Of a stretch of 64,000 nt of DNA, positions 1 to 64,000 are shown one piece after another; position 1 is the first letter of the stretch, and each line of letters starts with the position of its first letter. Below the pieces are notes generated by a model. That model was not told the DNA's origin and made no database searches. It worked only from the letters and a program-made list of their open reading frames with translations. Position numbers and translations under genes: made by a program. This DNA comes from Longimicrobiales bacterium (lineage in GTDB: Bacteria; Gemmatimonadota; Gemmatimonadetes; Longimicrobiales; Gaopeijiaceae): positions 160,001 to 224,000 of the forward strand of contig OZ252251.1 in assembly GCA_965249725.1 (NCBI GenBank), written 5' to 3'.

Positions 1-50
1 ATCCCCTCCCGGATAGTGTCGTGATCATCGATGATGAGAACGTTGGCCAT
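1..50 (-). CDS. Response regulator receiver domain, N-terminus only (truncated by window edge)
   Basis: Minus strand reads MANVLIIDDHDTIREG, a typical REC domain start, 39 bp downstream of the histidine kinase. Confidence 0.8.
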   Translation of the reverse strand, partial: MANVLIIDDHDTIREG

Positions 51-89
51 ATCGCGAACGGCTGAAGTCTACGGGTTATGTGGCAGGAG

Positions 90-1523
90 TCATGCCGGGA
101 GGAGGAGATCCTCCGATCCGTTGAAATATACGTGGAACTCCGTGCCGCTCCCAAGAGAAACGGCTTCTCCCGGGCCATCGGCGCTCGAAACCCATACCCG
201 CCCACCGTTGGCCAGGACCAGCTGTTTGACGATCGCCAAACCCAGTCCCGCACCCTGTTCCTTGTCTGACACGAAGGGGTCGAAAATGCGGTCCTTGAGT
301 TCCTGGGGGATACCGGGGCCGTCGTCCTTCACGATGACCCGGACCTCTCCGCGGTGCGCCTCACAGCTCAGGGTCACGTTGTCGCCGGCCTGCGCAGCAT
401 TCCGCAGGAGGTTCAGCGCAATCCGCTTCACGTGACTCGGATCGGCGAGAGCAACGAGCGGGTCCGGGGGCAAATCGATGGCCAGTCGGCAGTCGTCCTT
501 GCTCTCCAGCGCCACCAGCTCGGCCGCCTCCCGCACCGGCCCGCACACGTCGTGGAGGGTCACGTTCGCATCCATCGGCTTCGCGAACGCCAAGAAATCG
601 TTGATGATGCCGTTCAGGCCCTGCACCTCACTGCGGATCCGTTTGATCAACCGATCTCGCTCCTCGACGGACTCGGCATCTCCAACCGCCGCCGCGAAGA
701 GTTCTAGACCACCCAGGGGATTCCTGATCTCGTGCGCCACCTGGGCCAGCATGAGCCGCAGGTGCTCGTCCCTTCGCACAATGCCCTCACGCATGCGCTC
801 CATGGCTCTCGATAGTTGCCTTAGTTCCCGCCCCTGCTCCTCTCCCACCGGCTCGGCCCAACGGCCTCTCTGGATACGCATAGCCACACGACTCAGGCGT
901 TCCAGCGGCCGTGCCACGTTCCGTGCGAGGAGCAGAGCCAGCAGGATCGCCGTGACCGCCGCGACCACGGACCCCCAGAGAATCCTGGCCCTCAAGAGCG
1001 CGAGGGGCACCAGGTAGTCGGCTCGCATACGTACGGCCAGGACAACGCCGGGATTCTGAGCGCCCAGCCCGATGAAACCGTACTTGAACGGTTGCCCGTC
1101 CATCGAAAAGAGGTCGGAGGTGGTGGTAGTGTTCAGGCGCTCGGCCTCACGAATCTCCTCCCGATACGCCTCGAAACGGGTCAGCGAACCGATGGGCACC
1201 TCACTGGCGGGAGCGGTCGACACCACCGACGTGTAATCGGCGGTTCGGATGATCCAGGCCTCGGCGACAAACTCGAGAAGCTGCTGGAGTCGGCTTTGCT
1301 GGCTCGTGTAGGTGCGGAGCGCCTCGTCGCCCGGCCTGAGCGCCGCGAGCCCGGAGGTGGAGAATCCCACTCGGGCGGCGGTTCCCGTGACCTGTTGCAG
1401 CTTGTCGTCCATCTCGGCCTCGAGGTCGGCCCGAACGATGAGCCACGTGCCCCATCCACCCACCACCGCGAGCACAACCGAGAACGTGACCAGGACGGTG
1501 ATGAACTGGCGGCGCAGAGACAT
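90..1523 (-). CDS. HAMP-domain sensor histidine kinase
   Basis: Two TM segments, HAMP, H-box AHEIRNPL, N-box NLLRNA, G1 DDGPGI, G2 GAGLGL; start set at MSLRRQF. Confidence 0.93.
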   Translation of the reverse strand: MSLRRQFITVLVTFSVVLAVVGGWGTWLIVRADLEAEMDDKLQQVTGTAARVGFSTSGLAALRPGDEALRTYTSQQSRLQQLLEFVAEAWIIRTADYTSVVSTAPASEVPIGSLTRFEAYREEIREAERLNTTTTSDLFSMDGQPFKYGFIGLGAQNPGVVLAVRMRADYLVPLALLRARILWGSVVAAVTAILLALLLARNVARPLERLSRVAMRIQRGRWAEPVGEEQGRELRQLSRAMERMREGIVRRDEHLRLMLAQVAHEIRNPLGGLELFAAAVGDAESVEERDRLIKRIRSEVQGLNGIINDFLAFAKPMDANVTLHDVCGPVREAAELVALESKDDCRLAIDLPPDPLVALADPSHVKRIALNLLRNAAQAGDNVTLSCEAHRGEVRVIVKDDGPGIPQELKDRIFDPFVSDKEQGAGLGLAIVKQLVLANGGRVWVSSADGPGEAVSLGSGTEFHVYFNGSEDLLLPA

Positions 1524-1585
1524 CACGCCCTCGCCACGCTGGACGCGGCGGCGCTCTGCCTGAGATTCTGCCGGGTCGGCTTCGT

Positions 1586-2563
1586 CTAGCCGCACGGAAT
1601 CCTCTCCACCTGAGCCTCGGGAAAGAGCACCGGTGGCTCCGTTTTGGGCGCCATAACGATGTGGAATGGCACGTGGAGACGGGCCGCGGGTGAGCAGAAA
1701 TCGCCGGGCACCCGTTCGACCACCTCCGCGAGGGTGCCACCATCGATCTGGAGAATCCGCCTCACTTCGACGCTGTCCCCTGCCTCGACGCGCAGGCCTA
1801 CGGCCCCGATGACCACCATGTCGCGCTCGAAGTCCACATGGGGGGGGGTCTCATCACGACCGACGTGCGATCTCCAGAACTCGGTCCATCCCAGGGGAGA
1901 CGTGAACGTGAACGAGGCCCCGAGCTCAGCGAACGAATCCTCGCCGCGATCCAGGGTGCCGAACGGCACACTGCCGCTGTACAGGGAGACGAAGTCCTCG
2001 CCCAAGGTGAACTGACCGGCCAGAGAAGCCACCTGGATAACCCTGCTGGCTGCCGCGTCCGGCCGGGCGCCGGCCGGCGACAGATTGCTGAAGTCGCCGG
2101 ATGAACAGCGGACCCACGTCTCAGATTGGCCACGTGAGTTGTCCTGGATCGTCAGGATGACCGTCGTGCGTGTGATTCCGCAGATCGGGATCAGATCAGG
2201 GTCCAGCTCATCCGTAAAGAGCGTGAGCCCTTCCGTTTCGTTGATCTGGATGATCATGCCGGCGTAGGCCGAGGCGTAGGCGGACGGATCGCCGGGGTTG
2301 GGCCGTATATCCTCGTCCCCCAGCACCCCCAGGTACGAAATCCTCTCGGTGAGCTCCCACGCACCGGAGGACTCCCAGATCAGGGTCTGCTGCAACTCCC
2401 CCTGGTCTACCGACAAAGGAAGCAGCAAGGTCACCCGAATCTGTCCTACCTGCCCGAAGCGCAGCGTAGCCGGATCCGTGCCCGATCCACCGTCGCACGC
2501 CGACCCAATCGTGGCGGCTGCCACGAGGAGGATGCTGCGGATCCATAGGGAATTCAGGGTCAT
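1586..2563 (-). CDS. Putative lipoprotein with a PrcB C-terminal-like domain
   Basis: Signal peptide ending IGSA-C; C-terminal WTEFW..PPHVDFERDMVVIGAVG...PGDFC...PFHIV resembles PrcB_C. Confidence 0.65.
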   Translation of the reverse strand: MTLNSLWIRSILLVAAATIGSACDGGSGTDPATLRFGQVGQIRVTLLLPLSVDQGELQQTLIWESSGAWELTERISYLGVLGDEDIRPNPGDPSAYASAYAGMIIQINETEGLTLFTDELDPDLIPICGITRTTVILTIQDNSRGQSETWVRCSSGDFSNLSPAGARPDAAASRVIQVASLAGQFTLGEDFVSLYSGSVPFGTLDRGEDSFAELGASFTFTSPLGWTEFWRSHVGRDETPPHVDFERDMVVIGAVGLRVEAGDSVEVRRILQIDGGTLAEVVERVPGDFCSPAARLHVPFHIVMAPKTEPPVLFPEAQVERIPCG

Positions 2564-2601
2564 TCGGAACACCCGCCGAGCCTTGAGGGTTCGATCGCAC
2601 T

Positions 2602-3186
2602 ATGAGCAAACAAATGAATGAACGGGAACGACTCAAGGCTCTTCTTCTCGAGCGCTCCGTCCGTATCGGAGATTTTACCCTCGCGAGCGGAGCCCGTTCG
2701 TCCTACTACGTAGATGCCCGACGGACCACCATGACCGCAGAGGGCCAACGCCTCACCGGCAAGGTCTGCTACGATCTCATCGAGGAAGCGGGCTGGGACG
2801 TGTCACATATCGGCGGACTCACGTTGGGCGCCGATCCGGTCACCTACGCCATGGCCCACCACAGCTGTGAGCGCTCCAGGGTTCTCGACGGGTTTACGGT
2901 CCGTAAGGAAGCCAAAGAGCATGGAACAGGGCGGCAAATCGAGGGCGGTCTGCCCGAAGACGCCACCGTGGTGATCATCGAGGACGCCGTGACCAGCGGG
3001 GGGAGCGCTCTCAAGGCCATCGAAGCGATCCGCCAACACGGTGCGACCATCGCCGGCGTCCTCTGCCTCGTGGACCGACAAGAGGGCGGCAAAGAGTTGC
3101 TCGACGAGTTGAGCCTCCCCCTCCTGGCGGCATTCACCGGAAGCGAACTCCTGGCTGCCGCCCAAACGGCGTCAGGCGGTGAGTGA
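2602..3186 (+). CDS. pyrE: Orotate phosphoribosyltransferase
   Basis: GDFTLASG, YYVDAR, RKEAKEHG and PRPP motif VVIIEDAVTSGGS; alternative start at 2614. Confidence 0.95.
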   Translation: MSKQMNERERLKALLLERSVRIGDFTLASGARSSYYVDARRTTMTAEGQRLTGKVCYDLIEEAGWDVSHIGGLTLGADPVTYAMAHHSCERSRVLDGFTVRKEAKEHGTGRQIEGGLPEDATVVIIEDAVTSGGSALKAIEAIRQHGATIAGVLCLVDRQEGGKELLDELSLPLLAAFTGSELLAAAQTASGGE

Positions 3187-3223
3187 GGCAGTAGCACTGC
3201 GAGTAACCGCGAGCAGCGCAGTG

Positions 3224-3255
3224 ACCGGCGCCCCCACCGGCGCCCCCACCGGCGC
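3224..3255. repeat. 12-bp tandem repeat ACCGGCGCCCCC x2.7
   Basis: Read directly in the pyrE-dnaN intergenic region. Confidence 0.85.
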
Positions 3256-3282
3256 AGTGGAGTTGTCGATTGCTAGAGAACG

Positions 3283-4398
3283 TCAGTCGAGCAGCCTCAG
3301 CGGCATGACCAAGCAGAGGTAATCGCCCGGCCCCTCTCCCTCCGGCGGCACGGGCTCGATCGTCGCGGCACGCTCCGGAGCTCTGAACGTGATCTTCACG
3401 TCATCCGTCTCCATGTGGCGCAGCACCTCGAGTAGGTAGGCGGCGTTGAACCCGATCTCCAGGCTCTCTCCTTCGTAGGTGAGTTCCAGCTCGTCCTCGC
3501 CCTCACCCAGATCGGGAGTCAGCACATTGAGGTGCACGCGGTCCGCCTCGAACACCATCCGGATCCTGTGGGTCTGGTCACTCGCGACCACGGCCATCCG
3601 CCGAACGGCCGACGCTAGAGCCTTCTTGTCGACGATGGCGTGCTTGTCGTTGTCCTTCGGAATGACCTGCTCATAGTTGGGATACGCCCCTTCGATCAGA
3701 CGCGTGTAGACCTCGGTGCCCCCGGCCCGGAAGCCGAGGTGATTCCCACTCCGTGCTACCTCTAGATCATCCTCATGCTCGAAGAGTCTCTGGACTTGCT
3801 GCAACGCTACGGGCGGCACGATGAAGTCGGCGCTCGTCGCACTCGACGCACCCGCAGGAATGCCCATGCGGGCAAGCCGGTGTCCGTTGGTGGCGACCAT
3901 ACGCATATGTCCGTCCCGGAGCTCCCAGAGTACACCATTCAGGATGGGACGACTCTCTTCAGTCGATACCGCGAAAGACGTGTGCTTGATGAGCCCGTGC
4001 AGATCGCTTCCTTTGACCTTCCATCCATCCTCGAAGTCGACCTCGGGAAGTGTAGGGAACTCGTCGCTCGGCAGACCGTTGAGCTTGAATTGGCTTCGCC
4101 CACACTTCAGTTCGATCTGGTCTCCTCGCGTCGTCACTTCCACCGGCTGATCCGGAAGCTCACGCGCGATCTCCTGGAGCTTCTTACCTGGGGCGGTCAA
4201 GCTACCCTGCTCTTTGACCTCGGCAGGGACTCTCACGCGTACGGCAACGTCGAGATCTGTGCCGCTCATCCATACCCCGTCCTGCCCAGCCTCGAACAAG
4301 ATGTTGGAAAGCACCGGAAGAGTCGTCTTTGTGGGGATGCTCGCAGAAACAGCTGCGAGGCCCGTGTGAAGATTCTGCCGAGTGATGATACAGTTCAT
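3283..4398 (-). CDS. dnaN: DNA polymerase III beta sliding clamp
   Basis: LPVLSNIL, GTDLD, ESRPILNGV, VATNGHRLA, YPNYEQVIP, C-terminal LVMPLRL; GGGAGG RBS before ATG at 4398. Confidence 0.97.
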   Translation of the reverse strand: MNCIITRQNLHTGLAAVSASIPTKTTLPVLSNILFEAGQDGVWMSGTDLDVAVRVRVPAEVKEQGSLTAPGKKLQEIARELPDQPVEVTTRGDQIELKCGRSQFKLNGLPSDEFPTLPEVDFEDGWKVKGSDLHGLIKHTSFAVSTEESRPILNGVLWELRDGHMRMVATNGHRLARMGIPAGASSATSADFIVPPVALQQVQRLFEHEDDLEVARSGNHLGFRAGGTEVYTRLIEGAYPNYEQVIPKDNDKHAIVDKKALASAVRRMAVVASDQTHRIRMVFEADRVHLNVLTPDLGEGEDELELTYEGESLEIGFNAAYLLEVLRHMETDDVKITFRAPERAATIEPVPPEGEGPGDYLCLVMPLRLLD

Positions 4399-4410
4399 CG
4401 AGCCTCCCAT

Positions 4411-4658
4411 AGAGGGGTTACGGCGTCGGTTGAGCCCGGGTTTTTCACAGTGCCTACTTAATTAAAGACTACACTATAAGAAATAACTAGTAGTAGTAGA
4501 GGGTGTGGAAGTGTGGAGGACTGCATTTAGCCCTGTGTCTCCAAGCATTTCCACTGTGTGACACGAGCGTGGAAAAGAATGAAGCTTCCTTGACGCTGCC
4601 CGCGCCCGTAGAAAACTCGGGAGAAACAAGCCGTCTTCCACATGCCTATCCACAGCCA
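4411..4658. other. Replication origin oriC (dnaA-dnaN intergenic)
   Basis: AT-rich tract 4456-4487; TAG x4 DnaA-trios 4488-4499; tandem boxes TGTGGAAGT/TGTGGAGGA 4504-4520; further boxes at 4441-4449, 4568-4576, 4634-4642, 4646-4654. Confidence 0.9.
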
Positions 4659-6032
4659 TCAGGCGGGTTTCATCAACTCGTCGCGCACGGCTTCGACACG
4701 TCGTCGGAACGATGCGTCGCCCGCGATCGTCTCCTCGACTTTGCGGATCGAGTGGATCACGGTCGAGTGATCCCGGCCACCGAACAGCTTTCCGATCTGC
4801 ACCAAAGGGTAGTCGAGGAGATCCTTGATCAGGTACATGGCGACCTGGCGGGGGACCGTCAAGTCTTTCGTCCGGCGCTTGGAGCTCAGGGCTTCGTCGC
4901 GCACCTGCCAATGCCTGGCGACGACCTCGCGAATGCGTTCCGGGCTCGCCGGACCCCCTGTTGAATGCGGGTCGTATCCGAAGGTCGCCTGCAGAGCCCT
5001 GCGGGCCAGTTCGACCGAGATTTCTTGATTGGTGAGCGACGAATAGGCCAGGAGCTTGATGACGGCGCCTTCGAGTTCGCGGACTGACGACGTGCAGAAA
5101 CGGGCGATGAAATCGATGACGTCGTGGTCCAGGGTCAGATCGTCGTCGGCCGCCTTCTTCCGGAGGATGGCGATGCGTGTCTCGTAATCCGGCTGCTTGA
5201 TGTCGGCGACCAGCCCCCACTCGAAGCGCGAGATGAGCCGCTCCTCGAGTCCCGGGAGCTCCTTCGGCGGTCGGTCGCTCGTGAGGACGATCTGCTTCTG
5301 AGCGTCGTAGAGGGCGTTGAACGTATGAAAGAACTCCTCCTGGGTGCGCTCCTTGCCCTGGAGAAACTGGACGTCGTCCACGAGGAGCAGGTCCATCTGC
5401 CGGTAGGTGCGCCGAAACTCCGCTGTGGTCCCGTTCTGGATGGCGGTGACCAGGTCGTTGGTGAACTGCTCGGTCGGCAGATATGCGATCCGGCTGTTGG
5501 GCGTCGTCTCACGAATGGCGTTGCCGATGGCGTGCATGAGGTGTGTCTTGCCCAGGCCCACGCCTCCATAGAGGAAGAGCGGGTTGTACATGCGCGCCGG
5601 TTTGCCGGCCACAGCGGTACAGGCTGCCGTCGCGAGCTCGACATTGTCGCCGACCACGAACCGTTCGAAAGAGTAACGCTCGTTCAGCGTAGGAAACGTC
5701 GACGACGTTGCGACGTCGGGTGCGGGGGGTCGCGAACCGGGGGTCGCCACCTCTACGGTCGGAACCGCGAGTGGTGGCGTCGGGTCGCCGCATTGGACCT
5801 TGAGCCGGAGGGGACGTCCGAGAGTCTGCTCTATCAAATCGGCCAGCAGTGGCCCATACTTGTCCTCGAGCCATTCCACGTGGAAAGCGCTGGGCGCCTC
5901 GACGAGGAGTTCCGAGTCGGTGAGTCCGACCGCCGTCGTACCCGCGAGCCAGGTGCGGTAGGTCTGTTCCTGCAGGCGGCCTCGGGCAGCCTCGAGGACC
6001 TTCGACCACAGGTCGTCCGCGGTGAACTCCAT
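4659..6032 (-). CDS. dnaA: Chromosomal replication initiator DnaA
   Basis: YNPLFLYGGVGLGKTHL Walker A, LLVDDVQF, EEFFHTFN, RLISRF, GGRDHSTVIHS domain IV. Confidence 0.98.
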   Translation of the reverse strand: MEFTADDLWSKVLEAARGRLQEQTYRTWLAGTTAVGLTDSELLVEAPSAFHVEWLEDKYGPLLADLIEQTLGRPLRLKVQCGDPTPPLAVPTVEVATPGSRPPAPDVATSSTFPTLNERYSFERFVVGDNVELATAACTAVAGKPARMYNPLFLYGGVGLGKTHLMHAIGNAIRETTPNSRIAYLPTEQFTNDLVTAIQNGTTAEFRRTYRQMDLLLVDDVQFLQGKERTQEEFFHTFNALYDAQKQIVLTSDRPPKELPGLEERLISRFEWGLVADIKQPDYETRIAILRKKAADDDLTLDHDVIDFIARFCTSSVRELEGAVIKLLAYSSLTNQEISVELARRALQATFGYDPHSTGGPASPERIREVVARHWQVRDEALSSKRRTKDLTVPRQVAMYLIKDLLDYPLVQIGKLFGGRDHSTVIHSIRKVEETIAGDASFRRRVEAVRDELMKPA

Positions 6033-6103
6033 GCGCTCCTTGGGAATGTCTGGACGGTCCGGCGACGCTAGTGCTGAATCTAGCGGAGAGTCAGCGGGCA
6101 GGC

Positions 6104-6132
6104 ACGCTAGAATCCTGATGTGGAAAAGTCAA
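6104..6132 (-). promoter_or_regulatory. Putative sigma70 dnaA promoter containing a DnaA box
   Basis: Minus strand TTGACT-N17-TAGCGT with a perfect TTTTCCACA at 6119-6127. Confidence 0.6.
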
Positions 6133-6182
6133 TTTCGGTGGTATGCGTCAAGGAGTTTCAGGCTTCAGGGACCCGCCTGGGC

Positions 6183-6212
6183 TTGACCTCGGTTCACGCT
6201 CTCGGATATCTT
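6183..6212 (+). promoter_or_regulatory. Putative sigma70 promoter of the rpmH operon
   Basis: TTGACC-N18-TATCTT upstream of rpmH. Confidence 0.45.
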
Positions 6213-6277
6213 TCCATGCTAATTTTGTGGCGGTCCGAACAGCGGATCCCAGGACGACAAAAGAAGGCTCCAACGCT

Positions 6278-6427
6278 ATGAAGCCCACATACAGGCCCCG
6301 CAACCGGAAGCGCGTGAACAAGCACGGTTTCCGTGAGCGGATGAAGACTCGCGGAGGGCGGAAGACGCTGGCCAGGCGGCGGGCGCGAGGGCGCGCTCAG
6401 CTGGTGGTGAAGATCGGCTCGAAGTAG
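6278..6427 (+). CDS. rpmH: 50S ribosomal protein L34
   Basis: [24 protein letters not shown]; canonical position divergent from dnaA. Confidence 0.97.
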
Positions 6428-6431
6428 TCGC

Positions 6432-6836
6432 ATGAACGCGGCCCGCTCGGCAGCCGGGCCGGGTCCGAGCCGGACCGCAGAGTTTCGCTTCCCACGCTCG
6501 GCACGCATCACCCAGACCCGAGAGATCCGGTCTCTGCTTCGGCAGGGCACCCGGAAGAAGACGCCCAACCTGGACGTCTTCTTTTTGTCTTCACACGGGC
6601 CGCGGAGCCGGTGGGGTCTCATCGTTCCCAAGCATAGGCATTCCATTGTCGAAAGAAACCGCGTGAAGCGCCGTCTGAGGGAAATCGGACGGATCCGGGT
6701 GCTACCGCGGCTCGACGAAGCGGGGACTGCCTTCGACGTGTTGGTGCGAGCCCGGAGAGAAGCCTATGCTGCCGGCTTCCGTACTCTCAAGGCAGAGCTT
6801 CAGGCGGTGACGGAGGACCTGTGTTCGGGCGAATGA
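6432..6836 (+). CDS. rnpA: Ribonuclease P protein component
   Basis: RWGLIVPK...[14 protein letters not shown] motif; synteny. Confidence 0.95.
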
Positions 6837-7078
6837 TTTTCGGGATGATCCGGTTCTATCAGCGAGGGATCTCGCCGTTCACCCGTGCTTCATGCCGGTT
6901 TTCACCTACCTGTTCCGAGTACGCGGCCGTGGCCGTGGAGCGCTACGGTCCGGCGCGTGGAACCTGGCTCGCGATCAAACGAATCCTGCGATGCCGGCCG
7001 TTCGGAGGGTGGGGCCACGACCCCGTGCCGGATGATCTCGAGGTTGCTCAGTTGAATCGACGCGGAAGTGTGGGGTAG
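6833..7078 (+). CDS. yidD: Membrane protein insertion efficiency factor YidD
   Basis: [38 protein letters not shown] overlap with rnpA. Confidence 0.95.
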
Positions 7079-8854
7079 ATGAAACAGGAAGCGCGGTTCC
7101 TTCTCGCGATCTCTCTGATGATCCTCGTCCTTGTCGGGACGAACCTTCTCTTCCCGCCCATTCCGCCCGAGGATCTCCAACCGGCTGTGGGTGACTCGGT
7201 GACCTCTGCGGAGGCTCCGCCCGAGGCCACGCCGCCACCCGAGCTCGTCGCCCCCGGCCAAGCACAGACCGACGCCGTACCGGCCATTGTCAGTGATCCG
7301 CTGCAGCAGCCGGCCGGACAAGGCGTGCCGACCGAGGCTGCGCCGCCGCCGCCCCCGCCGGCGCCCCTCCAGCAGCCCGCCGCGGTTCCAGCCGAGGCGA
7401 TCGTGGTCGAGGGGCCACTCTACAGATTCACGTTCAGCAACTACGGCGGTCGTTTGACGTCGGCACGGCTGCTCCAATTCCCATCGTTCGCCAATGAAGG
7501 ACCGGTAGAGCTTTTCCACGAGGACGGAACGGGTGCGCTGGGCGTCGAGATCCAGGCCGACAGAGGCAGTCTGGATCTACACAATCTCCCCTTCGAGGTG
7601 GTACCCCGTGAGGGACTCGTCCTGACCGAGGGGGGTGGTCCGAAGACCCTGACACTGACCTATCGACACCCATCCGGAGCGGTCACGTTCAAGACGACGT
7701 ACACCTTCGATCCGGGTTCGTACGAGATCGGAGTCCGGACGGACCTCAGCGGCGTCGATCGGTCGCTCCTGGTGACGGACATGGGGACCGGCCTTGCGTA
7801 CAACGAAGCGAGGCAGGCAGACGAGTCACGCATCATGGGCTACGTGACGAATCACCTCCGTGAAGGCATCCAGGCGGAGCCGATGCGCAAGGTGGACGAG
7901 GATCAGTTGGTGGAGGGTCCGCTCCTCTGGTCGGCGCTGAAGAGCAAGTACTTCCTCTTCGCCGTATTGCCGGGAACGGGCAACGAGGAGCAGTACCTCG
8001 GTGGCCTGATGGCGAGTCCGGCGCTCGGTGAGGACCAGGCTGAGGTCTCCGTGACCCAGCCGTTCGGGGCGACCGGGTCCACGAGCTATCGGCTCTTCAT
8101 GGGCCCTCAGGAGCGAGAGCTCCTGACGGTCTACGGCAACGGGCTGGAGGAGGCCAATCCCTTCGGGTATCGCTGGATGCGCGTGGTCGTCCGACCCGTC
8201 GTCGTGATCGTGCTGGCGGTCCTCAACTTCCTACACTCCAGGCTGAATGTCGGCTACGGCTGGGTGCTCATCATCTTCGGCGTGATGATGCGGGTGCTGC
8301 TGTTCCCGCTGAACCAGAAGGCGATGCGGGCGCAGATGCGCAACATGGCCGTGCAGCCGCTCCTGCAGGACATCCAGAAGAAGTACAAGGACCAACCGGA
8401 GAAGCTTCAGAAGGAGATGATGAAGCTGTACAAGGAGCATGGCTTCAACCCGCTTGCCGGGTGTCTGCCGATGCTGCTGCCTTGGCCCGTCCTCATCACC
8501 CTCTTCTTCATCTTCCAGAACACGATCCAGCTCAGGGGCGAGAGCTTCCTCTGGCTCCCGAACCTGTCGGCGGCCGATCCGTTCTACATCCTGCCCGTTC
8601 TGTTGGGCGCATCCATGTTCCTCATGCAGTTCATCTCGGTACGGTCGATGCCGGAGCCGAACCCGCAGATGAAGATGATGATGTGGATGATGCCGATCAT
8701 GATGACGTTCATCTTCCTGAACTTCGCGTCGGGTCTGAACCTCTATTACGCGACCGCGAACCTGGCCACGCTACCCCAGCAGTACTTCATCGCCAAAGAG
8801 CGACAGAAGCTCAAGGCGCAGCCCCCCCTGAAGCCCGCTACCAGCGGTGACTGA
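7079..8854 (+). CDS. yidC: Membrane protein insertase YidC
   Basis: N-terminal TM, periplasmic domain, YGWVLII, LYKEHGFNPLAGCLP, DPFYILP. Confidence 0.97.
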   Translation: MKQEARFLLAISLMILVLVGTNLLFPPIPPEDLQPAVGDSVTSAEAPPEATPPPELVAPGQAQTDAVPAIVSDPLQQPAGQGVPTEAAPPPPPPAPLQQPAAVPAEAIVVEGPLYRFTFSNYGGRLTSARLLQFPSFANEGPVELFHEDGTGALGVEIQADRGSLDLHNLPFEVVPREGLVLTEGGGPKTLTLTYRHPSGAVTFKTTYTFDPGSYEIGVRTDLSGVDRSLLVTDMGTGLAYNEARQADESRIMGYVTNHLREGIQAEPMRKVDEDQLVEGPLLWSALKSKYFLFAVLPGTGNEEQYLGGLMASPALGEDQAEVSVTQPFGATGSTSYRLFMGPQERELLTVYGNGLEEANPFGYRWMRVVVRPVVVIVLAVLNFLHSRLNVGYGWVLIIFGVMMRVLLFPLNQKAMRAQMRNMAVQPLLQDIQKKYKDQPEKLQKEMMKLYKEHGFNPLAGCLPMLLPWPVLITLFFIFQNTIQLRGESFLWLPNLSAADPFYILPVLLGASMFLMQFISVRSMPEPNPQMKMMMWMMPIMMTFIFLNFASGLNLYYATANLATLPQQYFIAKERQKLKAQPPLKPATSGD

Positions 8855-10229
8855 GCACCTGGCGGTGGACACCATCGCCGCGGTGGCGACCGCCCCGGGG
8901 TTGGGCGCAGTCGCGATGGTGAGGCTCTCGGGAAGCCGGGCCTTCGACATTCTCAGGGTGCTTACACCCGATCAGTCCGACCCGGGAACGCCCCGTACCG
9001 CGCGCCTCTTGGAGCTGCGAGATCCTGATTCGGGCGGGCTGCTGGATCGCGCACTGGTCACCACCTTCCCGGCACCCGACAGCTACACCGGCGAGGACGT
9101 CGTAGAGATCTCGAGTCACGGGGGATGGCTGGTGCCCGCTCTCGTGCTCGAGGCCTGCCAGACCGCCGGTGCGCGTGTCGCCGAGCCCGGGGAGTTCACG
9201 CGGCGGGCGGTCTTGCACGGCAAGATGGACTTGGTGCAGGCCGAGGCGGTGCTCGACCTCGTGGAGGGACACAGCCGTGCGCTCCACGACAGCGCGCTCT
9301 TCCAGTTGGATCGGGGGCTCAGTACGCGGATCGGGGCGCTGCGGGAGCAGGTGGTCGCCGTCGAGGCCCTCCTGGTCCATCACATCGACTTTCCCGAAGA
9401 GGACGAGGCGCCTGTTTCGTTGGAGCGCGTCGTTGAAGAGGCGAGGGTCCTACTCTCCGACCTGGACGCGCTGTTGAGTACGGCACCCGAGGGCGAGTTG
9501 CTCCGCGAGGGGGCGCTCACCGTTCTGGCGGGCCTGCCCAACTCCGGCAAGTCGAGTCTCTACAACGCGCTGCTCGGTCAGGATCGAGCGATCGTCACGG
9601 AGATTCCGGGCACCACCCGAGATGCTCTGGAGTCCGTCGTGTCGTTGGGTGGTTTCCCGTTTCGATTGGTCGACACGGCGGGCATCCGGGATACAAAAGA
9701 GACCGTGGAGCGCTTGGGCATCGAGGTGGCGAGGCGCTATCTCGATCGCGCGGACCTGGTGCTCTTCTGCGTGGAGAGCGGCCGCGCCCTGCTCCCTGAC
9801 GAGAGGGAATTCCTCGGGGACCTGGGAGACGTGCCGGTCGTGGTCCTTCGCACCAAGACCGATCTCGCGTCTGATAAGGGTGCCAACTCGGACGGCACCC
9901 CCCCCTCGGGCGAGAGCGTCGAGATCTCCGTGCTGGATGGAACTGGCCTGGCTCGCCTTCGACAGGTGCTTCCCACGCTCGTGTATCGGGGCTTCGTTCA
10001 GACCGGCGTCACCGTGCCCGCTCTGACCCGTGCGAGGCACCGGGAGGGAATCCGTGCGGCCCGGGACCATGTGGCCGGTTTCATCACGGCGCTGACGGAC
10101 GCGGTGCCGGCTGAGTTGGCATCGACGCATCTTCGACCTGCCCAGACGGCGCTGGAGGAGTTGCTCGGAGTGGTATCCCACGACGAGGTTCTGGACCGGG
10201 TGTTTCGTGACTTCTGTATCGGCAAATGA
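8847..10229 (+). CDS. mnmE: tRNA modification GTPase MnmE
   Basis: DTIAAVATAPG, SYTGEDVVEI, GLPNSGKSS, GTTRD, DTAG, C-terminal FCIGK. Confidence 0.97.
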   Translation: MTEHLAVDTIAAVATAPGLGAVAMVRLSGSRAFDILRVLTPDQSDPGTPRTARLLELRDPDSGGLLDRALVTTFPAPDSYTGEDVVEISSHGGWLVPALVLEACQTAGARVAEPGEFTRRAVLHGKMDLVQAEAVLDLVEGHSRALHDSALFQLDRGLSTRIGALREQVVAVEALLVHHIDFPEEDEAPVSLERVVEEARVLLSDLDALLSTAPEGELLREGALTVLAGLPNSGKSSLYNALLGQDRAIVTEIPGTTRDALESVVSLGGFPFRLVDTAGIRDTKETVERLGIEVARRYLDRADLVLFCVESGRALLPDEREFLGDLGDVPVVVLRTKTDLASDKGANSDGTPPSGESVEISVLDGTGLARLRQVLPTLVYRGFVQTGVTVPALTRARHREGIRAARDHVAGFITALTDAVPAELASTHLRPAQTALEELLGVVSHDEVLDRVFRDFCIGK

Positions 10230-10531
10230 TGACGGACGAGCACACAGCTCTGCAGTTGGGCTTCCGGATCGAGGGCCGTGTCCAGGGCGTCGGTTTCCGG
10301 TGGTGGACACGCCGGATGGCGACCGAACTCGGGCTTCGGGGTGTGGTCCTGAACCGCAGGGACGGAAGCGTGGAGGTGCATGCCGTGGGCGACATCGATT
10401 CGGTCGAGCGGCTCGAGGCCTACTTGGTGGACGGACCCCCCGGGTCCCGAGTCGACCGAGTGGCACGGGTGGCGTCGGACCGGTCCCTGCCGGACGACTT
10501 CGAGATCGTCTCGGGCTCAAGGCTCTTCTGA
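10226..10531 (+). CDS. acyP: Acylphosphatase
   Basis: GRVQGVGFR and NRRDGSVE motifs. Confidence 0.92.
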   Translation: MMTDEHTALQLGFRIEGRVQGVGFRWWTRRMATELGLRGVVLNRRDGSVEVHAVGDIDSVERLEAYLVDGPPGSRVDRVARVASDRSLPDDFEIVSGSRLF

Positions 10532-10550
10532 TGATCGTAGTGTGGTGCCG

Positions 10551-12509
10551 ATGAGCGGCGAACGCTACGACGTGATCGTCGTTGGTGGAGGTCACGCCGG
10601 GTCAGAAGCGGCGGCCGCTGCGGCCCGAATCGGCGCTCGGACCCTGCTGATCACGCCCGACCTCTCCCGGGTCGGACAGATGAGCTGCAATCCGGCGATT
10701 GGTGGGATCGCAAAGGGCGTGGTGGCGAGGGAGGTAGACGCGTTGGGTGGCGTCATGGGACGTGCCACCGATGCCTCGCGGATCCAGTTCCGAATGCTCA
10801 ACCGACGAAAGGGACCCGCCGTTTGGGGCCCGCGTGCCCAGTGCGATAGAGGTCTCTACCCGAGGGCCGTGCGGCGAGTGCTGGACGCGCTTCCGAACCT
10901 GGCGCTCTTCCAGGAGATGGTGACCGGGCTGCTCATCGAGGGGGACCGGGCAAAGGGAGTGCGCACGCGTGGGGGTTTGGACTTCCGGGCGGAGAGGGTG
11001 GTGGTGACCGCCGGCACCTTCCTACGCGGCCGAATTCACATTGGTGGTGAGGCCGGACTGGGGGCGGGTCGCGCGGGTGAAGCTCCTTCCATAGCGCTGG
11101 CCGAAGAACTGGAGGCTCGGGGCCTGGAGATCGCCCGTTTCAAGACGGGCACGCCCCCGCGCATCGACGGCCGAACCGTGGACTACTCCCGGGTCGAGAG
11201 GCAGGACGGCGATCCGGAGGACTTCCGGTTTTCCGCGTATGCCGAAGAGAGTGTCCCCGACCAGCGTCCATGTTGGATCACATGGACCGGAGAGGACCTG
11301 AGTAGGGTGGTCCAGGACAACCTGGAGCGCAGCGCGCTGTTCGGCGGTGAAATTTCCGGAAGGGGACCCCGATACTGCCCTTCCATCGAAGACAAGATCG
11401 TTCGCTTCCCGGACTCTCCCCGACATCAGGTGTTCTTGGAACCCGAGGGACTGGAGACGACGGAGCTCTATGTGAACGGGCTGTCGACGTCTCTACCGCC
11501 CGAGGTGCAGGTCGACTTCCTCAGAACCGTCCCGGGTCTCGAACGTGTCGAGGTCACGAAGGTCGGATACGCTATCGAGTACGACTACTTCCCGCCCCAC
11601 CAGCTCCGTCATACGCTCGAGGTGCGCGAAGTCCCAGGCCTCTACTTCGCCGGACAGATCAACGGAACGACCGGATACGAAGAAGCCGCCGGTCAGGGAT
11701 TGATCGCCGGGGCGAACGCCGGACTGAGCGCGCTCGGCAGGGCTCCGCTCATCCTGGAGAGGGACCAGGCGTACATCGGGGTGCTTATCGACGACCTGAT
11801 CACCAAGGGTGTGGACGAACCCTACCGGTTGTTCACGTCACGGGCCGAGTTCAGGCTCATGCTCCGACAGGACAATGCGGCGCGTCGGCTGGGGCCGCTC
11901 GCGCGGGATGTCGGTCTCTTGACGACGGATCAAGAGGCAGCATTGGACCGTCGTGTGGAGCGAGAAGACGGCATCCGACAGTGGTTCGTCGAGACCGTGG
12001 TGAAGCCGTCGGAGGTGAATCCGCTGCTGGCACACGTCGACACGCCTCCGATCGAGCAGTCGGTGCGAGCGGCCGAACTGCTCAAGCGGCCGCAGGTTCC
12101 GGCGAGCGGCCTGGCCGTGGCCGGAGGCGCTCCGTTCGATCCCGCCCTGGAGGTAGATGCCGTGGCGGCGGTCGAGGTGGAGCTCAAGTACGAAGGGTAT
12201 GTGCGACGCGAGGCCGAGCGCGCGGAGAGGCTACGGGAACAGGCGGACTTCGTTTTGGCGGACGACCTCCCGTACGCCGATTTCGTGAACGTGTCGTCCG
12301 AGGCGAGAGAAAAGCTCGCCCGGATCCGGCCCGAGTCCTTGGCGCAGGCGGCACGGATACCGGGTGTGTCTCCGTCGGACCTGCAGAACCTGATCCTCGA
12401 GGTTCGACGATGGCGGAGTCGGCGTGTGCTGGAGGTGACCGGCGAGGTGACCGGCGAGGTGACCGGCGAGGTGACCGGCGAGGCGACCGGTGAGGTGACC
12501 GGCGATTGA
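10551..12509 (+). CDS. mnmG: tRNA uridine-5-carboxymethylaminomethyl modification enzyme MnmG
   Basis: VVGGGHAG, MSCNPAIGG, KTGTPPR, GPRYCPSIEDK, AGQINGTTGYEEAA; start set at MSGERYD. Confidence 0.97.
   Translation: MSGERYDVIVVGGGHAGSEAAAAAARIGARTLLITPDLSRVGQMSCNPAIGGIAKGVVAREVDALGGVMGRATDASRIQFRMLNRRKGPAVWGPRAQCDRGLYPRAVRRVLDALPNLALFQEMVTGLLIEGDRAKGVRTRGGLDFRAERVVVTAGTFLRGRIHIGGEAGLGAGRAGEAPSIALAEELEARGLEIARFKTGTPPRIDGRTVDYSRVERQDGDPEDFRFSAYAEESVPDQRPCWITWTGEDLSRVVQDNLERSALFGGEISGRGPRYCPSIEDKIVRFPDSPRHQVFLEPEGLETTELYVNGLSTSLPPEVQVDFLRTVPGLERVEVTKVGYAIEYDYFPPHQLRHTLEVREVPGLYFAGQINGTTGYEEAAGQGLIAGANAGLSALGRAPLILERDQAYIGVLIDDLITKGVDEPYRLFTSRAEFRLMLRQDNAARRLGPLARDVGLLTTDQEAALDRRVEREDGIRQWFVETVVKPSEVNPLLAHVDTPPIEQSVRAAELLKRPQVPASGLAVAGGAPFDPALEVDAVAAVEVELKYEGYVRREAERAERLREQADFVLADDLPYADFVNVSSEAREKLARIRPESLAQAARIPGVSPSDLQNLILEVRRWRSRRVLEVTGEVTGEVTGEVTGEATGEVTGD
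12432..12503 (+). repeat. 12-bp tandem repeat GAGGTGACCGGC x6 encoding (EVTG)n at the MnmG C-terminus
   Basis: Read directly. Confidence 0.95.
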
Positions 12510-12522
12510 GGGTTGGCTTGCC

Positions 12523-13611
12523 TCAGTCCCTCGATGAACTCGACTCATCCAGAACGGTGTTGGCGAGCGCCCGCGCCACCGGCGCAGCCTTCGCGAGTCG
12601 TTCACCATCTATCTCCTGGCCCGGTGTCTGATTGGTCAACACGACCACGCAGATCTCCTCGGTGGGAATCCGTAGGATGAACGCGTTGAAGCCCGGTAGT
12701 CCCCCGCCGTGGGCGAGCGTGCGGTGGCCGCGTAGCTGCCCGATCCGCCAGCCGTAGCCGTACGACTCCCTCTCGGGCCGGTACAGGGCTGCATAGGCGG
12801 CCTCCGATACGAAGGAGTGGGACGAGAGTGCGACATCCCATCGGGCCAGGTCCTCGGCCGTCGAGTAGAGGTTTCCGCCGCCGGTGAGGATGGCCAGGAA
12901 GATGTCTGATGCGTTCTCGATCGTCCCATCCTCACTTCGGACGTAGCCTGACGCACGATCACGCAGAAGCGGCCCGGGGACGTCGGCCCCCGAATCGCGC
13001 ATGCCGCTTGGCGTGAAGATCTCGGCGTCGAGAAAGGCCTCGTAGGGCTGTCCTGAAACCTCCTCGACGACCTTGGCGAGCAGGAAATACCCGACCCCGC
13101 TGTACCGGTAGTCGGTCCCGGGCGCGAAGACGAGCGGCTGCTCGAAGAACCGCTCTAACGTTTCGTCCAGGGTGGTCGGCACCGCCATCGTCTCCGCGAA
13201 ACCGGGCAGCGCCCACGAGTGCATGATGCCGGATGTGTGCGTGAGAAGCTGATGGAGGGTCAGCGCCTGCCATGATTCGGGGACGCTCTGGAGGTGATCC
13301 CCCACGCGATCCTGGACCCGGAGCCGTCCTCGATCTTGCAGAATCATGATCGCCATCGAGGTGAACTGCTTGGTGATGGATCCGATCCGGAACTTCGTGC
13401 CGGGCGCGTTAGGCACACCCAGCTCGAGGTTGGCCATCCCGTATCCTGCAGACAGCACGGTCTCACCGGCCCTGGTGACGATGATCGAGCCGCTGAGGTC
13501 GGCCTCCTTTGCCACCTCGTCGAGCCGGTCCGCGAGCGGCTGGGCCTCCACCCCCGCGCCCGTGAGTGCGAGCGCCAGGAGTGTAAGGCAGGTCGGGATG
13601 TCGCGTGCCAT
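12523..13611 (-). CDS. Secreted serine hydrolase, beta-lactamase class C/AmpC-like family
   Basis: Signal peptide (VEA-Q), FRIGSITKQF (SxxK), LLTHTSG, YSG, HGG. Confidence 0.9.
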   Translation of the reverse strand: MARDIPTCLTLLALALTGAGVEAQPLADRLDEVAKEADLSGSIIVTRAGETVLSAGYGMANLELGVPNAPGTKFRIGSITKQFTSMAIMILQDRGRLRVQDRVGDHLQSVPESWQALTLHQLLTHTSGIMHSWALPGFAETMAVPTTLDETLERFFEQPLVFAPGTDYRYSGVGYFLLAKVVEEVSGQPYEAFLDAEIFTPSGMRDSGADVPGPLLRDRASGYVRSEDGTIENASDIFLAILTGGGNLYSTAEDLARWDVALSSHSFVSEAAYAALYRPERESYGYGWRIGQLRGHRTLAHGGGLPGFNAFILRIPTEEICVVVLTNQTPGQEIDGERLAKAAPVARALANTVLDESSSSRD

Positions 13612-13629
13612 GGTGTCTCCGTGTTGGAC

Positions 13630-14865
13630 TTACCGAACCTCAAACGTGATGGGAATCTGCACCCAGACCTTCACGGGTTCGTCCTTGTTGAGTGCCCCGG
13701 TAAACCTATACACGCGGGCGACCTCCAGGGCGGCATCGTCGAGGGCGTCGCGCCCACTGGTCCGAGACAGGCGGCTCTCGATGGTCCTCCCCGTTTCGTC
13801 GATGTGGAACCAAACCAAGGTCTGTCCACCAACCCCCGCATCCCGGAGTACCTGGGGATACGCTCCCATCATGGCCTGAATCACCTCACGGCGATTGGTG
13901 ATTTCGGGCCGGACCGTCATAGGCGTGAAGTAGGGTCCGTCCTGGGCGACAACGGAGGCCTGTGGCGGCGTGGTCGGTAGCTGTTCCATCTGACAAGCGG
14001 TCACGACCAACAAACCCGCGAGGAAGGTCATGCCGAGGGCTCGGCCGTAGTGGGGATCTGGGTTGTCTGTCATGGCTCGAATCCTCCTTTCGAGGAATGG
14101 TGCGGGGCGTGCGAACGCCAAAACGCCGGCCGGGGAGGTCATCCTTCGGGCACCGATCTCGACCAGAAGGCTTGCGTACGGCCTCACCTCTGACGAACGG
14201 CGAAGGACTCTATGGTCGCAGTCGATTTCGATAGCCAACCGAAGCCTACGGACCATCCACCACATGGGAACGCACCAAGGGAGCATGACCAGCAGCCAGA
14301 GGGCTGATGACGTTAACCACACATCACCCGCAGCTCGGTGCTCCGATTCGTGCTGGAGCATGAGTTCCTGCTCGGGCGCGGGCATCTCGAGTGCCCATGA
14401 AGGCATGACGATGGCCGATCTGACGAGTCCAACGACTCCGGGCCCAAAATTCTCCGCCAGGAGGATGTCTCGGTCTCCGAGCTTCATCCGAGTCCAGGTG
14501 GAGCGCTCGGATGAAAGGCCGACATGGGCGCAGAGGAGCACCAGGCCCACCACGAGAGACAGAGTTCCCCAGACTGCGGCGGCGTAGGGGTCGAGGCCGG
14601 CAGGAAGGACAAAGCTGGAGGTCAACTCTGTGAGCGACGCCGCAACAGGACCGCCAGCGGCGTCCGGACCGACGACGTCTACAGGCGTAGACGAGCCTCC
14701 AGGCCAAGGGAATACCAGCAGGGTGAACCCCAGCGATGTGGCGAGGGCCGCTGCCCAGATCCAGCGGGTGAAAAAGAGGAGTCCGCGCACTGCCCGTTCG
14801 CACGTGAAGGCTGCGAGGGCGAGGAGGAGCGTCACCGCAGTCACGTAGATCATCAGGCTCAACAT
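13630..14865 (-). CDS. BlaR1/M56 family metallopeptidase fused to a TonB C-terminal domain
   Basis: N-terminal TMs, HESEH (HExxH), EIDCD, FLERRI; C-terminal YPQVLRDAGVGG..IDETG..SGRDALDDAAL..VWVQIPITF. Confidence 0.9.
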   Translation of the reverse strand: MLSLMIYVTAVTLLLALAAFTCERAVRGLLFFTRWIWAAALATSLGFTLLVFPWPGGSSTPVDVVGPDAAGGPVAASLTELTSSFVLPAGLDPYAAAVWGTLSLVVGLVLLCAHVGLSSERSTWTRMKLGDRDILLAENFGPGVVGLVRSAIVMPSWALEMPAPEQELMLQHESEHRAAGDVWLTSSALWLLVMLPWCVPMWWMVRRLRLAIEIDCDHRVLRRSSEVRPYASLLVEIGARRMTSPAGVLAFARPAPFLERRIRAMTDNPDPHYGRALGMTFLAGLLVVTACQMEQLPTTPPQASVVAQDGPYFTPMTVRPEITNRREVIQAMMGAYPQVLRDAGVGGQTLVWFHIDETGRTIESRLSRTSGRDALDDAALEVARVYRFTGALNKDEPVKVWVQIPITFEVR

Positions 14866-14867
14866 CG

Positions 14868-15257
14868 TCAGTCCTCCTCTTCCGTTGGATCATCGCCCAG
14901 TCGTTCGTCTACGAGCTGGCGAATGCGCCGGAGCTGCTCTTCATCCATGCGCCGGTCGGAGACGAGCTCTACGAGAAGAAGCTCGGGCGAACCCTTGAAT
15001 ATCTTCTTGAGCAGACGGCCGAGTTCGCGTCCCCCGGCGGTCTGCCAGTCCACAGTAGGGTGGTAGCGGTAGGCGCGGCCCTCCGCCTCGTGTCGGACGT
15101 AGCCCTTCTCTTCCAGCGTCTGAAGGGCGGATAGGACCGTCGTGTATGCGAGCGAGTCCACCATACGCTCTCTGACTTCGGCGACCGTCGCCGAGCCCAG
15201 GTCCCAGAGGATAGACATCACGTCCAACTCGCGAGGGGTAAACGACTCTGGCGGCAC
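14868..15257 (-). CDS. BlaI/MecI/CopY family transcriptional repressor
   Basis: RELDVMSILW, LAYTTVLSAL..LEEKGYV..GRAYRY; AAGGAG RBS before GTG. Confidence 0.93.
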   Translation of the reverse strand: MPPESFTPRELDVMSILWDLGSATVAEVRERMVDSLAYTTVLSALQTLEEKGYVRHEAEGRAYRYHPTVDWQTAGGRELGRLLKKIFKGSPELLLVELVSDRRMDEEQLRRIRQLVDERLGDDPTEEED

Positions 15258-15271
15258 TGGTTCTCCTTGTT

Positions 15272-15332
15272 TACGGGAATTCCCGTAGCAATATTGGTGT
15301 CGGCCGCATGGTTGTCAACGGGGAAACCCGTA
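15272..15332 (-). promoter_or_regulatory. blaI promoter with two candidate BlaI operators
   Basis: Perfect palindrome TACGGGAATTCCCGTA 15272-15287, imperfect copy AACGGGGAAACCCGTA 15317-15332, minus-strand TTGACA-N17-AATATT between them. Confidence 0.7.
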
Positions 15333-15389
15333 GATGGGACTTGCGGCCCACGAACTCGAGGCGGCGGCGTAACACGGGCAGATCCGGCC

Positions 15390-15405
15390 TGTTCCACGTG
15401 AAACA
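15390..15405. promoter_or_regulatory. parS site 1
   Basis: TGTTCCACGTGAAACA matches the parS consensus TGTTNCACGTGAAACA. Confidence 0.92.
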
Positions 15406-15414
15406 CCCGCATTC

Positions 15415-15430
15415 TGTTTCACGTGGAACA
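15415..15430. promoter_or_regulatory. parS site 2 (inverted copy)
   Basis: TGTTTCACGTGGAACA is the exact reverse complement of site 1. Confidence 0.92.
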
Positions 15431-15456
15431 GCAAGCAACTACGGGTAAGTGGGGTC

Positions 15457-15936
15457 CTACCGGGGCACCAACACGGTTCGAAGGGTCGCCGCCTCGGTCG
15501 TGCCGTCGAGATTGAAGTCGAAGTTTGTGCCTCCGGAGAAGATCACGGAGTTGCCTTCCCGCTCCCAAGCAGCTCGGGACTCACCCGACGTGGGGAGCTC
15601 CCGGTTGAACACGATCTCCGATCCTTCGACCGTAAGCATCCCGGACTCACTCGATGATTGGCCGTATCCCGAGAGAATGGCGGTGTATCGGCCCGACGGC
15701 TGCACGTTCAGGGTGAACGCGGCATTGAGGGGGGGTGCGACGATGTCGGGCGAGACCTCGGGGTTGATCAGGCTTGTGACCACCATGGATTCGGCGATCC
15801 AATTCCCGACCATGAAATCCGGGCCGAACTGAGGGCTTACCAGGTTGCTGGTGTCACCGCCACCGCCGCATCCCAACGCGAGAAAAGCCAGCCACAAAGC
15901 GGTTGATCGGGCAGCGGCACGACAGTTGCGGATCAT
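15457..15936 (-). CDS. Hypothetical lipoprotein (lipocalin-like beta fold possible)
   Basis: Lipobox LALG-C; MVGNW motif similar to the lipocalin GxW; start uncertain (15936 or 15945). Confidence 0.65.
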   Translation of the reverse strand: MIRNCRAAARSTALWLAFLALGCGGGGDTSNLVSPQFGPDFMVGNWIAESMVVTSLINPEVSPDIVAPPLNAAFTLNVQPSGRYTAILSGYGQSSSESGMLTVEGSEIVFNRELPTSGESRAAWEREGNSVIFSGGTNFDFNLDGTTEAATLRTVLVPR

Positions 15937-16119
15937 GTCAGACACTCAGCCTCATAGCGAATCTCAGGGAGGAGACTGCCCATGTCTCGGGCCCCTCAAG
16001 GCCCTGAATCTATCATCCGTCGGGCGCCTGCGGAACCAGTGCAGCCTTGCTTTACCGTGTGTCTCGCAGGCCGTATATTCCCGACCTCACCGAAGGATTC
16101 ACATCCCAACGGTCCGTGC

Positions 16120-16899
16120 ATGTCACGCGTCATCGCAATCGCCAACCAAAAAGGCGGGGTCGGTAAGACCACCACCGCAATCAACCTCGGCGCCTCGCTG
16201 GCCGTAGCCGAGTGTCGTACGCTGGTCATCGACATGGATCCCCAGGGAAATGCCAGTAGCGGCCTAGGTATTTCGGCCGGTCCAGACCTCCTCACGATCT
16301 ATGACGTCCTCATCGGCGGACGCGAGGCTGAGGAGGCCATTATCAAGTCGGTGCAGTTCCCTTTCTTGGATCTGATGCCGAGCACGCGCGATTTGGTGGG
16401 GGCGGAAATCGAGCTCGTGGGAGCTCTGAGTCGGGAGACCATCCTCCGACGAGCCTTGGAGTCGATTCGCGAGGAGTATGACTACATCCTCGTGGATTGC
16501 CCCCCTTCCCTGGGCTTGTTGACGCTCAATACGTTGACGGCGGCGGATTCCGTGTTGATCCCGATACAATGCGAATTCTACGCTCTCGAGGGCCTGAGTC
16601 AGCTTCTGAACACCGTGCGGCTCGTTCAGCGGGCCCTGAATCCCGCTCTCGAGATCGAAGGTGTTCTTCTCACGATGTTCGATCGCCGCCTGAATCTGTC
16701 CCGCCAGGTCGCCGCCGAGGCCCGTGAGTATTTCCAGGATCGTGTGTATCGCACTGCCATCCCCCGTAACGTCCGATTGGCCGAGGCCCCGTCGTTCGGT
16801 CAGCCCATCGTGCAGTACGACGTGCTGTCACAAGGAGCCCAGAGCTATCTGGCTCTCGCGAAAGAGCTCCTGGTCGGGCGCGGGCCGGCAGCGGCGTAG
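16120..16899 (+). CDS. parA: Chromosome partitioning ATPase ParA/Soj
   Basis: MSRVIAIANQKGGVGKTTT, DMDPQGNA, DCPPSLG, IPRNVRLAEAPSFG. Confidence 0.97.
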   Translation: MSRVIAIANQKGGVGKTTTAINLGASLAVAECRTLVIDMDPQGNASSGLGISAGPDLLTIYDVLIGGREAEEAIIKSVQFPFLDLMPSTRDLVGAEIELVGALSRETILRRALESIREEYDYILVDCPPSLGLLTLNTLTAADSVLIPIQCEFYALEGLSQLLNTVRLVQRALNPALEIEGVLLTMFDRRLNLSRQVAAEAREYFQDRVYRTAIPRNVRLAEAPSFGQPIVQYDVLSQGAQSYLALAKELLVGRGPAAA

Positions 16900-16938
16900 A
16901 GTCGTGTCAGTCGTTCATCCATTGGAGGCCCAAGGCCA

Positions 16939-17835
16939 GTGACTCCCCCCGTGAAGAAGGACCGGTTGGGCAAAGGCCTCGGGGCCCTGCTCGGCGACTA
17001 CATGGATCCTGCGGTCACCGGTGCCGAGGCGCCTCGCTTGCCTGTGTCGGCCATCGTCCCCAATCCCAAGCAGCCCCGGCGGACGTTCTCCGACAGCGAT
17101 CTCGAGGACCTGGCGCGATCCATCGACGAGAACGGGCTTCTCCAGCCTCTGTTGGTCCGCCCTGCCCCGGGCATACCGGATCGGTACGAACTGGTCGCCG
17201 GTGAGCGCCGTCTTCGCGCAGTTCGGAGCTTGGGCTGGGACGATGTGCCTGCTCTCACGCGCCAGGTCGATGATGACACGCTCCTGGTGTTGGCGCTCGT
17301 CGAGAACCTCCAGCGCGAGGCCCTGAACCCCATCGAAGAGGCCGAGGGCTACCAGGCATTGGAGGCGCAACACGGTTTGAACCACGGTGCGATCGCCAAG
17401 TCCGTCGGGAAGAGCCGATCGACCGTGGCGAACATGCTCCGCCTGCTCCAACTCCCCGTATCCGTGCGCAAGTTGGTGGAGAAAGGGGATCTGGCCACCG
17501 GTCACGCCCGCGCGTTGCTGGCCGTCAGCGACCCCATCCAATTGGCTGAGCTCGCTCGCCGGACCGTCGAATCGGGCTGGTCGGTGCGAGAGGTGGAGCG
17601 GCGTGTGCGGAGGGGTCCGCCGAAGAAGAAATCCGGACCTCGGTCCACCGAGGCGCGGGATCCCGTAGTTCGGGCGCTCGAGGAGGAGCTTCGCTCGGCC
17701 CTGGCCACGAAGGCTCATGTCCGACAGGGTTCGGCGGGAACGGGGGTCATCGAGATTCCGTACCGGAATGCAGAGGACTTCGAGCGTGTCTTCGAGGTCA
17801 TTACCGGGCGTGACGCGTCCGAGGTTGTGTCTTGA
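16939..17835 (+). CDS. parB: Chromosome partitioning protein ParB/Spo0J
   Basis: LGKGLGALL, NPKQPRRTF, GLLQP, AGERRLRA, ENLQRE, HTH. Confidence 0.97.
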   Translation: MTPPVKKDRLGKGLGALLGDYMDPAVTGAEAPRLPVSAIVPNPKQPRRTFSDSDLEDLARSIDENGLLQPLLVRPAPGIPDRYELVAGERRLRAVRSLGWDDVPALTRQVDDDTLLVLALVENLQREALNPIEEAEGYQALEAQHGLNHGAIAKSVGKSRSTVANMLRLLQLPVSVRKLVEKGDLATGHARALLAVSDPIQLAELARRTVESGWSVREVERRVRRGPPKKKSGPRSTEARDPVVRALEEELRSALATKAHVRQGSAGTGVIEIPYRNAEDFERVFEVITGRDASEVVS

Positions 17836-18590
17836 GTGATCGTCTCCTGAGGATCGTCCTCATTCCCGACTCCGCCGAGAGTCGTTCTTACAAGATCGGT
17901 TACCGTCGGCTTCGGATCCTCAGGGGTCTGGCCATCGGGCTCGGCGTCATCCTTCTCTTTGTGGTCGCCACGTGGGCCTATATGGCGGCTCGGGTCTCTC
18001 ATGTGGTCGAACTCGAAGCGCAGGTTGCGGCCCTGCAGGCCGAGCGGGCCCGCTTTCCGGCTCTCATTCGGCAGATCAACGCCTTGGAGGAGCAGTACGA
18101 GGGCCTCCGTGCGCTGTTCGCACCGGATGGAGCCGGTGCGCCGTCGGAGCTCTGGCTACCTCCCCCGGCCTCCTTGAGTCGATCGTCAGCCCGAGACGAG
18201 AGCGGTGCCGGGGTTCCCGACAGCTGGCCTCTGACGGAGCGTGGATTCGTCACGCAGGGGCTGTTGGATGACCAAGGGCGAGCCCATCCGGGACTGGACA
18301 TCGCGATCCCCACGGGGTCATATATTCGAGCCGCCGGCGCGGGCCAGGTACTCGACGTGGGTGAGGATGCCACGTATGGGTTGTATGTTCGTTTAGGACA
18401 TGGAAACGGATACGAGACCCTCTACGCTCATGCCTCGGTCACGGCGGTGGAGCTTGGAGAGGACGTTCGGAAAAACGAAGTGATCGCGTTCAGCGGATCG
18501 ACAGGACGGTCGACCGCTCCGCACCTCCACTTCGAAATCCTGCTCGAGGGAGCGGCGGTTGATCCCCTCGAGTTGGTTCAACAGCCTTAG
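17832..18590 (+). CDS. Membrane-anchored M23 family peptidase
   Basis: TM, coiled coil, HPGLD and HLH zinc motifs, YAH; TTGA overlap with the parB stop. Confidence 0.9.
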   Translation: MSDRLLRIVLIPDSAESRSYKIGYRRLRILRGLAIGLGVILLFVVATWAYMAARVSHVVELEAQVAALQAERARFPALIRQINALEEQYEGLRALFAPDGAGAPSELWLPPPASLSRSSARDESGAGVPDSWPLTERGFVTQGLLDDQGRAHPGLDIAIPTGSYIRAAGAGQVLDVGEDATYGLYVRLGHGNGYETLYAHASVTAVELGEDVRKNEVIAFSGSTGRSTAPHLHFEILLEGAAVDPLELVQQP

Positions 18591-18613
18591 AATCAGCCAG
18601 GAGAGCGGGCGTT

Positions 18614-19393
18614 ATGGCCAAGAACGACAGGAACAACAACCACACCACAGCCCCCGAGGCGGTCATCTCCATCATCGGGGTGGGCATGACGCTGACCGGC
18701 GATTGTGAGACGGATGGCGCGCTCCGGATCGAGGGTACCGTCCAGGGTAACGTTCGGGCCGGAAAGGCTGTCGTCATCGGCAAGGAGGGACTCGTCGATG
18801 GTAACATCTACACTCAGGACGCCGTTATCTCAGGTCGGGTGCTGGGGTCGGTTCACGCCCAGTCGCGACTCGAGCTGCAGTCCACCAGTCAGATTTCGGG
18901 CGAGATCGAGGCGCTGCGGATGCAGCTCGAGGAGGGTGCTTCGGTCCAGGGGAAGGTCGCCGTAGGCGAGGCCCAGCCCGAGGCCAGACCGGCGGTCGCC
19001 ACTCCGAGAGCGTCGGAGGGTGGGGTCGGAGGCCAGGGAGCCCCTGGGCCTTCAACCGCTGGGGCTTCAACCGTTGGGGTTTCAGGCGGTGTGACCCACG
19101 GGGGCGGTTCTGCAGTGTCAGCGTCTCCGGCCCGGTCAGCGCCGTCGGGCCCTGGGGCTTCAACCGCTGGGGCTTCGACCGCTGGGGCCGTGCCCTCGTC
19201 GCCCTCTCAGGCGTCGCCCCAGACAGCGCCGCAGACGTCACCCGGACCGGGTCCGTCCCAGTCTGGACCGGCTCAAAGACCGGCTCAAGGACCGGCTCAA
19301 GGACCGGCTCAAGGACCGGCTCAAGGACCGGCTCAAGGCGAGGGTCGTTCGGCTCAGGTGCCGCCGTCCCCTCCGATCACTCGACCCACGTAG
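18614..19393 (+). CDS. Bactofilin (polymer-forming cytoskeletal protein) with a long low-complexity C-terminal tail
   Basis: SIIGVGMTLTGD..LRIEGTVQGNV..VIGKEGLVDGNI..LEEGASVQG beta-helix repeats. Confidence 0.92.
   Translation: MAKNDRNNNHTTAPEAVISIIGVGMTLTGDCETDGALRIEGTVQGNVRAGKAVVIGKEGLVDGNIYTQDAVISGRVLGSVHAQSRLELQSTSQISGEIEALRMQLEEGASVQGKVAVGEAQPEARPAVATPRASEGGVGGQGAPGPSTAGASTVGVSGGVTHGGGSAVSASPARSAPSGPGASTAGASTAGAVPSSPSQASPQTAPQTSPGPGPSQSGPAQRPAQGPAQGPAQGPAQGPAQGEGRSAQVPPSPPITRPT
19265..19336 (+). repeat. 12-bp tandem repeat GGACCGGCTCAA x6 encoding (GPAQ)n
   Basis: Read directly. Confidence 0.95.
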
Positions 19394-19523
19394 CTTTCCC
19401 ACAATGGTGGATATTCAAGTTATGTCGGTGGGGCACAATGGGTTACGGTAGCCTAACGTCACCCGGCACACCTTTGAATGGAGCCAACCACGGCACTTTT
19501 CCACATTGTGAAGACCTCCATAC

Positions 19524-20276
19524 ATGAAATTAGAATCTTTGCTCCAATACCTGGCGGAGTACCTGGAGGTGGAAGGGTTTCCGGATCACGCTTTGGCCCA
19601 CAACGGGTTGCAGGTGGAGGGGCCGACCGAAATCGAGCGTTTGGCCGTGGCCGTGGATGCCAGCGAGGCCGTGATCGTCCAAGCGGTGGAAGCCGGCGTG
19701 GACCTGCTCATTGTGCACCATGGTCTCTTCTGGGATGGGCAGACCCCGATCACGGGGCGCAGGTTCAGGAAGGTACGCTCGCTCATCCAGGGCGGGACCG
19801 CCCTCTACGGTTGCCATCTACCGCTCGACGCCCACGTCGAGGTCGGTAACTGCGCCGTCTTGTGCAAAGAGATGGGTTGGGAGCCCGCCGGGCGCTTCGG
19901 AGGCGAGGAGGGGCGTGAGATCGGCTGGTGGTGCGAGGTCGACGTCGACCGGGAGGCCTTGGTCACGCGGGTTTCAGAGGTGGTGGGCGGCCCCGTTCGT
20001 CTCATCCCTGGGGGCCCCGAACACGTCTATCGAATCGGGGTGGTCACCGGCGCTGCTGCGAGCCTGATTCCCGATGCCGCTGAGTTCGGTTTGGATGCAC
20101 TCCTGACCGGGGAAGGGTCTCACCACACCTTCAACGACGCCATGGAGTACGGGGTAAACACCCTATACGCGGGCCACTACGCGACGGAGACATGGGGTGT
20201 GAAGGCCCTCGGCGCCCACCTCGAGGAGCGTTTCGGTCTCACCTGGCAGTTCATCGACGCGCCTACGTGTCTCTGA
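19524..20276 (+). CDS. Nif3-like dinuclear metal center protein
   Basis: NGLQVEG, VHHGLFW, HLPLDAH, TGE, AGHYATE. Confidence 0.93.
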   Translation: MKLESLLQYLAEYLEVEGFPDHALAHNGLQVEGPTEIERLAVAVDASEAVIVQAVEAGVDLLIVHHGLFWDGQTPITGRRFRKVRSLIQGGTALYGCHLPLDAHVEVGNCAVLCKEMGWEPAGRFGGEEGREIGWWCEVDVDREALVTRVSEVVGGPVRLIPGGPEHVYRIGVVTGAAASLIPDAAEFGLDALLTGEGSHHTFNDAMEYGVNTLYAGHYATETWGVKALGAHLEERFGLTWQFIDAPTCL

Positions 20277-20297
20277 CGCGCCGACGGGTCTCTGACT

Positions 20298-22430
20298 CTA
20301 AAACAGTCCGTCGAAGTAGATGTGCAGCCGAGTCCCGTCTCCACCTTTGAGGACGTGGGCCAGGTCGAATCGTACGAGGCCATCGAGCAGCGAAGCACCG
20401 ATCCCCGCCGATGACGCGTACCCCTCCGTGTCGAATCGCTCCTCGGGGCCGACCCAGGCGAAATCGGCGAAGCCCACGACCCGGACCGCCGGGAAGTTGG
20501 TCGCGACCTCGGCCCTTCCGAACCAGAATGCCGTCCCTGTCAGATCCCCGGTGTACATGCCCCGGAAGGTCTCCGGTCCTCCGAGATAGAAGTGCCGTTG
20601 GACGGGGGTGTCTTCGGCTGCCATGCCGATGCCGCCCTCGACGGCTCCGACCAGGTCGAACGGCAGCGGGTGGGACAGTGTGCCGCTGGCCAGCCAGCGC
20701 CAATACTCGATATCGCCTGTCCTATCCCGAAGGTCACCAGCTCCGCCCTCGAGCACGACACGGCCCGAGAGCATGAGCGCGGCGGGATCGACACCGCGAT
20801 GCCCGCGGAGCCCCACCTCTCCCCCGTACACGGAACCCTCGACTGCCGAGATGTTCTCCGGCATGTGGTCGTCGGGCCCGATCGCGCGCTGGAGGTAGAA
20901 GTCGGTTCCCTTGGACACGGCACGATGCTCCTCGAAGAACAACCTCATCGTCCTTCGCGACGAACGCCCTGACGACACGAGGCTGAGCTCCGCTCCGAAC
21001 GCGTCGAAAAAGGCACCCTGGTCATGGCCCCCCAACAGGTTGTTGAAGGACCGAGTAAACTCGAGAGGCCGTGCCCCGTCCGAACCGTAGTCGAGCCGTC
21101 GGTAGGCGGATATGGCCCATCCCCGGTCGGGCTCGCCGCGGTACACGGTGACCTCTCCTCTCGGCTCCCAGTCTGCGGTACCGATCCGTCCCTCCGCGCG
21201 TACGCTGAAGCGACTCGGAAGGGGTAGGGTGCCTGACGTACCGAGGCTCAGCCCCTCGATGCGGTTGTAACGGGCCATCCCTTCGCGGAGGCCCCAGGCC
21301 CATTCGGGGCCGGGTCGAGCCTGCGATGGCAGCAGGTCTTCGAGTTCGCCCTTGAGCTCGTCGATCTCACTGTCACTGAAGGCTGCGGGAGCGCGATCTA
21401 CGGTGGCCTCCGACAGCTCGGGAGAGTTGACGATCGAGTCGGTGGGCGGCATGAGGATGGTCACGTAGCTGACCTGCCCGTCCCGATCCCTTCGGTGCTC
21501 GCCTCGGGTCCACCCGGGGGGGAGAGGCCCGACGATGGGCAGTTCCGATTCCTCTTCATTCACAATGTACCCGCCCACGGTCCACTCCACCGTCAGCGGG
21601 ATCTCGAGAAACCGCCCAAGGGTGGCCTCGCCCTCTAACGCAAAGCGCCGCGGGAGCCAGTAGCGGAGTTCGTGGAGGCTGTACTCCACGGTGACGTACT
21701 CGATTTCGGCCGTGATGGGCTTTAGAAGGCCCGGCACCTCCTCTGCGTCCTCCGGCTCCATGAGGTCGAGGTCGAACGGTCGCGCGGGCTTGTAGCTCGC
21801 ACGGACCAGACTACCCGAGTCCTGATCGAACCAGAGCGAGCCGGCCACCAGGTGTATGTCCGGCCGTCGTGGCTCGACCTGTACCTCGATCATCGTGAGC
21901 CGACGATCCGGGAGCGACAGGCGTAGGGTGTCGCCCGAGCCGAATCGATAGTGCAGCGCGGCCGAATCGGAGAGAGGATGGAGCACCCACTCGTCCCCGA
22001 AGAGCATGCGGTCGTCCCAGGGATCGAACTCCAGCGCTGCGGGCGGCTCGTCCATGAGGTCGTCACCGATGTCTTCGTTGATCTCGGCCTGCATCTCGGG
22101 GCTGTTTCCGACCAGGGGCACCTGATAGCGCGCGCCGATCCACTCGATGTACCGGTCGCCACCCCTCTCCCAGCGTATCCGGGCCACCCGCTCTCCGTCG
22201 AAGAGGCCCCGTTCGCGGCGGAAGCGCGTCACGTTCAGGCCCACGTAGATCCTCTCGCGGGCCAGCCCCTCGTAGCTGAGAATCCCCTCCATGTCCCTGG
22301 TGCGGGCCGCCGCGGCGCTGGCCAGAATCGTCTGAACTCCCTGGTCCTTGTAGGTGTCCTGCGGCACGGTAGGGGGTGTGGAAACCTGGAGAGAGGCCGC
22401 CACGAGCAAGGGGCCGAGCGTGGTAATCAT
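20298..22430 (-). CDS. Hypothetical outer-membrane beta-barrel protein
   Basis: Signal-like N-terminus, RYNRIEGLSLG, FYLGG..TFRG, alternating beta strands, terminal Phe (YFDGLF). Confidence 0.7.
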   Translation of the reverse strand: MITTLGPLLVAASLQVSTPPTVPQDTYKDQGVQTILASAAAARTRDMEGILSYEGLARERIYVGLNVTRFRRERGLFDGERVARIRWERGGDRYIEWIGARYQVPLVGNSPEMQAEINEDIGDDLMDEPPAALEFDPWDDRMLFGDEWVLHPLSDSAALHYRFGSGDTLRLSLPDRRLTMIEVQVEPRRPDIHLVAGSLWFDQDSGSLVRASYKPARPFDLDLMEPEDAEEVPGLLKPITAEIEYVTVEYSLHELRYWLPRRFALEGEATLGRFLEIPLTVEWTVGGYIVNEEESELPIVGPLPPGWTRGEHRRDRDGQVSYVTILMPPTDSIVNSPELSEATVDRAPAAFSDSEIDELKGELEDLLPSQARPGPEWAWGLREGMARYNRIEGLSLGTSGTLPLPSRFSVRAEGRIGTADWEPRGEVTVYRGEPDRGWAISAYRRLDYGSDGARPLEFTRSFNNLLGGHDQGAFFDAFGAELSLVSSGRSSRRTMRLFFEEHRAVSKGTDFYLQRAIGPDDHMPENISAVEGSVYGGEVGLRGHRGVDPAALMLSGRVVLEGGAGDLRDRTGDIEYWRWLASGTLSHPLPFDLVGAVEGGIGMAAEDTPVQRHFYLGGPETFRGMYTGDLTGTAFWFGRAEVATNFPAVRVVGFADFAWVGPEERFDTEGYASSAGIGASLLDGLVRFDLAHVLKGGDGTRLHIYFDGLF

Positions 22431-22527
22431 GGCGTCGAAAACGTCTCCTTCAGGGGAGGTTGCCCCCCGTATGGCTCGTAGATACGATCCCGGTGCATTC
22501 CGGCTGTACATCCTTGGAGGAAACGAT

Positions 22528-24876
22528 ATGTCCTACCGGTTCCTGACCGGCCCTGCCCTCTCCTTCGTCGCGGTGAGCCTCCTGGCGGCTCAGAGCGTAC
22601 CGACCCCCCGATCCTACTTCGGTTTCGCGATCGGCGACGAGCGAAAGATGGCGAATTGGACCCAACTTACTTCGTACTACGAGAAACTGGCGGAAACGAG
22701 TCAGCGCGTAGAAGTAGATACCCTCGGGGCGACCACGATGGGTCGTCCGTTCGTGATGCTCACCATCACGAGCGAGGAGAATCAGGCCCGGATCGACGAG
22801 CTCCATGCCATCCAGATGAAGCTCTCCGATCCTCGCCAGGTTTCCGGCGAGGACGAGCTCGCTCGCCTGCTCGACACGGGGCGGGCGGTCGTGCTCATCA
22901 CCCACGCTATTCACTCGACGGAAGTCGGGAGTGCCCAGACCGCAGCCCGGCTGGCTCATCGCCTCGCCTCTTCCGATGATCCGAAGGTGCGGGAGATTCT
23001 GGACAACGTCATCCTGCTGGACATCCCGTCTCTCAACCCCGATGGGACTGAGTGGGTCGTCGACTGGTACAACCAGTGGCTCGGCACCGAGTACGAGGCG
23101 GCGCCCATGCCCTGGCTGTACCACTACTACGTGGGGCACGACAACAACAGGGACTGGTACGCGTTCACTCAGAAGGAGACTCAGCACACCGTTCTGGGCG
23201 CCCACAACGTGTGGCATCCCCAGATCGTGCACGATGTCCACCAGATGGGCGGCAACGGTGCCCGCATCTTCTTCCCGCCGTACATCGATCCCATCGAGCA
23301 CAACGTGGATCCGGGCCTCGTCACGGCCGTCAACATGCTGGGCACCTATATGGCCGCCGAACTGACGTCTCAGGGCAAATCCGGAGTAGTCGTCGATGCC
23401 ATCTATGATGGCTTCACCCCGGCCCGTGCGTATCAGCACTACCATGGGGGAGCGCGCATTCTGTCCGAAACGGCCTCGGCTCAGCTCGCTACCACGGTGA
23501 ACATATCTCCGGATCGCGTCGGCGGCGGTCGGGGATACGATGCCGCGGTCGCCTCAGCCAACTACCCGGACCCATGGAGGGGCGGAGAGTGGGGTCTCCC
23601 TGATATCGTGGAGTATCAGGATGCGGGGGCCATGGCGCTCCTCAGCAATGCGGCCAAGAACCGTCGCTTCTGGCTCGAGAACTTCTACCGGGTCAACGAG
23701 CGGGCGGTGAACGGGTGGGACGAGTGGCCCAGTGCCTGGGTGCTCCCGGCCGACCAGGCCAATCCTGACGGCCTGGCATACGCTCTCCGTGTCCTCCGCA
23801 TGGGCGACGTCGAGGTCCACGAGGCGTCACGAGCGTTCCAAGGCGACGGGAACCGGTATCCCGCCGGGACCTACGTGATTCCCATGAATCAGCCTTATGC
23901 GTCGTTCGCTCAGACCATGCTCGAGGTGCAGCACTACCCGGACCTACGGGAGTATCCGGGCGGTCCTCCGCGGAGGCCCTACGATGTGACGGCGCATACG
24001 CTGCCGCTCCTCTTGAACATAGAGGCCGTGTCGGTCGAGAGCGTTCAGCCCGGATTGGAAGCCATCGTCGGGGGCGAGGCGATACCGACACCGGAGTTCT
24101 CGTTCAACCTGCCACCTGGGTTGGAGGGAGACGACGCACCGAGAATCGCCGTGTACAAGTCCCGGCAGGAGCCCATGGAAGGTGGATGGACTCGCTGGGT
24201 CTTCGACCAACACGGACTGCAGTACGACACCCTGGGAGATGCCCGGGCCAGGGAGGGTTCGCTCAGGAGGAACTACGACGTCATCGTCTTCCAGGACCAG
24301 AGCCCCACGTCGATCTCCCAGGGAATCTCGGCGGGGACTCTCCCCGAGCCTTACGTGGGAGGTCTCGGAGAGGAGGGCCTGAATGCGCTCGAGGCCTTCG
24401 TCAACGAGGGTGGCCGAATCGTGGCGATCGAGGCCGCGACGGAGCTCGTCGCGGACCTCTTCGACATCGGGATCTCGAACGCCGTTGAGCGTCTCGAGTC
24501 CCGTGAGTTTTACGTCCCCGGATCGATTCTGGAGCTGCAGTTGGACACCGATCATCCGTTGAACGATGGGATGGACGAGTCGGTCGCGGCTTGGTACTGG
24601 GGTAGCAGCCGGGCGTTCGACGTACAGGATCCCGAGGTTCGGGTCACCGCCCGCTACAGCGAGGGGAATCCCGTACGATCCGGATGGATTCTCGGACCGG
24701 AACACCTGGCCGGGAAAGCCGCCGCGGTCGAGGCGTCCGTAGGCGGGGGGTCCGTGGTGCTGATCGGCTTCCAACCCAACTATCGGGCCCAATCGATGTC
24801 CACGTGGCGAATGTTGTTCAATGCGATGAACCCGTCCGACGGCGAGAGGCCGCGCACAGACGGAGATGCTTCATGA
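22528..24876 (+). CDS. Secreted M14 family zinc carboxypeptidase
   Basis: Signal peptide, IHSTE (HxxE), NPDG, HDNNRD, DVHQMG; GGAGG RBS. Confidence 0.9.
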   Translation: MSYRFLTGPALSFVAVSLLAAQSVPTPRSYFGFAIGDERKMANWTQLTSYYEKLAETSQRVEVDTLGATTMGRPFVMLTITSEENQARIDELHAIQMKLSDPRQVSGEDELARLLDTGRAVVLITHAIHSTEVGSAQTAARLAHRLASSDDPKVREILDNVILLDIPSLNPDGTEWVVDWYNQWLGTEYEAAPMPWLYHYYVGHDNNRDWYAFTQKETQHTVLGAHNVWHPQIVHDVHQMGGNGARIFFPPYIDPIEHNVDPGLVTAVNMLGTYMAAELTSQGKSGVVVDAIYDGFTPARAYQHYHGGARILSETASAQLATTVNISPDRVGGGRGYDAAVASANYPDPWRGGEWGLPDIVEYQDAGAMALLSNAAKNRRFWLENFYRVNERAVNGWDEWPSAWVLPADQANPDGLAYALRVLRMGDVEVHEASRAFQGDGNRYPAGTYVIPMNQPYASFAQTMLEVQHYPDLREYPGGPPRRPYDVTAHTLPLLLNIEAVSVESVQPGLEAIVGGEAIPTPEFSFNLPPGLEGDDAPRIAVYKSRQEPMEGGWTRWVFDQHGLQYDTLGDARAREGSLRRNYDVIVFQDQSPTSISQGISAGTLPEPYVGGLGEEGLNALEAFVNEGGRIVAIEAATELVADLFDIGISNAVERLESREFYVPGSILELQLDTDHPLNDGMDESVAAWYWGSSRAFDVQDPEVRVTARYSEGNPVRSGWILGPEHLAGKAAAVEASVGGGSVVLIGFQPNYRAQSMSTWRMLFNAMNPSDGERPRTDGDAS

Positions 24877-25658
24877 AGTGCACGAACTGCGGGTCGGAGG
24901 TGAGCGGCCGGTTCTGCTCGAGCTGCGGAGCCGCCCAAGGAGCCGCGAAGTGTCCGAAGTGCAGTCACGAATCGGCTCCGGGAGCTCGCTTCTGCAACCA
25001 GTGCGGCACCGCGATCGCCGGGGGAGGCGGAGGGGGCGGAGAAGCCGGACCGGCTGCGGCCGGGGGGGCACCAGCATCGGGTCCCGCCAACCAAGCGGTC
25101 TGGTACATGGCCGGAGCCCTCATGGTCGGCCTGATCCTGGTGGTAGCCTATCCGGTCTACGGACCGGGCCGTACGGCCCCGCCCCCGCCGCCGCCGCCGG
25201 CGCCGAACGCTGCGGCAATCGACCTCTCGACCATGTCGCCGCGGCAGGCTGCGGATCGGCTGTTCAACCGGGTCATGAGTGCTTCTTCGGCCGGAAACAT
25301 GGCAGAGGTGACCAACTTCCTGCCGATGGCCATCGGCGCCCATGAGTTGGTCGAAGATCTCGACGCGGACGGCAAGTTCCATCTGGTCCTGCTCCGGCTA
25401 CAGGGGTCGCTGAACGAGGACGCCCTGGCGTCGGCCGAGGAGATCCTGGCCGACCAGCCCGAGCACTTGTTGGGCCTGGCGGGAGCGGCCGACGCCTCCC
25501 TGGCGCTCGGGGACTCGGCCAGCGCACGCGCGTTCTACCAGCGCTGGCTGGATGCCTACGATGCCGAGATGGCCAAGGGCCTGTCGGAGTACAACGACCA
25601 CGGTGCTCTTCTCCCCACCATGCGGGCGACGGCCCAGGTGCTGATCGGGAACGACTGA
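24873..25658 (+). CDS. Double zinc-ribbon membrane protein with a helical (TPR-like) C-terminus
   Basis: Four CxxC pairs (CTNC, CSSC, CPKC, CNQC), one TM; ATGA overlap. Confidence 0.8.
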   Translation: MKCTNCGSEVSGRFCSSCGAAQGAAKCPKCSHESAPGARFCNQCGTAIAGGGGGGGEAGPAAAGGAPASGPANQAVWYMAGALMVGLILVVAYPVYGPGRTAPPPPPPPAPNAAAIDLSTMSPRQAADRLFNRVMSASSAGNMAEVTNFLPMAIGAHELVEDLDADGKFHLVLLRLQGSLNEDALASAEEILADQPEHLLGLAGAADASLALGDSASARAFYQRWLDAYDAEMAKGLSEYNDHGALLPTMRATAQVLIGND

Positions 25659-25663
25659 CCGGC

Positions 25664-26701
25664 GTGGACGCCCCGGTCCCGCCGACCCCGGCACCACGGG
25701 TCCAGGTGCCGGCGCGAGTCTTCCTGACCGGAGGCTCGGGGCTGCTGGGATCTCATATCGCTGAGCGGCTGCTCGAGTCCGGGCACGAGGTGGTCGCGCT
25801 ACAGCGGCCGACCTCGAATACCGGACTGCTCAGAGAGATCGGCTGCTCCGTTGCCGAGGGGGACATCCGCGACGACCCCGACCGGCTTGCAGCACACATG
25901 GAGGGATGCCGGTGGATGGTCCACTGCGCGGCCGTCGTGTACAGCGGTACGGAGTGGCCGAGCGTGCGAGCCGTCAACGTGGACGGCACCCGCAACGTGC
26001 TCGAGGGTGCGGCGCGTGCAGCGCTCGAGCACGCCGTCCACATCTCGTCGGTCTCTGTCTACGGACAGGTCGCCGCAGAGGCGGATGAGTCGGGACCTCT
26101 CGAAGGCCACCTTCGACCCCGGGATCTCTACGCGAGATCGAAGAGGATGGCGGAAGAGGTCGCTACGGAGGTACACGAGTCCGGACGGCTCGAGGTCACG
26201 GTCGTTCGCCCGGCCGTCGTCTACGGCGAGCGCGATCGGTTGTTCGCACCCCGGTTGGCCAGGTTTCTGCGGTGGCCGGTGGTGCCCGTGTTCGGATCAG
26301 GGGAGAACACCGTACCCGTCGTCTATGCTGGGAACGTGTCGGTGGGCGTGGAGGCGGCGCTGGACGGAACGGGCGCCGGTGAGGCGTTCAACCTTTCGGA
26401 GGATCATCCTCTGACCCAGAAGGGACTCCTCACGGGTCTCGCGAACGGACTCGGGCGATCTCCTCGATTCGTACACCTGCCGGCCAGTCTGATTCGGGGC
26501 GCGGCTCAACTCGGGGACGTAGCAGGTATCTCGGTTTCCGGAGCAGAGGGGCTCGCCCCGTCCCGAGTGGCGCGGCTCGCCTTGCGGGACAATCCTTATC
26601 GCTCCGAACGCGCCCGCGACATTCTGGGGTGGCGACCCCCTCACCGGCACGAAGATGCCCTCCGTCGAACCGGAGATTGGCTCTCCGGAAGAGCGAGGTA
26701 G
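25664..26701 (+). CDS. NAD-dependent epimerase/dehydratase (extended SDR)
   Basis: TGGSGLLG, HCAA, SSVSVYG, YARSK. Confidence 0.9.
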   Translation: MDAPVPPTPAPRVQVPARVFLTGGSGLLGSHIAERLLESGHEVVALQRPTSNTGLLREIGCSVAEGDIRDDPDRLAAHMEGCRWMVHCAAVVYSGTEWPSVRAVNVDGTRNVLEGAARAALEHAVHISSVSVYGQVAAEADESGPLEGHLRPRDLYARSKRMAEEVATEVHESGRLEVTVVRPAVVYGERDRLFAPRLARFLRWPVVPVFGSGENTVPVVYAGNVSVGVEAALDGTGAGEAFNLSEDHPLTQKGLLTGLANGLGRSPRFVHLPASLIRGAAQLGDVAGISVSGAEGLAPSRVARLALRDNPYRSERARDILGWRPPHRHEDALRRTGDWLSGRAR

Positions 26702-26708
26702 AGAGACT

Positions 26709-27401
26709 TTGAGCGACGACAGCAGCGAGACGAAGGACCCGACGGTTCTGGCCCGTCCACCCCACACGAAAGAGACGGAGGACGAGCGCTTCCTTCAGTC
26801 CACCGTCGATGAGCTTCAGGAGCGGGGGCTCCTCCGCGGGGGTCAGGAGTCTTGGCGTGTCTTCAGAATCCTGGGTGAGTTCGTCGAGGGATTCGGGGAG
26901 CTGAGCAACGTCGGCCCGTGCGTTTCCTTTTTCGGATCCGCCCGGCTGACCGATGCGGATCCCGTCTATCAGGAGTGTGTCGATCTCGGCCTGGACTTCC
27001 GGTACTTCTTCGTCCGGAAGACCATGTTCGTGAAGTACGCCCAGGCCTTCGTCATCTTCCCGGGTGGATTCGGGACGATGGATGAGTTGTTCGAGGCCCT
27101 CACGCTGATCCAGACGGGTAAAGTGCGGAACTTCCCCGTCGTCCTGTTCGGAACGGAGTATTGGTCGGGACTCCTGGCCTGGGTGCAGGAGCGGCTGGTC
27201 GGGGAGCAGAAGATCTCTCCGGAGGACCTCGATCTGATCTTCGTCACCGACTCCCCGGCCGAGGCGGTCGCCCACGTCGTGGACTGTCAGCCCAAGGGAT
27301 CGAGCGCACATCCCAAGCGTCGCAAGGAGGATGTGACGCGCGCGGGCGACGACCCTGGTCAGCCGGGTGGCGATGGGGCCCGCGCCGGAGATCTCGGTTG
27401 A
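26709..27401 (+). pseudogene. LOG family (TIGR00730-like) protein with an in-frame internal deletion
   Basis: FGSAR and FRYFFVRK..PGGFGTMDE present, but the TGGGPGxMEAAN segment between them is missing. Confidence 0.7.
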
Positions 27402-28534
27402 TCGAGTCCCCGCTCCTGCTGACAGCCGTTATCGCTGCCGCGACCGCGCTGGCGTTCCTGCTCGACCACAAGATTGCGCCGCTGTCCAAGCTGGGTGCCT
27501 CCCTGCTCGCGATCCTGTTCGGCGCCATCCTGTCCAACCTGGGGATCGTGACGGCCGCGTCTCCGATCTACGGGACCATCAGCGGGTCGGTCACGTCGCT
27601 CGCCATCGCGGGGCTGCTTCTGGCGGTCAATTTGGCCGACCTCAAGAAGGCCGGCCGGCGGATGGTAGGGGCGTTCGTGCTGGCCGTAACCGGAACGGCC
27701 CTCGGCGCCTTCGTTGGAGCCCTGATCTTCGCCGGGCGTTTCGAGGCGGAGACCTGGAAGCTGGCCGGCACATTGACCGGGACCTACTCCGGTGGTGGGG
27801 TGAACTTCGTCGCCGTGGGGAGGGGGCTGGGTCTGCCTGAGGTGCTGTTTGCCGGGGCCACTGCGGCCGACAACGCGATGACGGCGATCTGGTTGGGGGT
27901 GAACCTGGTGCTGCCGCTCTGGTTGATTCGCTTCTATCCGACGCCGATTCCCGGGGCAGGCGAAGGGTCCAAAACCGAGGTGGACCACCCCTTCTTCTCG
28001 AGGACTCCGCTGTCGACCCTGGATCTCGCCTCGCTCTTGGCGGTGGGCTTCGTCCTGCTCGTGGCGGCCGATTGGATGGGAGCTCTGCTACCGGCCGTTC
28101 CGTCGGTTCTGTGGCTCACGACGTTCGCGCTCGTAGTGGGGCACGTCGGGCCTTTCCGGAGCGCCCCGGGCGCCATGCAGTTGGGTACGCTTGCACTCCA
28201 CTTCTTCTTCGTTGTCATCGGGATCTACTCGCGCATCGACATGATTCTCCTGGTGGGCGTGGCGGTCTTCTTCTATACGGTCGTGGTCGTGGGCGTGCAC
28301 GGTATGGTAGTGTATGGAGTGGGCCGGCTCCTGCGCATGGATATCGCAACCATCACGGTCGCCTCGCAGGCTTCCGTCGGAGGACCCTCCAGTGCCGTGG
28401 CCGTCGCCATCTCGCGGGAATGGAACGAGTTGGTCCTACCCGGCATCGCGGTGGGCCTCCTGGGGTACGCCCTCGGGAACTACGTCGGGTTCGGGCTGGG
28501 GTACCTCGTGCGGAGTCTCGGAATAGGGTTGTGA
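27398..28534 (+). CDS. DUF819 family membrane protein
   Basis: About 11 TMs, GTYSGGGVNFVAV, ASQASVGGPSSA, GYALGNY; TTGA overlap. Confidence 0.85.
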   Translation: MIESPLLLTAVIAAATALAFLLDHKIAPLSKLGASLLAILFGAILSNLGIVTAASPIYGTISGSVTSLAIAGLLLAVNLADLKKAGRRMVGAFVLAVTGTALGAFVGALIFAGRFEAETWKLAGTLTGTYSGGGVNFVAVGRGLGLPEVLFAGATAADNAMTAIWLGVNLVLPLWLIRFYPTPIPGAGEGSKTEVDHPFFSRTPLSTLDLASLLAVGFVLLVAADWMGALLPAVPSVLWLTTFALVVGHVGPFRSAPGAMQLGTLALHFFFVVIGIYSRIDMILLVGVAVFFYTVVVVGVHGMVVYGVGRLLRMDIATITVASQASVGGPSSAVAVAISREWNELVLPGIAVGLLGYALGNYVGFGLGYLVRSLGIGL

Positions 28535-28622
28535 CGCCCTGAGGGAGACGCTTTCTTTATTGGCTCGGCCAGTGCGGGTTATCTAGGTCCCGCCTCCGAT
28601 TCACCCCAAATACAGGTCGCAG

Positions 28623-29756
28623 GTGTCGAGAACTCTTACCGAAGCGCCGGGGGGTTATGCCCCGGGTAGCAAGGACACGGGAGTCGTAAAACCCAAGGGC
28701 CACTCCAAGATCAAGGCCCATGAGGGTTTGGAGACCGTCCCGATCCGTGACCGCAAGCCCTCGTGGCTCAAGGTGCGGTCGCCGGGGGGGTCCGAGTACC
28801 TGCGTCTCAAGAGTCTCATGCGTACCCAGTCCCTGCACACGGTCTGTGAAGAGGCCGGCTGCCCGAACATCGGCGAGTGCTGGGACGCTGGGACCGCGAC
28901 GTTCATGATTCTGGGGGACGTCTGCACGCGCGCCTGCAAGTACTGCGCGGTGGCTCACGGGCTGCCGACGGAGCTCGACCTGGACGAACCACGACGGGTC
29001 GCCGAGTCGGTGCGCACCATGTCGCTCGAGCACGTCGTGATCACGAGCGTGAACCGTGACGAGCTGCCGGACGGAGGGGCCGGTATCTACGCCGAGACCA
29101 TCCGTCGGATCCACACCTTGGTCCCGGGCTGCTCGGTAGAGGTGCTCATACCCGACTTCAAGGGTGACGAAGAGGCTTTGCGGGTGGTGCAAGAGGCCAA
29201 GCCCGCCATCCTCGGGCACAACCTCGAAACGGTCGAGAGACTGCATCCGGAGGTCCGCCCCGGCGGCCGCTATTGGCGCTCCATCTCATTTCTGGGAGCG
29301 GCCAAGCGGATCGACGCCTCCATGCTGACCAAGACCGGCATCATCCTCGGCATGGGAGAGGAAGAGGCCGAGCTCCACCAGGCCATGAAGGATCTGCGCG
29401 AGGCCTCCGTCGACATTCTGACGCTCGGCCAATACCTGCGTCCCTCTCTGCAGCACATCCCCGTGGCCCGCTGGGTCACGCCGGACGAGTTCGCGGACTG
29501 GAAGCGCGTGGGTGAGGAGACATACGGCTTCAAGCATGTGGAGTCGGGTCCGCTCGTGCGCTCCAGCTATCATGCCAAGGAACAGGCGCGAGAGGTCGAG
29601 GCCGGCGCCGTGGGCAGCATTCAACGTGTGCTCGAGGCCGACATCCCCGCTCCTGCCGAGGTGTTGCCGGGTCTGGAACTCGTGCAACTCGAGATGGGCC
29701 GTCCAAAGCGGCCCGAGTCGGGGTCTCACGGAGACCCGATAGGGTGGGACCGATGA
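28623..29756 (+). CDS. lipA: Lipoyl synthase
   Basis: CEEAGCPNIGEC, CTRACKYC radical SAM motif, RSSY; C-terminal extension. Confidence 0.96.
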   Translation: MSRTLTEAPGGYAPGSKDTGVVKPKGHSKIKAHEGLETVPIRDRKPSWLKVRSPGGSEYLRLKSLMRTQSLHTVCEEAGCPNIGECWDAGTATFMILGDVCTRACKYCAVAHGLPTELDLDEPRRVAESVRTMSLEHVVITSVNRDELPDGGAGIYAETIRRIHTLVPGCSVEVLIPDFKGDEEALRVVQEAKPAILGHNLETVERLHPEVRPGGRYWRSISFLGAAKRIDASMLTKTGIILGMGEEEAELHQAMKDLREASVDILTLGQYLRPSLQHIPVARWVTPDEFADWKRVGEETYGFKHVESGPLVRSSYHAKEQAREVEAGAVGSIQRVLEADIPAPAEVLPGLELVQLEMGRPKRPESGSHGDPIGWDR

Positions 29757-30889
29757 GCGACGCCGAGACGACGACGAGAAAGGCCACCAACGGGGGCCCC
29801 GAGTTGGACGCCGAGCTGGACGCCGAGTTGGACGCCGAGCTGGACGCCGAGTTGGACGCCGAGTTGGACGCCGAGTTGGACGGGTTCGCGAAGGATCAGC
29901 TTCTGCACATTCTCCGCGAGATGCTGCTCTATCGGCGCTTCGAGGAGAAGGCAGAGGAGGGATACGCCATTGGTAAGATCGCTGGGTTCTGTCATCTGCA
30001 TATCGGGCAGGAGGCGACCGCGGCCGGGTGCATTCTGCCTCTTCGCAAAGACGACTACGTCATCACCGCCTACCGGGATCACACCCAGGCGCTCGCCAAG
30101 GGTCTGACGCCGGAGGCCGTCATGGCGGAGCTGTACGGGAAGGCCGCCGGAGCGTCGGGCGGGATGGGCGGCTCGATGCACATCTTCGGCGCCGATATGG
30201 GGTTCATGGGCGGTCACGGCATCGTAGGCGGTCAGACCGGTCTCGCTCTGGGCATGGCGTGGGCCATTCACTACCGAGGCGGCGATCAGGTCTGCATGTG
30301 CTTCATGGGCGACGCGGCCGTGAACCAGGGCGGTTTCCACGAGTCCATGAACATGGCGGCCGTGTGGAACCTGCCGGTCATCTATGTCGTGGAGAACAAC
30401 TCGTACGGCATGGGCACCGCGTTCTCCAGGGTTTCACGTACCGACATGGCGGCGAAGGCCTCGTCTCACGGGATCCCCGCGACGGTCGTGGACGGTCAAG
30501 ACGTCATGGCGACGCTCACTGCGTTCGACGACCTCGTCACACGGGTGCGTGAAGGGGCCGGTCCTCAGTTCGTCGATCTGCAGTGCTATCGCTTCAAGGG
30601 CCACTCGATGTCGGACCCGGTGTCGGGCACGTACCGACCCAAGGAAGAAGTCGACGATCGGACGGAGAATGCCGATCCGATCAAGATCCTGCGGGACCGG
30701 CTCTTCGCTGCAGAACTCCTGGACCAGGAGGGGCTCGAAGCGATGGACGCCGAGGTCAAGCAGGTGGTCGATGCCGCGGATGAGTTCGCCGAGGCGGCTC
30801 CCGACCCCGATCCGGCCAACCTCTACGATCACGTCTACTCCGACATCAACCCGCACGGCCGTCTGTTCTTCGATGGCCGAGAGCGGTAG
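29753..30889 (+). CDS. pdhA: Pyruvate dehydrogenase E1 alpha
   Basis: GFCHLHIGQEA, GGSMH, GDAAVNQG, YRFKGHSMSDP. Confidence 0.95.
   Translation: MSDAETTTRKATNGGPELDAELDAELDAELDAELDAELDAELDGFAKDQLLHILREMLLYRRFEEKAEEGYAIGKIAGFCHLHIGQEATAAGCILPLRKDDYVITAYRDHTQALAKGLTPEAVMAELYGKAAGASGGMGGSMHIFGADMGFMGGHGIVGGQTGLALGMAWAIHYRGGDQVCMCFMGDAAVNQGGFHESMNMAAVWNLPVIYVVENNSYGMGTAFSRVSRTDMAAKASSHGIPATVVDGQDVMATLTAFDDLVTRVREGAGPQFVDLQCYRFKGHSMSDPVSGTYRPKEEVDDRTENADPIKILRDRLFAAELLDQEGLEAMDAEVKQVVDAADEFAEAAPDPDPANLYDHVYSDINPHGRLFFDGRER
29801..29884 (+). repeat. 12-bp tandem repeat GAGYTGGACGCC x7 encoding (ELDA)n at the PdhA N-terminus
   Basis: Read directly. Confidence 0.95.
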
Positions 30890-30902
30890 CGGGGGGCGAC
30901 CA

Positions 30903-31886
30903 ATGGCTGAACTGACCTATAGAGAGGCCCTGAACCAGGCCCTCGCCGAGGAGATGGAGCGGGACGACACTGTCTTCCTCCTGGGCGAAGAGGTGGCCGA
31001 GTACGATGGGGCCTACAAGGTCTCCAAGGGCCTGCTCGAGCGTTTCGGGGACAAGCGTGTGGTGGACACGCCCATCAGCGAACTCGGATTCACGGGCTTG
31101 GGAGTCGGGGCCGCGATGGTGGGCCTCAGGCCCGTCGTAGAGTTCATGACGTTCAACTTCTCGATCCTGGCGCTCGATCAGGTGATCAACAGCGCGGCCA
31201 AGATGCTCCACATGAGCAATGGTCAGATCGGGGTCCCCATGGTCTTCCGGGGCCCGACGGGCGCCGCGCTTCAACTGGGCGCCCAGCACTCACAGGCCTG
31301 CGAGATCTGGTATGTACACGCCCCTGGAGTGAAGCTCGTAACGCCCGCGACGCCGGCGGACGCAAAGGGACTACTCAAGGCCGCCATCCGGGACAACGAC
31401 CCGGTCGCGTTCATGGAGGGGGAGCTCCTCTACAACGTGAAGGGCGAGGTTCCGGACGATGACGACTTCATCGTGCCCCTCGGTGTGGCGGACCTGAAGC
31501 GTTCCGGGGACGACGTGTCGATCATCACCCACGGTAAGATGGTCCACGTTGCCCTACAGGCGGCCGGCCAGCTGGCCAAGGAAGGAATCGAAGCCGACGT
31601 GCTGGACTTGAGGTCTCTCCGTCCTCTCGACGTAGACGCCATTCTGGAAACGGTCGCAAAGACGCACCGGGCGGTCTATCTGGAAGAGGGTTGGCCCTAC
31701 GCGGGCATCGGCTCGCAAATCGTCTCCATTCTCATGGAGGAGGCGTTCGACGATCTCGATGCACCGGTTCTGCGCGTCACCCAGGCGGACATCCCCATGC
31801 CGTACAACAAGAAGCTGGAGGCCTGGACCAAGCCGAGCGCCAAACACGTCGTCGAGGCGTGCAAAGAGGTTCTATATGTCGACTAA
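30903..31886 (+). CDS. pdhB: Pyruvate dehydrogenase E1 beta
   Basis: YREALNQA, DTPISE, EFMTFNF, GAQHSQ, DLRSLRPLD. Confidence 0.95.
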   Translation: MAELTYREALNQALAEEMERDDTVFLLGEEVAEYDGAYKVSKGLLERFGDKRVVDTPISELGFTGLGVGAAMVGLRPVVEFMTFNFSILALDQVINSAAKMLHMSNGQIGVPMVFRGPTGAALQLGAQHSQACEIWYVHAPGVKLVTPATPADAKGLLKAAIRDNDPVAFMEGELLYNVKGEVPDDDDFIVPLGVADLKRSGDDVSIITHGKMVHVALQAAGQLAKEGIEADVLDLRSLRPLDVDAILETVAKTHRAVYLEEGWPYAGIGSQIVSILMEEAFDDLDAPVLRVTQADIPMPYNKKLEAWTKPSAKHVVEACKEVLYVD

Positions 31887-33177
31887 GGTCCACATGGAGG
31901 CTCTCTCTCCCACGATGGAAGAGGGACAGGTGGTGAAGTGGCTCAAGTCCGAAGGTGACGAGGTAGCCAACGGGGATGTCATCGCCGAGATCGAGACGGA
32001 TAAGGCGACCATGGAGTTGTCGGCTCGCGGGGACGGCGTCCTCCGGTCGATCCTCGTTGGCGAGGGCGCGACGGCTCCCGTCGGAAGCGTGATCGCGGTG
32101 ATCGCGGGGCCCGACGAGGACATTTCGGAGTTCACCGCGGGTGCGGCGAATCCGGAGCCTGCCCCTGAGGTGACGGAGTCCGCGCCAGCTCCTACAGAGA
32201 CCGACGTGGCGGTTGTCGAGGCACCTGCGCCGCCGGCCCCCGAGCCGATGGCCGCTGAACCCGCCCCGACTTCCTCTGCCGAGGGCGGGAGGATCAAGGC
32301 ATCACCGCTCGCGAAGCGGCTGGCCGCCGAGTCGGGCCTGGACCTCGCGGCCGTATCCGGCTCAGGTCCTGCCGGCCGTATCGTCAAGCGAGATATCGAG
32401 GCGGCGATCACTGGGGGCGTGCCGCGGGCGTCGTCGTCGGCAGTGACGCACGCACCGGCGCTTGTCGCGTCGCGACCCGCTTCGGACGCCGACTACGAAG
32501 ACGTCGCCCTCAGTCAGATGAGGAAGACCATCGCCCGGCGCCTCACCGAGTCCATCGGTCCGGTTCCGCACTTCTTCCTTACGATCGACGTCGACATGGC
32601 GCGGGCTATCGAAGCTCGCCTCACCATCAACGCCATGCTGGAGCCCGAGGGGCGCAAGGTCTCACTGAACGACCTCATCATTCGCGCCACTGCGGCGGCT
32701 CTGAAGCGCCATCCCGCTTGCAACGCCCACTGGCTGGGCGACTCCATCCGGCGTTTCAACCGCGTGCATGTGGGTGTGGCGGTCGCGGTGGAGGACGGGC
32801 TGATTACCCCGATCGTACGTGATGCGGACGCCAAGGGTGTGGCTCAGATCGGTGCGGAGGTCCGGGAGATGGCTGGCCGTGCCCGGGAGAAGAAGCTCCT
32901 GCCCGAGGAGTATACGGGGGCCACGTTCTCCATCTCGAACCTCGGCATGTTCGGCATCCACGAGTTCACTGCGGTGATCAATCCGCCCGAGGCCGGCATT
33001 CTGGCCATCGGTGGTGTGGAGGAGACGCCTGTCGTCGTGGACGGCCAGGTCGTGGTCGGGAGTCGGATGCGCGTTACGATGAGCTGCGATCACAGGGTGA
33101 TCGATGGGGCGACAGGCTCCGCCTTCCTGGCCACGCTGAAGGACATGCTGGAGGAGCCGGCGGCCATTCTGGTCTAG
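31876..33177 (+). CDS. pdhC: Pyruvate dehydrogenase E2 dihydrolipoamide acetyltransferase
   Basis: Lipoyl domain IETDKA, E3-binding ASPLAKRLA, DHRVIDG. Confidence 0.95.
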   Translation: MSTKVHMEALSPTMEEGQVVKWLKSEGDEVANGDVIAEIETDKATMELSARGDGVLRSILVGEGATAPVGSVIAVIAGPDEDISEFTAGAANPEPAPEVTESAPAPTETDVAVVEAPAPPAPEPMAAEPAPTSSAEGGRIKASPLAKRLAAESGLDLAAVSGSGPAGRIVKRDIEAAITGGVPRASSSAVTHAPALVASRPASDADYEDVALSQMRKTIARRLTESIGPVPHFFLTIDVDMARAIEARLTINAMLEPEGRKVSLNDLIIRATAAALKRHPACNAHWLGDSIRRFNRVHVGVAVAVEDGLITPIVRDADAKGVAQIGAEVREMAGRAREKKLLPEEYTGATFSISNLGMFGIHEFTAVINPPEAGILAIGGVEETPVVVDGQVVVGSRMRVTMSCDHRVIDGATGSAFLATLKDMLEEPAAILV

Positions 33178-33313
33178 GCGCGACCGCACCGAAGCCCGCC
33201 TGCGCGGGTGTGAGACCCTTCTTCTCTGGGGGGTGCGCCTCGCCACCGTGCTGCGTACCATTGCGTCTGCTGTCGGGCGGAGAGCCCGAAGCCGGCCGAT
33301 GGAGGTGATGAGC

Positions 33314-34780
33314 ATGCCGACCCTAAGTGACGTACCGATGTCGATTCCTGATGTCCCCCTCAAAGCACGATTTGCCCGGCGCCAACTGCCTGTGGTTCTT
33401 CTCGCCGCACTCGTGTTCGGAGCCAGTGCCGAATTGGTCGCGCAGACCAACCCCAGCGACCCGGGCCCGCATCCCGCCTATGCGGGGACACCGCAGAACA
33501 TGCCGCCGGGCATGAGGGGGACTCCCAACATCCACGTGCTCTCCCACATTCCGCTCGGTGGATTCGTCCGGGTGACGGACATCGAAATCGAGCAGGAGGA
33601 GTCTCGTCCGTTCGCCTATGTCGGGAAGCGCTGGCAACCCTCCGGTTTCGACGTGATCAGCCTCGAAGATCCCGAAAACGCCGAGGTCATCTACTCGTGG
33701 AGGATCGAGAACGCCGAGCTGCATCAGGGCTGGGGATCATCGGACGGCCGTTACTTCAAGCTCGATGGGCGCTACTACTACGTGCAGGGGACTTCGTACC
33801 GGCAGAGCGGTCCGGATGCGGATCTAGGAGCCATCGTGTTCGACGTCACCGGTCTCCCGGACGTTTCCACGGTCGAGGAGGTCGGCAGAATCCGCTCTCC
33901 GGACGGGATTCCCAGCGGGTTCCACAACATCTACATGTACAAACACTCCGACGGTCGGGTCTTGCTCTTCGCGACGACCCGCTCGCCACGGAATCTCCCG
34001 TACGGGGCGGTGATCTACGATATGGAACGGTTCCTGGCCGGCGACGCCGATTTCGGTCTGGTAGGGACGGTCCCCCTGCCCGAGCCGCGGGGCACGTCGG
34101 ACGGGTACCACGACATCTACGTGGGTTACCACCCGGCCAGCGGCCAGGATCGCTTCTACGGTCCCGGTCCCGAGGTCACCATGGACGGGGGCATGTACGT
34201 CTATGACGTGACGGACGTCACGAGCCCCCGTTTGCTCACGCAGATCGTGGGAGCCATGGGCCAAACGGGCGCACACACCTTCGTTCCCACGCCGGACGGG
34301 CGGTACGCCTTCAGCATGACCCTCGGTGAGAAGCCCATGCTCGTCTGGGATCTCAAGCAAGGGCTCGATGGAGCGGTGTCGAACATCACGAGGCCGATCG
34401 GGTCGTGGACCTCCACCTTTCCGAACACGCTCCACAACTTCGAGGTCCGCTGGCCCTACATCTTCATCGCCGGCTACGAGGAATCCCTGCAGGTAGTCAA
34501 CGTGCTCGATCCCACGAACCCGTTCACCTCGGGTTACTACCGGACATTCGTCGGACCCCATGAATCGCGCGGACCCGGTGGCGACAGCAACGGCGCCTGG
34601 GGTATCGACGTCCGGAATAGCGACGGGCTCATCGTTATCAGTGATGGCACGACCGGCTTCTGGGCCTTCAAGATGGACGGCTTCGAGGGCTGGAACGGAG
34701 ACGATTGGGGCGTGCCCAACGTGTCGAGCGCGCAGGACTGGGACAACGGGCCGACCGGTACGCGACGGCCCGTGAGCTAG
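33314..34780 (+). CDS. Secreted LVIVD-like beta-propeller protein
   Basis: Signal peptide; repeated xxxDVxxPxxP blades each with a His; start uncertain (33233-33338). Confidence 0.7.
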   Translation: MPTLSDVPMSIPDVPLKARFARRQLPVVLLAALVFGASAELVAQTNPSDPGPHPAYAGTPQNMPPGMRGTPNIHVLSHIPLGGFVRVTDIEIEQEESRPFAYVGKRWQPSGFDVISLEDPENAEVIYSWRIENAELHQGWGSSDGRYFKLDGRYYYVQGTSYRQSGPDADLGAIVFDVTGLPDVSTVEEVGRIRSPDGIPSGFHNIYMYKHSDGRVLLFATTRSPRNLPYGAVIYDMERFLAGDADFGLVGTVPLPEPRGTSDGYHDIYVGYHPASGQDRFYGPGPEVTMDGGMYVYDVTDVTSPRLLTQIVGAMGQTGAHTFVPTPDGRYAFSMTLGEKPMLVWDLKQGLDGAVSNITRPIGSWTSTFPNTLHNFEVRWPYIFIAGYEESLQVVNVLDPTNPFTSGYYRTFVGPHESRGPGGDSNGAWGIDVRNSDGLIVISDGTTGFWAFKMDGFEGWNGDDWGVPNVSSAQDWDNGPTGTRRPVS

Positions 34781-34834
34781 TGCACCGGGCCGGAAGAGAA
34801 GAACTCCCCCGACCACGCATCTGAGGAGAGTGAA

Positions 34835-36220
34835 TTGAACGACGCCGTCGCACGTGTTTTGAACATCAAGAAGGAGGAGTTGCCCCTCGCCCTCTTGGCA
34901 GTGGTCTTCTTCTTCTGCGTGCTGTGCGGCTACTACTTCCTTCGCCCAGTGCGCGACGCCATGGGCGTCTCCAGGGGGATGGATGAGCTCCGCTGGCTCT
35001 TCGTGGGAACTTCCTTCGTGTCTCTGGTGATCGTGCTCGCCTTTGGCGGCGTCGTGGCCAGGATGAACCGTAGGCGGTTCATACCGGTGGCCTACCTCTT
35101 CGTGATCGTGTGCTTGTTCGTGTTTTCCGGCATGCTCGTCGCGGACGCGGCCAGTGGTGGCGGCCTCATCGGAACCGACGCGGAGACGTCGGTTGCCCGC
35201 ATCGTCGGGTACGTCTTCTTCGTTTGGCTCAGCGCCATCAACCTGTTCGTCACCAGCGTCTTCTGGGCCTTCATGGTCGATATCTTCGACGTCGATCAGG
35301 GCAAGAGGATGTTCGCCTTCATCGGCATAGGGGGGACCCTTGGGGCGCTGGTCGGGGGCTGGGCCACGAACGCGATCAGCGGAATGACCGAGTCGGTCTA
35401 TCTACCTGCCGGCCTCATGCTGACGGGTTCGGTGCTCTTCGGGGCCGCGATCGTCGTGATGCTCGTATTGGACCGTAAGGCCGTCGCCTCCGACCACTCT
35501 CGACTGACGACCGGATCGACCTCTAGGACCGAGGGCAGCGAGGACTCCGCGCCGCAGGAGATCGGCGGGACGTTCTGGGAGGGAGCCAAGGCGGTCGCGA
35601 CCTCGCCGTATCTGTTGGGAATCGGGGGCTTCATCGTGCTGATGGCCGTTTCCAACACGATCATCTACTTCGCGCAGGCCAACGTCATTCTCGAGAACAC
35701 CGACACGTTCAGTCAGAGGGTGGCCGGCTTCGCACAGTTCGACATGTTGGCTCAGATAGCGACGCTGCTCACTCAGATCTTCGTGACCACCCAGGTCATC
35801 AAACGTGTCGGAGTGGGCTGGACGCTCGCGATTCTGCCGCTCGTGACCATGGCGGGCTTCGCCACCTTGGCCATCTGGCCCCTCTATGGTGTGATGGCGG
35901 TGTTTCAGGCGATCCACCGCGCCACCCGCTACGCCATCTCGAGGCCGGCCCGCGAGACCCTGTTCAGCGTCGTGTCGCCCGCCGAGAAGTACAAGGCGAA
36001 GCCGGTGGTGGACGTCTTCGTCTACCGTGGCGGCGACGTGGCCGGTGCCGGTGTCGACGGGATGTTCGCGGCACTCGGCATGACCCTCACTGCGGTGGCA
36101 GCGGCCACGGTGCCGGTCGCGGGGGCTTGGGCGATGCTTTGCATCGGGCTGGGCCGCGCTCAGCAGCGTCGGATGGATCCGGCCGATGATCCGGCCGAAC
36201 CGGACGAGGCCGACGCTTAG
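34835..36220 (+). CDS. MFS transporter, ATP/ADP translocase (NTT/TLC)-like
   Basis: YYFLRPVRDAMG, SVFWAFMVDIF, RPARETLF..KYKAK..DVFVYRGGD. Confidence 0.82.
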   Translation: MNDAVARVLNIKKEELPLALLAVVFFFCVLCGYYFLRPVRDAMGVSRGMDELRWLFVGTSFVSLVIVLAFGGVVARMNRRRFIPVAYLFVIVCLFVFSGMLVADAASGGGLIGTDAETSVARIVGYVFFVWLSAINLFVTSVFWAFMVDIFDVDQGKRMFAFIGIGGTLGALVGGWATNAISGMTESVYLPAGLMLTGSVLFGAAIVVMLVLDRKAVASDHSRLTTGSTSRTEGSEDSAPQEIGGTFWEGAKAVATSPYLLGIGGFIVLMAVSNTIIYFAQANVILENTDTFSQRVAGFAQFDMLAQIATLLTQIFVTTQVIKRVGVGWTLAILPLVTMAGFATLAIWPLYGVMAVFQAIHRATRYAISRPARETLFSVVSPAEKYKAKPVVDVFVYRGGDVAGAGVDGMFAALGMTLTAVAAATVPVAGAWAMLCIGLGRAQQRRMDPADDPAEPDEADA

Positions 36221-38010
36221 AAGCCGCCCCCTCCGCCCCCTCCGAAGCCACCCCCACTAAAGCCCCCTCCCCCGCTGAAGCCTGATCCTCCACTGCTTCT
36301 CGGCTGAGAGGTCATCACGCTCCCTACCCGCCCGGTCATACTGCCCAGGTCGGTCACGAAGATGGTCGGGCGGAAATGATGACCGGCCGGACCGGAATAC
36401 CAGTCCGGTGGCTCCTTGTACAGGTCCTCGAACGCGCGCGCCCACTTCTTCTCGACCTGCAGGGCCATGGCGTGGGGCAGGTATCGCTCGAACATGTCAG
36501 GTGAGTCGATCATGCGACGGAAGTGGTCCGACTCGACTCGATCGAGGAACTCCTGGAAGCCGAGGATATGCTCCAACTGCCGGGCGCCCTTTACGGTGCG
36601 GGCCGGCATGACGATGCCGAAGCCGACGACGGGGATCGCAGTCAGGATCGCCGCGGCGATACCCGCTCCCATGGGGAGCGACAGGGCATCACCGAAGAAG
36701 CCCAAGCCCATGATCATGAAGACACCGACGGCGATACCGCCGCCGACATAGGCGCCGATGACGCGGTCGGGGCGGTGGTGATAGAAGCCGAGGGCCAGTA
36801 GCCGGGAGTATATGCCGCTCTTGATGCCGTCCATGTGCTCGTAGAACTCGTTCTCCAGATCGTCGAGATCGACGGTCTTCCGGGAACCGCCCTTGAACAG
36901 GCCGCTCAAGAGGGCGTGCTCGTGAGGCTGCAATTCCGACCACTCGTCCAGCTCCCTGAGTAGCTGGAACGAATAAGTGTTGCTCTTGAGTGAACCCAAC
37001 AGGCCGGTCGGCTCCCGTTCCTCGATTTTGATGAACCCCCTCACCGCCAGATCGACGATCGACGCCGTGATGTCGCGCATATCAGGGCTGTTGTCGATGA
37101 GCGTGCCGATCTCGGCGGGTGTCATCCCCTCGGGTGGCTTGTATTGCGGCGCGACCGCCAATCGGGTGGGATCGCGTCCTCGAAGGCGCCAGAGCTGGAG
37201 CATGAAGACGAAGCTCATGATCGGAAACAGGAAGATCCAGTTGGCACCAAAGAAGCGGTTGACCTTCTCGGCGACCGTCGGGCGGGTGATGACACCCGGA
37301 TCCCAGGCCATGGAAACGGTCATCCCTTCACGCATAGAAAGGGGCTGAGTCGTCTCAAAATAGAATCCAGATTCTATTTTTCGTATCTGTGCGTTCGAGG
37401 ACGTTGAGCCGAAGCCTCCGGTGTAGACGCGGGCACGGAGCCCCGTCACCTCCGGTGGGACGACGATTCGGGCGCTGGCTGCGTAGATGGGAATCTCCCA
37501 CTCGTCTCCCGTGACGTTCCAGTAGAGTTCGTCGTGCCCCGACTCGAACTCGCTCTCCTCCGCGTCGATGAAACGGAGCGCATTCGGTGAGGAGTACTGG
37601 AGGTTGACGGTTCGGCTGACATCGACGGCGCCGGGCACCCAGATCTTGATCCTCTTGTAGTGGCGCTCGCGGCTCTCCTCGAACTGGAGTGACGTTCCGT
37701 CCTCCGCGGTAACGGAGTGCACGTCGAGCTCCAGGCGGAGATTGAAACCGCTCGGCGTCGTGTAGACGACCGGGATGTCCCGGTAGACGCCGTTCCAAGA
37801 GCCCGAGAAGCGGAAGCGGATCGCCTCGGAAACGTGTACCCGGCCGCTCTCCGCGACGGAAATCTCGGTATCGAAGCTCTCGATCTCGAGTTGCTTCGAC
37901 TGGGCCGAAAGACTGCTGCTGCCGGCCGTCAGTATGGCGATCGCCGCCAGCCAGACTCCCCCCCAGACTTCCCGCCAGACCTCCGGACGGCTCCTATGCG
38001 TGCGTATCAT
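36217..38010 (-). CDS. DUF2207 family membrane protein
   Basis: ELYWNVTG..WEIPI, FERYLPHAMAL, Gly-rich end GGFSGGGFGGGGGGGF; follows lemA. Confidence 0.88.
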   Translation of the reverse strand: MIRTHRSRPEVWREVWGGVWLAAIAILTAGSSSLSAQSKQLEIESFDTEISVAESGRVHVSEAIRFRFSGSWNGVYRDIPVVYTTPSGFNLRLELDVHSVTAEDGTSLQFEESRERHYKRIKIWVPGAVDVSRTVNLQYSSPNALRFIDAEESEFESGHDELYWNVTGDEWEIPIYAASARIVVPPEVTGLRARVYTGGFGSTSSNAQIRKIESGFYFETTQPLSMREGMTVSMAWDPGVITRPTVAEKVNRFFGANWIFLFPIMSFVFMLQLWRLRGRDPTRLAVAPQYKPPEGMTPAEIGTLIDNSPDMRDITASIVDLAVRGFIKIEEREPTGLLGSLKSNTYSFQLLRELDEWSELQPHEHALLSGLFKGGSRKTVDLDDLENEFYEHMDGIKSGIYSRLLALGFYHHRPDRVIGAYVGGGIAVGVFMIMGLGFFGDALSLPMGAGIAAAILTAIPVVGFGIVMPARTVKGARQLEHILGFQEFLDRVESDHFRRMIDSPDMFERYLPHAMALQVEKKWARAFEDLYKEPPDWYSGPAGHHFRPTIFVTDLGSMTGRVGSVMTSQPRSSGGSGFSGGGGFSGGGFGGGGGGGF

Positions 38011-38037
38011 GACTCCCCCGAGCCCATCAGAATTGTG

Positions 38038-38092
38038 CCGGACGCTTCAGCCACCGGATGCTTCAGCCACCGGACGCTTCAGCCGCCGGACG
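38038..38092. repeat. 16-bp tandem repeat CCGGACGCTTCAGCCA x3.4 spanning the lemA stop
   Basis: Read directly. Confidence 0.85.
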
Positions 38093-38651
38093 ACTCCCCG
38101 CTGCTGTCGTCGGCGAACTTGACCTGCGGCACGGCCTTTTCGGCCTCCGGGATCTCGAAGAACTCCCGCTCGGCGAAATTGAAGCTCTTTGCGACGATGT
38201 TCGACGGTACCGAGTGAATCTTCGTGTTGTAGTCGCGCACCACCGCATTGTAGTAACGACGCGCGTTCTGGAGGGAATCCTCGAGGTCGGCCAGCGTTCC
38301 CTGGAGGTCCTGGAACCCTCCGGCGGCCTTCAGGTCCGGATACGCTTCGGCTAGGGCGAACAACGACTTGAGGGCCCCGGTCAGCATTCCCTCGGCCTGC
38401 CCCTTCTGGGCGGGCCCCTGAGCGGACATGGCGGACGATCGCGCCTGCACCACTGCCTCGAGCGTCTTCTGCTCGTGGGTCGCATACCCCTTGACGGTCT
38501 CCACGACGTTCGGAATCAGGTCGTATCTGCGCTTGAGCTGGACATCGATGTCCGCCCACGCAGCGTCGGCCTGTTCTCTGAGTTTCACGAGGGAGTTGTA
38601 CAGCCCGACGCCACCGAGAACGACAGCGCCCACAACGATCAATTCCCACAT
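38079..38651 (-). CDS. lemA: LemA family protein
   Basis: YNSLV, WADIDVQLKRRYDLIPN, AEAYPDLKA, ARRYYN. Confidence 0.93.
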   Translation of the reverse strand: MWELIVVGAVVLGGVGLYNSLVKLREQADAAWADIDVQLKRRYDLIPNVVETVKGYATHEQKTLEAVVQARSSAMSAQGPAQKGQAEGMLTGALKSLFALAEAYPDLKAAGGFQDLQGTLADLEDSLQNARRYYNAVVRDYNTKIHSVPSNIVAKSFNFAEREFFEIPEAEKAVPQVKFADDSSGESSGG

Positions 38652-38937
38652 TTGGACCCTCCTACCCGAGGAGTGAGGGGACGGGCGGAACCTGAAGCAG
38701 AATAGGCCTGCTCTGTCCCAACTGCAAAGGAATACGGTCCACGCCCCGTTCCTCTTCTCAGATCCCCTTCTGAGAGTCCCGGGGAGGGTTTACCAGCCCA
38801 AGCGCCCCGTCTAACTTCAGGGTCCACTCCCGGGGTCGTTCCAGAGGGCCGAATCCGGGCACGAACATGTGGAATCCTGACCAGCCCACTCGCGTGTCAG
38901 TCGGCGATCGGGCTCGTTCTTCGAGAGAGGGTAGGGC

Positions 38938-40341
38938 GTGTCAGAGAAGAGCTTCGACGTTCTCGTCATCGGTGCCGGCCCCGGTGGTTACGTGGCGGCC
39001 ATACGAGCGGGACAGTTGGGCCTGAGCGCGGCGTGCGTCGAGGAAGACAAGCTTGGCGGGGTCTGCCTGAACATCGGCTGTATTCCGACCAAGGCCCTAC
39101 TCACGAGTGCCGCACTCGTCAACGAGCTGAAGACGGCGGGATCTCACGGCATCACGTTCGATGAGGTCAACACGGCCCTGGGCCCGGCGCAGGAACGAAG
39201 CCAGGCCATCGCCGGTCAGTTGAGCAAGGGCGTGGCACACCTGTTCAAGAAGAACAAGGTGGCTCACATCGAGGGGCGTGGTCGCCTTCTGGGTGGCGGC
39301 AAGGTCGAGGTCGAGGGTCCGGACGGCTCTAAGGAGTCCTACTCGGCATCGCACATCATTCTCGCCACCGGATCGCGGCCGAGGGACATTCCCGTGCTGC
39401 CCATCGACGAAGAGCGCGTCTGGTCGTCGACCGGGGCGCTGTTCCAGACCGAAGCCCCGGAGTCGCTCGCCGTGGTCGGCGCCGGCGCCGTCGGCATGGA
39501 GTTCGCCGACGTCTTCAACGCCTACGGCACCAAGGTCACGGTGATCGAGGCGCTGGATCGAATTCTGCCGCTCGAGGACAAGGAGTCCTCGGCGACAGTG
39601 CAGCGGAGCTTCAAGAAGCGAGGGGTGGATTTCCACACCTCCGCGATGGTCGAGGCGGCCGAGATCGGCGAGAAATCGGTTCTCCTGACGTTCAAGGACA
39701 AGAAGGGTGAAGAGCAGACCCTGGCCGTACAGCACGTTCTCTCGGCGGTGGGTCGGGTACCGAACTCCTCGGACCTCGGTCTCGAGGCGGCCGGCGTTCA
39801 GCTCGACGAGCGCGGGTTCTTCGCGGTCGACGACTACCTGCAGACCAATGTTCCGGGTGTCTACGCGCTGGGCGACTGTGCGGGCAAGCAGCTCCTGGCC
39901 CACAAGGCCATGCACGAAGGCGTGATCTGTGTTGAGGCGATCGCCGGCGTGGGCCACGGCCCTGTCGACTACGGCAATGTCCCGAACTGTACCTACTGCC
40001 ATCCCGAAGTGGCCTCGATCGGGCTCACCGAGCAGCAGGCGCTCGACGAGGGCTATGAGATCGAGGTGGGCAAGTTCCCCTGGCTCGGCAACGGCCGGGC
40101 GTTGGCCGGAGGACACACCGAAGGCTTCGTGAAGGTGATCCGCGACAAGAAGTACTCGGAAATCCTGGGTGCCCACATCGTCGGACCCCACGCCACGGAG
40201 CTCATTGGAGAATTCGTCGTCGGGCGCCATCTCGAGTCTACCGTCGACGAGATGGACCGGGCGATGCATCCGCACCCGACCCTGTCCGAGGCCATTGCGG
40301 AAGGGGCCTTGGCGGCGCTGGGTCGACCGATCCACATTTAG
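38938..40341 (+). CDS. lpdA: Dihydrolipoyl dehydrogenase (E3)
   Basis: GAGPGGY, GGVCLNIGCIPTK, HPHPTLSE. Confidence 0.96.
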   Translation: MSEKSFDVLVIGAGPGGYVAAIRAGQLGLSAACVEEDKLGGVCLNIGCIPTKALLTSAALVNELKTAGSHGITFDEVNTALGPAQERSQAIAGQLSKGVAHLFKKNKVAHIEGRGRLLGGGKVEVEGPDGSKESYSASHIILATGSRPRDIPVLPIDEERVWSSTGALFQTEAPESLAVVGAGAVGMEFADVFNAYGTKVTVIEALDRILPLEDKESSATVQRSFKKRGVDFHTSAMVEAAEIGEKSVLLTFKDKKGEEQTLAVQHVLSAVGRVPNSSDLGLEAAGVQLDERGFFAVDDYLQTNVPGVYALGDCAGKQLLAHKAMHEGVICVEAIAGVGHGPVDYGNVPNCTYCHPEVASIGLTEQQALDEGYEIEVGKFPWLGNGRALAGGHTEGFVKVIRDKKYSEILGAHIVGPHATELIGEFVVGRHLESTVDEMDRAMHPHPTLSEAIAEGALAALGRPIHI

Positions 40342-40481
40342 GAAGCACGATTGCAGGTAGGACGTAGGGCTTTTGGTAGGAAGCAGGACCTCTAGATCCC
40401 CGCCATCGACTGCTGCAGTTCAGCGAAACCGACAGGCCCCCCCAGGGGCAGGCAAGCCTACGGGAATAAGGAGGTGAGCAA

Positions 40482-40994
40482 ATGCCTCATACCGACGACG
40501 TGGAAGCGCCTCGAGCGTCCAATATCGACGCGCCGGCGCTTAGAGACTGGAGCAGCGAGGACGAGCGTGCGATGAGAGTGTGGATCGCCCTCGCACGCTG
40601 CTACGCCACTTTTTCCCGCTCCGTGACGTGTAGAGTCAGCGAGTACGGTGTCACCGCTCCGCAGTTCGGCATCCTCGAAGCTCTGTTGCACCTCGGACCG
40701 CTGTCCCTCGGCGAGCTCGCGGACAAGCTGTTGGTTACCGGCGGCAACGTTACCTACGTGATGAACCGTCTCGAGGAGCAGGGGCTGGTCTACCGTGACC
40801 GGTCAGCGCCAGATTGGCGGATCGTTCAAGCCAAGCTCACACCAGAGGGACGGCGCATCATTTCAGACGCCTTCCCGCAGCATGCGAGCTTCATCGGCGA
40901 GTTGACGGCCGAGCTGGATCCGGAGGAGCAAGAGACCCTGCGAGTGTTGCTCAAGAAGCTGGGGAAGGGACTCGCCTCGGCCGAGGACTGCTGA
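40482..40994 (+). CDS. MarR family transcriptional regulator
   Basis: GVTAPQFGILEAL, LLVTGGNVTYVMNRLE, LTPEG; GGAGG RBS. Confidence 0.9.
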   Translation: MPHTDDVEAPRASNIDAPALRDWSSEDERAMRVWIALARCYATFSRSVTCRVSEYGVTAPQFGILEALLHLGPLSLGELADKLLVTGGNVTYVMNRLEEQGLVYRDRSAPDWRIVQAKLTPEGRRIISDAFPQHASFIGELTAELDPEEQETLRVLLKKLGKGLASAEDC

Positions 40995-41014
40995 ACGGGC
41001 GGGGAGCCGGTGCC

Positions 41015-42247
41015 CTAGGAGCCTTCGCCCTCGGGAAGTGCGGTCTCCATCCCTCGGATCTGCATGATCCGCACGAGGGCTTCGCCGATCTTGTTGTTGG
41101 GGGTCGACGCGCCCGCGGTCATCCCGAGGTCGAAGGGCCCGTCCGGCAGCCAGTCCGTTTCCATTTGCTCTGGAGTGGCACCCCCCAGATCAGGCTTGTG
41201 GCGAATGGTGCCCTTTTCGACATCGATACAGGCCGCATCCTCGATGTGATACGTGGCGGTGAACTCCCTACAGAGATGTGCCAGGTGGTCGGTATTGGAG
41301 GAGTTGTACCCGCCGAGAACGATCATGACCTCGGGTGGCCCCTCTCCCATCATCATCTCGATAGCGTCCTGACGCTCCTGCGTGGCCGAGCAAATGGTCC
41401 CGAAGGAGCGGAAACACTGCTCGGCCTCCTCCTCGCCGCGGCCCTCGACCATCGCATCCCGGATCCGAGCACCGATCGCGAGTGACTCATTGGCGAGCAT
41501 GGTCGTCTGGTTCGCCACACCGATCTTGAGAAGGTCGACGTCGGGATCGAACCCATCAGACGTCTTCTTGGCGAAGTGTTCGATGAACGCCTCACGGGAA
41601 AGACGATCCGGCCGACCGGCGATGTAGTCACAGAGGATCTCGGACTCGGACATATCGCGCACGATGATGTAGGTGCCGCCGTCGTGCCGTCGCACCTGAG
41701 AGGCCGTCGCCCGGGACTCTTCGTGGTAGTGCTTTCCGTGAATCACGGCTGTGAATCCGTCCCTGGCGTAGCTTTCGACCCGCTTCCAGACCAGGAGCAC
41801 GGACCCGCATGTCGTGTCCACGAGCACACAGCCGATGTCTCGCAGGGTGCTGAAGTCACCCATGGTCACACCGAAGGCCGGCATGACGACGACGTCCTCC
41901 TCCGTCAGATGCGAGAAATCGAACGTGCCTGATGCGTCCGGCTGAATGAACTCCATCCCCATGTCGCGGATGCGCTGGTTCACGTGGGGATTGTGGATGA
42001 TCTCGCCGACCAGGTGAATGCGGCGGTCCGGGAACTTGTGCCGAGTCTCGTAGGCGTAGTCGATGGCCCGGTCGACGCCGTAGCAGAAGCCGAACTCCTC
42101 GGCCAGCCGCACCGTCACGTCGCCCATGACCTTGGTGTTGCCGCCGCTGCGGATGCTCTGCACGAGTGCCGAGTGGTACTCGGAATCGATAAGGGGTTGT
42201 ACCTCGGCCTTGAGGCCGAATCCCTTACGAAAATACGTCCCTTCCAT
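41015..42247 (-). CDS. ispH: 4-hydroxy-3-methylbut-2-enyl diphosphate reductase
   Basis: FGFCYGVDRA, IIHN, DTTC, HEE, TICSATQERQ, SSNT, TAGASTP. Confidence 0.95.
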   Translation of the reverse strand: MEGTYFRKGFGLKAEVQPLIDSEYHSALVQSIRSGGNTKVMGDVTVRLAEEFGFCYGVDRAIDYAYETRHKFPDRRIHLVGEIIHNPHVNQRIRDMGMEFIQPDASGTFDFSHLTEEDVVVMPAFGVTMGDFSTLRDIGCVLVDTTCGSVLLVWKRVESYARDGFTAVIHGKHYHEESRATASQVRRHDGGTYIIVRDMSESEILCDYIAGRPDRLSREAFIEHFAKKTSDGFDPDVDLLKIGVANQTTMLANESLAIGARIRDAMVEGRGEEEAEQCFRSFGTICSATQERQDAIEMMMGEGPPEVMIVLGGYNSSNTDHLAHLCREFTATYHIEDAACIDVEKGTIRHKPDLGGATPEQMETDWLPDGPFDLGMTAGASTPNNKIGEALVRIMQIRGMETALPEGEGS

Positions 42248-42358
42248 GAGCCTCCAGCTCCGGGCACGGCGACTGCGGCCTCATCGATGCCGCGGGACCA
42301 AAACTAATGGTCCGCCCGCTTCAGGCGAAGCTATGGGCCACAGGGAGGCGACGGGAGG

Positions 42359-43540
42359 CTAGCCCAGCTCGAGCACCTCGGCGAACACGTCCGTGGCGAG
42401 CGTCATCTCTGCCTGGGTTCCCATGGTGATGCGGGCGTGATTGGGCAGGAGCGGGTTCACATCACCGATCTGTACCCCTCGCTCGAGACAACCGGCCCGG
42501 AACTCCAGGGCAGAGCGGCCGACGTCGACCAGGATGAAGTTCGCCTGTGAGTCGGTGTCTTCGAAGCCCGCGTCATGGAAGAACTGCCGGGTGTAGTCCC
42601 GCACGGCGGCGTTTCGGGCTTGTTCCTGCATGACCGGTCCGAGCCCACGCTCGAGCGCGGCCACCACTCCGACCCTGCCGGGCAGGTTCATGGAGCGATC
42701 CGGGCCACGCAGTTCGGTCCACTTGGCCACGGTGTCCGCGTGTGCGACCGCGAAACCGATGCGCAGGCCCGCCAGTCCGTATGCCTTCGAGAAGGTCCGG
42801 GTCACCATGACGTTTGGGTTCTCTACGGCGATGGGGATCGCGCTCTCGTGATCCGGGTCGGTCACATAGTGGTGATAGGCCTCATCGACCAGCACCATCG
42901 TGCCCGGCGAGCGGCGGTGTACGCGCTCGATGAAGTCCCGGGTGTTCGAGTCCGAAGTTATGGTCGCGGTCGGGTTGTTCGGATTGCAGTGGACGACGAG
43001 TCCGGCCCCGTCGCACGCGTCGATCATGGCGTCGAGGTCGCTCCGGTGATTGCCATCGAGTGGGACTCGTCGCACCTCGGCTCCGAGGAAGGCCGCGTAT
43101 GCCGCCGCCGACTCGAAGGTGGGGTGCGGGCTCACAACCGGCCGGTCCGCCGATGTGTAGAGGTCGGCGGCAAGGCGCAGGACCTCGGAAGAGCCGGTTC
43201 CGAGGCGGACGTTGTTCTCGGCCACTCCGTGAGCCTCGGCGACCGCGGCCCGCGTCTCGTTCACCTGCGCGAACATGTACCGAGCGGCCCCCGCGCCGTC
43301 CGGACCGAGGATCCCCCGCATGGCAGCAAGGACGTGCTCGCCGGGCCCGAGAGGATTCTCGTTGCTGCTGAGAATGATGTTGCTCGTCTGGGGGAGGGCG
43401 AAGGGGTCGGTCGTACGCCCGTCGTGCAAAGCGCTCGCCCAGGCCTCGTGTCCTCTCGCCGAGATGTAAGCCGCACCGAGGCCCATGGTCGTGACGAAGG
43501 ACCGTCGCGAAACCGGGGCGCCCCGCCTCCGGCCACTCAT
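42359..43540 (-). CDS. HisC-like class I/II PLP aminotransferase with a Tat signal
   Basis: SRRSFV plus h-region plus AWA; NENPLG, CNPNNPT, DEAY, RTFSKAYGLAGLRIG. Confidence 0.88.
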   Translation of the reverse strand: MSGRRRGAPVSRRSFVTTMGLGAAYISARGHEAWASALHDGRTTDPFALPQTSNIILSSNENPLGPGEHVLAAMRGILGPDGAGAARYMFAQVNETRAAVAEAHGVAENNVRLGTGSSEVLRLAADLYTSADRPVVSPHPTFESAAAYAAFLGAEVRRVPLDGNHRSDLDAMIDACDGAGLVVHCNPNNPTATITSDSNTRDFIERVHRRSPGTMVLVDEAYHHYVTDPDHESAIPIAVENPNVMVTRTFSKAYGLAGLRIGFAVAHADTVAKWTELRGPDRSMNLPGRVGVVAALERGLGPVMQEQARNAAVRDYTRQFFHDAGFEDTDSQANFILVDVGRSALEFRAGCLERGVQIGDVNPLLPNHARITMGTQAEMTLATDVFAEVLELG

Positions 43541-44757
43541 TCTGGGGCCTCCGGTGAGGCGTCGGAAGGCCCTTCGGTGGGCGCCTCGGCGGGCTCCTCC
43601 GTTGAAGCATCGGAAGGCGCCTCGGCGGGCGTCTCGGCGGGCGCCTCCGGTGACGTATCGGCGGGTGCATCGACGCCGAGCACGTCGGCGAAGACCCTAC
43701 ACGCCCGACGCATCTCGTCCATGGTCCCGAAGGAGATCCGGCAGTGCGTCTTCTCCATGGGGGGGAAGTCGCGAGCCACCAGCACGTGCCGCTCGGCGCA
43801 GGCCGCTCGGAAGGAGGCCGCGGGACGCCCCAGTTCCACGAACATGAAGTTGGCCTGCGACTCGGGCACGCGGAAACCCGATCGTTCGAAGAAGTCGGTG
43901 ACGTAGTTGCGGACATCGGCGTTGCGGGCACGCTCGCGCTCGATGTGCCCCGGGTCTTGCAGCGAGGCGACCGCGGCTGCCATCACCAACACGTTGGTGT
44001 TGGCCGACATCTGGTTCAGGCGCATGGTCTCCATCGTGTCCACGTGCCCGACCCCGTATCCGAGCCGTAGTCCCGCCATGCCGTAGGCCTTCGAGAACGT
44101 ACGAGCGACCACCACGTTGGGGCGCTGCGTTGCGAACGGAATCGCGGTTCGGTGAGCCGGATCGGTCACGTAGTCGTGGTACGCCTCGTCGACCAGAATC
44201 ACCGTCTCGGGCGAGCCCCGGTGCACCTCGGTGACGAATTGCTCGATCGCCGTGGCGGGATGCAGCGTGGCCGTCGGGTTGTTCGGGTTGCACAGGTAGA
44301 CCAGGCCAGCGCCCTGGGCCGCCTCGACCATGGCGGCGAGGTCGAGCCTCAGGTCGGCGTCGAGCGGCACCGCACGCCACGGGTAGCCGAACTGCTCGGC
44401 GGCCACGATCGGGGCGTCGAAGGAAAGCCCACTCGTGATCACGGACCGGTCCGGACTAGCGAACATCCGCACGGCGCTGCGCAGGATCTCGCTCGAGCCC
44501 AACCCGAGCGCGATGTGTTCAGGGGTGGTCTCGTAGTGGGCGGCTAGGGACGAGAGCAGATCGACGTGGCTCGGGCTGCTGTTGAACGGGTAGCGACCCG
44601 CCTGATCGAACATATCGACCACCGCACCCATGGCCGTCGGGCCGGGACCGAGTGGGTTCTCGTTCCCGTCGATCTTGATGTCTCCGGGCGCCGGAGCCGA
44701 CCTCTGGTCTTCGGGGGTAGGCCGTGCGGTCAAAAGGGCCCGTCTCGATACGAGCAT
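43537..44757 (-). CDS. HisC-like class I/II PLP aminotransferase, twin-Arg N-terminus lacking an h-region
   Basis: SRRALL; NENPLG, CNPNNPT, DEAY, RTFSKAYGMAGLRLG; acidic 4-aa periodic tail. Confidence 0.88.
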   Translation of the reverse strand: MLVSRRALLTARPTPEDQRSAPAPGDIKIDGNENPLGPGPTAMGAVVDMFDQAGRYPFNSSPSHVDLLSSLAAHYETTPEHIALGLGSSEILRSAVRMFASPDRSVITSGLSFDAPIVAAEQFGYPWRAVPLDADLRLDLAAMVEAAQGAGLVYLCNPNNPTATLHPATAIEQFVTEVHRGSPETVILVDEAYHDYVTDPAHRTAIPFATQRPNVVVARTFSKAYGMAGLRLGYGVGHVDTMETMRLNQMSANTNVLVMAAAVASLQDPGHIERERARNADVRNYVTDFFERSGFRVPESQANFMFVELGRPAASFRAACAERHVLVARDFPPMEKTHCRISFGTMDEMRRACRVFADVLGVDAPADTSPEAPAETPAEAPSDASTEEPAEAPTEGPSDASPEAPE

Positions 44758-44777
44758 GTTCCCTCCAGGTGCATCGT

Positions 44778-44813
44778 GCTGCGGACTCGGCTGCGGACTC
44801 GGCTGCGGAGTCG
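44778..44813. repeat. 12-bp tandem repeat GCTGCGGACTCG x3
   Basis: Read directly, intergenic. Confidence 0.85.
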
Positions 44814-44917
44814 ACGAACGAGGTGCCGTCCAGGTTTGATCTAGGGCGGGGACAAGTCAAGTGCGGACGGCCGTAGGTGCGAGGACCAGCACGGAGGGCA
44901 CGGTGTACGCACGGGTC

Positions 44918-45394
44918 ATGAACGTTCTCGCCACACTCGCCCTCCTCTTCGTCATCGTCCCGCTACTCGAGCTCGCTCTGTTGATCGAGGTGGGGCAGAT
45001 CGTCGGTTTCTTGCCCACGATGGCGTTGGTGGTGTTCACGGGGGTGACGGGCGCCTGGTTGGCCCGTCTCGAGGGGCTGAGAACGCTTTGGAAGCTCCGT
45101 GAGGACCTGGCCCGCGGCAAGCTGCCCGGCCAGGCGATTATGGACGGGATGAGCATACTCGTGGGTGGCGCACTCCTCCTCACGCCCGGGATTCTGACCG
45201 ACTTCGTCGGATTCAGCCTGCTCTTTCCCTTCACTCGCCGTGCCATCCAACGCCGGGTACGGAAGCGCCTGGAGCAGAGCATTCAAGAGGGCGCGATCCA
45301 AATGACCGTTATGGATGGTCGGGGATGGTCACCCCCTCCGCAGGAGAGCGCTCCCTGGGAGAAGCCGGAGAACGAGCTGAACCGGGGGGATTAG
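44918..45394 (+). CDS. fxsA: FxsA family membrane protein
   Basis: IVPLLELALLI, GGALLLTPGILTDFVG; alternative GTG start at 44903. Confidence 0.88.
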   Translation: MNVLATLALLFVIVPLLELALLIEVGQIVGFLPTMALVVFTGVTGAWLARLEGLRTLWKLREDLARGKLPGQAIMDGMSILVGGALLLTPGILTDFVGFSLLFPFTRRAIQRRVRKRLEQSIQEGAIQMTVMDGRGWSPPPQESAPWEKPENELNRGD

Positions 45395-45439
45395 GCGCCA
45401 CCCCTTGAGCGGGCTGTCCGGACCAGTAGTTTCCGAACC

Positions 45440-46510
45440 ATGAATGAACCCACCCCTTTTCTCGAGAGCCTTCTCGATGCACCCGGGCCCTCGGGCTTCG
45501 AAGTCCTCCCGGCTCGTGTATGGCGAGCCGAAGCCGAGACGTTCGCGGATACGGTCACCACTGATGTGAGTGGCAACACCCTCGCGCTCGTGAACCCCGA
45601 CGGTAGGCCGAGCGTGATGATGGCAGGGCATATCGACGAGATCGGCCTCCAGATCACCCACATCGACGAGAAGGGCATCCTATATATCGCCGGTATCGGC
45701 GGATGGGATCCTCAGGTCTTGGTCGGACAGCGCGTTCGGATTCTGGGGCGGTCCGGCGAGGTGCCAGGCGTTGTGGGGAAGAAGGCGATCCACCTCATCA
45801 AGCCCGAGGAACGCACGAAGGCGTCGGAGATGGGCCAGCTCTGGATCGACGTGGGGGTGACGTCGGCCGACGAGGCCGCCGCCTTGGGGCTGCGGGTGGG
45901 TGATCCGCTCGTGATCGATGCTCAGATGGTACGGCTTGCCGGAGACCGAGTGGCCAGTCGCGCCATCGACAACCGCATCGGTGCATACGTGGTGCTCGAG
46001 GCGCTGCGAATGCTCTCCAAGTCGTCACCTACCGCGTCGGCCGTGGCGGTGGCCACGGTCCAAGAGGAGATCGGTGGCAAGTCCGGGGGCGGAGCCCAGA
46101 GCAGCGCCTTCCACATCGATCCCGATGTGGCGCTCGTCGTGGACGTGACGTTCAGCACCGACGTACCGGACGTCGAGAAGAAGGAGCTCGGGGACCACAA
46201 TCTCGGTGGCGGACCCGTGCTCAGCCGGGGCTCCGCGGCGCATCCCATGGTGTTCGACCGCCTGGTAGAGGTGGCCGAGGCCGAGGGGATTCCCTACACG
46301 ATCCAGGCTCAGCCCAAGTACACGAGTACGGATGCGGACTCCATCTACCTGAGTCGGGGCGGGGTTCCCACGGGTCTCGTATCGGTCCCCAACCGCTACA
46401 TGCACTCGCCCAACGAGGTCGTGAGTCTCGCGGACCTCGACAGCACGGCGCGTCTGTTGGCGGCCTTTGTGCAGGGGCTCGACGGCGACACGGACTTCAC
46501 TCCGCTCTAA
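45440..46510 (+). CDS. M42 family metalloaminopeptidase
   Basis: GPSGFE, GHIDEIG, DNR, QEEIG, DVT, RYMHSP. Confidence 0.92.
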   Translation: MNEPTPFLESLLDAPGPSGFEVLPARVWRAEAETFADTVTTDVSGNTLALVNPDGRPSVMMAGHIDEIGLQITHIDEKGILYIAGIGGWDPQVLVGQRVRILGRSGEVPGVVGKKAIHLIKPEERTKASEMGQLWIDVGVTSADEAAALGLRVGDPLVIDAQMVRLAGDRVASRAIDNRIGAYVVLEALRMLSKSSPTASAVAVATVQEEIGGKSGGGAQSSAFHIDPDVALVVDVTFSTDVPDVEKKELGDHNLGGGPVLSRGSAAHPMVFDRLVEVAEAEGIPYTIQAQPKYTSTDADSIYLSRGGVPTGLVSVPNRYMHSPNEVVSLADLDSTARLLAAFVQGLDGDTDFTPL

Positions 46511-46556
46511 GGCTGAGGTCCGCCCGAATAGGGCCTCCGCACCCCCCCCGGGCGCC

Positions 46557-46585
46557 TTGACCCTCAGAGGGCTCTCTTCTACCCT
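46557..46585 (+). promoter_or_regulatory. Putative sigma70 promoter of the GAF gene
   Basis: TTGACC-N17-TACCCT. Confidence 0.4.
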
Positions 46586-46651
46586 TCCGGTCCAGCAAGG
46601 ACGCTGGAAACCTGGGGATTTCCCCGTGAAACAGAACTGGAACCGAAGCGC

Positions 46652-47122
46652 ATGCTAGAAGTGAATGAACTGGTAGGCGAACTGCAGAGCCTGAGAGACG
46701 ATGGCTTCCTCTCGGACGCTCTTCTTCGCCATGCCGTGAAGGGCATCGGAGCGGCCGACGAGCGATTCGACTGGGTGGGTGTCTACCTGCTGAACACCGA
46801 AGAGAACGTCCTCTGGCTGCACAACTACGTCGGCAAGCCGACCACGCATGCCAAGATCCCGGTGGGCGAGGGAATCTGTGGCACCGCGGTGGCGACGGGC
46901 GAAAACGTCAACGTGCCCGACGTGAAGGCAGTGGATCACTACATCGCGTGTGATCCGCGAGTGAAGTCGGAAATGGTCGTGCTCATTCGGGCCGGTGACG
47001 ACATCCTCGGCCAGATCGACTTGGACAGCAGGACCGCCGCGGCTTTCACGGACGATGACGACACGGCGGTACAGTTGGTAGCGGACAAGTTGGCGGAGCA
47101 GCTGGCTGCGGAGCGCCGCTAA
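46652..47122 (+). CDS. GAF domain protein, free methionine-R-sulfoxide reductase (fRMsr)-like
   Basis: DWVGVY, GEGICG, YIACD, SEMVV, DLDS. Confidence 0.8.
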   Translation: MLEVNELVGELQSLRDDGFLSDALLRHAVKGIGAADERFDWVGVYLLNTEENVLWLHNYVGKPTTHAKIPVGEGICGTAVATGENVNVPDVKAVDHYIACDPRVKSEMVVLIRAGDDILGQIDLDSRTAAAFTDDDDTAVQLVADKLAEQLAAERR

Positions 47123-47131
47123 TAAACGCCC

Positions 47132-47857
47132 GTGAGGCCCCGCTGCGTCGTAGCTGACAACCCGGGCCCGTTCACGCTAGACGGGACCCGTACTTATCTG
47201 GTAGGTCACGAGCGCGTGGCCATCATCGATCCCGGCCCTTATGTGGATAGCCACGTAAGGGCCGTCGTGCGTGCTGTAGGTGATGCCGAGCAGGTTTGGG
47301 TGCTGCTCACGCATGGGCATGCCGACCATTCGGGGGCCGCCGAGGCGGTGGCAAGCGAGCTGGGGGCGGAGATCCTCGGTGTGGGCGTGCCGGGCGCTCG
47401 GGCACTGGGTGACTCCGAGGTGGTCGAGACCGATCAGGGTCGCATTGCCAGCGTCGATACGCCGGGGCACAGTCGGGAGCACGTCACCTTCCACTGGATC
47501 GAAGCCGAGGCGGGGTTTCCGGGGGATGTCGTCCTGGGCCTGGGTGAGACCACGTGGGTAGGTGAGTACGAGGGGTGTGTGGCTCACTATCTCGACTCGC
47601 TCGAACGGCTGCGGGCCCTGGGGCTCCGGACGCTCTATCCGGGGCATGGGCCAGCGATCGAAGCCCCCGGGGCGACGCTCGATGCGTTCGAGGCTCATCG
47701 ACGGGAGCGGATCAGGCAGGTGCGCGAGCTGTTGGATGTGCGACCTGGGGCCACCACCGACGAGTTGGTGGCCGAGGTGTACGGGAGCGCGATCCCGGCG
47801 GGGTTGGAGGGTGCGGCGCTGAAGAGCATGCAGGCGATCCGGGAGTTCCTGGGCTAG
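47132..47857 (+). CDS. MBL-fold metallo-hydrolase
   Basis: NPGPFTLDGTRTY, THGHADH, TPGH, PGHG. Confidence 0.9.
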   Translation: MRPRCVVADNPGPFTLDGTRTYLVGHERVAIIDPGPYVDSHVRAVVRAVGDAEQVWVLLTHGHADHSGAAEAVASELGAEILGVGVPGARALGDSEVVETDQGRIASVDTPGHSREHVTFHWIEAEAGFPGDVVLGLGETTWVGEYEGCVAHYLDSLERLRALGLRTLYPGHGPAIEAPGATLDAFEAHRRERIRQVRELLDVRPGATTDELVAEVYGSAIPAGLEGAALKSMQAIREFLG

Positions 47858-48008
47858 CGACCGGGGGTCGCCCAATCAAAGAGCCGGGCGTCGCAATCAC
47901 AACGCCTGTCTTAAGCCGAGTGCGCGGCTTACTCTGGTTTCCTACGCTGGAGATGCAGCTCGGCGCCAGCGAAAGAGCCGTCAATCCACCGACAACACGG
48001 GGGCGCAG

Positions 48009-49412
48009 TTGCCTCTAGGCCAGTCACTCGAAAAGCAGCTCAAGGCCATCGTCGGAGATGACTGGGTCATCTCCGATCCGGGTCGTCTCTTGGCCTACGA
48101 GTCGGACGGCCTTACCGCCTATCGGATGCCGCCCGTGGCTGTGGTCCTTCCGAAGGACACGGACGAAGTCACCCGTGTTCTACAGCTCCTCTCCAAAGAA
48201 GGTGTGCCCGTTGTGCCCCGCGGGGCGGGCACCGGCCTTTCCGGAGGCGCGCTCGCTGGAGAAAGCTCCGTGATCATCGGCACGGCCCGCATGAACCGGA
48301 TACTCGAGGTCGACGCCGAGAACCGCTTGGCCCTCGTTCAGCCGGGCGTCATCAACGCACACCTCACGGAGGCCGCGGCCCCCCACGGCTTGTACTACGC
48401 CCCCGACCCGTCCTCCCAGAGCGCCTGCACGCTCGGCGGCAACGTGGCGGAGAACTCGGGTGGGCCGCACTGCCTCAAGTACGGAGTCACCTCACGTTAT
48501 GTGACGGGCCTCACGATCGTGACCTATGAAGGACAGGTCTCCCGAATCGGGGGCTTCGGACGGGAGTCCGGCAGCTACGATCTGGTAGGCCTGTTCGTGG
48601 GTTCCGAGGGGTGCTTTGGCATCGCCACCGAGATCGAGGTCCGCCTTCTCCCGAAGCCGGAATCCGTTCGGACGCTCCTGGGGATCTTCGACAGTGTCGA
48701 GGAGGCCGGACGGGCCGTGACCCGAATCATCGCCGACGGATTGCTGCCGGCGGCGTTGGAGATCGTCGACGGGGCCACCATCCGGGCCGTCGAGGCCAGC
48801 GTGTACGCAGGTGGATACCCGGTCGACGCCGAAGCGGCGCTCGTCATCGAGTTCGATGGGGTGGAAGCCGGGCTGGCGGCCGACGTCGAGCGGTCGGTCG
48901 TCCACTGTCGAGAGGCCGGGGCGAGCGAGGTCCGTACTGCCGAGTCCGAAAAGGAGCGTTTGGCCCTCTGGCAGGGTCGAAAGAAGGCCTTCGGGGCCAT
49001 GGGACGTGTCGCCACGGATCTGCTCGTTCAGGATGCCACCGTCCCGAGGAGCCTACTGCCCGAGGTGCTTGGGGCGATCTCGGAGATCGGCGAACGGCAC
49101 GACCTGAAGATCGCCAACGTGTTCCACGCCGGGGACGGAAATCTCCACCCGAACATCCTCTTCGACCGAAACGACGCGGACGAGCTCGATCGCGTCGAAC
49201 AGGCCTCGAAGGAGATCATGGCCCTGTGCGTCGAGGCGGGAGGCACGATCACCGGAGAGCACGGGGTGGGCCTGGACAAGCGACGCTACATGTCGCTGGT
49301 GCACAGCCCGGACGAGCTGGAGGCGATGCGTCGGGTGAAGTCGGTGTTCGACCCCACCGGGAACATGAACCCGGGCAAGGTGCTCCCCGAATCGTTCGAG
49401 GCCGTGCCTTGA
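48009..49412 (+). CDS. glcD: Glycolate oxidase-like FAD subunit
   Basis: PRGAGTGLSGG, YAPDPSS, GGPHCLKYG, HAGDGNLH, TGEHGVG. Confidence 0.9.
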   Translation: MPLGQSLEKQLKAIVGDDWVISDPGRLLAYESDGLTAYRMPPVAVVLPKDTDEVTRVLQLLSKEGVPVVPRGAGTGLSGGALAGESSVIIGTARMNRILEVDAENRLALVQPGVINAHLTEAAAPHGLYYAPDPSSQSACTLGGNVAENSGGPHCLKYGVTSRYVTGLTIVTYEGQVSRIGGFGRESGSYDLVGLFVGSEGCFGIATEIEVRLLPKPESVRTLLGIFDSVEEAGRAVTRIIADGLLPAALEIVDGATIRAVEASVYAGGYPVDAEAALVIEFDGVEAGLAADVERSVVHCREAGASEVRTAESEKERLALWQGRKKAFGAMGRVATDLLVQDATVPRSLLPEVLGAISEIGERHDLKIANVFHAGDGNLHPNILFDRNDADELDRVEQASKEIMALCVEAGGTITGEHGVGLDKRRYMSLVHSPDELEAMRRVKSVFDPTGNMNPGKVLPESFEAVP

Positions 49413-50722
49413 ACCCGATCGCAGCCCTTCTCTCTAGCCAACTGCCCGAGGGCCAGGTGGTGGAGGGTTTCCGGGCCGAGACCTGGGCCGTATGCGACCG
49501 CGTCCCCCACGCGGTCGTCTTTCCCGAGGACGAGTACGAAGTGGCCAAGGTCCTTGGTATGGCCAGCGCCGAGGGGTGGCAGTGCGTGCCCAGCGGCAAG
49601 GGGACGTGGCTCCGAAGCGGGCAGCCGCCGGACGGAGTAGACGTCGTGCTCAGTACGACTCGGATGGACCGGGTGCTCGCCCATCAACCCGACGATCTGT
49701 TCATTCAGGCCGAGGCCGGTATCGGTCTGGATCTCTTGTCCCGGCGTGTTCTCGAGGGACGGCAGTGGCTCCCGCTCGACCCGCCGGGTGCGACGCGGGG
49801 GACGCTCGGGGCTACGGTCAGCACCGGGTCCGCCGGACCGCTCCAGGCCGGATTCGGCACCCCGAGAGACCACATCCTGGGGGCGACGTTGGTCACGGGA
49901 GACGGACGGGTCCTGCGTCTGGGTGGGAAGGTCGTCAAGAACGTCGCTGGCTTCGATCTTCTCAAGTTGGCCATCGGTAGTTGGGGTACGCTCGGGGTCG
50001 TCACGTCGGTGACGAGTCGGCTTCACCCCATGCCCGAGCTGGACCGAACCCTGTTGTTTCAGAGTTCCGACGTGGTTTCGGCCGCCCGGCTGGCCCGTGC
50101 CATCGCGGGATCTCCGGTGGCGCTCGCGGCGGTGGAGGTGTTGTCTCCCGGAGAGTGGGAGGGCGGCGATCAAGGCACCGTCCCACTGGTCGCGGTTCGG
50201 ATCATGGAGTCGCCCGCGGCGGCCGCGGTCGTGGACGCCACCGTGTGCGAGCGAGCGGACGAGTCCCCGATCATGCGCCTCGACGGGCAGGACTCCCATG
50301 CGATCTTCGAGAACGTCCGCGCCATGGAGGACGGGGCGGAACTGGTTCTTCGACTGAGTCTTCTTCCGTCCAGGTTGGCCGACCTCGTTGAGATGGCCCT
50401 GCCGCTGGGGGAGCTCGCCGATCCCGACGTCGGGTGGGGCATGCGCATGGCGGCCCATGTCCAGAGCGGTGTGCTTCGCCTCATGATCGCTCGTGTGCAT
50501 CGCCGAGAAGGATGGCTGGAGAGCGCGGTCGCCGCCCTGGCCGGTCTCCGCCTTTCTCTCGAGTCCGAGGGCGGGAGTGTCGTGATATCACAAGGGCCGA
50601 TCGAGGTCGTGCAAAGCATGGGCGCCTGGGGGGAGGCCGGTTCGGCCATGGATCTCATGCGAGGGCTTCAGAGGGAGTTCGATCCGGCATCGATCCTCAC
50701 CCCCGGCAGGTTGATCTCGTGA
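49409..50722 (+). CDS. glcE: Glycolate oxidase-like FAD-binding subunit
   Basis: GGKVVKNVAGFDL, GSWGTLG, FDPASILTPGR; TTGA overlap. Confidence 0.85.
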   Translation: MNPIAALLSSQLPEGQVVEGFRAETWAVCDRVPHAVVFPEDEYEVAKVLGMASAEGWQCVPSGKGTWLRSGQPPDGVDVVLSTTRMDRVLAHQPDDLFIQAEAGIGLDLLSRRVLEGRQWLPLDPPGATRGTLGATVSTGSAGPLQAGFGTPRDHILGATLVTGDGRVLRLGGKVVKNVAGFDLLKLAIGSWGTLGVVTSVTSRLHPMPELDRTLLFQSSDVVSAARLARAIAGSPVALAAVEVLSPGEWEGGDQGTVPLVAVRIMESPAAAAVVDATVCERADESPIMRLDGQDSHAIFENVRAMEDGAELVLRLSLLPSRLADLVEMALPLGELADPDVGWGMRMAAHVQSGVLRLMIARVHRREGWLESAVAALAGLRLSLESEGGSVVISQGPIEVVQSMGAWGEAGSAMDLMRGLQREFDPASILTPGRLIS

Positions 50723-52065
50723 CCGCGGTGGTGACTGGGCTTGCGACCGCCTTGAAGGCGCAGGAGGACCGCCTTCTCCCTTGCGTCCACTGTGGGTTCT
50801 GTCTGCCTGCGTGTCCCACCTACGTTCGGCTGGGAGACGAGAACGACTCGCCTCGTGGAAGGCTGCATCTGATGCGCGCCGTGGTCGAGGGAAGGCTCCC
50901 CGCCGCATCGGACGCGTTTCAGACTCACATCGACCGTTGTCTGGGGTGTCGGGCGTGTGAGCCGGTGTGCCCCTCGGGGGTCGAGTACGGCCTTCTGCTC
51001 GAGAGCGCTCGGGCGGCGGCCTTCGAGGCGCGCAAACCCAGGTTCTCCACGCGCGCACTCTTGGCTCTCTTCCGGCAGGGCGCTCTGCTACGCTGGAGCA
51101 TGGGGTTGGCGCGGATGGCTCGCGGTCTCGGGCTGGCGTGGATCGGGGCCAAGCTCGCTCCCAGGCCCCGGGCGTTCCACCCGGTGCGGTTCGGACTCGC
51201 GATGCTGGCGGCGAGCCGAGGATCGAGCCTGCGGGCCATGTCTCCGGCACTCCCGGCCTCCCCCACGCCAGTCCCGGCGGACGGCGTAGAGGCTGTCCCG
51301 GAGGTCCCCGAGCGTGAGCGCCCCATTCGCGTGGCCCTGCTCACCGGGTGTGTCCAGGCGGGTCTGTTCGGCCGCGTGAACGACGCCACGGAGCGCGTGC
51401 TGCGGGCCAACGGGTTCGAGGTCGTCACCATGCAGCGCCAGCAGTGCTGTGGAGCCTTGCACGCTCACGGGGGTGACGCCGAGAGCGCTCGCAAGCTGGC
51501 TCGGGCCAACGTCGATGCCTTCGTGCTCTCCAAGATCGACTTCGTGGCCGTGAACGCGGCGGGGTGCGGCACGGCGATGAAGGAGTATGGACACCTCCTG
51601 AGTGACGACCCGAAGTACGCCGACTCGGCGGCCCAGCTCGCGGCGGCCACGCGTGACGTCTCCGAGGTACTGGCCGAGGTCGGGATACGCCGTGGTGCTT
51701 CCGTGCCCCTTCGGGCCACGTACGATGCCGCCTGCCACCTCTGCCACGCGCAGCGCCTGGTAGAAGCGCCTCGTGCGATGCTCGACGCGATTCCCGATCT
51801 GGATCTCGTGCCGCTGCCCGGCGAGGACGAGTGCTGCGGTGGAGCGGGCATCTACGGGATGACCCACCCGGAGCTGGGCGGGCGGATCGGGTCGGACAAA
51901 GTGTCCGCGGTGGTGGAAACGGGAGCCGACGTGGTGACGACCGCCAACCCGGGCTGCATCATGCAGATCGGTGCCGGTCTGATGCTCCGGGGCTCCCGCA
52001 TCAAGGCCCTCCATCCGGTGGAGCTTCTCGACGAGAGCTACGAGCGAGCCGGTTTCTATCGATGA
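50719..52065 (+). CDS. glcF: Glycolate oxidase-like iron-sulfur subunit
   Basis: CVHCGFCLPACP, CLGCRACEPVCP, two CCG domains; GTGA overlap. Confidence 0.88.
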   Translation: MTAVVTGLATALKAQEDRLLPCVHCGFCLPACPTYVRLGDENDSPRGRLHLMRAVVEGRLPAASDAFQTHIDRCLGCRACEPVCPSGVEYGLLLESARAAAFEARKPRFSTRALLALFRQGALLRWSMGLARMARGLGLAWIGAKLAPRPRAFHPVRFGLAMLAASRGSSLRAMSPALPASPTPVPADGVEAVPEVPERERPIRVALLTGCVQAGLFGRVNDATERVLRANGFEVVTMQRQQCCGALHAHGGDAESARKLARANVDAFVLSKIDFVAVNAAGCGTAMKEYGHLLSDDPKYADSAAQLAAATRDVSEVLAEVGIRRGASVPLRATYDAACHLCHAQRLVEAPRAMLDAIPDLDLVPLPGEDECCGGAGIYGMTHPELGGRIGSDKVSAVVETGADVVTTANPGCIMQIGAGLMLRGSRIKALHPVELLDESYERAGFYR

Positions 52066-52096
52066 TGAGACCAGCCGTGAAGGAGTGGAGGCGCGT

Positions 52097-53269
52097 ATGA
52101 CGGATCCGATCGCCGGACGGATCGTGGATTTCATGTCGAATCATCGCACCGAGATGCTCGCGTTGTTGACCGACATGGCCATGCTCGAGTCGCCGTCCCT
52201 CGTTCCCGAGACCCAGCTGCCGGTACAGAACCTCGTGGAGCAGGCCCTCGCAGACTGTGGGTTCGAGGCGACCCGCTTTCCGGGTGAACGGACGGGGGGA
52301 CACATCGTCCTCACTCCTCGTGGCTACGAGGAGGGCCAGCGACCGATACAGGCTCTCCTCGGGCATACGGACACGGTGTGGCCTCTCGGTACCCTGAAGA
52401 GGATGCCCGTGGAGATCGATGAGGAGGGGGGCGTGGTTCGCGGCCCCGGCGTCTTCGACATGAAGGGGGGCGTCGTCCAGATGGTGTTCGCTCTCCGGGT
52501 ACTCGCCGAGCTGGGTCTACGACCCGAGGTGATACCCGTCGTCTTTCTGAACTCGGACGAAGAGATCGGCAGTCCCGAGTCACACGCGCCCATAGAACGC
52601 CTGGCCAAGACCGCGAGCCGGGTGCTGGTGATGGAGCCCGCACTCAGCCCCGACGGCCGGATCAAGACCACGCGCCGCGGCGTCGGGCAGTTCCGCATTC
52701 AGGTGGTCGGCAAGGCCTCGCACTCCGGCCTCGCTCCTGAAGAAGGGGCCAGCGCCATCCAAGAGATGTCCCATGTGATCCAGTTCCTCCATGGACTCAC
52801 CGACTGGGACAAGGGCATCGCCATGAATGTGGGCACCGTGTCCGGGGGGACTCGGGGCAACGTGGTGGCCGCCGAGTGTCGAGGCGAGTTGGACGTTCGC
52901 GTGACGACGATCGAGGACGCCCGCGCGGTGGAGGAGGCGATCCGGGGCCTGGCCGCCAGGACGCCAGGGACCCGAGTGGAGATCGAAGGCGCAGTCGATC
53001 GGGCCCCCATGGAGGCGACACCCCGCAATCGTGCACTTTGGGAGGCGGTACGGGGATGTGGGCTCGAGATGGGAGTGGAGTTGGTTCAGGGACTCTCGGG
53101 AGGTGCGTCGGACGGCAACATCACCAGCCTCCACACGGCCACGGTGGATGGGATGGGCGCCGTGGGTGACGGTGCCCACGCGGACCACGAGTACCTGGAG
53201 ATCGACAAGCTGCTTGAGCGGACGGCTCTGCTCGCGCTCACACTCCTGGTTCCCGCGCTGGACGGATAG
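52097..53269 (+). CDS. M20 family metallopeptidase (glutamate carboxypeptidase/desuccinylase-like)
   Basis: GHTDTV, GPGVFDMKGG, DEEIGS, GASDGN, GAHADHE. Confidence 0.9.
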   Translation: MTDPIAGRIVDFMSNHRTEMLALLTDMAMLESPSLVPETQLPVQNLVEQALADCGFEATRFPGERTGGHIVLTPRGYEEGQRPIQALLGHTDTVWPLGTLKRMPVEIDEEGGVVRGPGVFDMKGGVVQMVFALRVLAELGLRPEVIPVVFLNSDEEIGSPESHAPIERLAKTASRVLVMEPALSPDGRIKTTRRGVGQFRIQVVGKASHSGLAPEEGASAIQEMSHVIQFLHGLTDWDKGIAMNVGTVSGGTRGNVVAAECRGELDVRVTTIEDARAVEEAIRGLAARTPGTRVEIEGAVDRAPMEATPRNRALWEAVRGCGLEMGVELVQGLSGGASDGNITSLHTATVDGMGAVGDGAHADHEYLEIDKLLERTALLALTLLVPALDG

Positions 53270-53315
53270 CGTCTTCGGCTCCACATCTCAGCGGACATAA
53301 GGAGTATCCTTGTGT

Positions 53316-53409
53316 GTTGGCTATGCAACCACTTATATTGGTCGTGCAACTTCTTGAGAGATGGAAATCAGAAAGGTGTAGGTACAACTTACTTTGTTGC
53401 TAATGCAAT
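53316..53409. promoter_or_regulatory. Four GTTG-N6-CAAC-type palindromes, candidate MarR operators
   Basis: GTTGGCTATGCAAC 53316, ATTGGTCGTGCAAC 53337, GGTGTAGGTACAAC 53375, GTTGCTAATGCAAT 53396. Confidence 0.7.
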
Positions 53410-53420
53410 AAGAGGTGGCC

Positions 53421-53954
<534 letters not shown>

Positions 53955-53976
53955 GGCCTCGGGGGCCCGCCCCGAA

Positions 53977-54896
53977 CTAGCGGGGCCGCTCGATAAAGCT
54001 CACGAGGGCTTGCAGAAAGTAGGCACGCGGCGTCTCCAGAAAGGCCGCGTGATCCCCGCCCGGGACGACCACCCACTCGCGATCGGCCGTGGCAACCTGT
54101 GAGAGAAGGCCGCCTGCGCTTCCGTCGGGGCAAAGGGATCGTGCTCGCCCTGGATGAGGAGTGTGGGGACGATCACCTTGGCCGGATCCAGCTCGTTCCA
54201 TTCGTGGAGTCGCCGCCAGTCCACCCTGACGGGATCGGCCTCCAGCGCTCACCTCACGTATTCGTCGATGGCCGCCTGGCTGATCGTCCCGGGAAGAATG
54301 AAGTCGCTGGCGGCCGCTTCGGCGGTGGTGGGCTGCGCGGGTGGAGCCGGTGGATCGTCGGCGACCGCGAGCTCCGCCCCGGGAGACCAGGGATATCCGA
54401 ACAGGACCACCCCGGAAACCAGCTCAGGCCAGCGCTGGATGGTGAGTTGAGACACCATGGCTCCGTACGACCACCCGAAGAGCATGGGCCGCTCCCGCCG
54501 CCCGGTGCGTTCCCAGACGCGCTGGAGGACGGCCCTTAGGTCGCGGGCCGCCCGGTCGGGAGTCAACCAGCCCGTCTCGTCCCGCGGGGTGGCACCGTAC
54601 CCTCTCAGGTCGACGGCGAACGTTGCATAACCGGCGGCGATCAGCCCGTCCATGAGTGAGAGGTCCTCACCCGGCACCTGAAGATCGAAGTCCGGGAGTC
54701 CGCTCCACGTGCGCCCGTGGACCAGAACCACCACGCCCTTCGGGCTCGGACCCGCCTTCTCCCAGATGGCGATCGGATGACCACCCACCTCGGCGGTCCG
54801 GCGAATGGGTTCCTGGCTCTGGACGGACGCCGGGAGCAGCGTCAGGACCAACGCGAGGATCACAGACGAGTCGAACAGCCGGACCGAGGTAGTCAC
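53977..54896 (-). pseudogene. Secreted alpha/beta hydrolase with an in-frame TGA and a frameshift
   Basis: VHG, DLRGYG, GWSYG; TGA at 54249-54251; GEHDP in the same frame; GGDHAA only after a frame change near 54088-54110. Confidence 0.8.
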
Positions 54897-55029
54897 GACT
54901 CCTCCTTCAGGATGAGAACGCCGGCCTCGGGACAAGAGGTGGCTCGGCGGCAAGCTGGTCTCGCGCACCCGGCCGCCGCAAGTTGCCCCGAGCGAAACGC
55001 ACACGTCACGTCCAAAGGAGCCGCACGCG

Positions 55030-55860
55030 ATGGGGTCCGAGTTCACGATCCGCCCCTTCGAGACAATAGAGGAGTTCCGCGACTGCGTGCGTTTTCAGGA
55101 GGAGACCTGGGGCATGGGTTTCTCCGAGCGTGTCGCCGTAGCCATCCTCAAGGTGAGCCAGCGCTTGGGGGGTATCGCTTCGGGAGCCTACGACGAGAGC
55201 GGAGACCTGGCCGGGTTCGTCTACGGAATGACCGGGGTGGACGGCAGCGAGGTCATCCATTGGTCGGATATGCTCGCGGTCCGGCCCGGCCTTCAGAACA
55301 CCGGCTTGGGCGCTCGACTGAAGGCGTACCAGCGGGAGACGCTCCTGGCGCAGGGCATCACGAGGATGCACTGGACCTTCGATCCGCTGGAGTCCAAGAA
55401 CGCCCACCTCAACCTGAACAAGCTCGGTGCGGTGGCGAGCGAGTACGTCCAGGACATATACGGCCAGACCGACTCGCACCTCCACGCGGGCATCGGAACC
55501 GACCGGTTCGTCCCGACTTGGTGGATGGACTCGGAGCGGGTGGTGCAACGCCTGGTCGAGGGCCGTTCGGGCCCGGAGGTCGGGGGGGATGAGGGCGCTG
55601 TTCTGGCCTTCGCGGTGGTCGAGGAGGGCAGCCTGCTGCTCCCGGGCGAACCGGACCTCGCGCTCGATGCGCCCCGTATCCTCACGCCGATCCCCTCATC
55701 GATCCAGGACTTGAAGGCCGAGTCGCTAGAGGCGGCCGTGCGGTGGCGTCAGGCCACCCGGGCCGTATTGTCCGGCTACATCGAGCGGGGATACGAGGTG
55801 AGAGAGCTCTACCGCCGCGAAACCCATTCCGAGTACCTGCTGGTGTCGACCCACGAGTGA
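55030..55860 (+). CDS. GNAT family acyltransferase (probable amino-acid N-succinyltransferase)
   Basis: HWSDMLAV..GLGARLK.YQR..WTFDPL...NAHLNLNKLG, TDRF; adjacent to OSBS/NSAR. Confidence 0.82.
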   Translation: MGSEFTIRPFETIEEFRDCVRFQEETWGMGFSERVAVAILKVSQRLGGIASGAYDESGDLAGFVYGMTGVDGSEVIHWSDMLAVRPGLQNTGLGARLKAYQRETLLAQGITRMHWTFDPLESKNAHLNLNKLGAVASEYVQDIYGQTDSHLHAGIGTDRFVPTWWMDSERVVQRLVEGRSGPEVGGDEGAVLAFAVVEEGSLLLPGEPDLALDAPRILTPIPSSIQDLKAESLEAAVRWRQATRAVLSGYIERGYEVRELYRRETHSEYLLVSTHE

Positions 55861-55870
55861 GAGGAACCCT

Positions 55871-56971
55871 GTGAAGATAGATCGCATCGAGTTACGAGAG
55901 ATCCGCATGCAGCTCACCGAGCCGTTCGAGATATCGAGCGGCGTGGCCTACGACCGGCGGATCATGCTCCTCGCGTTGACGTGCGACGGCGTCACCGGTT
56001 GGGGCGAGTGCGTGGCGGGCGAGCACCCGGACTACTCGTACGAGACCATCCACACTGCGTGGCCGACCCTTACCGGACTGATTCTCCCGAAGATCCTGGG
56101 AGCCGAGGCGGAGACGGCCACGGGCCTGATCGATCCCATTCGGTGGATCCGTGGCCACAACATGGCCAAGGCCAGCGTCGAGATGGCCGCCAACGACCTC
56201 GAGGCCAAGCTGAAGGGGGTGCGCCTCGCAGATCAGGTCGGGGGGGCGCGCGAGGCGGTGAAGGTCGGGGTGAGCATCGGTCTTCAGCCCGACGACGAAG
56301 CGCTACATCGCAAGGTGGGCGACTTCATGGAACAGGGGTACTCGCGCATCAAGATCAAGATCAAGCCGGGACGCGACGTCGAGATGCTGACCGGCCTGCG
56401 GGAGCGTTTCCCGGACGTCCCGATGATGGTCGACGCGAACTCGGCGTACACGTTGGAGGACGCCCCGAGGTTGAAGGTGCTGGACGGTCTCGACCTCATG
56501 ATGATCGAGCAGCCGCTGGCCTACGACGACTACCGGGACCACGCTCGCCTGCAGGAGATGCTCGAATCACCGGTTTGCCTGGACGAGTCCATCCGATCGG
56601 TGCGTGATGCGGAGTTGGCGATCGAGATCGGCGCTTGTCGGATCATCAACATCAAGCCGGGGCGGGTAGGGGGCTTCGAGTCGTCCAAGGCGATTCACGA
56701 TGTGTGTCTGGCGAACGATATGCCCGTCTGGTGCGGCGGAATGCTCGAGTCCGGTGTGGGGCGCGCACACAACGTGGCACTCGCCACGCTTCCAGGATTC
56801 ACGCTTCCGGGAGACATCTCTTCGAGCCGTCGCTACTGGCACGAGGACGTCGTCGACCCCGAGTTCGTCATGGTGGATGGCGAAATGCATGTCCCCTCAG
56901 GGCCGGGCATCGGCGTCGAGATGAGGACGGATCTGGTCGAGGAACGAACGGTCCGGAAGGAGACGTTCTGA
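55871..56971 (+). CDS. menC: o-succinylbenzoate synthase / N-succinylamino acid racemase (enolase superfamily)
   Basis: KIKIKPG (KxK), DANSAY, EQP, DESI, NIKPGRVGG, CGGMLE, LPGD. Confidence 0.88.
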   Translation: MKIDRIELREIRMQLTEPFEISSGVAYDRRIMLLALTCDGVTGWGECVAGEHPDYSYETIHTAWPTLTGLILPKILGAEAETATGLIDPIRWIRGHNMAKASVEMAANDLEAKLKGVRLADQVGGAREAVKVGVSIGLQPDDEALHRKVGDFMEQGYSRIKIKIKPGRDVEMLTGLRERFPDVPMMVDANSAYTLEDAPRLKVLDGLDLMMIEQPLAYDDYRDHARLQEMLESPVCLDESIRSVRDAELAIEIGACRIINIKPGRVGGFESSKAIHDVCLANDMPVWCGGMLESGVGRAHNVALATLPGFTLPGDISSSRRYWHEDVVDPEFVMVDGEMHVPSGPGIGVEMRTDLVEERTVRKETF

Positions 56972-57083
56972 GCGGCATCAGGGATCCTCTCATGGACCCC
57001 GCGGCGCCGGATACGCGTATTGAGGGGAGAGGGACAGCCGGAGGTTAGGGGCAAGAGAGCCTACAACCGAGGGGGAGGCAGCC

Positions 57084-57803
57084 ATGATCATGCCCACGAT
57101 TCGTGCCTCACTGAGTCGTCGGGACGAGCGGCAGCTAGCGGCGCTCATCGGCCGTGACGACGCTGAGACTTCCGACGCAGCGCACCGCCGCCTCGACCAA
57201 CACGGGGTCGACAGCCTTCTGGATGATCCCCGGGTCCTGAACGGCCTCCTCACCGACCCCGAGGTTTCCGTCCCTCCCACCATCGTCTTCTACGTGCTGG
57301 TGCGGCAGGCCCTGCTGGAGGGGGGTATCGACGACCGCGGCACAGCCGACTATGTCGCATCGTTGGTCGCCGCGTTCGGACGTGCTCGCAGGGCGTATCG
57401 GATCTCGGCGGAGGATGGCGGCGAGTTCCACTACATGACGGACATGATTTCCGAGATGCGGACCGCCGGAGGGCGACGACGCTTCCTCCTGCGGGTGCAC
57501 CTTGGGGACTACGCTCTCTGGATGTCCGGGCTCTTCCCCGATTACCTGGAGGCACGGACTCGACGCAAGGGTGCTCCGCCGATCACGTACTTCGAGGAGC
57601 TGGGGGCCGACGGCTATCGGCGCGCGTCCGAGAGCCGAGAGGCCGAGGCACTGGGCATGAAGGCCGTGTTGCGCGGGATCTCCGACCGCTTCAAGGGGGT
57701 GCGCGTGGCGCTCAACCGGATCTCCGATCGCCACTTCTGGCCAAACGGTGGTGACCCGGTCGGTCGGCTGCTGCGAGAGGTGTCAGGCCAGCTAGAGGGC
57801 TGA
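57084..57803 (+). CDS. Hypothetical protein
   Basis: GGAGG RBS, 239 aa, globular composition (ADYVASL, HLGDYALWMSGLFPDY). Confidence 0.75.
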   Translation: MIMPTIRASLSRRDERQLAALIGRDDAETSDAAHRRLDQHGVDSLLDDPRVLNGLLTDPEVSVPPTIVFYVLVRQALLEGGIDDRGTADYVASLVAAFGRARRAYRISAEDGGEFHYMTDMISEMRTAGGRRRFLLRVHLGDYALWMSGLFPDYLEARTRRKGAPPITYFEELGADGYRRASESREAEALGMKAVLRGISDRFKGVRVALNRISDRHFWPNGGDPVGRLLREVSGQLEG

Positions 57804-57838
57804 GGCCGGCTAGAGGGCTGAGGCCCGCCGGAGGGCCG
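57785..57838. repeat. 18-bp tandem repeat AGGCCRGCTAGAGGGCTG x2 plus one degenerate copy, at convergent stop codons
   Basis: Read directly. Confidence 0.75.
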
Positions 57839-59597
57839 GGACCGGGCGGAGGCACGCAGGACAGAAGCGCCACCCGCGCCTCACTTGGCCCCCACACCGG
57901 CACAGTTCCCTCACATGCGTACCGCAGTGCGGGCATCCCAGAGCGTCCGTCGGGATCTCCCCGTCACAGCGAGAGCAGGGCACCACGGCTCCGGGGTCGG
58001 TTTGAATCACACGAGCGACCTCATGCGGAGTGGTCAGGCCTTCTGAGACCTTCCGGCGCGCGTCTTCCGAGAGAGAGGCCATCCCGCTTTCCACGGCCAG
58101 GCGGCGGAGCGTTGCCGTCGAAGCTCCCCGAATGATCTCGTCACGCATGTAGTCGTTGACCGCGAGCACCTGGAAAACACCGGTTCGCCCCGAGTAGCCG
58201 TCGGGGCAGCGGCCGCACCCGTCGACCGGCCTTCCGCGGCAGGCGGTGCAGAGGGTGCGAACCAGTCGTTGAGCGACCACCCCGGTAAGCCCCCCCGCGA
58301 CGAGGTAGGGGGGGACGCCCATGTGGAGCAGCCGGGTGATGGCCCCCGGGGCGTCGGTAGTGTGAATGGTGGAAAGGACGAGATGACCGGTGACCGCCGC
58401 CGCCATCGCGATCTCCGCCGTTTCGCGGTCGCGGATCTCTCCGATCATCACTACGTCGGGGTCCTGACGCAGGATCGCTCGAAGGGCGGCCGGAAAGGTC
58501 ATGCCGGCCAACGGTCGGACCTGAACCTGGTTGACCCCGGGCACGCGGTACTCCACCGGATCCTCCACAGTGACCACGTTCAGACCCTCTTGATTGAGCT
58601 CCGCCAGGGCGGCGAAGAGGCTGCTGCTCTTCCCACTGCCCGTCGGGCCCGCCGCGAGGATCACGCCTTGGCCCGCCGCACCCAGTCTACGGATCAGCTT
58701 CAGGTCTCGGTGGGCGAATCCCAACGCGTCGAGATTCCGTGGGGCCTGCAGCGGGTCGAGGAGTCGGAGGACGATCTTCTCCCCTTCGACAGTGGGGAGG
58801 GTCGAGACCCGCACCCGTAACGACCCACCAGCATGTGCGAAGCCGAACCCCCCGTCCTGCGGTCGCCGTTTGACCGAGATGTCCATGCCCGAGATGACTT
58901 TGATGCGCGAGGCCACGGGACCGAGGCTCGATCCGGGCAGGCTGAGCGAGCGCCTGAGCAGACCGTCGACCCGCCAGCGCACGACGAGTTGCCCCCCGGA
59001 AGGCTCCAGGTGAATGTCGCTGGCACCGAGCGAGGCCGCCTGATGGAGGACGTGGTTCACCAAACGCACGACCGGAGCCGATTCCGCGGCCGCTTCTGTG
59101 GCCCCTGCTGTGACCGTTGCCACGGTCACGTCGACGTCTGGCAGGCCCTCGACGAGATCCGCGAGTTCCTCGCCGTAGGACGTACGAATGGCTTCGGCCA
59201 ACGCGGAAGGGGCGGCCACTACGGCCTCCACGTGACGGCCCGTGCTGAAGCGGGCTTCGTCCAACGTGACTCGGTCCAAGGGGTCGGAAATAGCCAGGCG
59301 CAGAGTGCGGTTGCCCGCCGACAGCGGTAGGACCTGATGCGCACGGGCGAAGGGGGCCGCGATGAGGTCGAGCGCCTCGCGGTCGGGGGTCAGAGGTCCT
59401 TCCGCGAATGGGAGCTTTAGCTGGTTGGCCAATGTTCGAGCGACGGCCACGTCGTCGACGTATCCCCGCGAGACGAGGATGTCCCCTAGGCGTCCACTCG
59501 TGCGGTCCTGCTCGGTGAGACCGGCCTCCAGATCGCGGGCGCTGAGGCTTCCCGAGTCCACGAGGAGCGTACCGAGTGGCGTGGGTCGTGTGGCCAT
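57810..59597 (-). CDS. GspE/PilB family secretion/pilus ATPase with an MshEN N-domain and C-terminal zinc ribbons
   Basis: ASDIHLEP, PQDG, GPTGSGKS, TVEDPVE, LRQDPDVVMIGEIRD, STIH. Confidence 0.92.
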   Translation of the reverse strand: MATRPTPLGTLLVDSGSLSARDLEAGLTEQDRTSGRLGDILVSRGYVDDVAVARTLANQLKLPFAEGPLTPDREALDLIAAPFARAHQVLPLSAGNRTLRLAISDPLDRVTLDEARFSTGRHVEAVVAAPSALAEAIRTSYGEELADLVEGLPDVDVTVATVTAGATEAAAESAPVVRLVNHVLHQAASLGASDIHLEPSGGQLVVRWRVDGLLRRSLSLPGSSLGPVASRIKVISGMDISVKRRPQDGGFGFAHAGGSLRVRVSTLPTVEGEKIVLRLLDPLQAPRNLDALGFAHRDLKLIRRLGAAGQGVILAAGPTGSGKSSSLFAALAELNQEGLNVVTVEDPVEYRVPGVNQVQVRPLAGMTFPAALRAILRQDPDVVMIGEIRDRETAEIAMAAAVTGHLVLSTIHTTDAPGAITRLLHMGVPPYLVAGGLTGVVAQRLVRTLCTACRGRPVDGCGRCPDGYSGRTGVFQVLAVNDYMRDEIIRGASTATLRRLAVESGMASLSEDARRKVSEGLTTPHEVARVIQTDPGAVVPCSRCDGEIPTDALGCPHCGTHVRELCRCGGQVRRGWRFCPACLRPVPALRRASAL

Positions 59598-59651
59598 GCC
59601 GGAGTGTGGCGCCCGGGGCGGGGCGTTCGAATGGCCGGTGCGGCCCTTGGG

Positions 59652-60544
59652 TCAGGAATCCAGCAGGTCCAAGACCAGGGGCGCCACGTCCAGAATGGAC
59701 GAGGGAGTCCTCTCCGCTTCGGCCGCCGGTCCGGCCAGCAGGCCCAGCACGGGGTTTCGCGTGTGGCCTCCGGTGAGGTCTTCGAGGTTTCCGTGGTCAC
59801 TGGCCACAACCAGCGAGTCCCCCTCAGGGAGGCCATCCACTACGGCGGACAGGAACTCATCGACCCTTTCGAGGGCCGCAACGGCCTCTTTGGCGCTTCC
59901 CTGGTGGCCGGCGTAGTCGGTGGTGTAATGGGCGTAGAAGGTGAGGTCGACGGATGCAGCGATCCGGGCCAGGTTGGCTCCGGCTTCACCCGGAGTGATC
60001 CGAGGCACCTCGTCGTGTCCCAATTTGTCCCTCCACCCTCCGTTTACGATCTCGCTCGAGACGGCATCGCCGGAAGCCAGTTCCGCAGCGTGCCGGTTCA
60101 GGAGGCCCGCGGCGTTGGCCGCCAGAGGTGGGGCGGCCGGGAACCGCGATCCGTGCCCCTCGAGGTACCCGTCCGGGTAGGCGTTGGCGAAGGCCGCGGA
60201 GTGGCCGGCCTCCAACGCCCGGCTGAGGACGTTCTTTTCGAGGAGAAGCGGGCGAAGGCGGACGGGCGCCCACGGACCGAAGTGACGCCCGAAAGCGGTG
60301 GCCGCGTTCTCGCCGGTCAGCAGGGCAATCTGGCCGGTGCCACTCTGTGGCGTTCCCGCGACGCCCAGGTTCGCATCCAAGGGGAGGGCCCGGGCCCGGG
60401 GACCCGTGACTTCAGGTTCGTCTAGGGTCGGTACCCGCCCAGCAGCCTCTCCAGGCCGGGCAGTTCTGCCTGAAGGAAGGGGTTGAGGTCGGGCTCCGAC
60501 GGTCCGATGCCGACCCCGTCGAGGAAGATGAAGAGGACGGACAC
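59652..60544 (-). pseudogene. Alkaline phosphatase-superfamily metalloenzyme (phosphoglycerate mutase-like), frameshifted
   Basis: N-terminal MSVLFIFLDGVGIG in one frame; PQSGTGQ, DYAGH, SDHGN, HTRNPV in another; one G missing at 60434-60436. Confidence 0.78.
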
Positions 60545-60550
60545 GCTGGG

Positions 60551-60736
60551 TCAGCGGGAACGTCGGAGGGCCTCGATCAAGCTCCGGGGCTGGTTGCGTT
60601 GCGGCGCTTCCGTGTTGAACAGGGAGCGCACAAGGGAATCGGGCCGGGAGAGATCGAAGGTCAGGAAAATGCCGAACAGGACGACGGCCAGGACAATCAG
60701 GACCCGCCCGACGTCTCTATTGCGTCCCGCCGACAC
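60551..60736 (-). CDS. Small single-TM hypothetical protein
   Basis: 61 aa with a hydrophobic helix, fills the gap between two co-directional genes. Confidence 0.5.
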   Translation of the reverse strand: MSAGRNRDVGRVLIVLAVVLFGIFLTFDLSRPDSLVRSLFNTEAPQRNQPRSLIEALRRSR

Positions 60737-60741
60737 GTCAT

Positions 60742-61338
60742 CTACACCAGAGTAGAAAGACCGCTCTCTTCAGGGGGAGTCACATCGACAGGCCGTACGT
60801 CCATGGTGACCTGCACGGCGACGTGGCCCATGTCTGCGCGGTCTCGCAGTGCGTCTCGAATCCTCGGCTCGACCTTCTTGTACGCAGCGACCACCCCGTC
60901 CCGGATCTCGAGGCGAAGCACCTTGAGCGCGTTGACGTCGGGGCGGCTCGTCTTGGTCTCCTTCTTGGCTTCCACGAGTCGCTCGGGGAAGATCTCGAAA
61001 GGAGCCATGCCCACGTCGTCGGGGCGGGGCGAGTCGATGTATTGAATCGCGATCGAGACATCTCCGCGGGCGTGATGGGTGGGAATGTCACCCACGGCGC
61101 GGAAGTGCGAAGCCAGCTTGCCGAGCTCCACGTTGGCGGCGGCCTTCGTGTAGGCGCTCTCGACGATGGCGAAAATCCGTCTCATCCGCTCGGGCGTGGT
61201 AGCATCGATGTCGGGAATCTCCGTCTGGAGCTCTCTCCCGATGGCGTGCCGATCCTGGCCTGCGTGACCCTCCTCTTCCCGGGTGCGCTGCCGATCGATG
61301 TTCTCCAGGATGCGATCAGGGTTCGTCCGAAGGCTCAT
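60742..61338 (-). CDS. Hypothetical protein
   Basis: GA-rich RBS before MSLRTNPD, 198 aa, no recognisable motif. Confidence 0.75.
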   Translation of the reverse strand: MSLRTNPDRILENIDRQRTREEEGHAGQDRHAIGRELQTEIPDIDATTPERMRRIFAIVESAYTKAAANVELGKLASHFRAVGDIPTHHARGDVSIAIQYIDSPRPDDVGMAPFEIFPERLVEAKKETKTSRPDVNALKVLRLEIRDGVVAAYKKVEPRIRDALRDRADMGHVAVQVTMDVRPVDVTPPEESGLSTLV

Positions 61339-61569
61339 CTTCTCTTCTCCATCATCACGGGCCTGCCCGTGGTACGTGTCTCTTGAGTCATCAACGATAA
61401 CCCGTGCGGTCGGCGGAGGCCAAGAGGACCCAAGTGACTCGGCCTTCACGAATTAGCGACTTTTCGAGAGACGAAGATTCCCTCGGCTCTGGTCGTAGAG
61501 TAGACTGATCGACGTGCAGCGATCCCTCGGCCGATCTGTTCGGGGGCCATACATCAAGAGGAGAAGTCG

Positions 61570-62409
61570 ATGCGAGTCAGAATGCTCCCGTTGGGTGGTG
61601 CGGCGTTGGTGGCCGCGTGTGGTGGAGGTGCGGCGCTAGGGGGCGGAGCCGACGTGATGACGTATGGGGTTCCCGGTGGCGGCCCGCTTTCCTACGCGCG
61701 GACCGATTCGATGAGCTTGACGATTCAGGCGCCGGGAATGGGATCCTTCACGACCCGTGTGGATCAGGACATGACGCTGGGTGTCGCCTTCGCGCCGTCG
61801 GCTCCCGGTGTGCGCGTGACGGCAACGGTGGAGCGGCTTGCGGCTCGAATGACGAATCCCATGGGCGCTCCGGCCACTTTGTCCGAGGCCGACGTCGAGG
61901 GCGAGTTCGTGTTCACCGTGGATGGCCGAGGGAACGCTGATTTGATCGACATTCCGGAGGTGTCGGGAGCCTCGGGGCCGATCTTCAATGCGACGTCGCT
62001 CGCTTATGATCTGCTGCCCAAACTGCCGCCGCGGGGGGCCGTCCCGGGGAGCAGTTGGGTGGATACCACGACCTATGCGGGCGTCGACGCTACCGGATCC
62101 ATCGAAGTCACCTGGGCGGGCACTTACACTCTGGTGGGCGATACGGTTGCGGACGGACGGCTTATGAAGCTCGTAAGAACGAGTGCCGAGGTCTCGATCG
62201 ACATCGAGGCGTCTGTGTCGGGGATGAGCTTGACGCAGGGCATGTCGGGACCTGAGACCGGCTTCTATCTGTGGGATCCCTCCCGGGGTGCTCTGTTCTT
62301 GCAGGTGCTGGACCGTGATCTGGAGGGCACGGTGAAGGTCGCTGCCGTGCCGTCACCGATGAAACTGACCGCGAAGCAGCGGAAGACCATGAAGATGGCC
62401 GGCGGTTGA
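61570..62409 (+). CDS. Hypothetical beta-rich lipoprotein
   Basis: GAGGAG RBS, lipobox LVAA-C. Confidence 0.72.
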   Translation: MRVRMLPLGGAALVAACGGGAALGGGADVMTYGVPGGGPLSYARTDSMSLTIQAPGMGSFTTRVDQDMTLGVAFAPSAPGVRVTATVERLAARMTNPMGAPATLSEADVEGEFVFTVDGRGNADLIDIPEVSGASGPIFNATSLAYDLLPKLPPRGAVPGSSWVDTTTYAGVDATGSIEVTWAGTYTLVGDTVADGRLMKLVRTSAEVSIDIEASVSGMSLTQGMSGPETGFYLWDPSRGALFLQVLDRDLEGTVKVAAVPSPMKLTAKQRKTMKMAGG

Positions 62410-62425
62410 GCGGCCCCGAGACCCT

Positions 62426-63115
62426 ATGAGCATGGACGAGACTCCAGAGGCGGCGGCGGCGTTTCCGGGTCTGCTCAACCGCTTTGTACAGGTCTTCGTG
62501 TCTCCGGGTGCCCTGTTCGATCGGCTCGTCGAGCGGCCCGTATGGGGCGGGGCCATGGCTCTGGGGGCTGGTTTGGTGTTGTTGGGTGTGGCCTTCTTGC
62601 CGCCCGAACTCTATCTGGCTGAGGTCCGGCAGAGCTTTCTCGAGAGGGGACAGCCCGTTCCGCCCGGCATCGACAACAGCGTGGGGCTCATCCGCTTCGG
62701 CGGCGCGGCGGCGGCGGTCGTCTCCTGGGGGGTCCTCATGGCGGCCTTCGCCGGCCTGGTTACGTTCGTGTTCGCGTTCATCATGGGTGACGAGGGCACC
62801 TACCGTCAGTATCTGGCCGTGTTGGTGCACGCCCAACTCATCGCCGCCGTGTCCGGTCTGGTCGTATTGCCCCTTAAGGTCATGGCCGGTGACCTCAGGT
62901 TGCTGCTCTCTCTCGGCACCTTCGCCTTCTTCTTGGAGGACGGTTACGTCTTTCGCTTTCTGAGCCTGCTGGACTTGTTCAGTCTTTGGGGCTGGATGGT
63001 GGTGGGGATCGGTGCGGCCAAGATCGGCCGCCGAGAGGCCTGGGTCCCGGCTGCATTAGGCCTGCTCGTCATTCCCGTCGGCCTAGCGGCGCTCATCGCG
63101 ATCTTCAACGGGTGA
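62426..63115 (+). CDS. YIP1 family membrane protein
   Basis: VFVSPGALFDRL..RP.W, about 5 TMs, LDLFSLW. Confidence 0.8.
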   Translation: MSMDETPEAAAAFPGLLNRFVQVFVSPGALFDRLVERPVWGGAMALGAGLVLLGVAFLPPELYLAEVRQSFLERGQPVPPGIDNSVGLIRFGGAAAAVVSWGVLMAAFAGLVTFVFAFIMGDEGTYRQYLAVLVHAQLIAAVSGLVVLPLKVMAGDLRLLLSLGTFAFFLEDGYVFRFLSLLDLFSLWGWMVVGIGAAKIGRREAWVPAALGLLVIPVGLAALIAIFNG

Positions 63116-64000
63116 CGGACGCTAGGCAGAGCTTGGCGCGCCGAGCCATCGTTGCCGTGGCGGCGGCGGCAGCACTCTTCCACCTCTACGCCGCCGGATT
63201 CTCTCCGTTCACCGCGCTCGTGCAACGACCGGTGCACCTGGCGTTTATGGCCGCTCTGGGATTCCTCGGGGTCGGCATCCGCTCCTCGGGAGCGTCCCGG
63301 GAGGGACGCCCGAGGCGACGGTTCCAGGCGGCGATCTCGTGGGTCTTGGGGACCACGGTCGTGGCCTCCTGTATCTATCTCGTCACGCAGCATGAAGTGC
63401 TCGTGCTGCGATCGGGTGCTCCCACGCCGGTGGATCTGATCGGGGGCATCGTGACCATCGTGGTCATCCTCGAGCTCGCCCGCCGCTTCAACGGGTGGGG
63501 GCTGGTCGCGGTCTGTGTGATGGCGTTGGTCTATGCCGTAACGGGGCCCTACCTGCCCGGCGTACTCGCCCACAGGGGATACGGCTTGACCCGTCTCGTG
63601 GAGCACCTCTACCTGTCCACGGAAGGGATCTGGGGGATTCCGCTGGGCGTCTCCGCCGATTTCGTCTACCTCTTCGTTCTCTTCGGGGCGGTGCTCGATG
63701 TGGCCGGTGGAGGAGTCCTGCTCATAAGCCTCGCCGACCGCGTCGCCGGGAATACCCGAGGTGGTCCCGCCAAGACGGCGGCCGTCGCGAGTGCCATCAT
63801 GGGGTCTCTGTCCGGGAGCGCCGTAGCCAACGTCGTGACCACGGGGACCTTCACCATTCCGCTCATGAAGCGCTCCGGCTTCAAGCCGTTCTTTGCCGGA
63901 GCGATCGAAGCGGCCGCCAGCACCGGAGGCCAGCTCATGCCTCCCATCATGGGGGCCGGAGCCTTCATTCTGGCCACTTGGACGAGCATTCCGTACACCA
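63112..64000 (+). CDS. TRAP transporter fused 4TM/12TM permease (truncated by window edge)
   Basis: Open frame from GTG 63112: FHLY..QRPVHL..GIWGIPLGVS..RGGPAK..SGSAVANVVTTG..EAAASTGGQLMPPIMGAGAF. Confidence 0.92.
   Translation, partial: MTDARQSLARRAIVAVAAAAALFHLYAAGFSPFTALVQRPVHLAFMAALGFLGVGIRSSGASREGRPRRRFQAAISWVLGTTVVASCIYLVTQHEVLVLRSGAPTPVDLIGGIVTIVVILELARRFNGWGLVAVCVMALVYAVTGPYLPGVLAHRGYGLTRLVEHLYLSTEGIWGIPLGVSADFVYLFVLFGAVLDVAGGGVLLISLADRVAGNTRGGPAKTAAVASAIMGSLSGSAVANVVTTGTFTIPLMKRSGFKPFFAGAIEAAASTGGQLMPPIMGAGAFILATWTSIPYT

Follow-up and report, generated by a model that had tools for sequence, protein, structure and literature searches.

The closest described relatives of the locus presented here are the repressor-protease pairs BlaR1/BlaI and MecR1/MecI of S. 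aureus (PDB 8EXP-8EXT). According to the cryo-EM study of BlaR1, autocleavage occurs at Ser283-Phe284, and Arg294 of helix alpha9 forms a salt bridge with Asp246; in S. aureus BlaR1, the signal peptidase SpsB also cuts behind the last membrane helix (PMC9834060). A second BlaR1 product is not mentioned in the accessible text of a review of regulated proteolysis (PMC7593790). Fusions of an M56 protease to a TonB C-terminal domain (TonB_C) were catalogued, and not functionally characterized, in B. thetaiotaomicron as TonB1/BT0813 and TonB10/BT3898; they share the domain architecture of the gene studied here, and the accessible part of that work mentions neither an internal start nor a second product (PMC10350073). 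Shorter C-terminal products in frame with a longer protein are likewise known: CheA-short, SpaO-short, and CcmM35 result from internal initiation (PMC13515050) and FtsW-short from an internal promoter (PMC4117421). For an internal start in M56 genes, we found no description in a full-text literature search that had most subscription papers outside its reach, and the sequence-only reading from which this work started had known of none either. In-frame internal starts and M56-TonB fusions being known, the internal start in M56 genes is probably what is new, and it is probably family-wide.

We analyzed a window of 64,000 nucleotides from a Longimicrobiales bacterium (contig OZ252251.1). An ORF at 13630..14865 (−) encodes a full-length BlaR1-type M56 zinc protease with a TonB_C sensor (411 aa, ~45.1 kDa), in which Pfam recognizes Peptidase_M56 at residues 141-263 (PF05569, over the cut-off) and TonB_C at residues 335-409. 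It follows a gene for a 129-aa blaI-family repressor (14868..15257, −; Pfam Penicillinase_R, E 5.6e-28), whose 3' end contains the Shine-Dalgarno (SD) sequence of the M56 gene, AGGAGG (14873..14878, −; −10.1 kcal/mol). The gluzincin motifs H172ExxH176, D181, and E213xxxD217 (14215..14352, −) are as in BlaR1, H172-H176 and E213-D217 being invariant across 66 relatives. Aligned to BlaR1 of S. aureus (8exp_A; E 7e-21), a profile built from 82 M56 segments places Phe251 in register with Phe284 and Arg260-Arg261 with Arg293-Arg294; equivalents of Asp210, Tyr261, and Arg294 of BlaR1 are kept. The sequence-only reading had taken the KRR region for the autocleavage site of BlaR1. This has to be corrected, the real site being Ser283-Phe284 (PMC9834060), which corresponds in the 8exp_A alignment to a predicted autocleavage bond Ala250-Phe251 (14113..14118, −). 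An AlphaFold model (pLDDT 86.6) shows helices at 257-266 and 273-291 followed by a disordered linker at 295-308, and all four of its top fold matches are BlaR1.

Two TAC-N10-GT(A/T) palindromes flank a sigma70-type promoter, TTGACA-17 nt-AATATT (15290..15318, −). This promoter was the single site in a scan of 12300-15500 (shuffle mean 0.3), which thus revealed no internal promoter; such a scan does not exclude one. BlaI-type operator 1, CTAC-N10-GTTG (15316..15333, −), overlaps the −35 box, and operator 2 (15271..15288, −), the perfect palindrome TACGGG-N4-CCCGTA, lies directly 3' of the −10 box. The exact operator 2 sequence occurs once in the genome, at this promoter, and two of the seven sites within one mismatch are the two of the window. 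TAC-N10-GTA is also present in 49 of 94 windows located 5' of related blaI genes. An Rfam scan of 11000-17000 gave zero matches.

The zinc motifs, the Pfam match, the adjacent BlaI-family gene, and the palindromic operators place the protein in peptidase M56. Like BlaR1 and MecR1, it is paired with a repressor, has the HExxH and ExxxD motifs and the autocleavage register, and carries an extracytoplasmic domain after its last membrane helix. Unlike them, its sensor is a TonB_C and not a penicillin-binding domain, which is absent from the protein, and no conserved separate effector gene was seen; NCBIfam blaR1_generic scores 27.5 bits against a cut-off of 400. From these features, the gene is a member of peptidase M56 predicted to work like BlaR1/BlaI, with no beta-lactam sensor. 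Further differences from BlaR1 are a lipobox at the end of the last helix and, ahead of this helix, an internal SD-ATG under selection.

Judged from neighboring genes named by eye (dnaA, rpmH, rnpA, yidC, mnmE, mnmG, and parA-parB, at 4659-12509 and 15982-18590 of the window), the blaI-M56 cassette is located in the replication-origin region. The 5' gene (15457-15945, −), also found in the same-genus genome G002, encodes a small protein that contains a lipobox-like LALGC and matches neither Pfam nor NCBIfam. The second M56 gene of the genome (L001, G000:C3:2305523-2309353) has a transposase-like ORF (by eye) directly 5' and neither ATG nor SD at the internal position.

Codons 259-265 of the window ORF (14865-13630, −) read GAA AGG AGG ATT CGA GCC ATG. 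Arg260-Arg261 of helix alpha9 are encoded by AGGAGG (14083..14088, −), an internal SD that precedes, with a 9-nt spacer, the in-frame ATG of Met265 (14071..14073, −), exactly as first noticed from the letters. The predicted internal product (13630..14073, −) is a 147-aa prolipoprotein of 16.3 kDa. Its putative 26-aa signal peptide (13996..14073, −) is the last transmembrane helix of the long product (273-291) and has a mean hydropathy of 2.1 over its final 15 residues. It ends in a VTAC lipobox at 288-291, with Cys291 (13993..13995, −), Cys27 of the short form, followed by Gln; the predicted mature form has 121 aa and 13.6 kDa before lipid. Translation and Pfam also bear out the TonB C-terminal domain (13639..13863, −), and 74 of the last 100 residues are identical to those of the canonical TonB of the same genome. 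The n-region has a net charge of −1, compared with +1 to +5 in 37 of 38 lipobox-bearing relatives. The genome has a canonical anti-SD in its 16S tail and encodes Lgt, LspA, and LolA.

Pairing of the anti-SD upstream of the internal ATG (−10.0 kcal/mol) is as strong as at the gene's own start (−10.1 kcal/mol) and, compared with a synonymous-codon null, lies at quantile 0.02. In a roughly compiled collection of 1679 ORFs from this genome (≥300 aa), Arg-Arg is encoded as AGGAGG in 50 of 4762 cases, and AGGAGG precedes 58 of 14705 internal ATGs. The window M56 gene is itself AGG-rich (7 of 33 Arg), a level reached by 3.6% of genes.

We compared this region among 224 usable M56 loci, 109 from Gemmatimonadota and 115 from a cross-phyla pattern scan, and kept 160 representatives at <60% identity for codon counts. 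We left out L003 (duplicate), L026 and L031 (TonB only), L054 and L114 (truncated), L139, L173, L206, and L224 (frameshifted or truncated at the motif), L263 (column without Arg), and L299 (gap); L234-L238 served as context only, and two weak records from a plasmid tblastn were left out. Five genomes marked unpublished (G037, G056, G114, G210, and G232) contributed to search tallies but support none of the claims. Loci were considered ATG-bearing when an ATG lies at +6 to +9, that is, six to nine codons past the Leu of LERRI. Expected AGG/AGA counts were derived from the codon use of each gene itself. The p-values of the counts treat representatives as independent and overstate the significance. 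Because a protein constraint keeps Arg261 invariant, selection on the RNA can be read cleanly from its codon.

At Arg261, AGG or AGA is used by 63 of the 86 ATG-bearing representatives (15.7 expected) and by 15 of the 74 with no ATG at +6 to +9 (14.2 expected). The sequence-only reading had proposed to test homologs for AGG AGG above the genomic AGG rate with a Met 2-4 codons later, and its core inference of a conserved internal start giving a lipoprotein form of the C-terminal domain passes this test. In Gemmatimonadota, the counts are 40/48 with the ATG (6.1 expected) and 4/21 without (2.0 expected). For the other phyla, the counts are 23/38 (9.6 expected) and 11/53 (12.1 expected), respectively. 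In the remaining eight of the 48 Gemmatimonadota representatives with the ATG, Arg261 is encoded by neither AGG nor AGA, and several have no evident SD. Among 18 Arg-rich columns in these 48 genes, only Arg260 (17/38) and Arg261 exceed expectation, control columns such as R207 (5/45), R209 (1/42), and R219 (7/44) being at expectation. The Arg260 codon is CGG or AGG in 35 of 38 cases, which keeps GG ahead of AG. No excess was observed in other Arg-x(2-4)-Met contexts of the same ORFs (34/277 AGG/AGA, 44.6 expected), and 299 other internal ATGs are at background (median null quantile 0.53). Both arginine codons differ between the window (AGG AGG) and its same-genus orthologue (CGG AGA), and the SD is retained. 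These counts show, as far as codon use can, selection at Arg261 and not chance.

The spacing from GGAG to ATG is 10 nt in 22 of 44 matches, the genome peak being 5-8 nt. Alternative internal starts are only suggestive: the median quantile is 0.34 for an ATG at +4 (five loci) and 0.18 for one at +5 (13 loci), and Val at +6 to +8 is encoded by GTG in 13 of 21 cases (8.3 expected). SD-forming codons (AGG AGA or AGG AGT) and ATG are both displaced about two codons further downstream in L167, L223, and L232.

Composition and folding around the ATG also resemble those of a translation start. Third-position GC in the 48 ATG-bearing Gemmatimonadota decreases over codons −10 to −6 and +3 to +5, with z reaching −4.0, and, compared with synonymous shuffles, windows of 39 nt surrounding the ATG are ~2.1 kcal/mol less stably folded (t ~5.1). 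Neither the GC3 drop nor the weaker folding was found in 19 ATG-less Gemmatimonadota. The folding effect is smaller in other phyla, with t 3.0 in the validation sample. By its SD, start codon, and low structure, the region is that expected of an in-frame internal-initiation proteoform. The proposed test had also included a conserved lipobox: with a permissive pattern, a lipobox-like Cys occurs in 39/48 ATG-bearing and 4/19 ATG-less Gemmatimonadota (15 and 2, respectively, with a strict pattern), at 25-30 aa from the Met and mostly 27 residues past it. At the level of this comparison, lipobox presence is tied to the internal ATG.

We applied the identical scoring rule to an independent sample of 104 further loci from four phyla, providing 89 new representatives. 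Among those of the three phyla other than Bacteroidota, AGG/AGA was found in 16 of 21 with the ATG (4.5 expected, p 2e-10), but the group without ATG was also somewhat raised (11/34, 5.3 expected, p 0.008). This excess speaks against a clean split and is only partly explained by an ATG at +5 or a GTG at +7. Bacteroidota naturally lack SD sequences (PMC6847099), and their representatives with the Met show no AGR excess (7/19, 6.5 expected). They have instead extra adenines over the seven codons before the Met (161 vs 144.6, z 3.0), a feature absent from Met-less ones. In a 58-row tree with a median of 0.84 substitutions per site on terminal branches, the ATG state changes seven times, and CGN is found in each of the eight ATG-less rows, including L065, which has kept the Cys and carries GGAG followed by an ATG at +4. 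Independent contrasts over 14 supported pairs go in the same direction in 6.6 cases and in the opposite one in 0.8, with median p values of 0.0625 (codon) and 0.031 (SD strength); a smaller set of 11 pairs gives p 0.125. The tree-based contrasts are underpowered and borderline, weak evidence whose direction agrees with the codon test.

In five Planctomycetota-type M56 genes (L127, L128, L144, L168, and L221), a signal-peptide-like start, such as EDSxMKK, is present ~18 residues past the motif. Its SD is strong in L144 (−9.5) and weaker in the four others. These might possibly be internal starts that moved independently.

Could the SD-like motif serve the long protein alone? Internal SD sites correlate with ribosome pausing in Caulobacter (PMC4117421), and the motif lies directly ahead of the last membrane helix, whose insertion a programmed pause might aid, Met265 then being a structural residue of a single protein. 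A pause, however, needs no ATG, yet the motif is gone from loci with no start codon at +4 to +9 (Arg261 AGG/AGA in 11/59, 11.2 expected) despite the same helix. Low folding and low GC3 reach past the ATG, and the Bacteroidota signal is A-rich instead, so that we hold this explanation to be very unlikely. We give equally little credit to a lipoprotein derived only from the full-length protein, by autocleavage at Ala250-Phe251 followed by Lgt/LspA processing at Cys291, as a form of shedding or turnover resembling that by SpsB. BlaR1 is documented to cleave itself and to lose its sensor to signal peptidase (PMC9834060), the cleavage register is conserved, and Lgt and LspA are present; but such a route makes no prediction for synonymous codon choice, mRNA folding, or the ATG, on each of which selection acts, and the lipobox tends to vanish along with the ATG. 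Both routes to a separate lipoprotein had been offered at the outset. Internal initiation is the one that gains from the codons, the folding, and the ATG covariation, and autocleavage plus LspA alone is insufficient because these three observations stay unexplained. Alongside internal initiation, LspA may nevertheless also act on the long form and shed its sensor.

The segment resembles a complete gene start, and gene callers place the start of 8 of 11 inspected database proteins exactly at this Met, as would be the case if a lipoprotein gene had long ago been fused to an M56 gene lacking a sensor, with the SD-ATG as a relic of its start. Codon bias, the window gene being AGG-rich, or a site for an RNA-binding protein could likewise have produced the motif as a by-product. 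At a median of 0.84 substitutions per site on end branches, with other Arg columns at background, a neutral relic would have decayed, and the signal is seen in several phyla, on genes whose C-terminal domains are unrelated; as to codon bias, the expected values are already built on the codon use of each gene. With these controls, the relic or by-product reading is largely refuted, and we regard it as even less probable than a pause or shedding.

We therefore return to productive internal initiation at Met265 from the conserved SD-ATG, to which we assign a probability of roughly 0.82. The comparisons above reveal intact protease motifs, operators on the gene's own promoter, and, by all sequence measures used, a selected internal initiation region. 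We propose that one gene specifies two proteins, a sensor protease of the inner membrane and, by internal initiation, a prolipoprotein of 147 aa. The long form, starting at 14865, would be a zinc protease of the BlaR1 type that sits in the inner membrane, exposes a TonB_C domain to the periplasm, and, once activated, autocleaves at Ala250-Phe251 and cuts BlaI, derepressing the blaI-M56 operon. The short form, starting from the SD-ATG at 14088-14073, would reuse the last membrane helix as a signal peptide, and Lgt and LspA would process it into a TonB_C domain anchored by a Cys-linked lipid and devoid of protease. Given initiation, lipidation is likely. In E. coli, lipoproteins with a residue other than Asp at +2 go to the outer membrane; if this rule applies, the short form, with Gln at +2 and LolA present, would be directed there.

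The short product and the canonical TonB of the same genome have the C-terminal TonB_C fold in common. The short product lacks the N-terminal anchor and the long proline-rich linker, and its genetic context is blaI and not exbBD. A TonB copy with neither anchor nor long linker is not expected to be energized by ExbBD, and the same therefore holds for the short form. In 11 of 21 measured relatives, the distance from Cys to YP is 35-57 aa (range 2-246). By its architecture and context, the window gene is no canonical TonB. We suggest that the short form might be the output of the circuit, a non-energized copy of the cell's TonB domain binding TonB-box ligands, with transporter N-termini and incoming TonB-dependent toxins or phage proteins as candidates. 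The inner-membrane long form would use the same TonB_C domain as bait. Derepression would raise both forms, and the short one would act as a buffer for the ligand and weaken the signal by competing with the sensor. For such a decoy or effector role, the odds are close to even and slightly unfavorable.

As in CheA-short, SpaO-short, CcmM35, and FtsW-short, the predicted product is a shorter, in-frame C-terminal one with a distinct role or location. Unlike CheA-short, SpaO-short, and CcmM35, which are cytoplasmic, it would result from a start by which a membrane helix of a polytopic protease becomes the cleavable signal of a lipoprotein; and, unlike in all four, this type of start recurs across one family in several phyla. 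It is not universal, as S. aureus BlaR1 has no Met at the aligned position. For Caulobacter, the alternative-start sheet of PMC4117421 lists none of the four MecR antirepressor genes, but the N-terminal-peptide method used misses cleaved signal peptides, so that their absence counts neither way.

The origin of an effector can also be considered from the gene neighborhood. A beta-lactamase-family serine hydrolase gene (12523..13611, −; Pfam PF00144) starts 18 nt downstream of the M56 gene. We rejected it as a conserved regulated effector, since it is missing at the orthologous locus of the same-genus genome G002, and it is probably a passenger. Among 88 Gemmatimonadota loci with sufficient 3' DNA, 33 of the 63 ATG-bearing ones of the subfamily to which the window gene belongs have no co-oriented ORF within 200 nt 3'; in the other 30, many 3' ORFs resemble unrelated or shadow frames. 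In a second, ATG-less subfamily, 13 of 15 loci have a co-oriented 3' ORF, a comparison confounded by subfamily. The autoregulated operon would otherwise lack an effector, and the short product may well be its output. Among the tails found in 66 Gemmatimonadota representatives are 28 TonB_C, 17 plug, 2 ExbD, and 2 PDZ domains, in a sampling biased towards TonB_C.

Many BlaI-M56 operons have no effector gene, and the conserved internal start would mean, if true, that the gene makes its own effector. A catalytically important Arg would have a codon doubling as a ribosome-binding site across phyla. Such proteoforms would form a class missed by annotation pipelines and by N-terminomics, because the signal peptide is removed (for this limit of N-terminomics, see PMC13515050), and knock-outs, tags, and proteomic peptides of M56 genes would have to be read differently if the short product is made. 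We advance with more doubt than confidence a family-wide extension, in which a large part of the M56/BlaR1 genes of Gemmatimonadota, Acidobacteriota, Pseudomonadota, and Bacillota, and probably of Bacteroidota and Planctomycetota, would be sensors encoding their own effector through an internal start in helix alpha9, with pieces of the cell's own Ton machinery (TonB_C, plug, ExbD) often swapped in within Gemmatimonadota. The extracytoplasmic domain would then be a bait on the protease that is also exported free or as a lipoprotein, providing both the operon output and a feedback loop.

Several additional observations were made in these genomes. An orphan BlaI gene (G000:C3:1274456, −) has a TAC-N10-GTA operator and no M56 partner; it precedes an operon whose products look by eye like a TolC-type channel and an HlyD-type adaptor. 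Similar operators are present at C1:610477 and C3:130693. The window protease might act in trans on this orphan BlaI and hence have other outputs. The short database proteins starting at the internal Met were rejected as stand-alone genes, their contigs being of 0.9-3.5 kb. At L235 (G019:C273), a blaI-M56-TonB_C locus, the M56 frame has an internal stop and apparently neither zinc motif nor last helix. At L234 (G011:C1:838000-845500), four tandem genes with a common N-terminal anchor-like start and similar 5' sequence lie 3' of a TonB_C frame.
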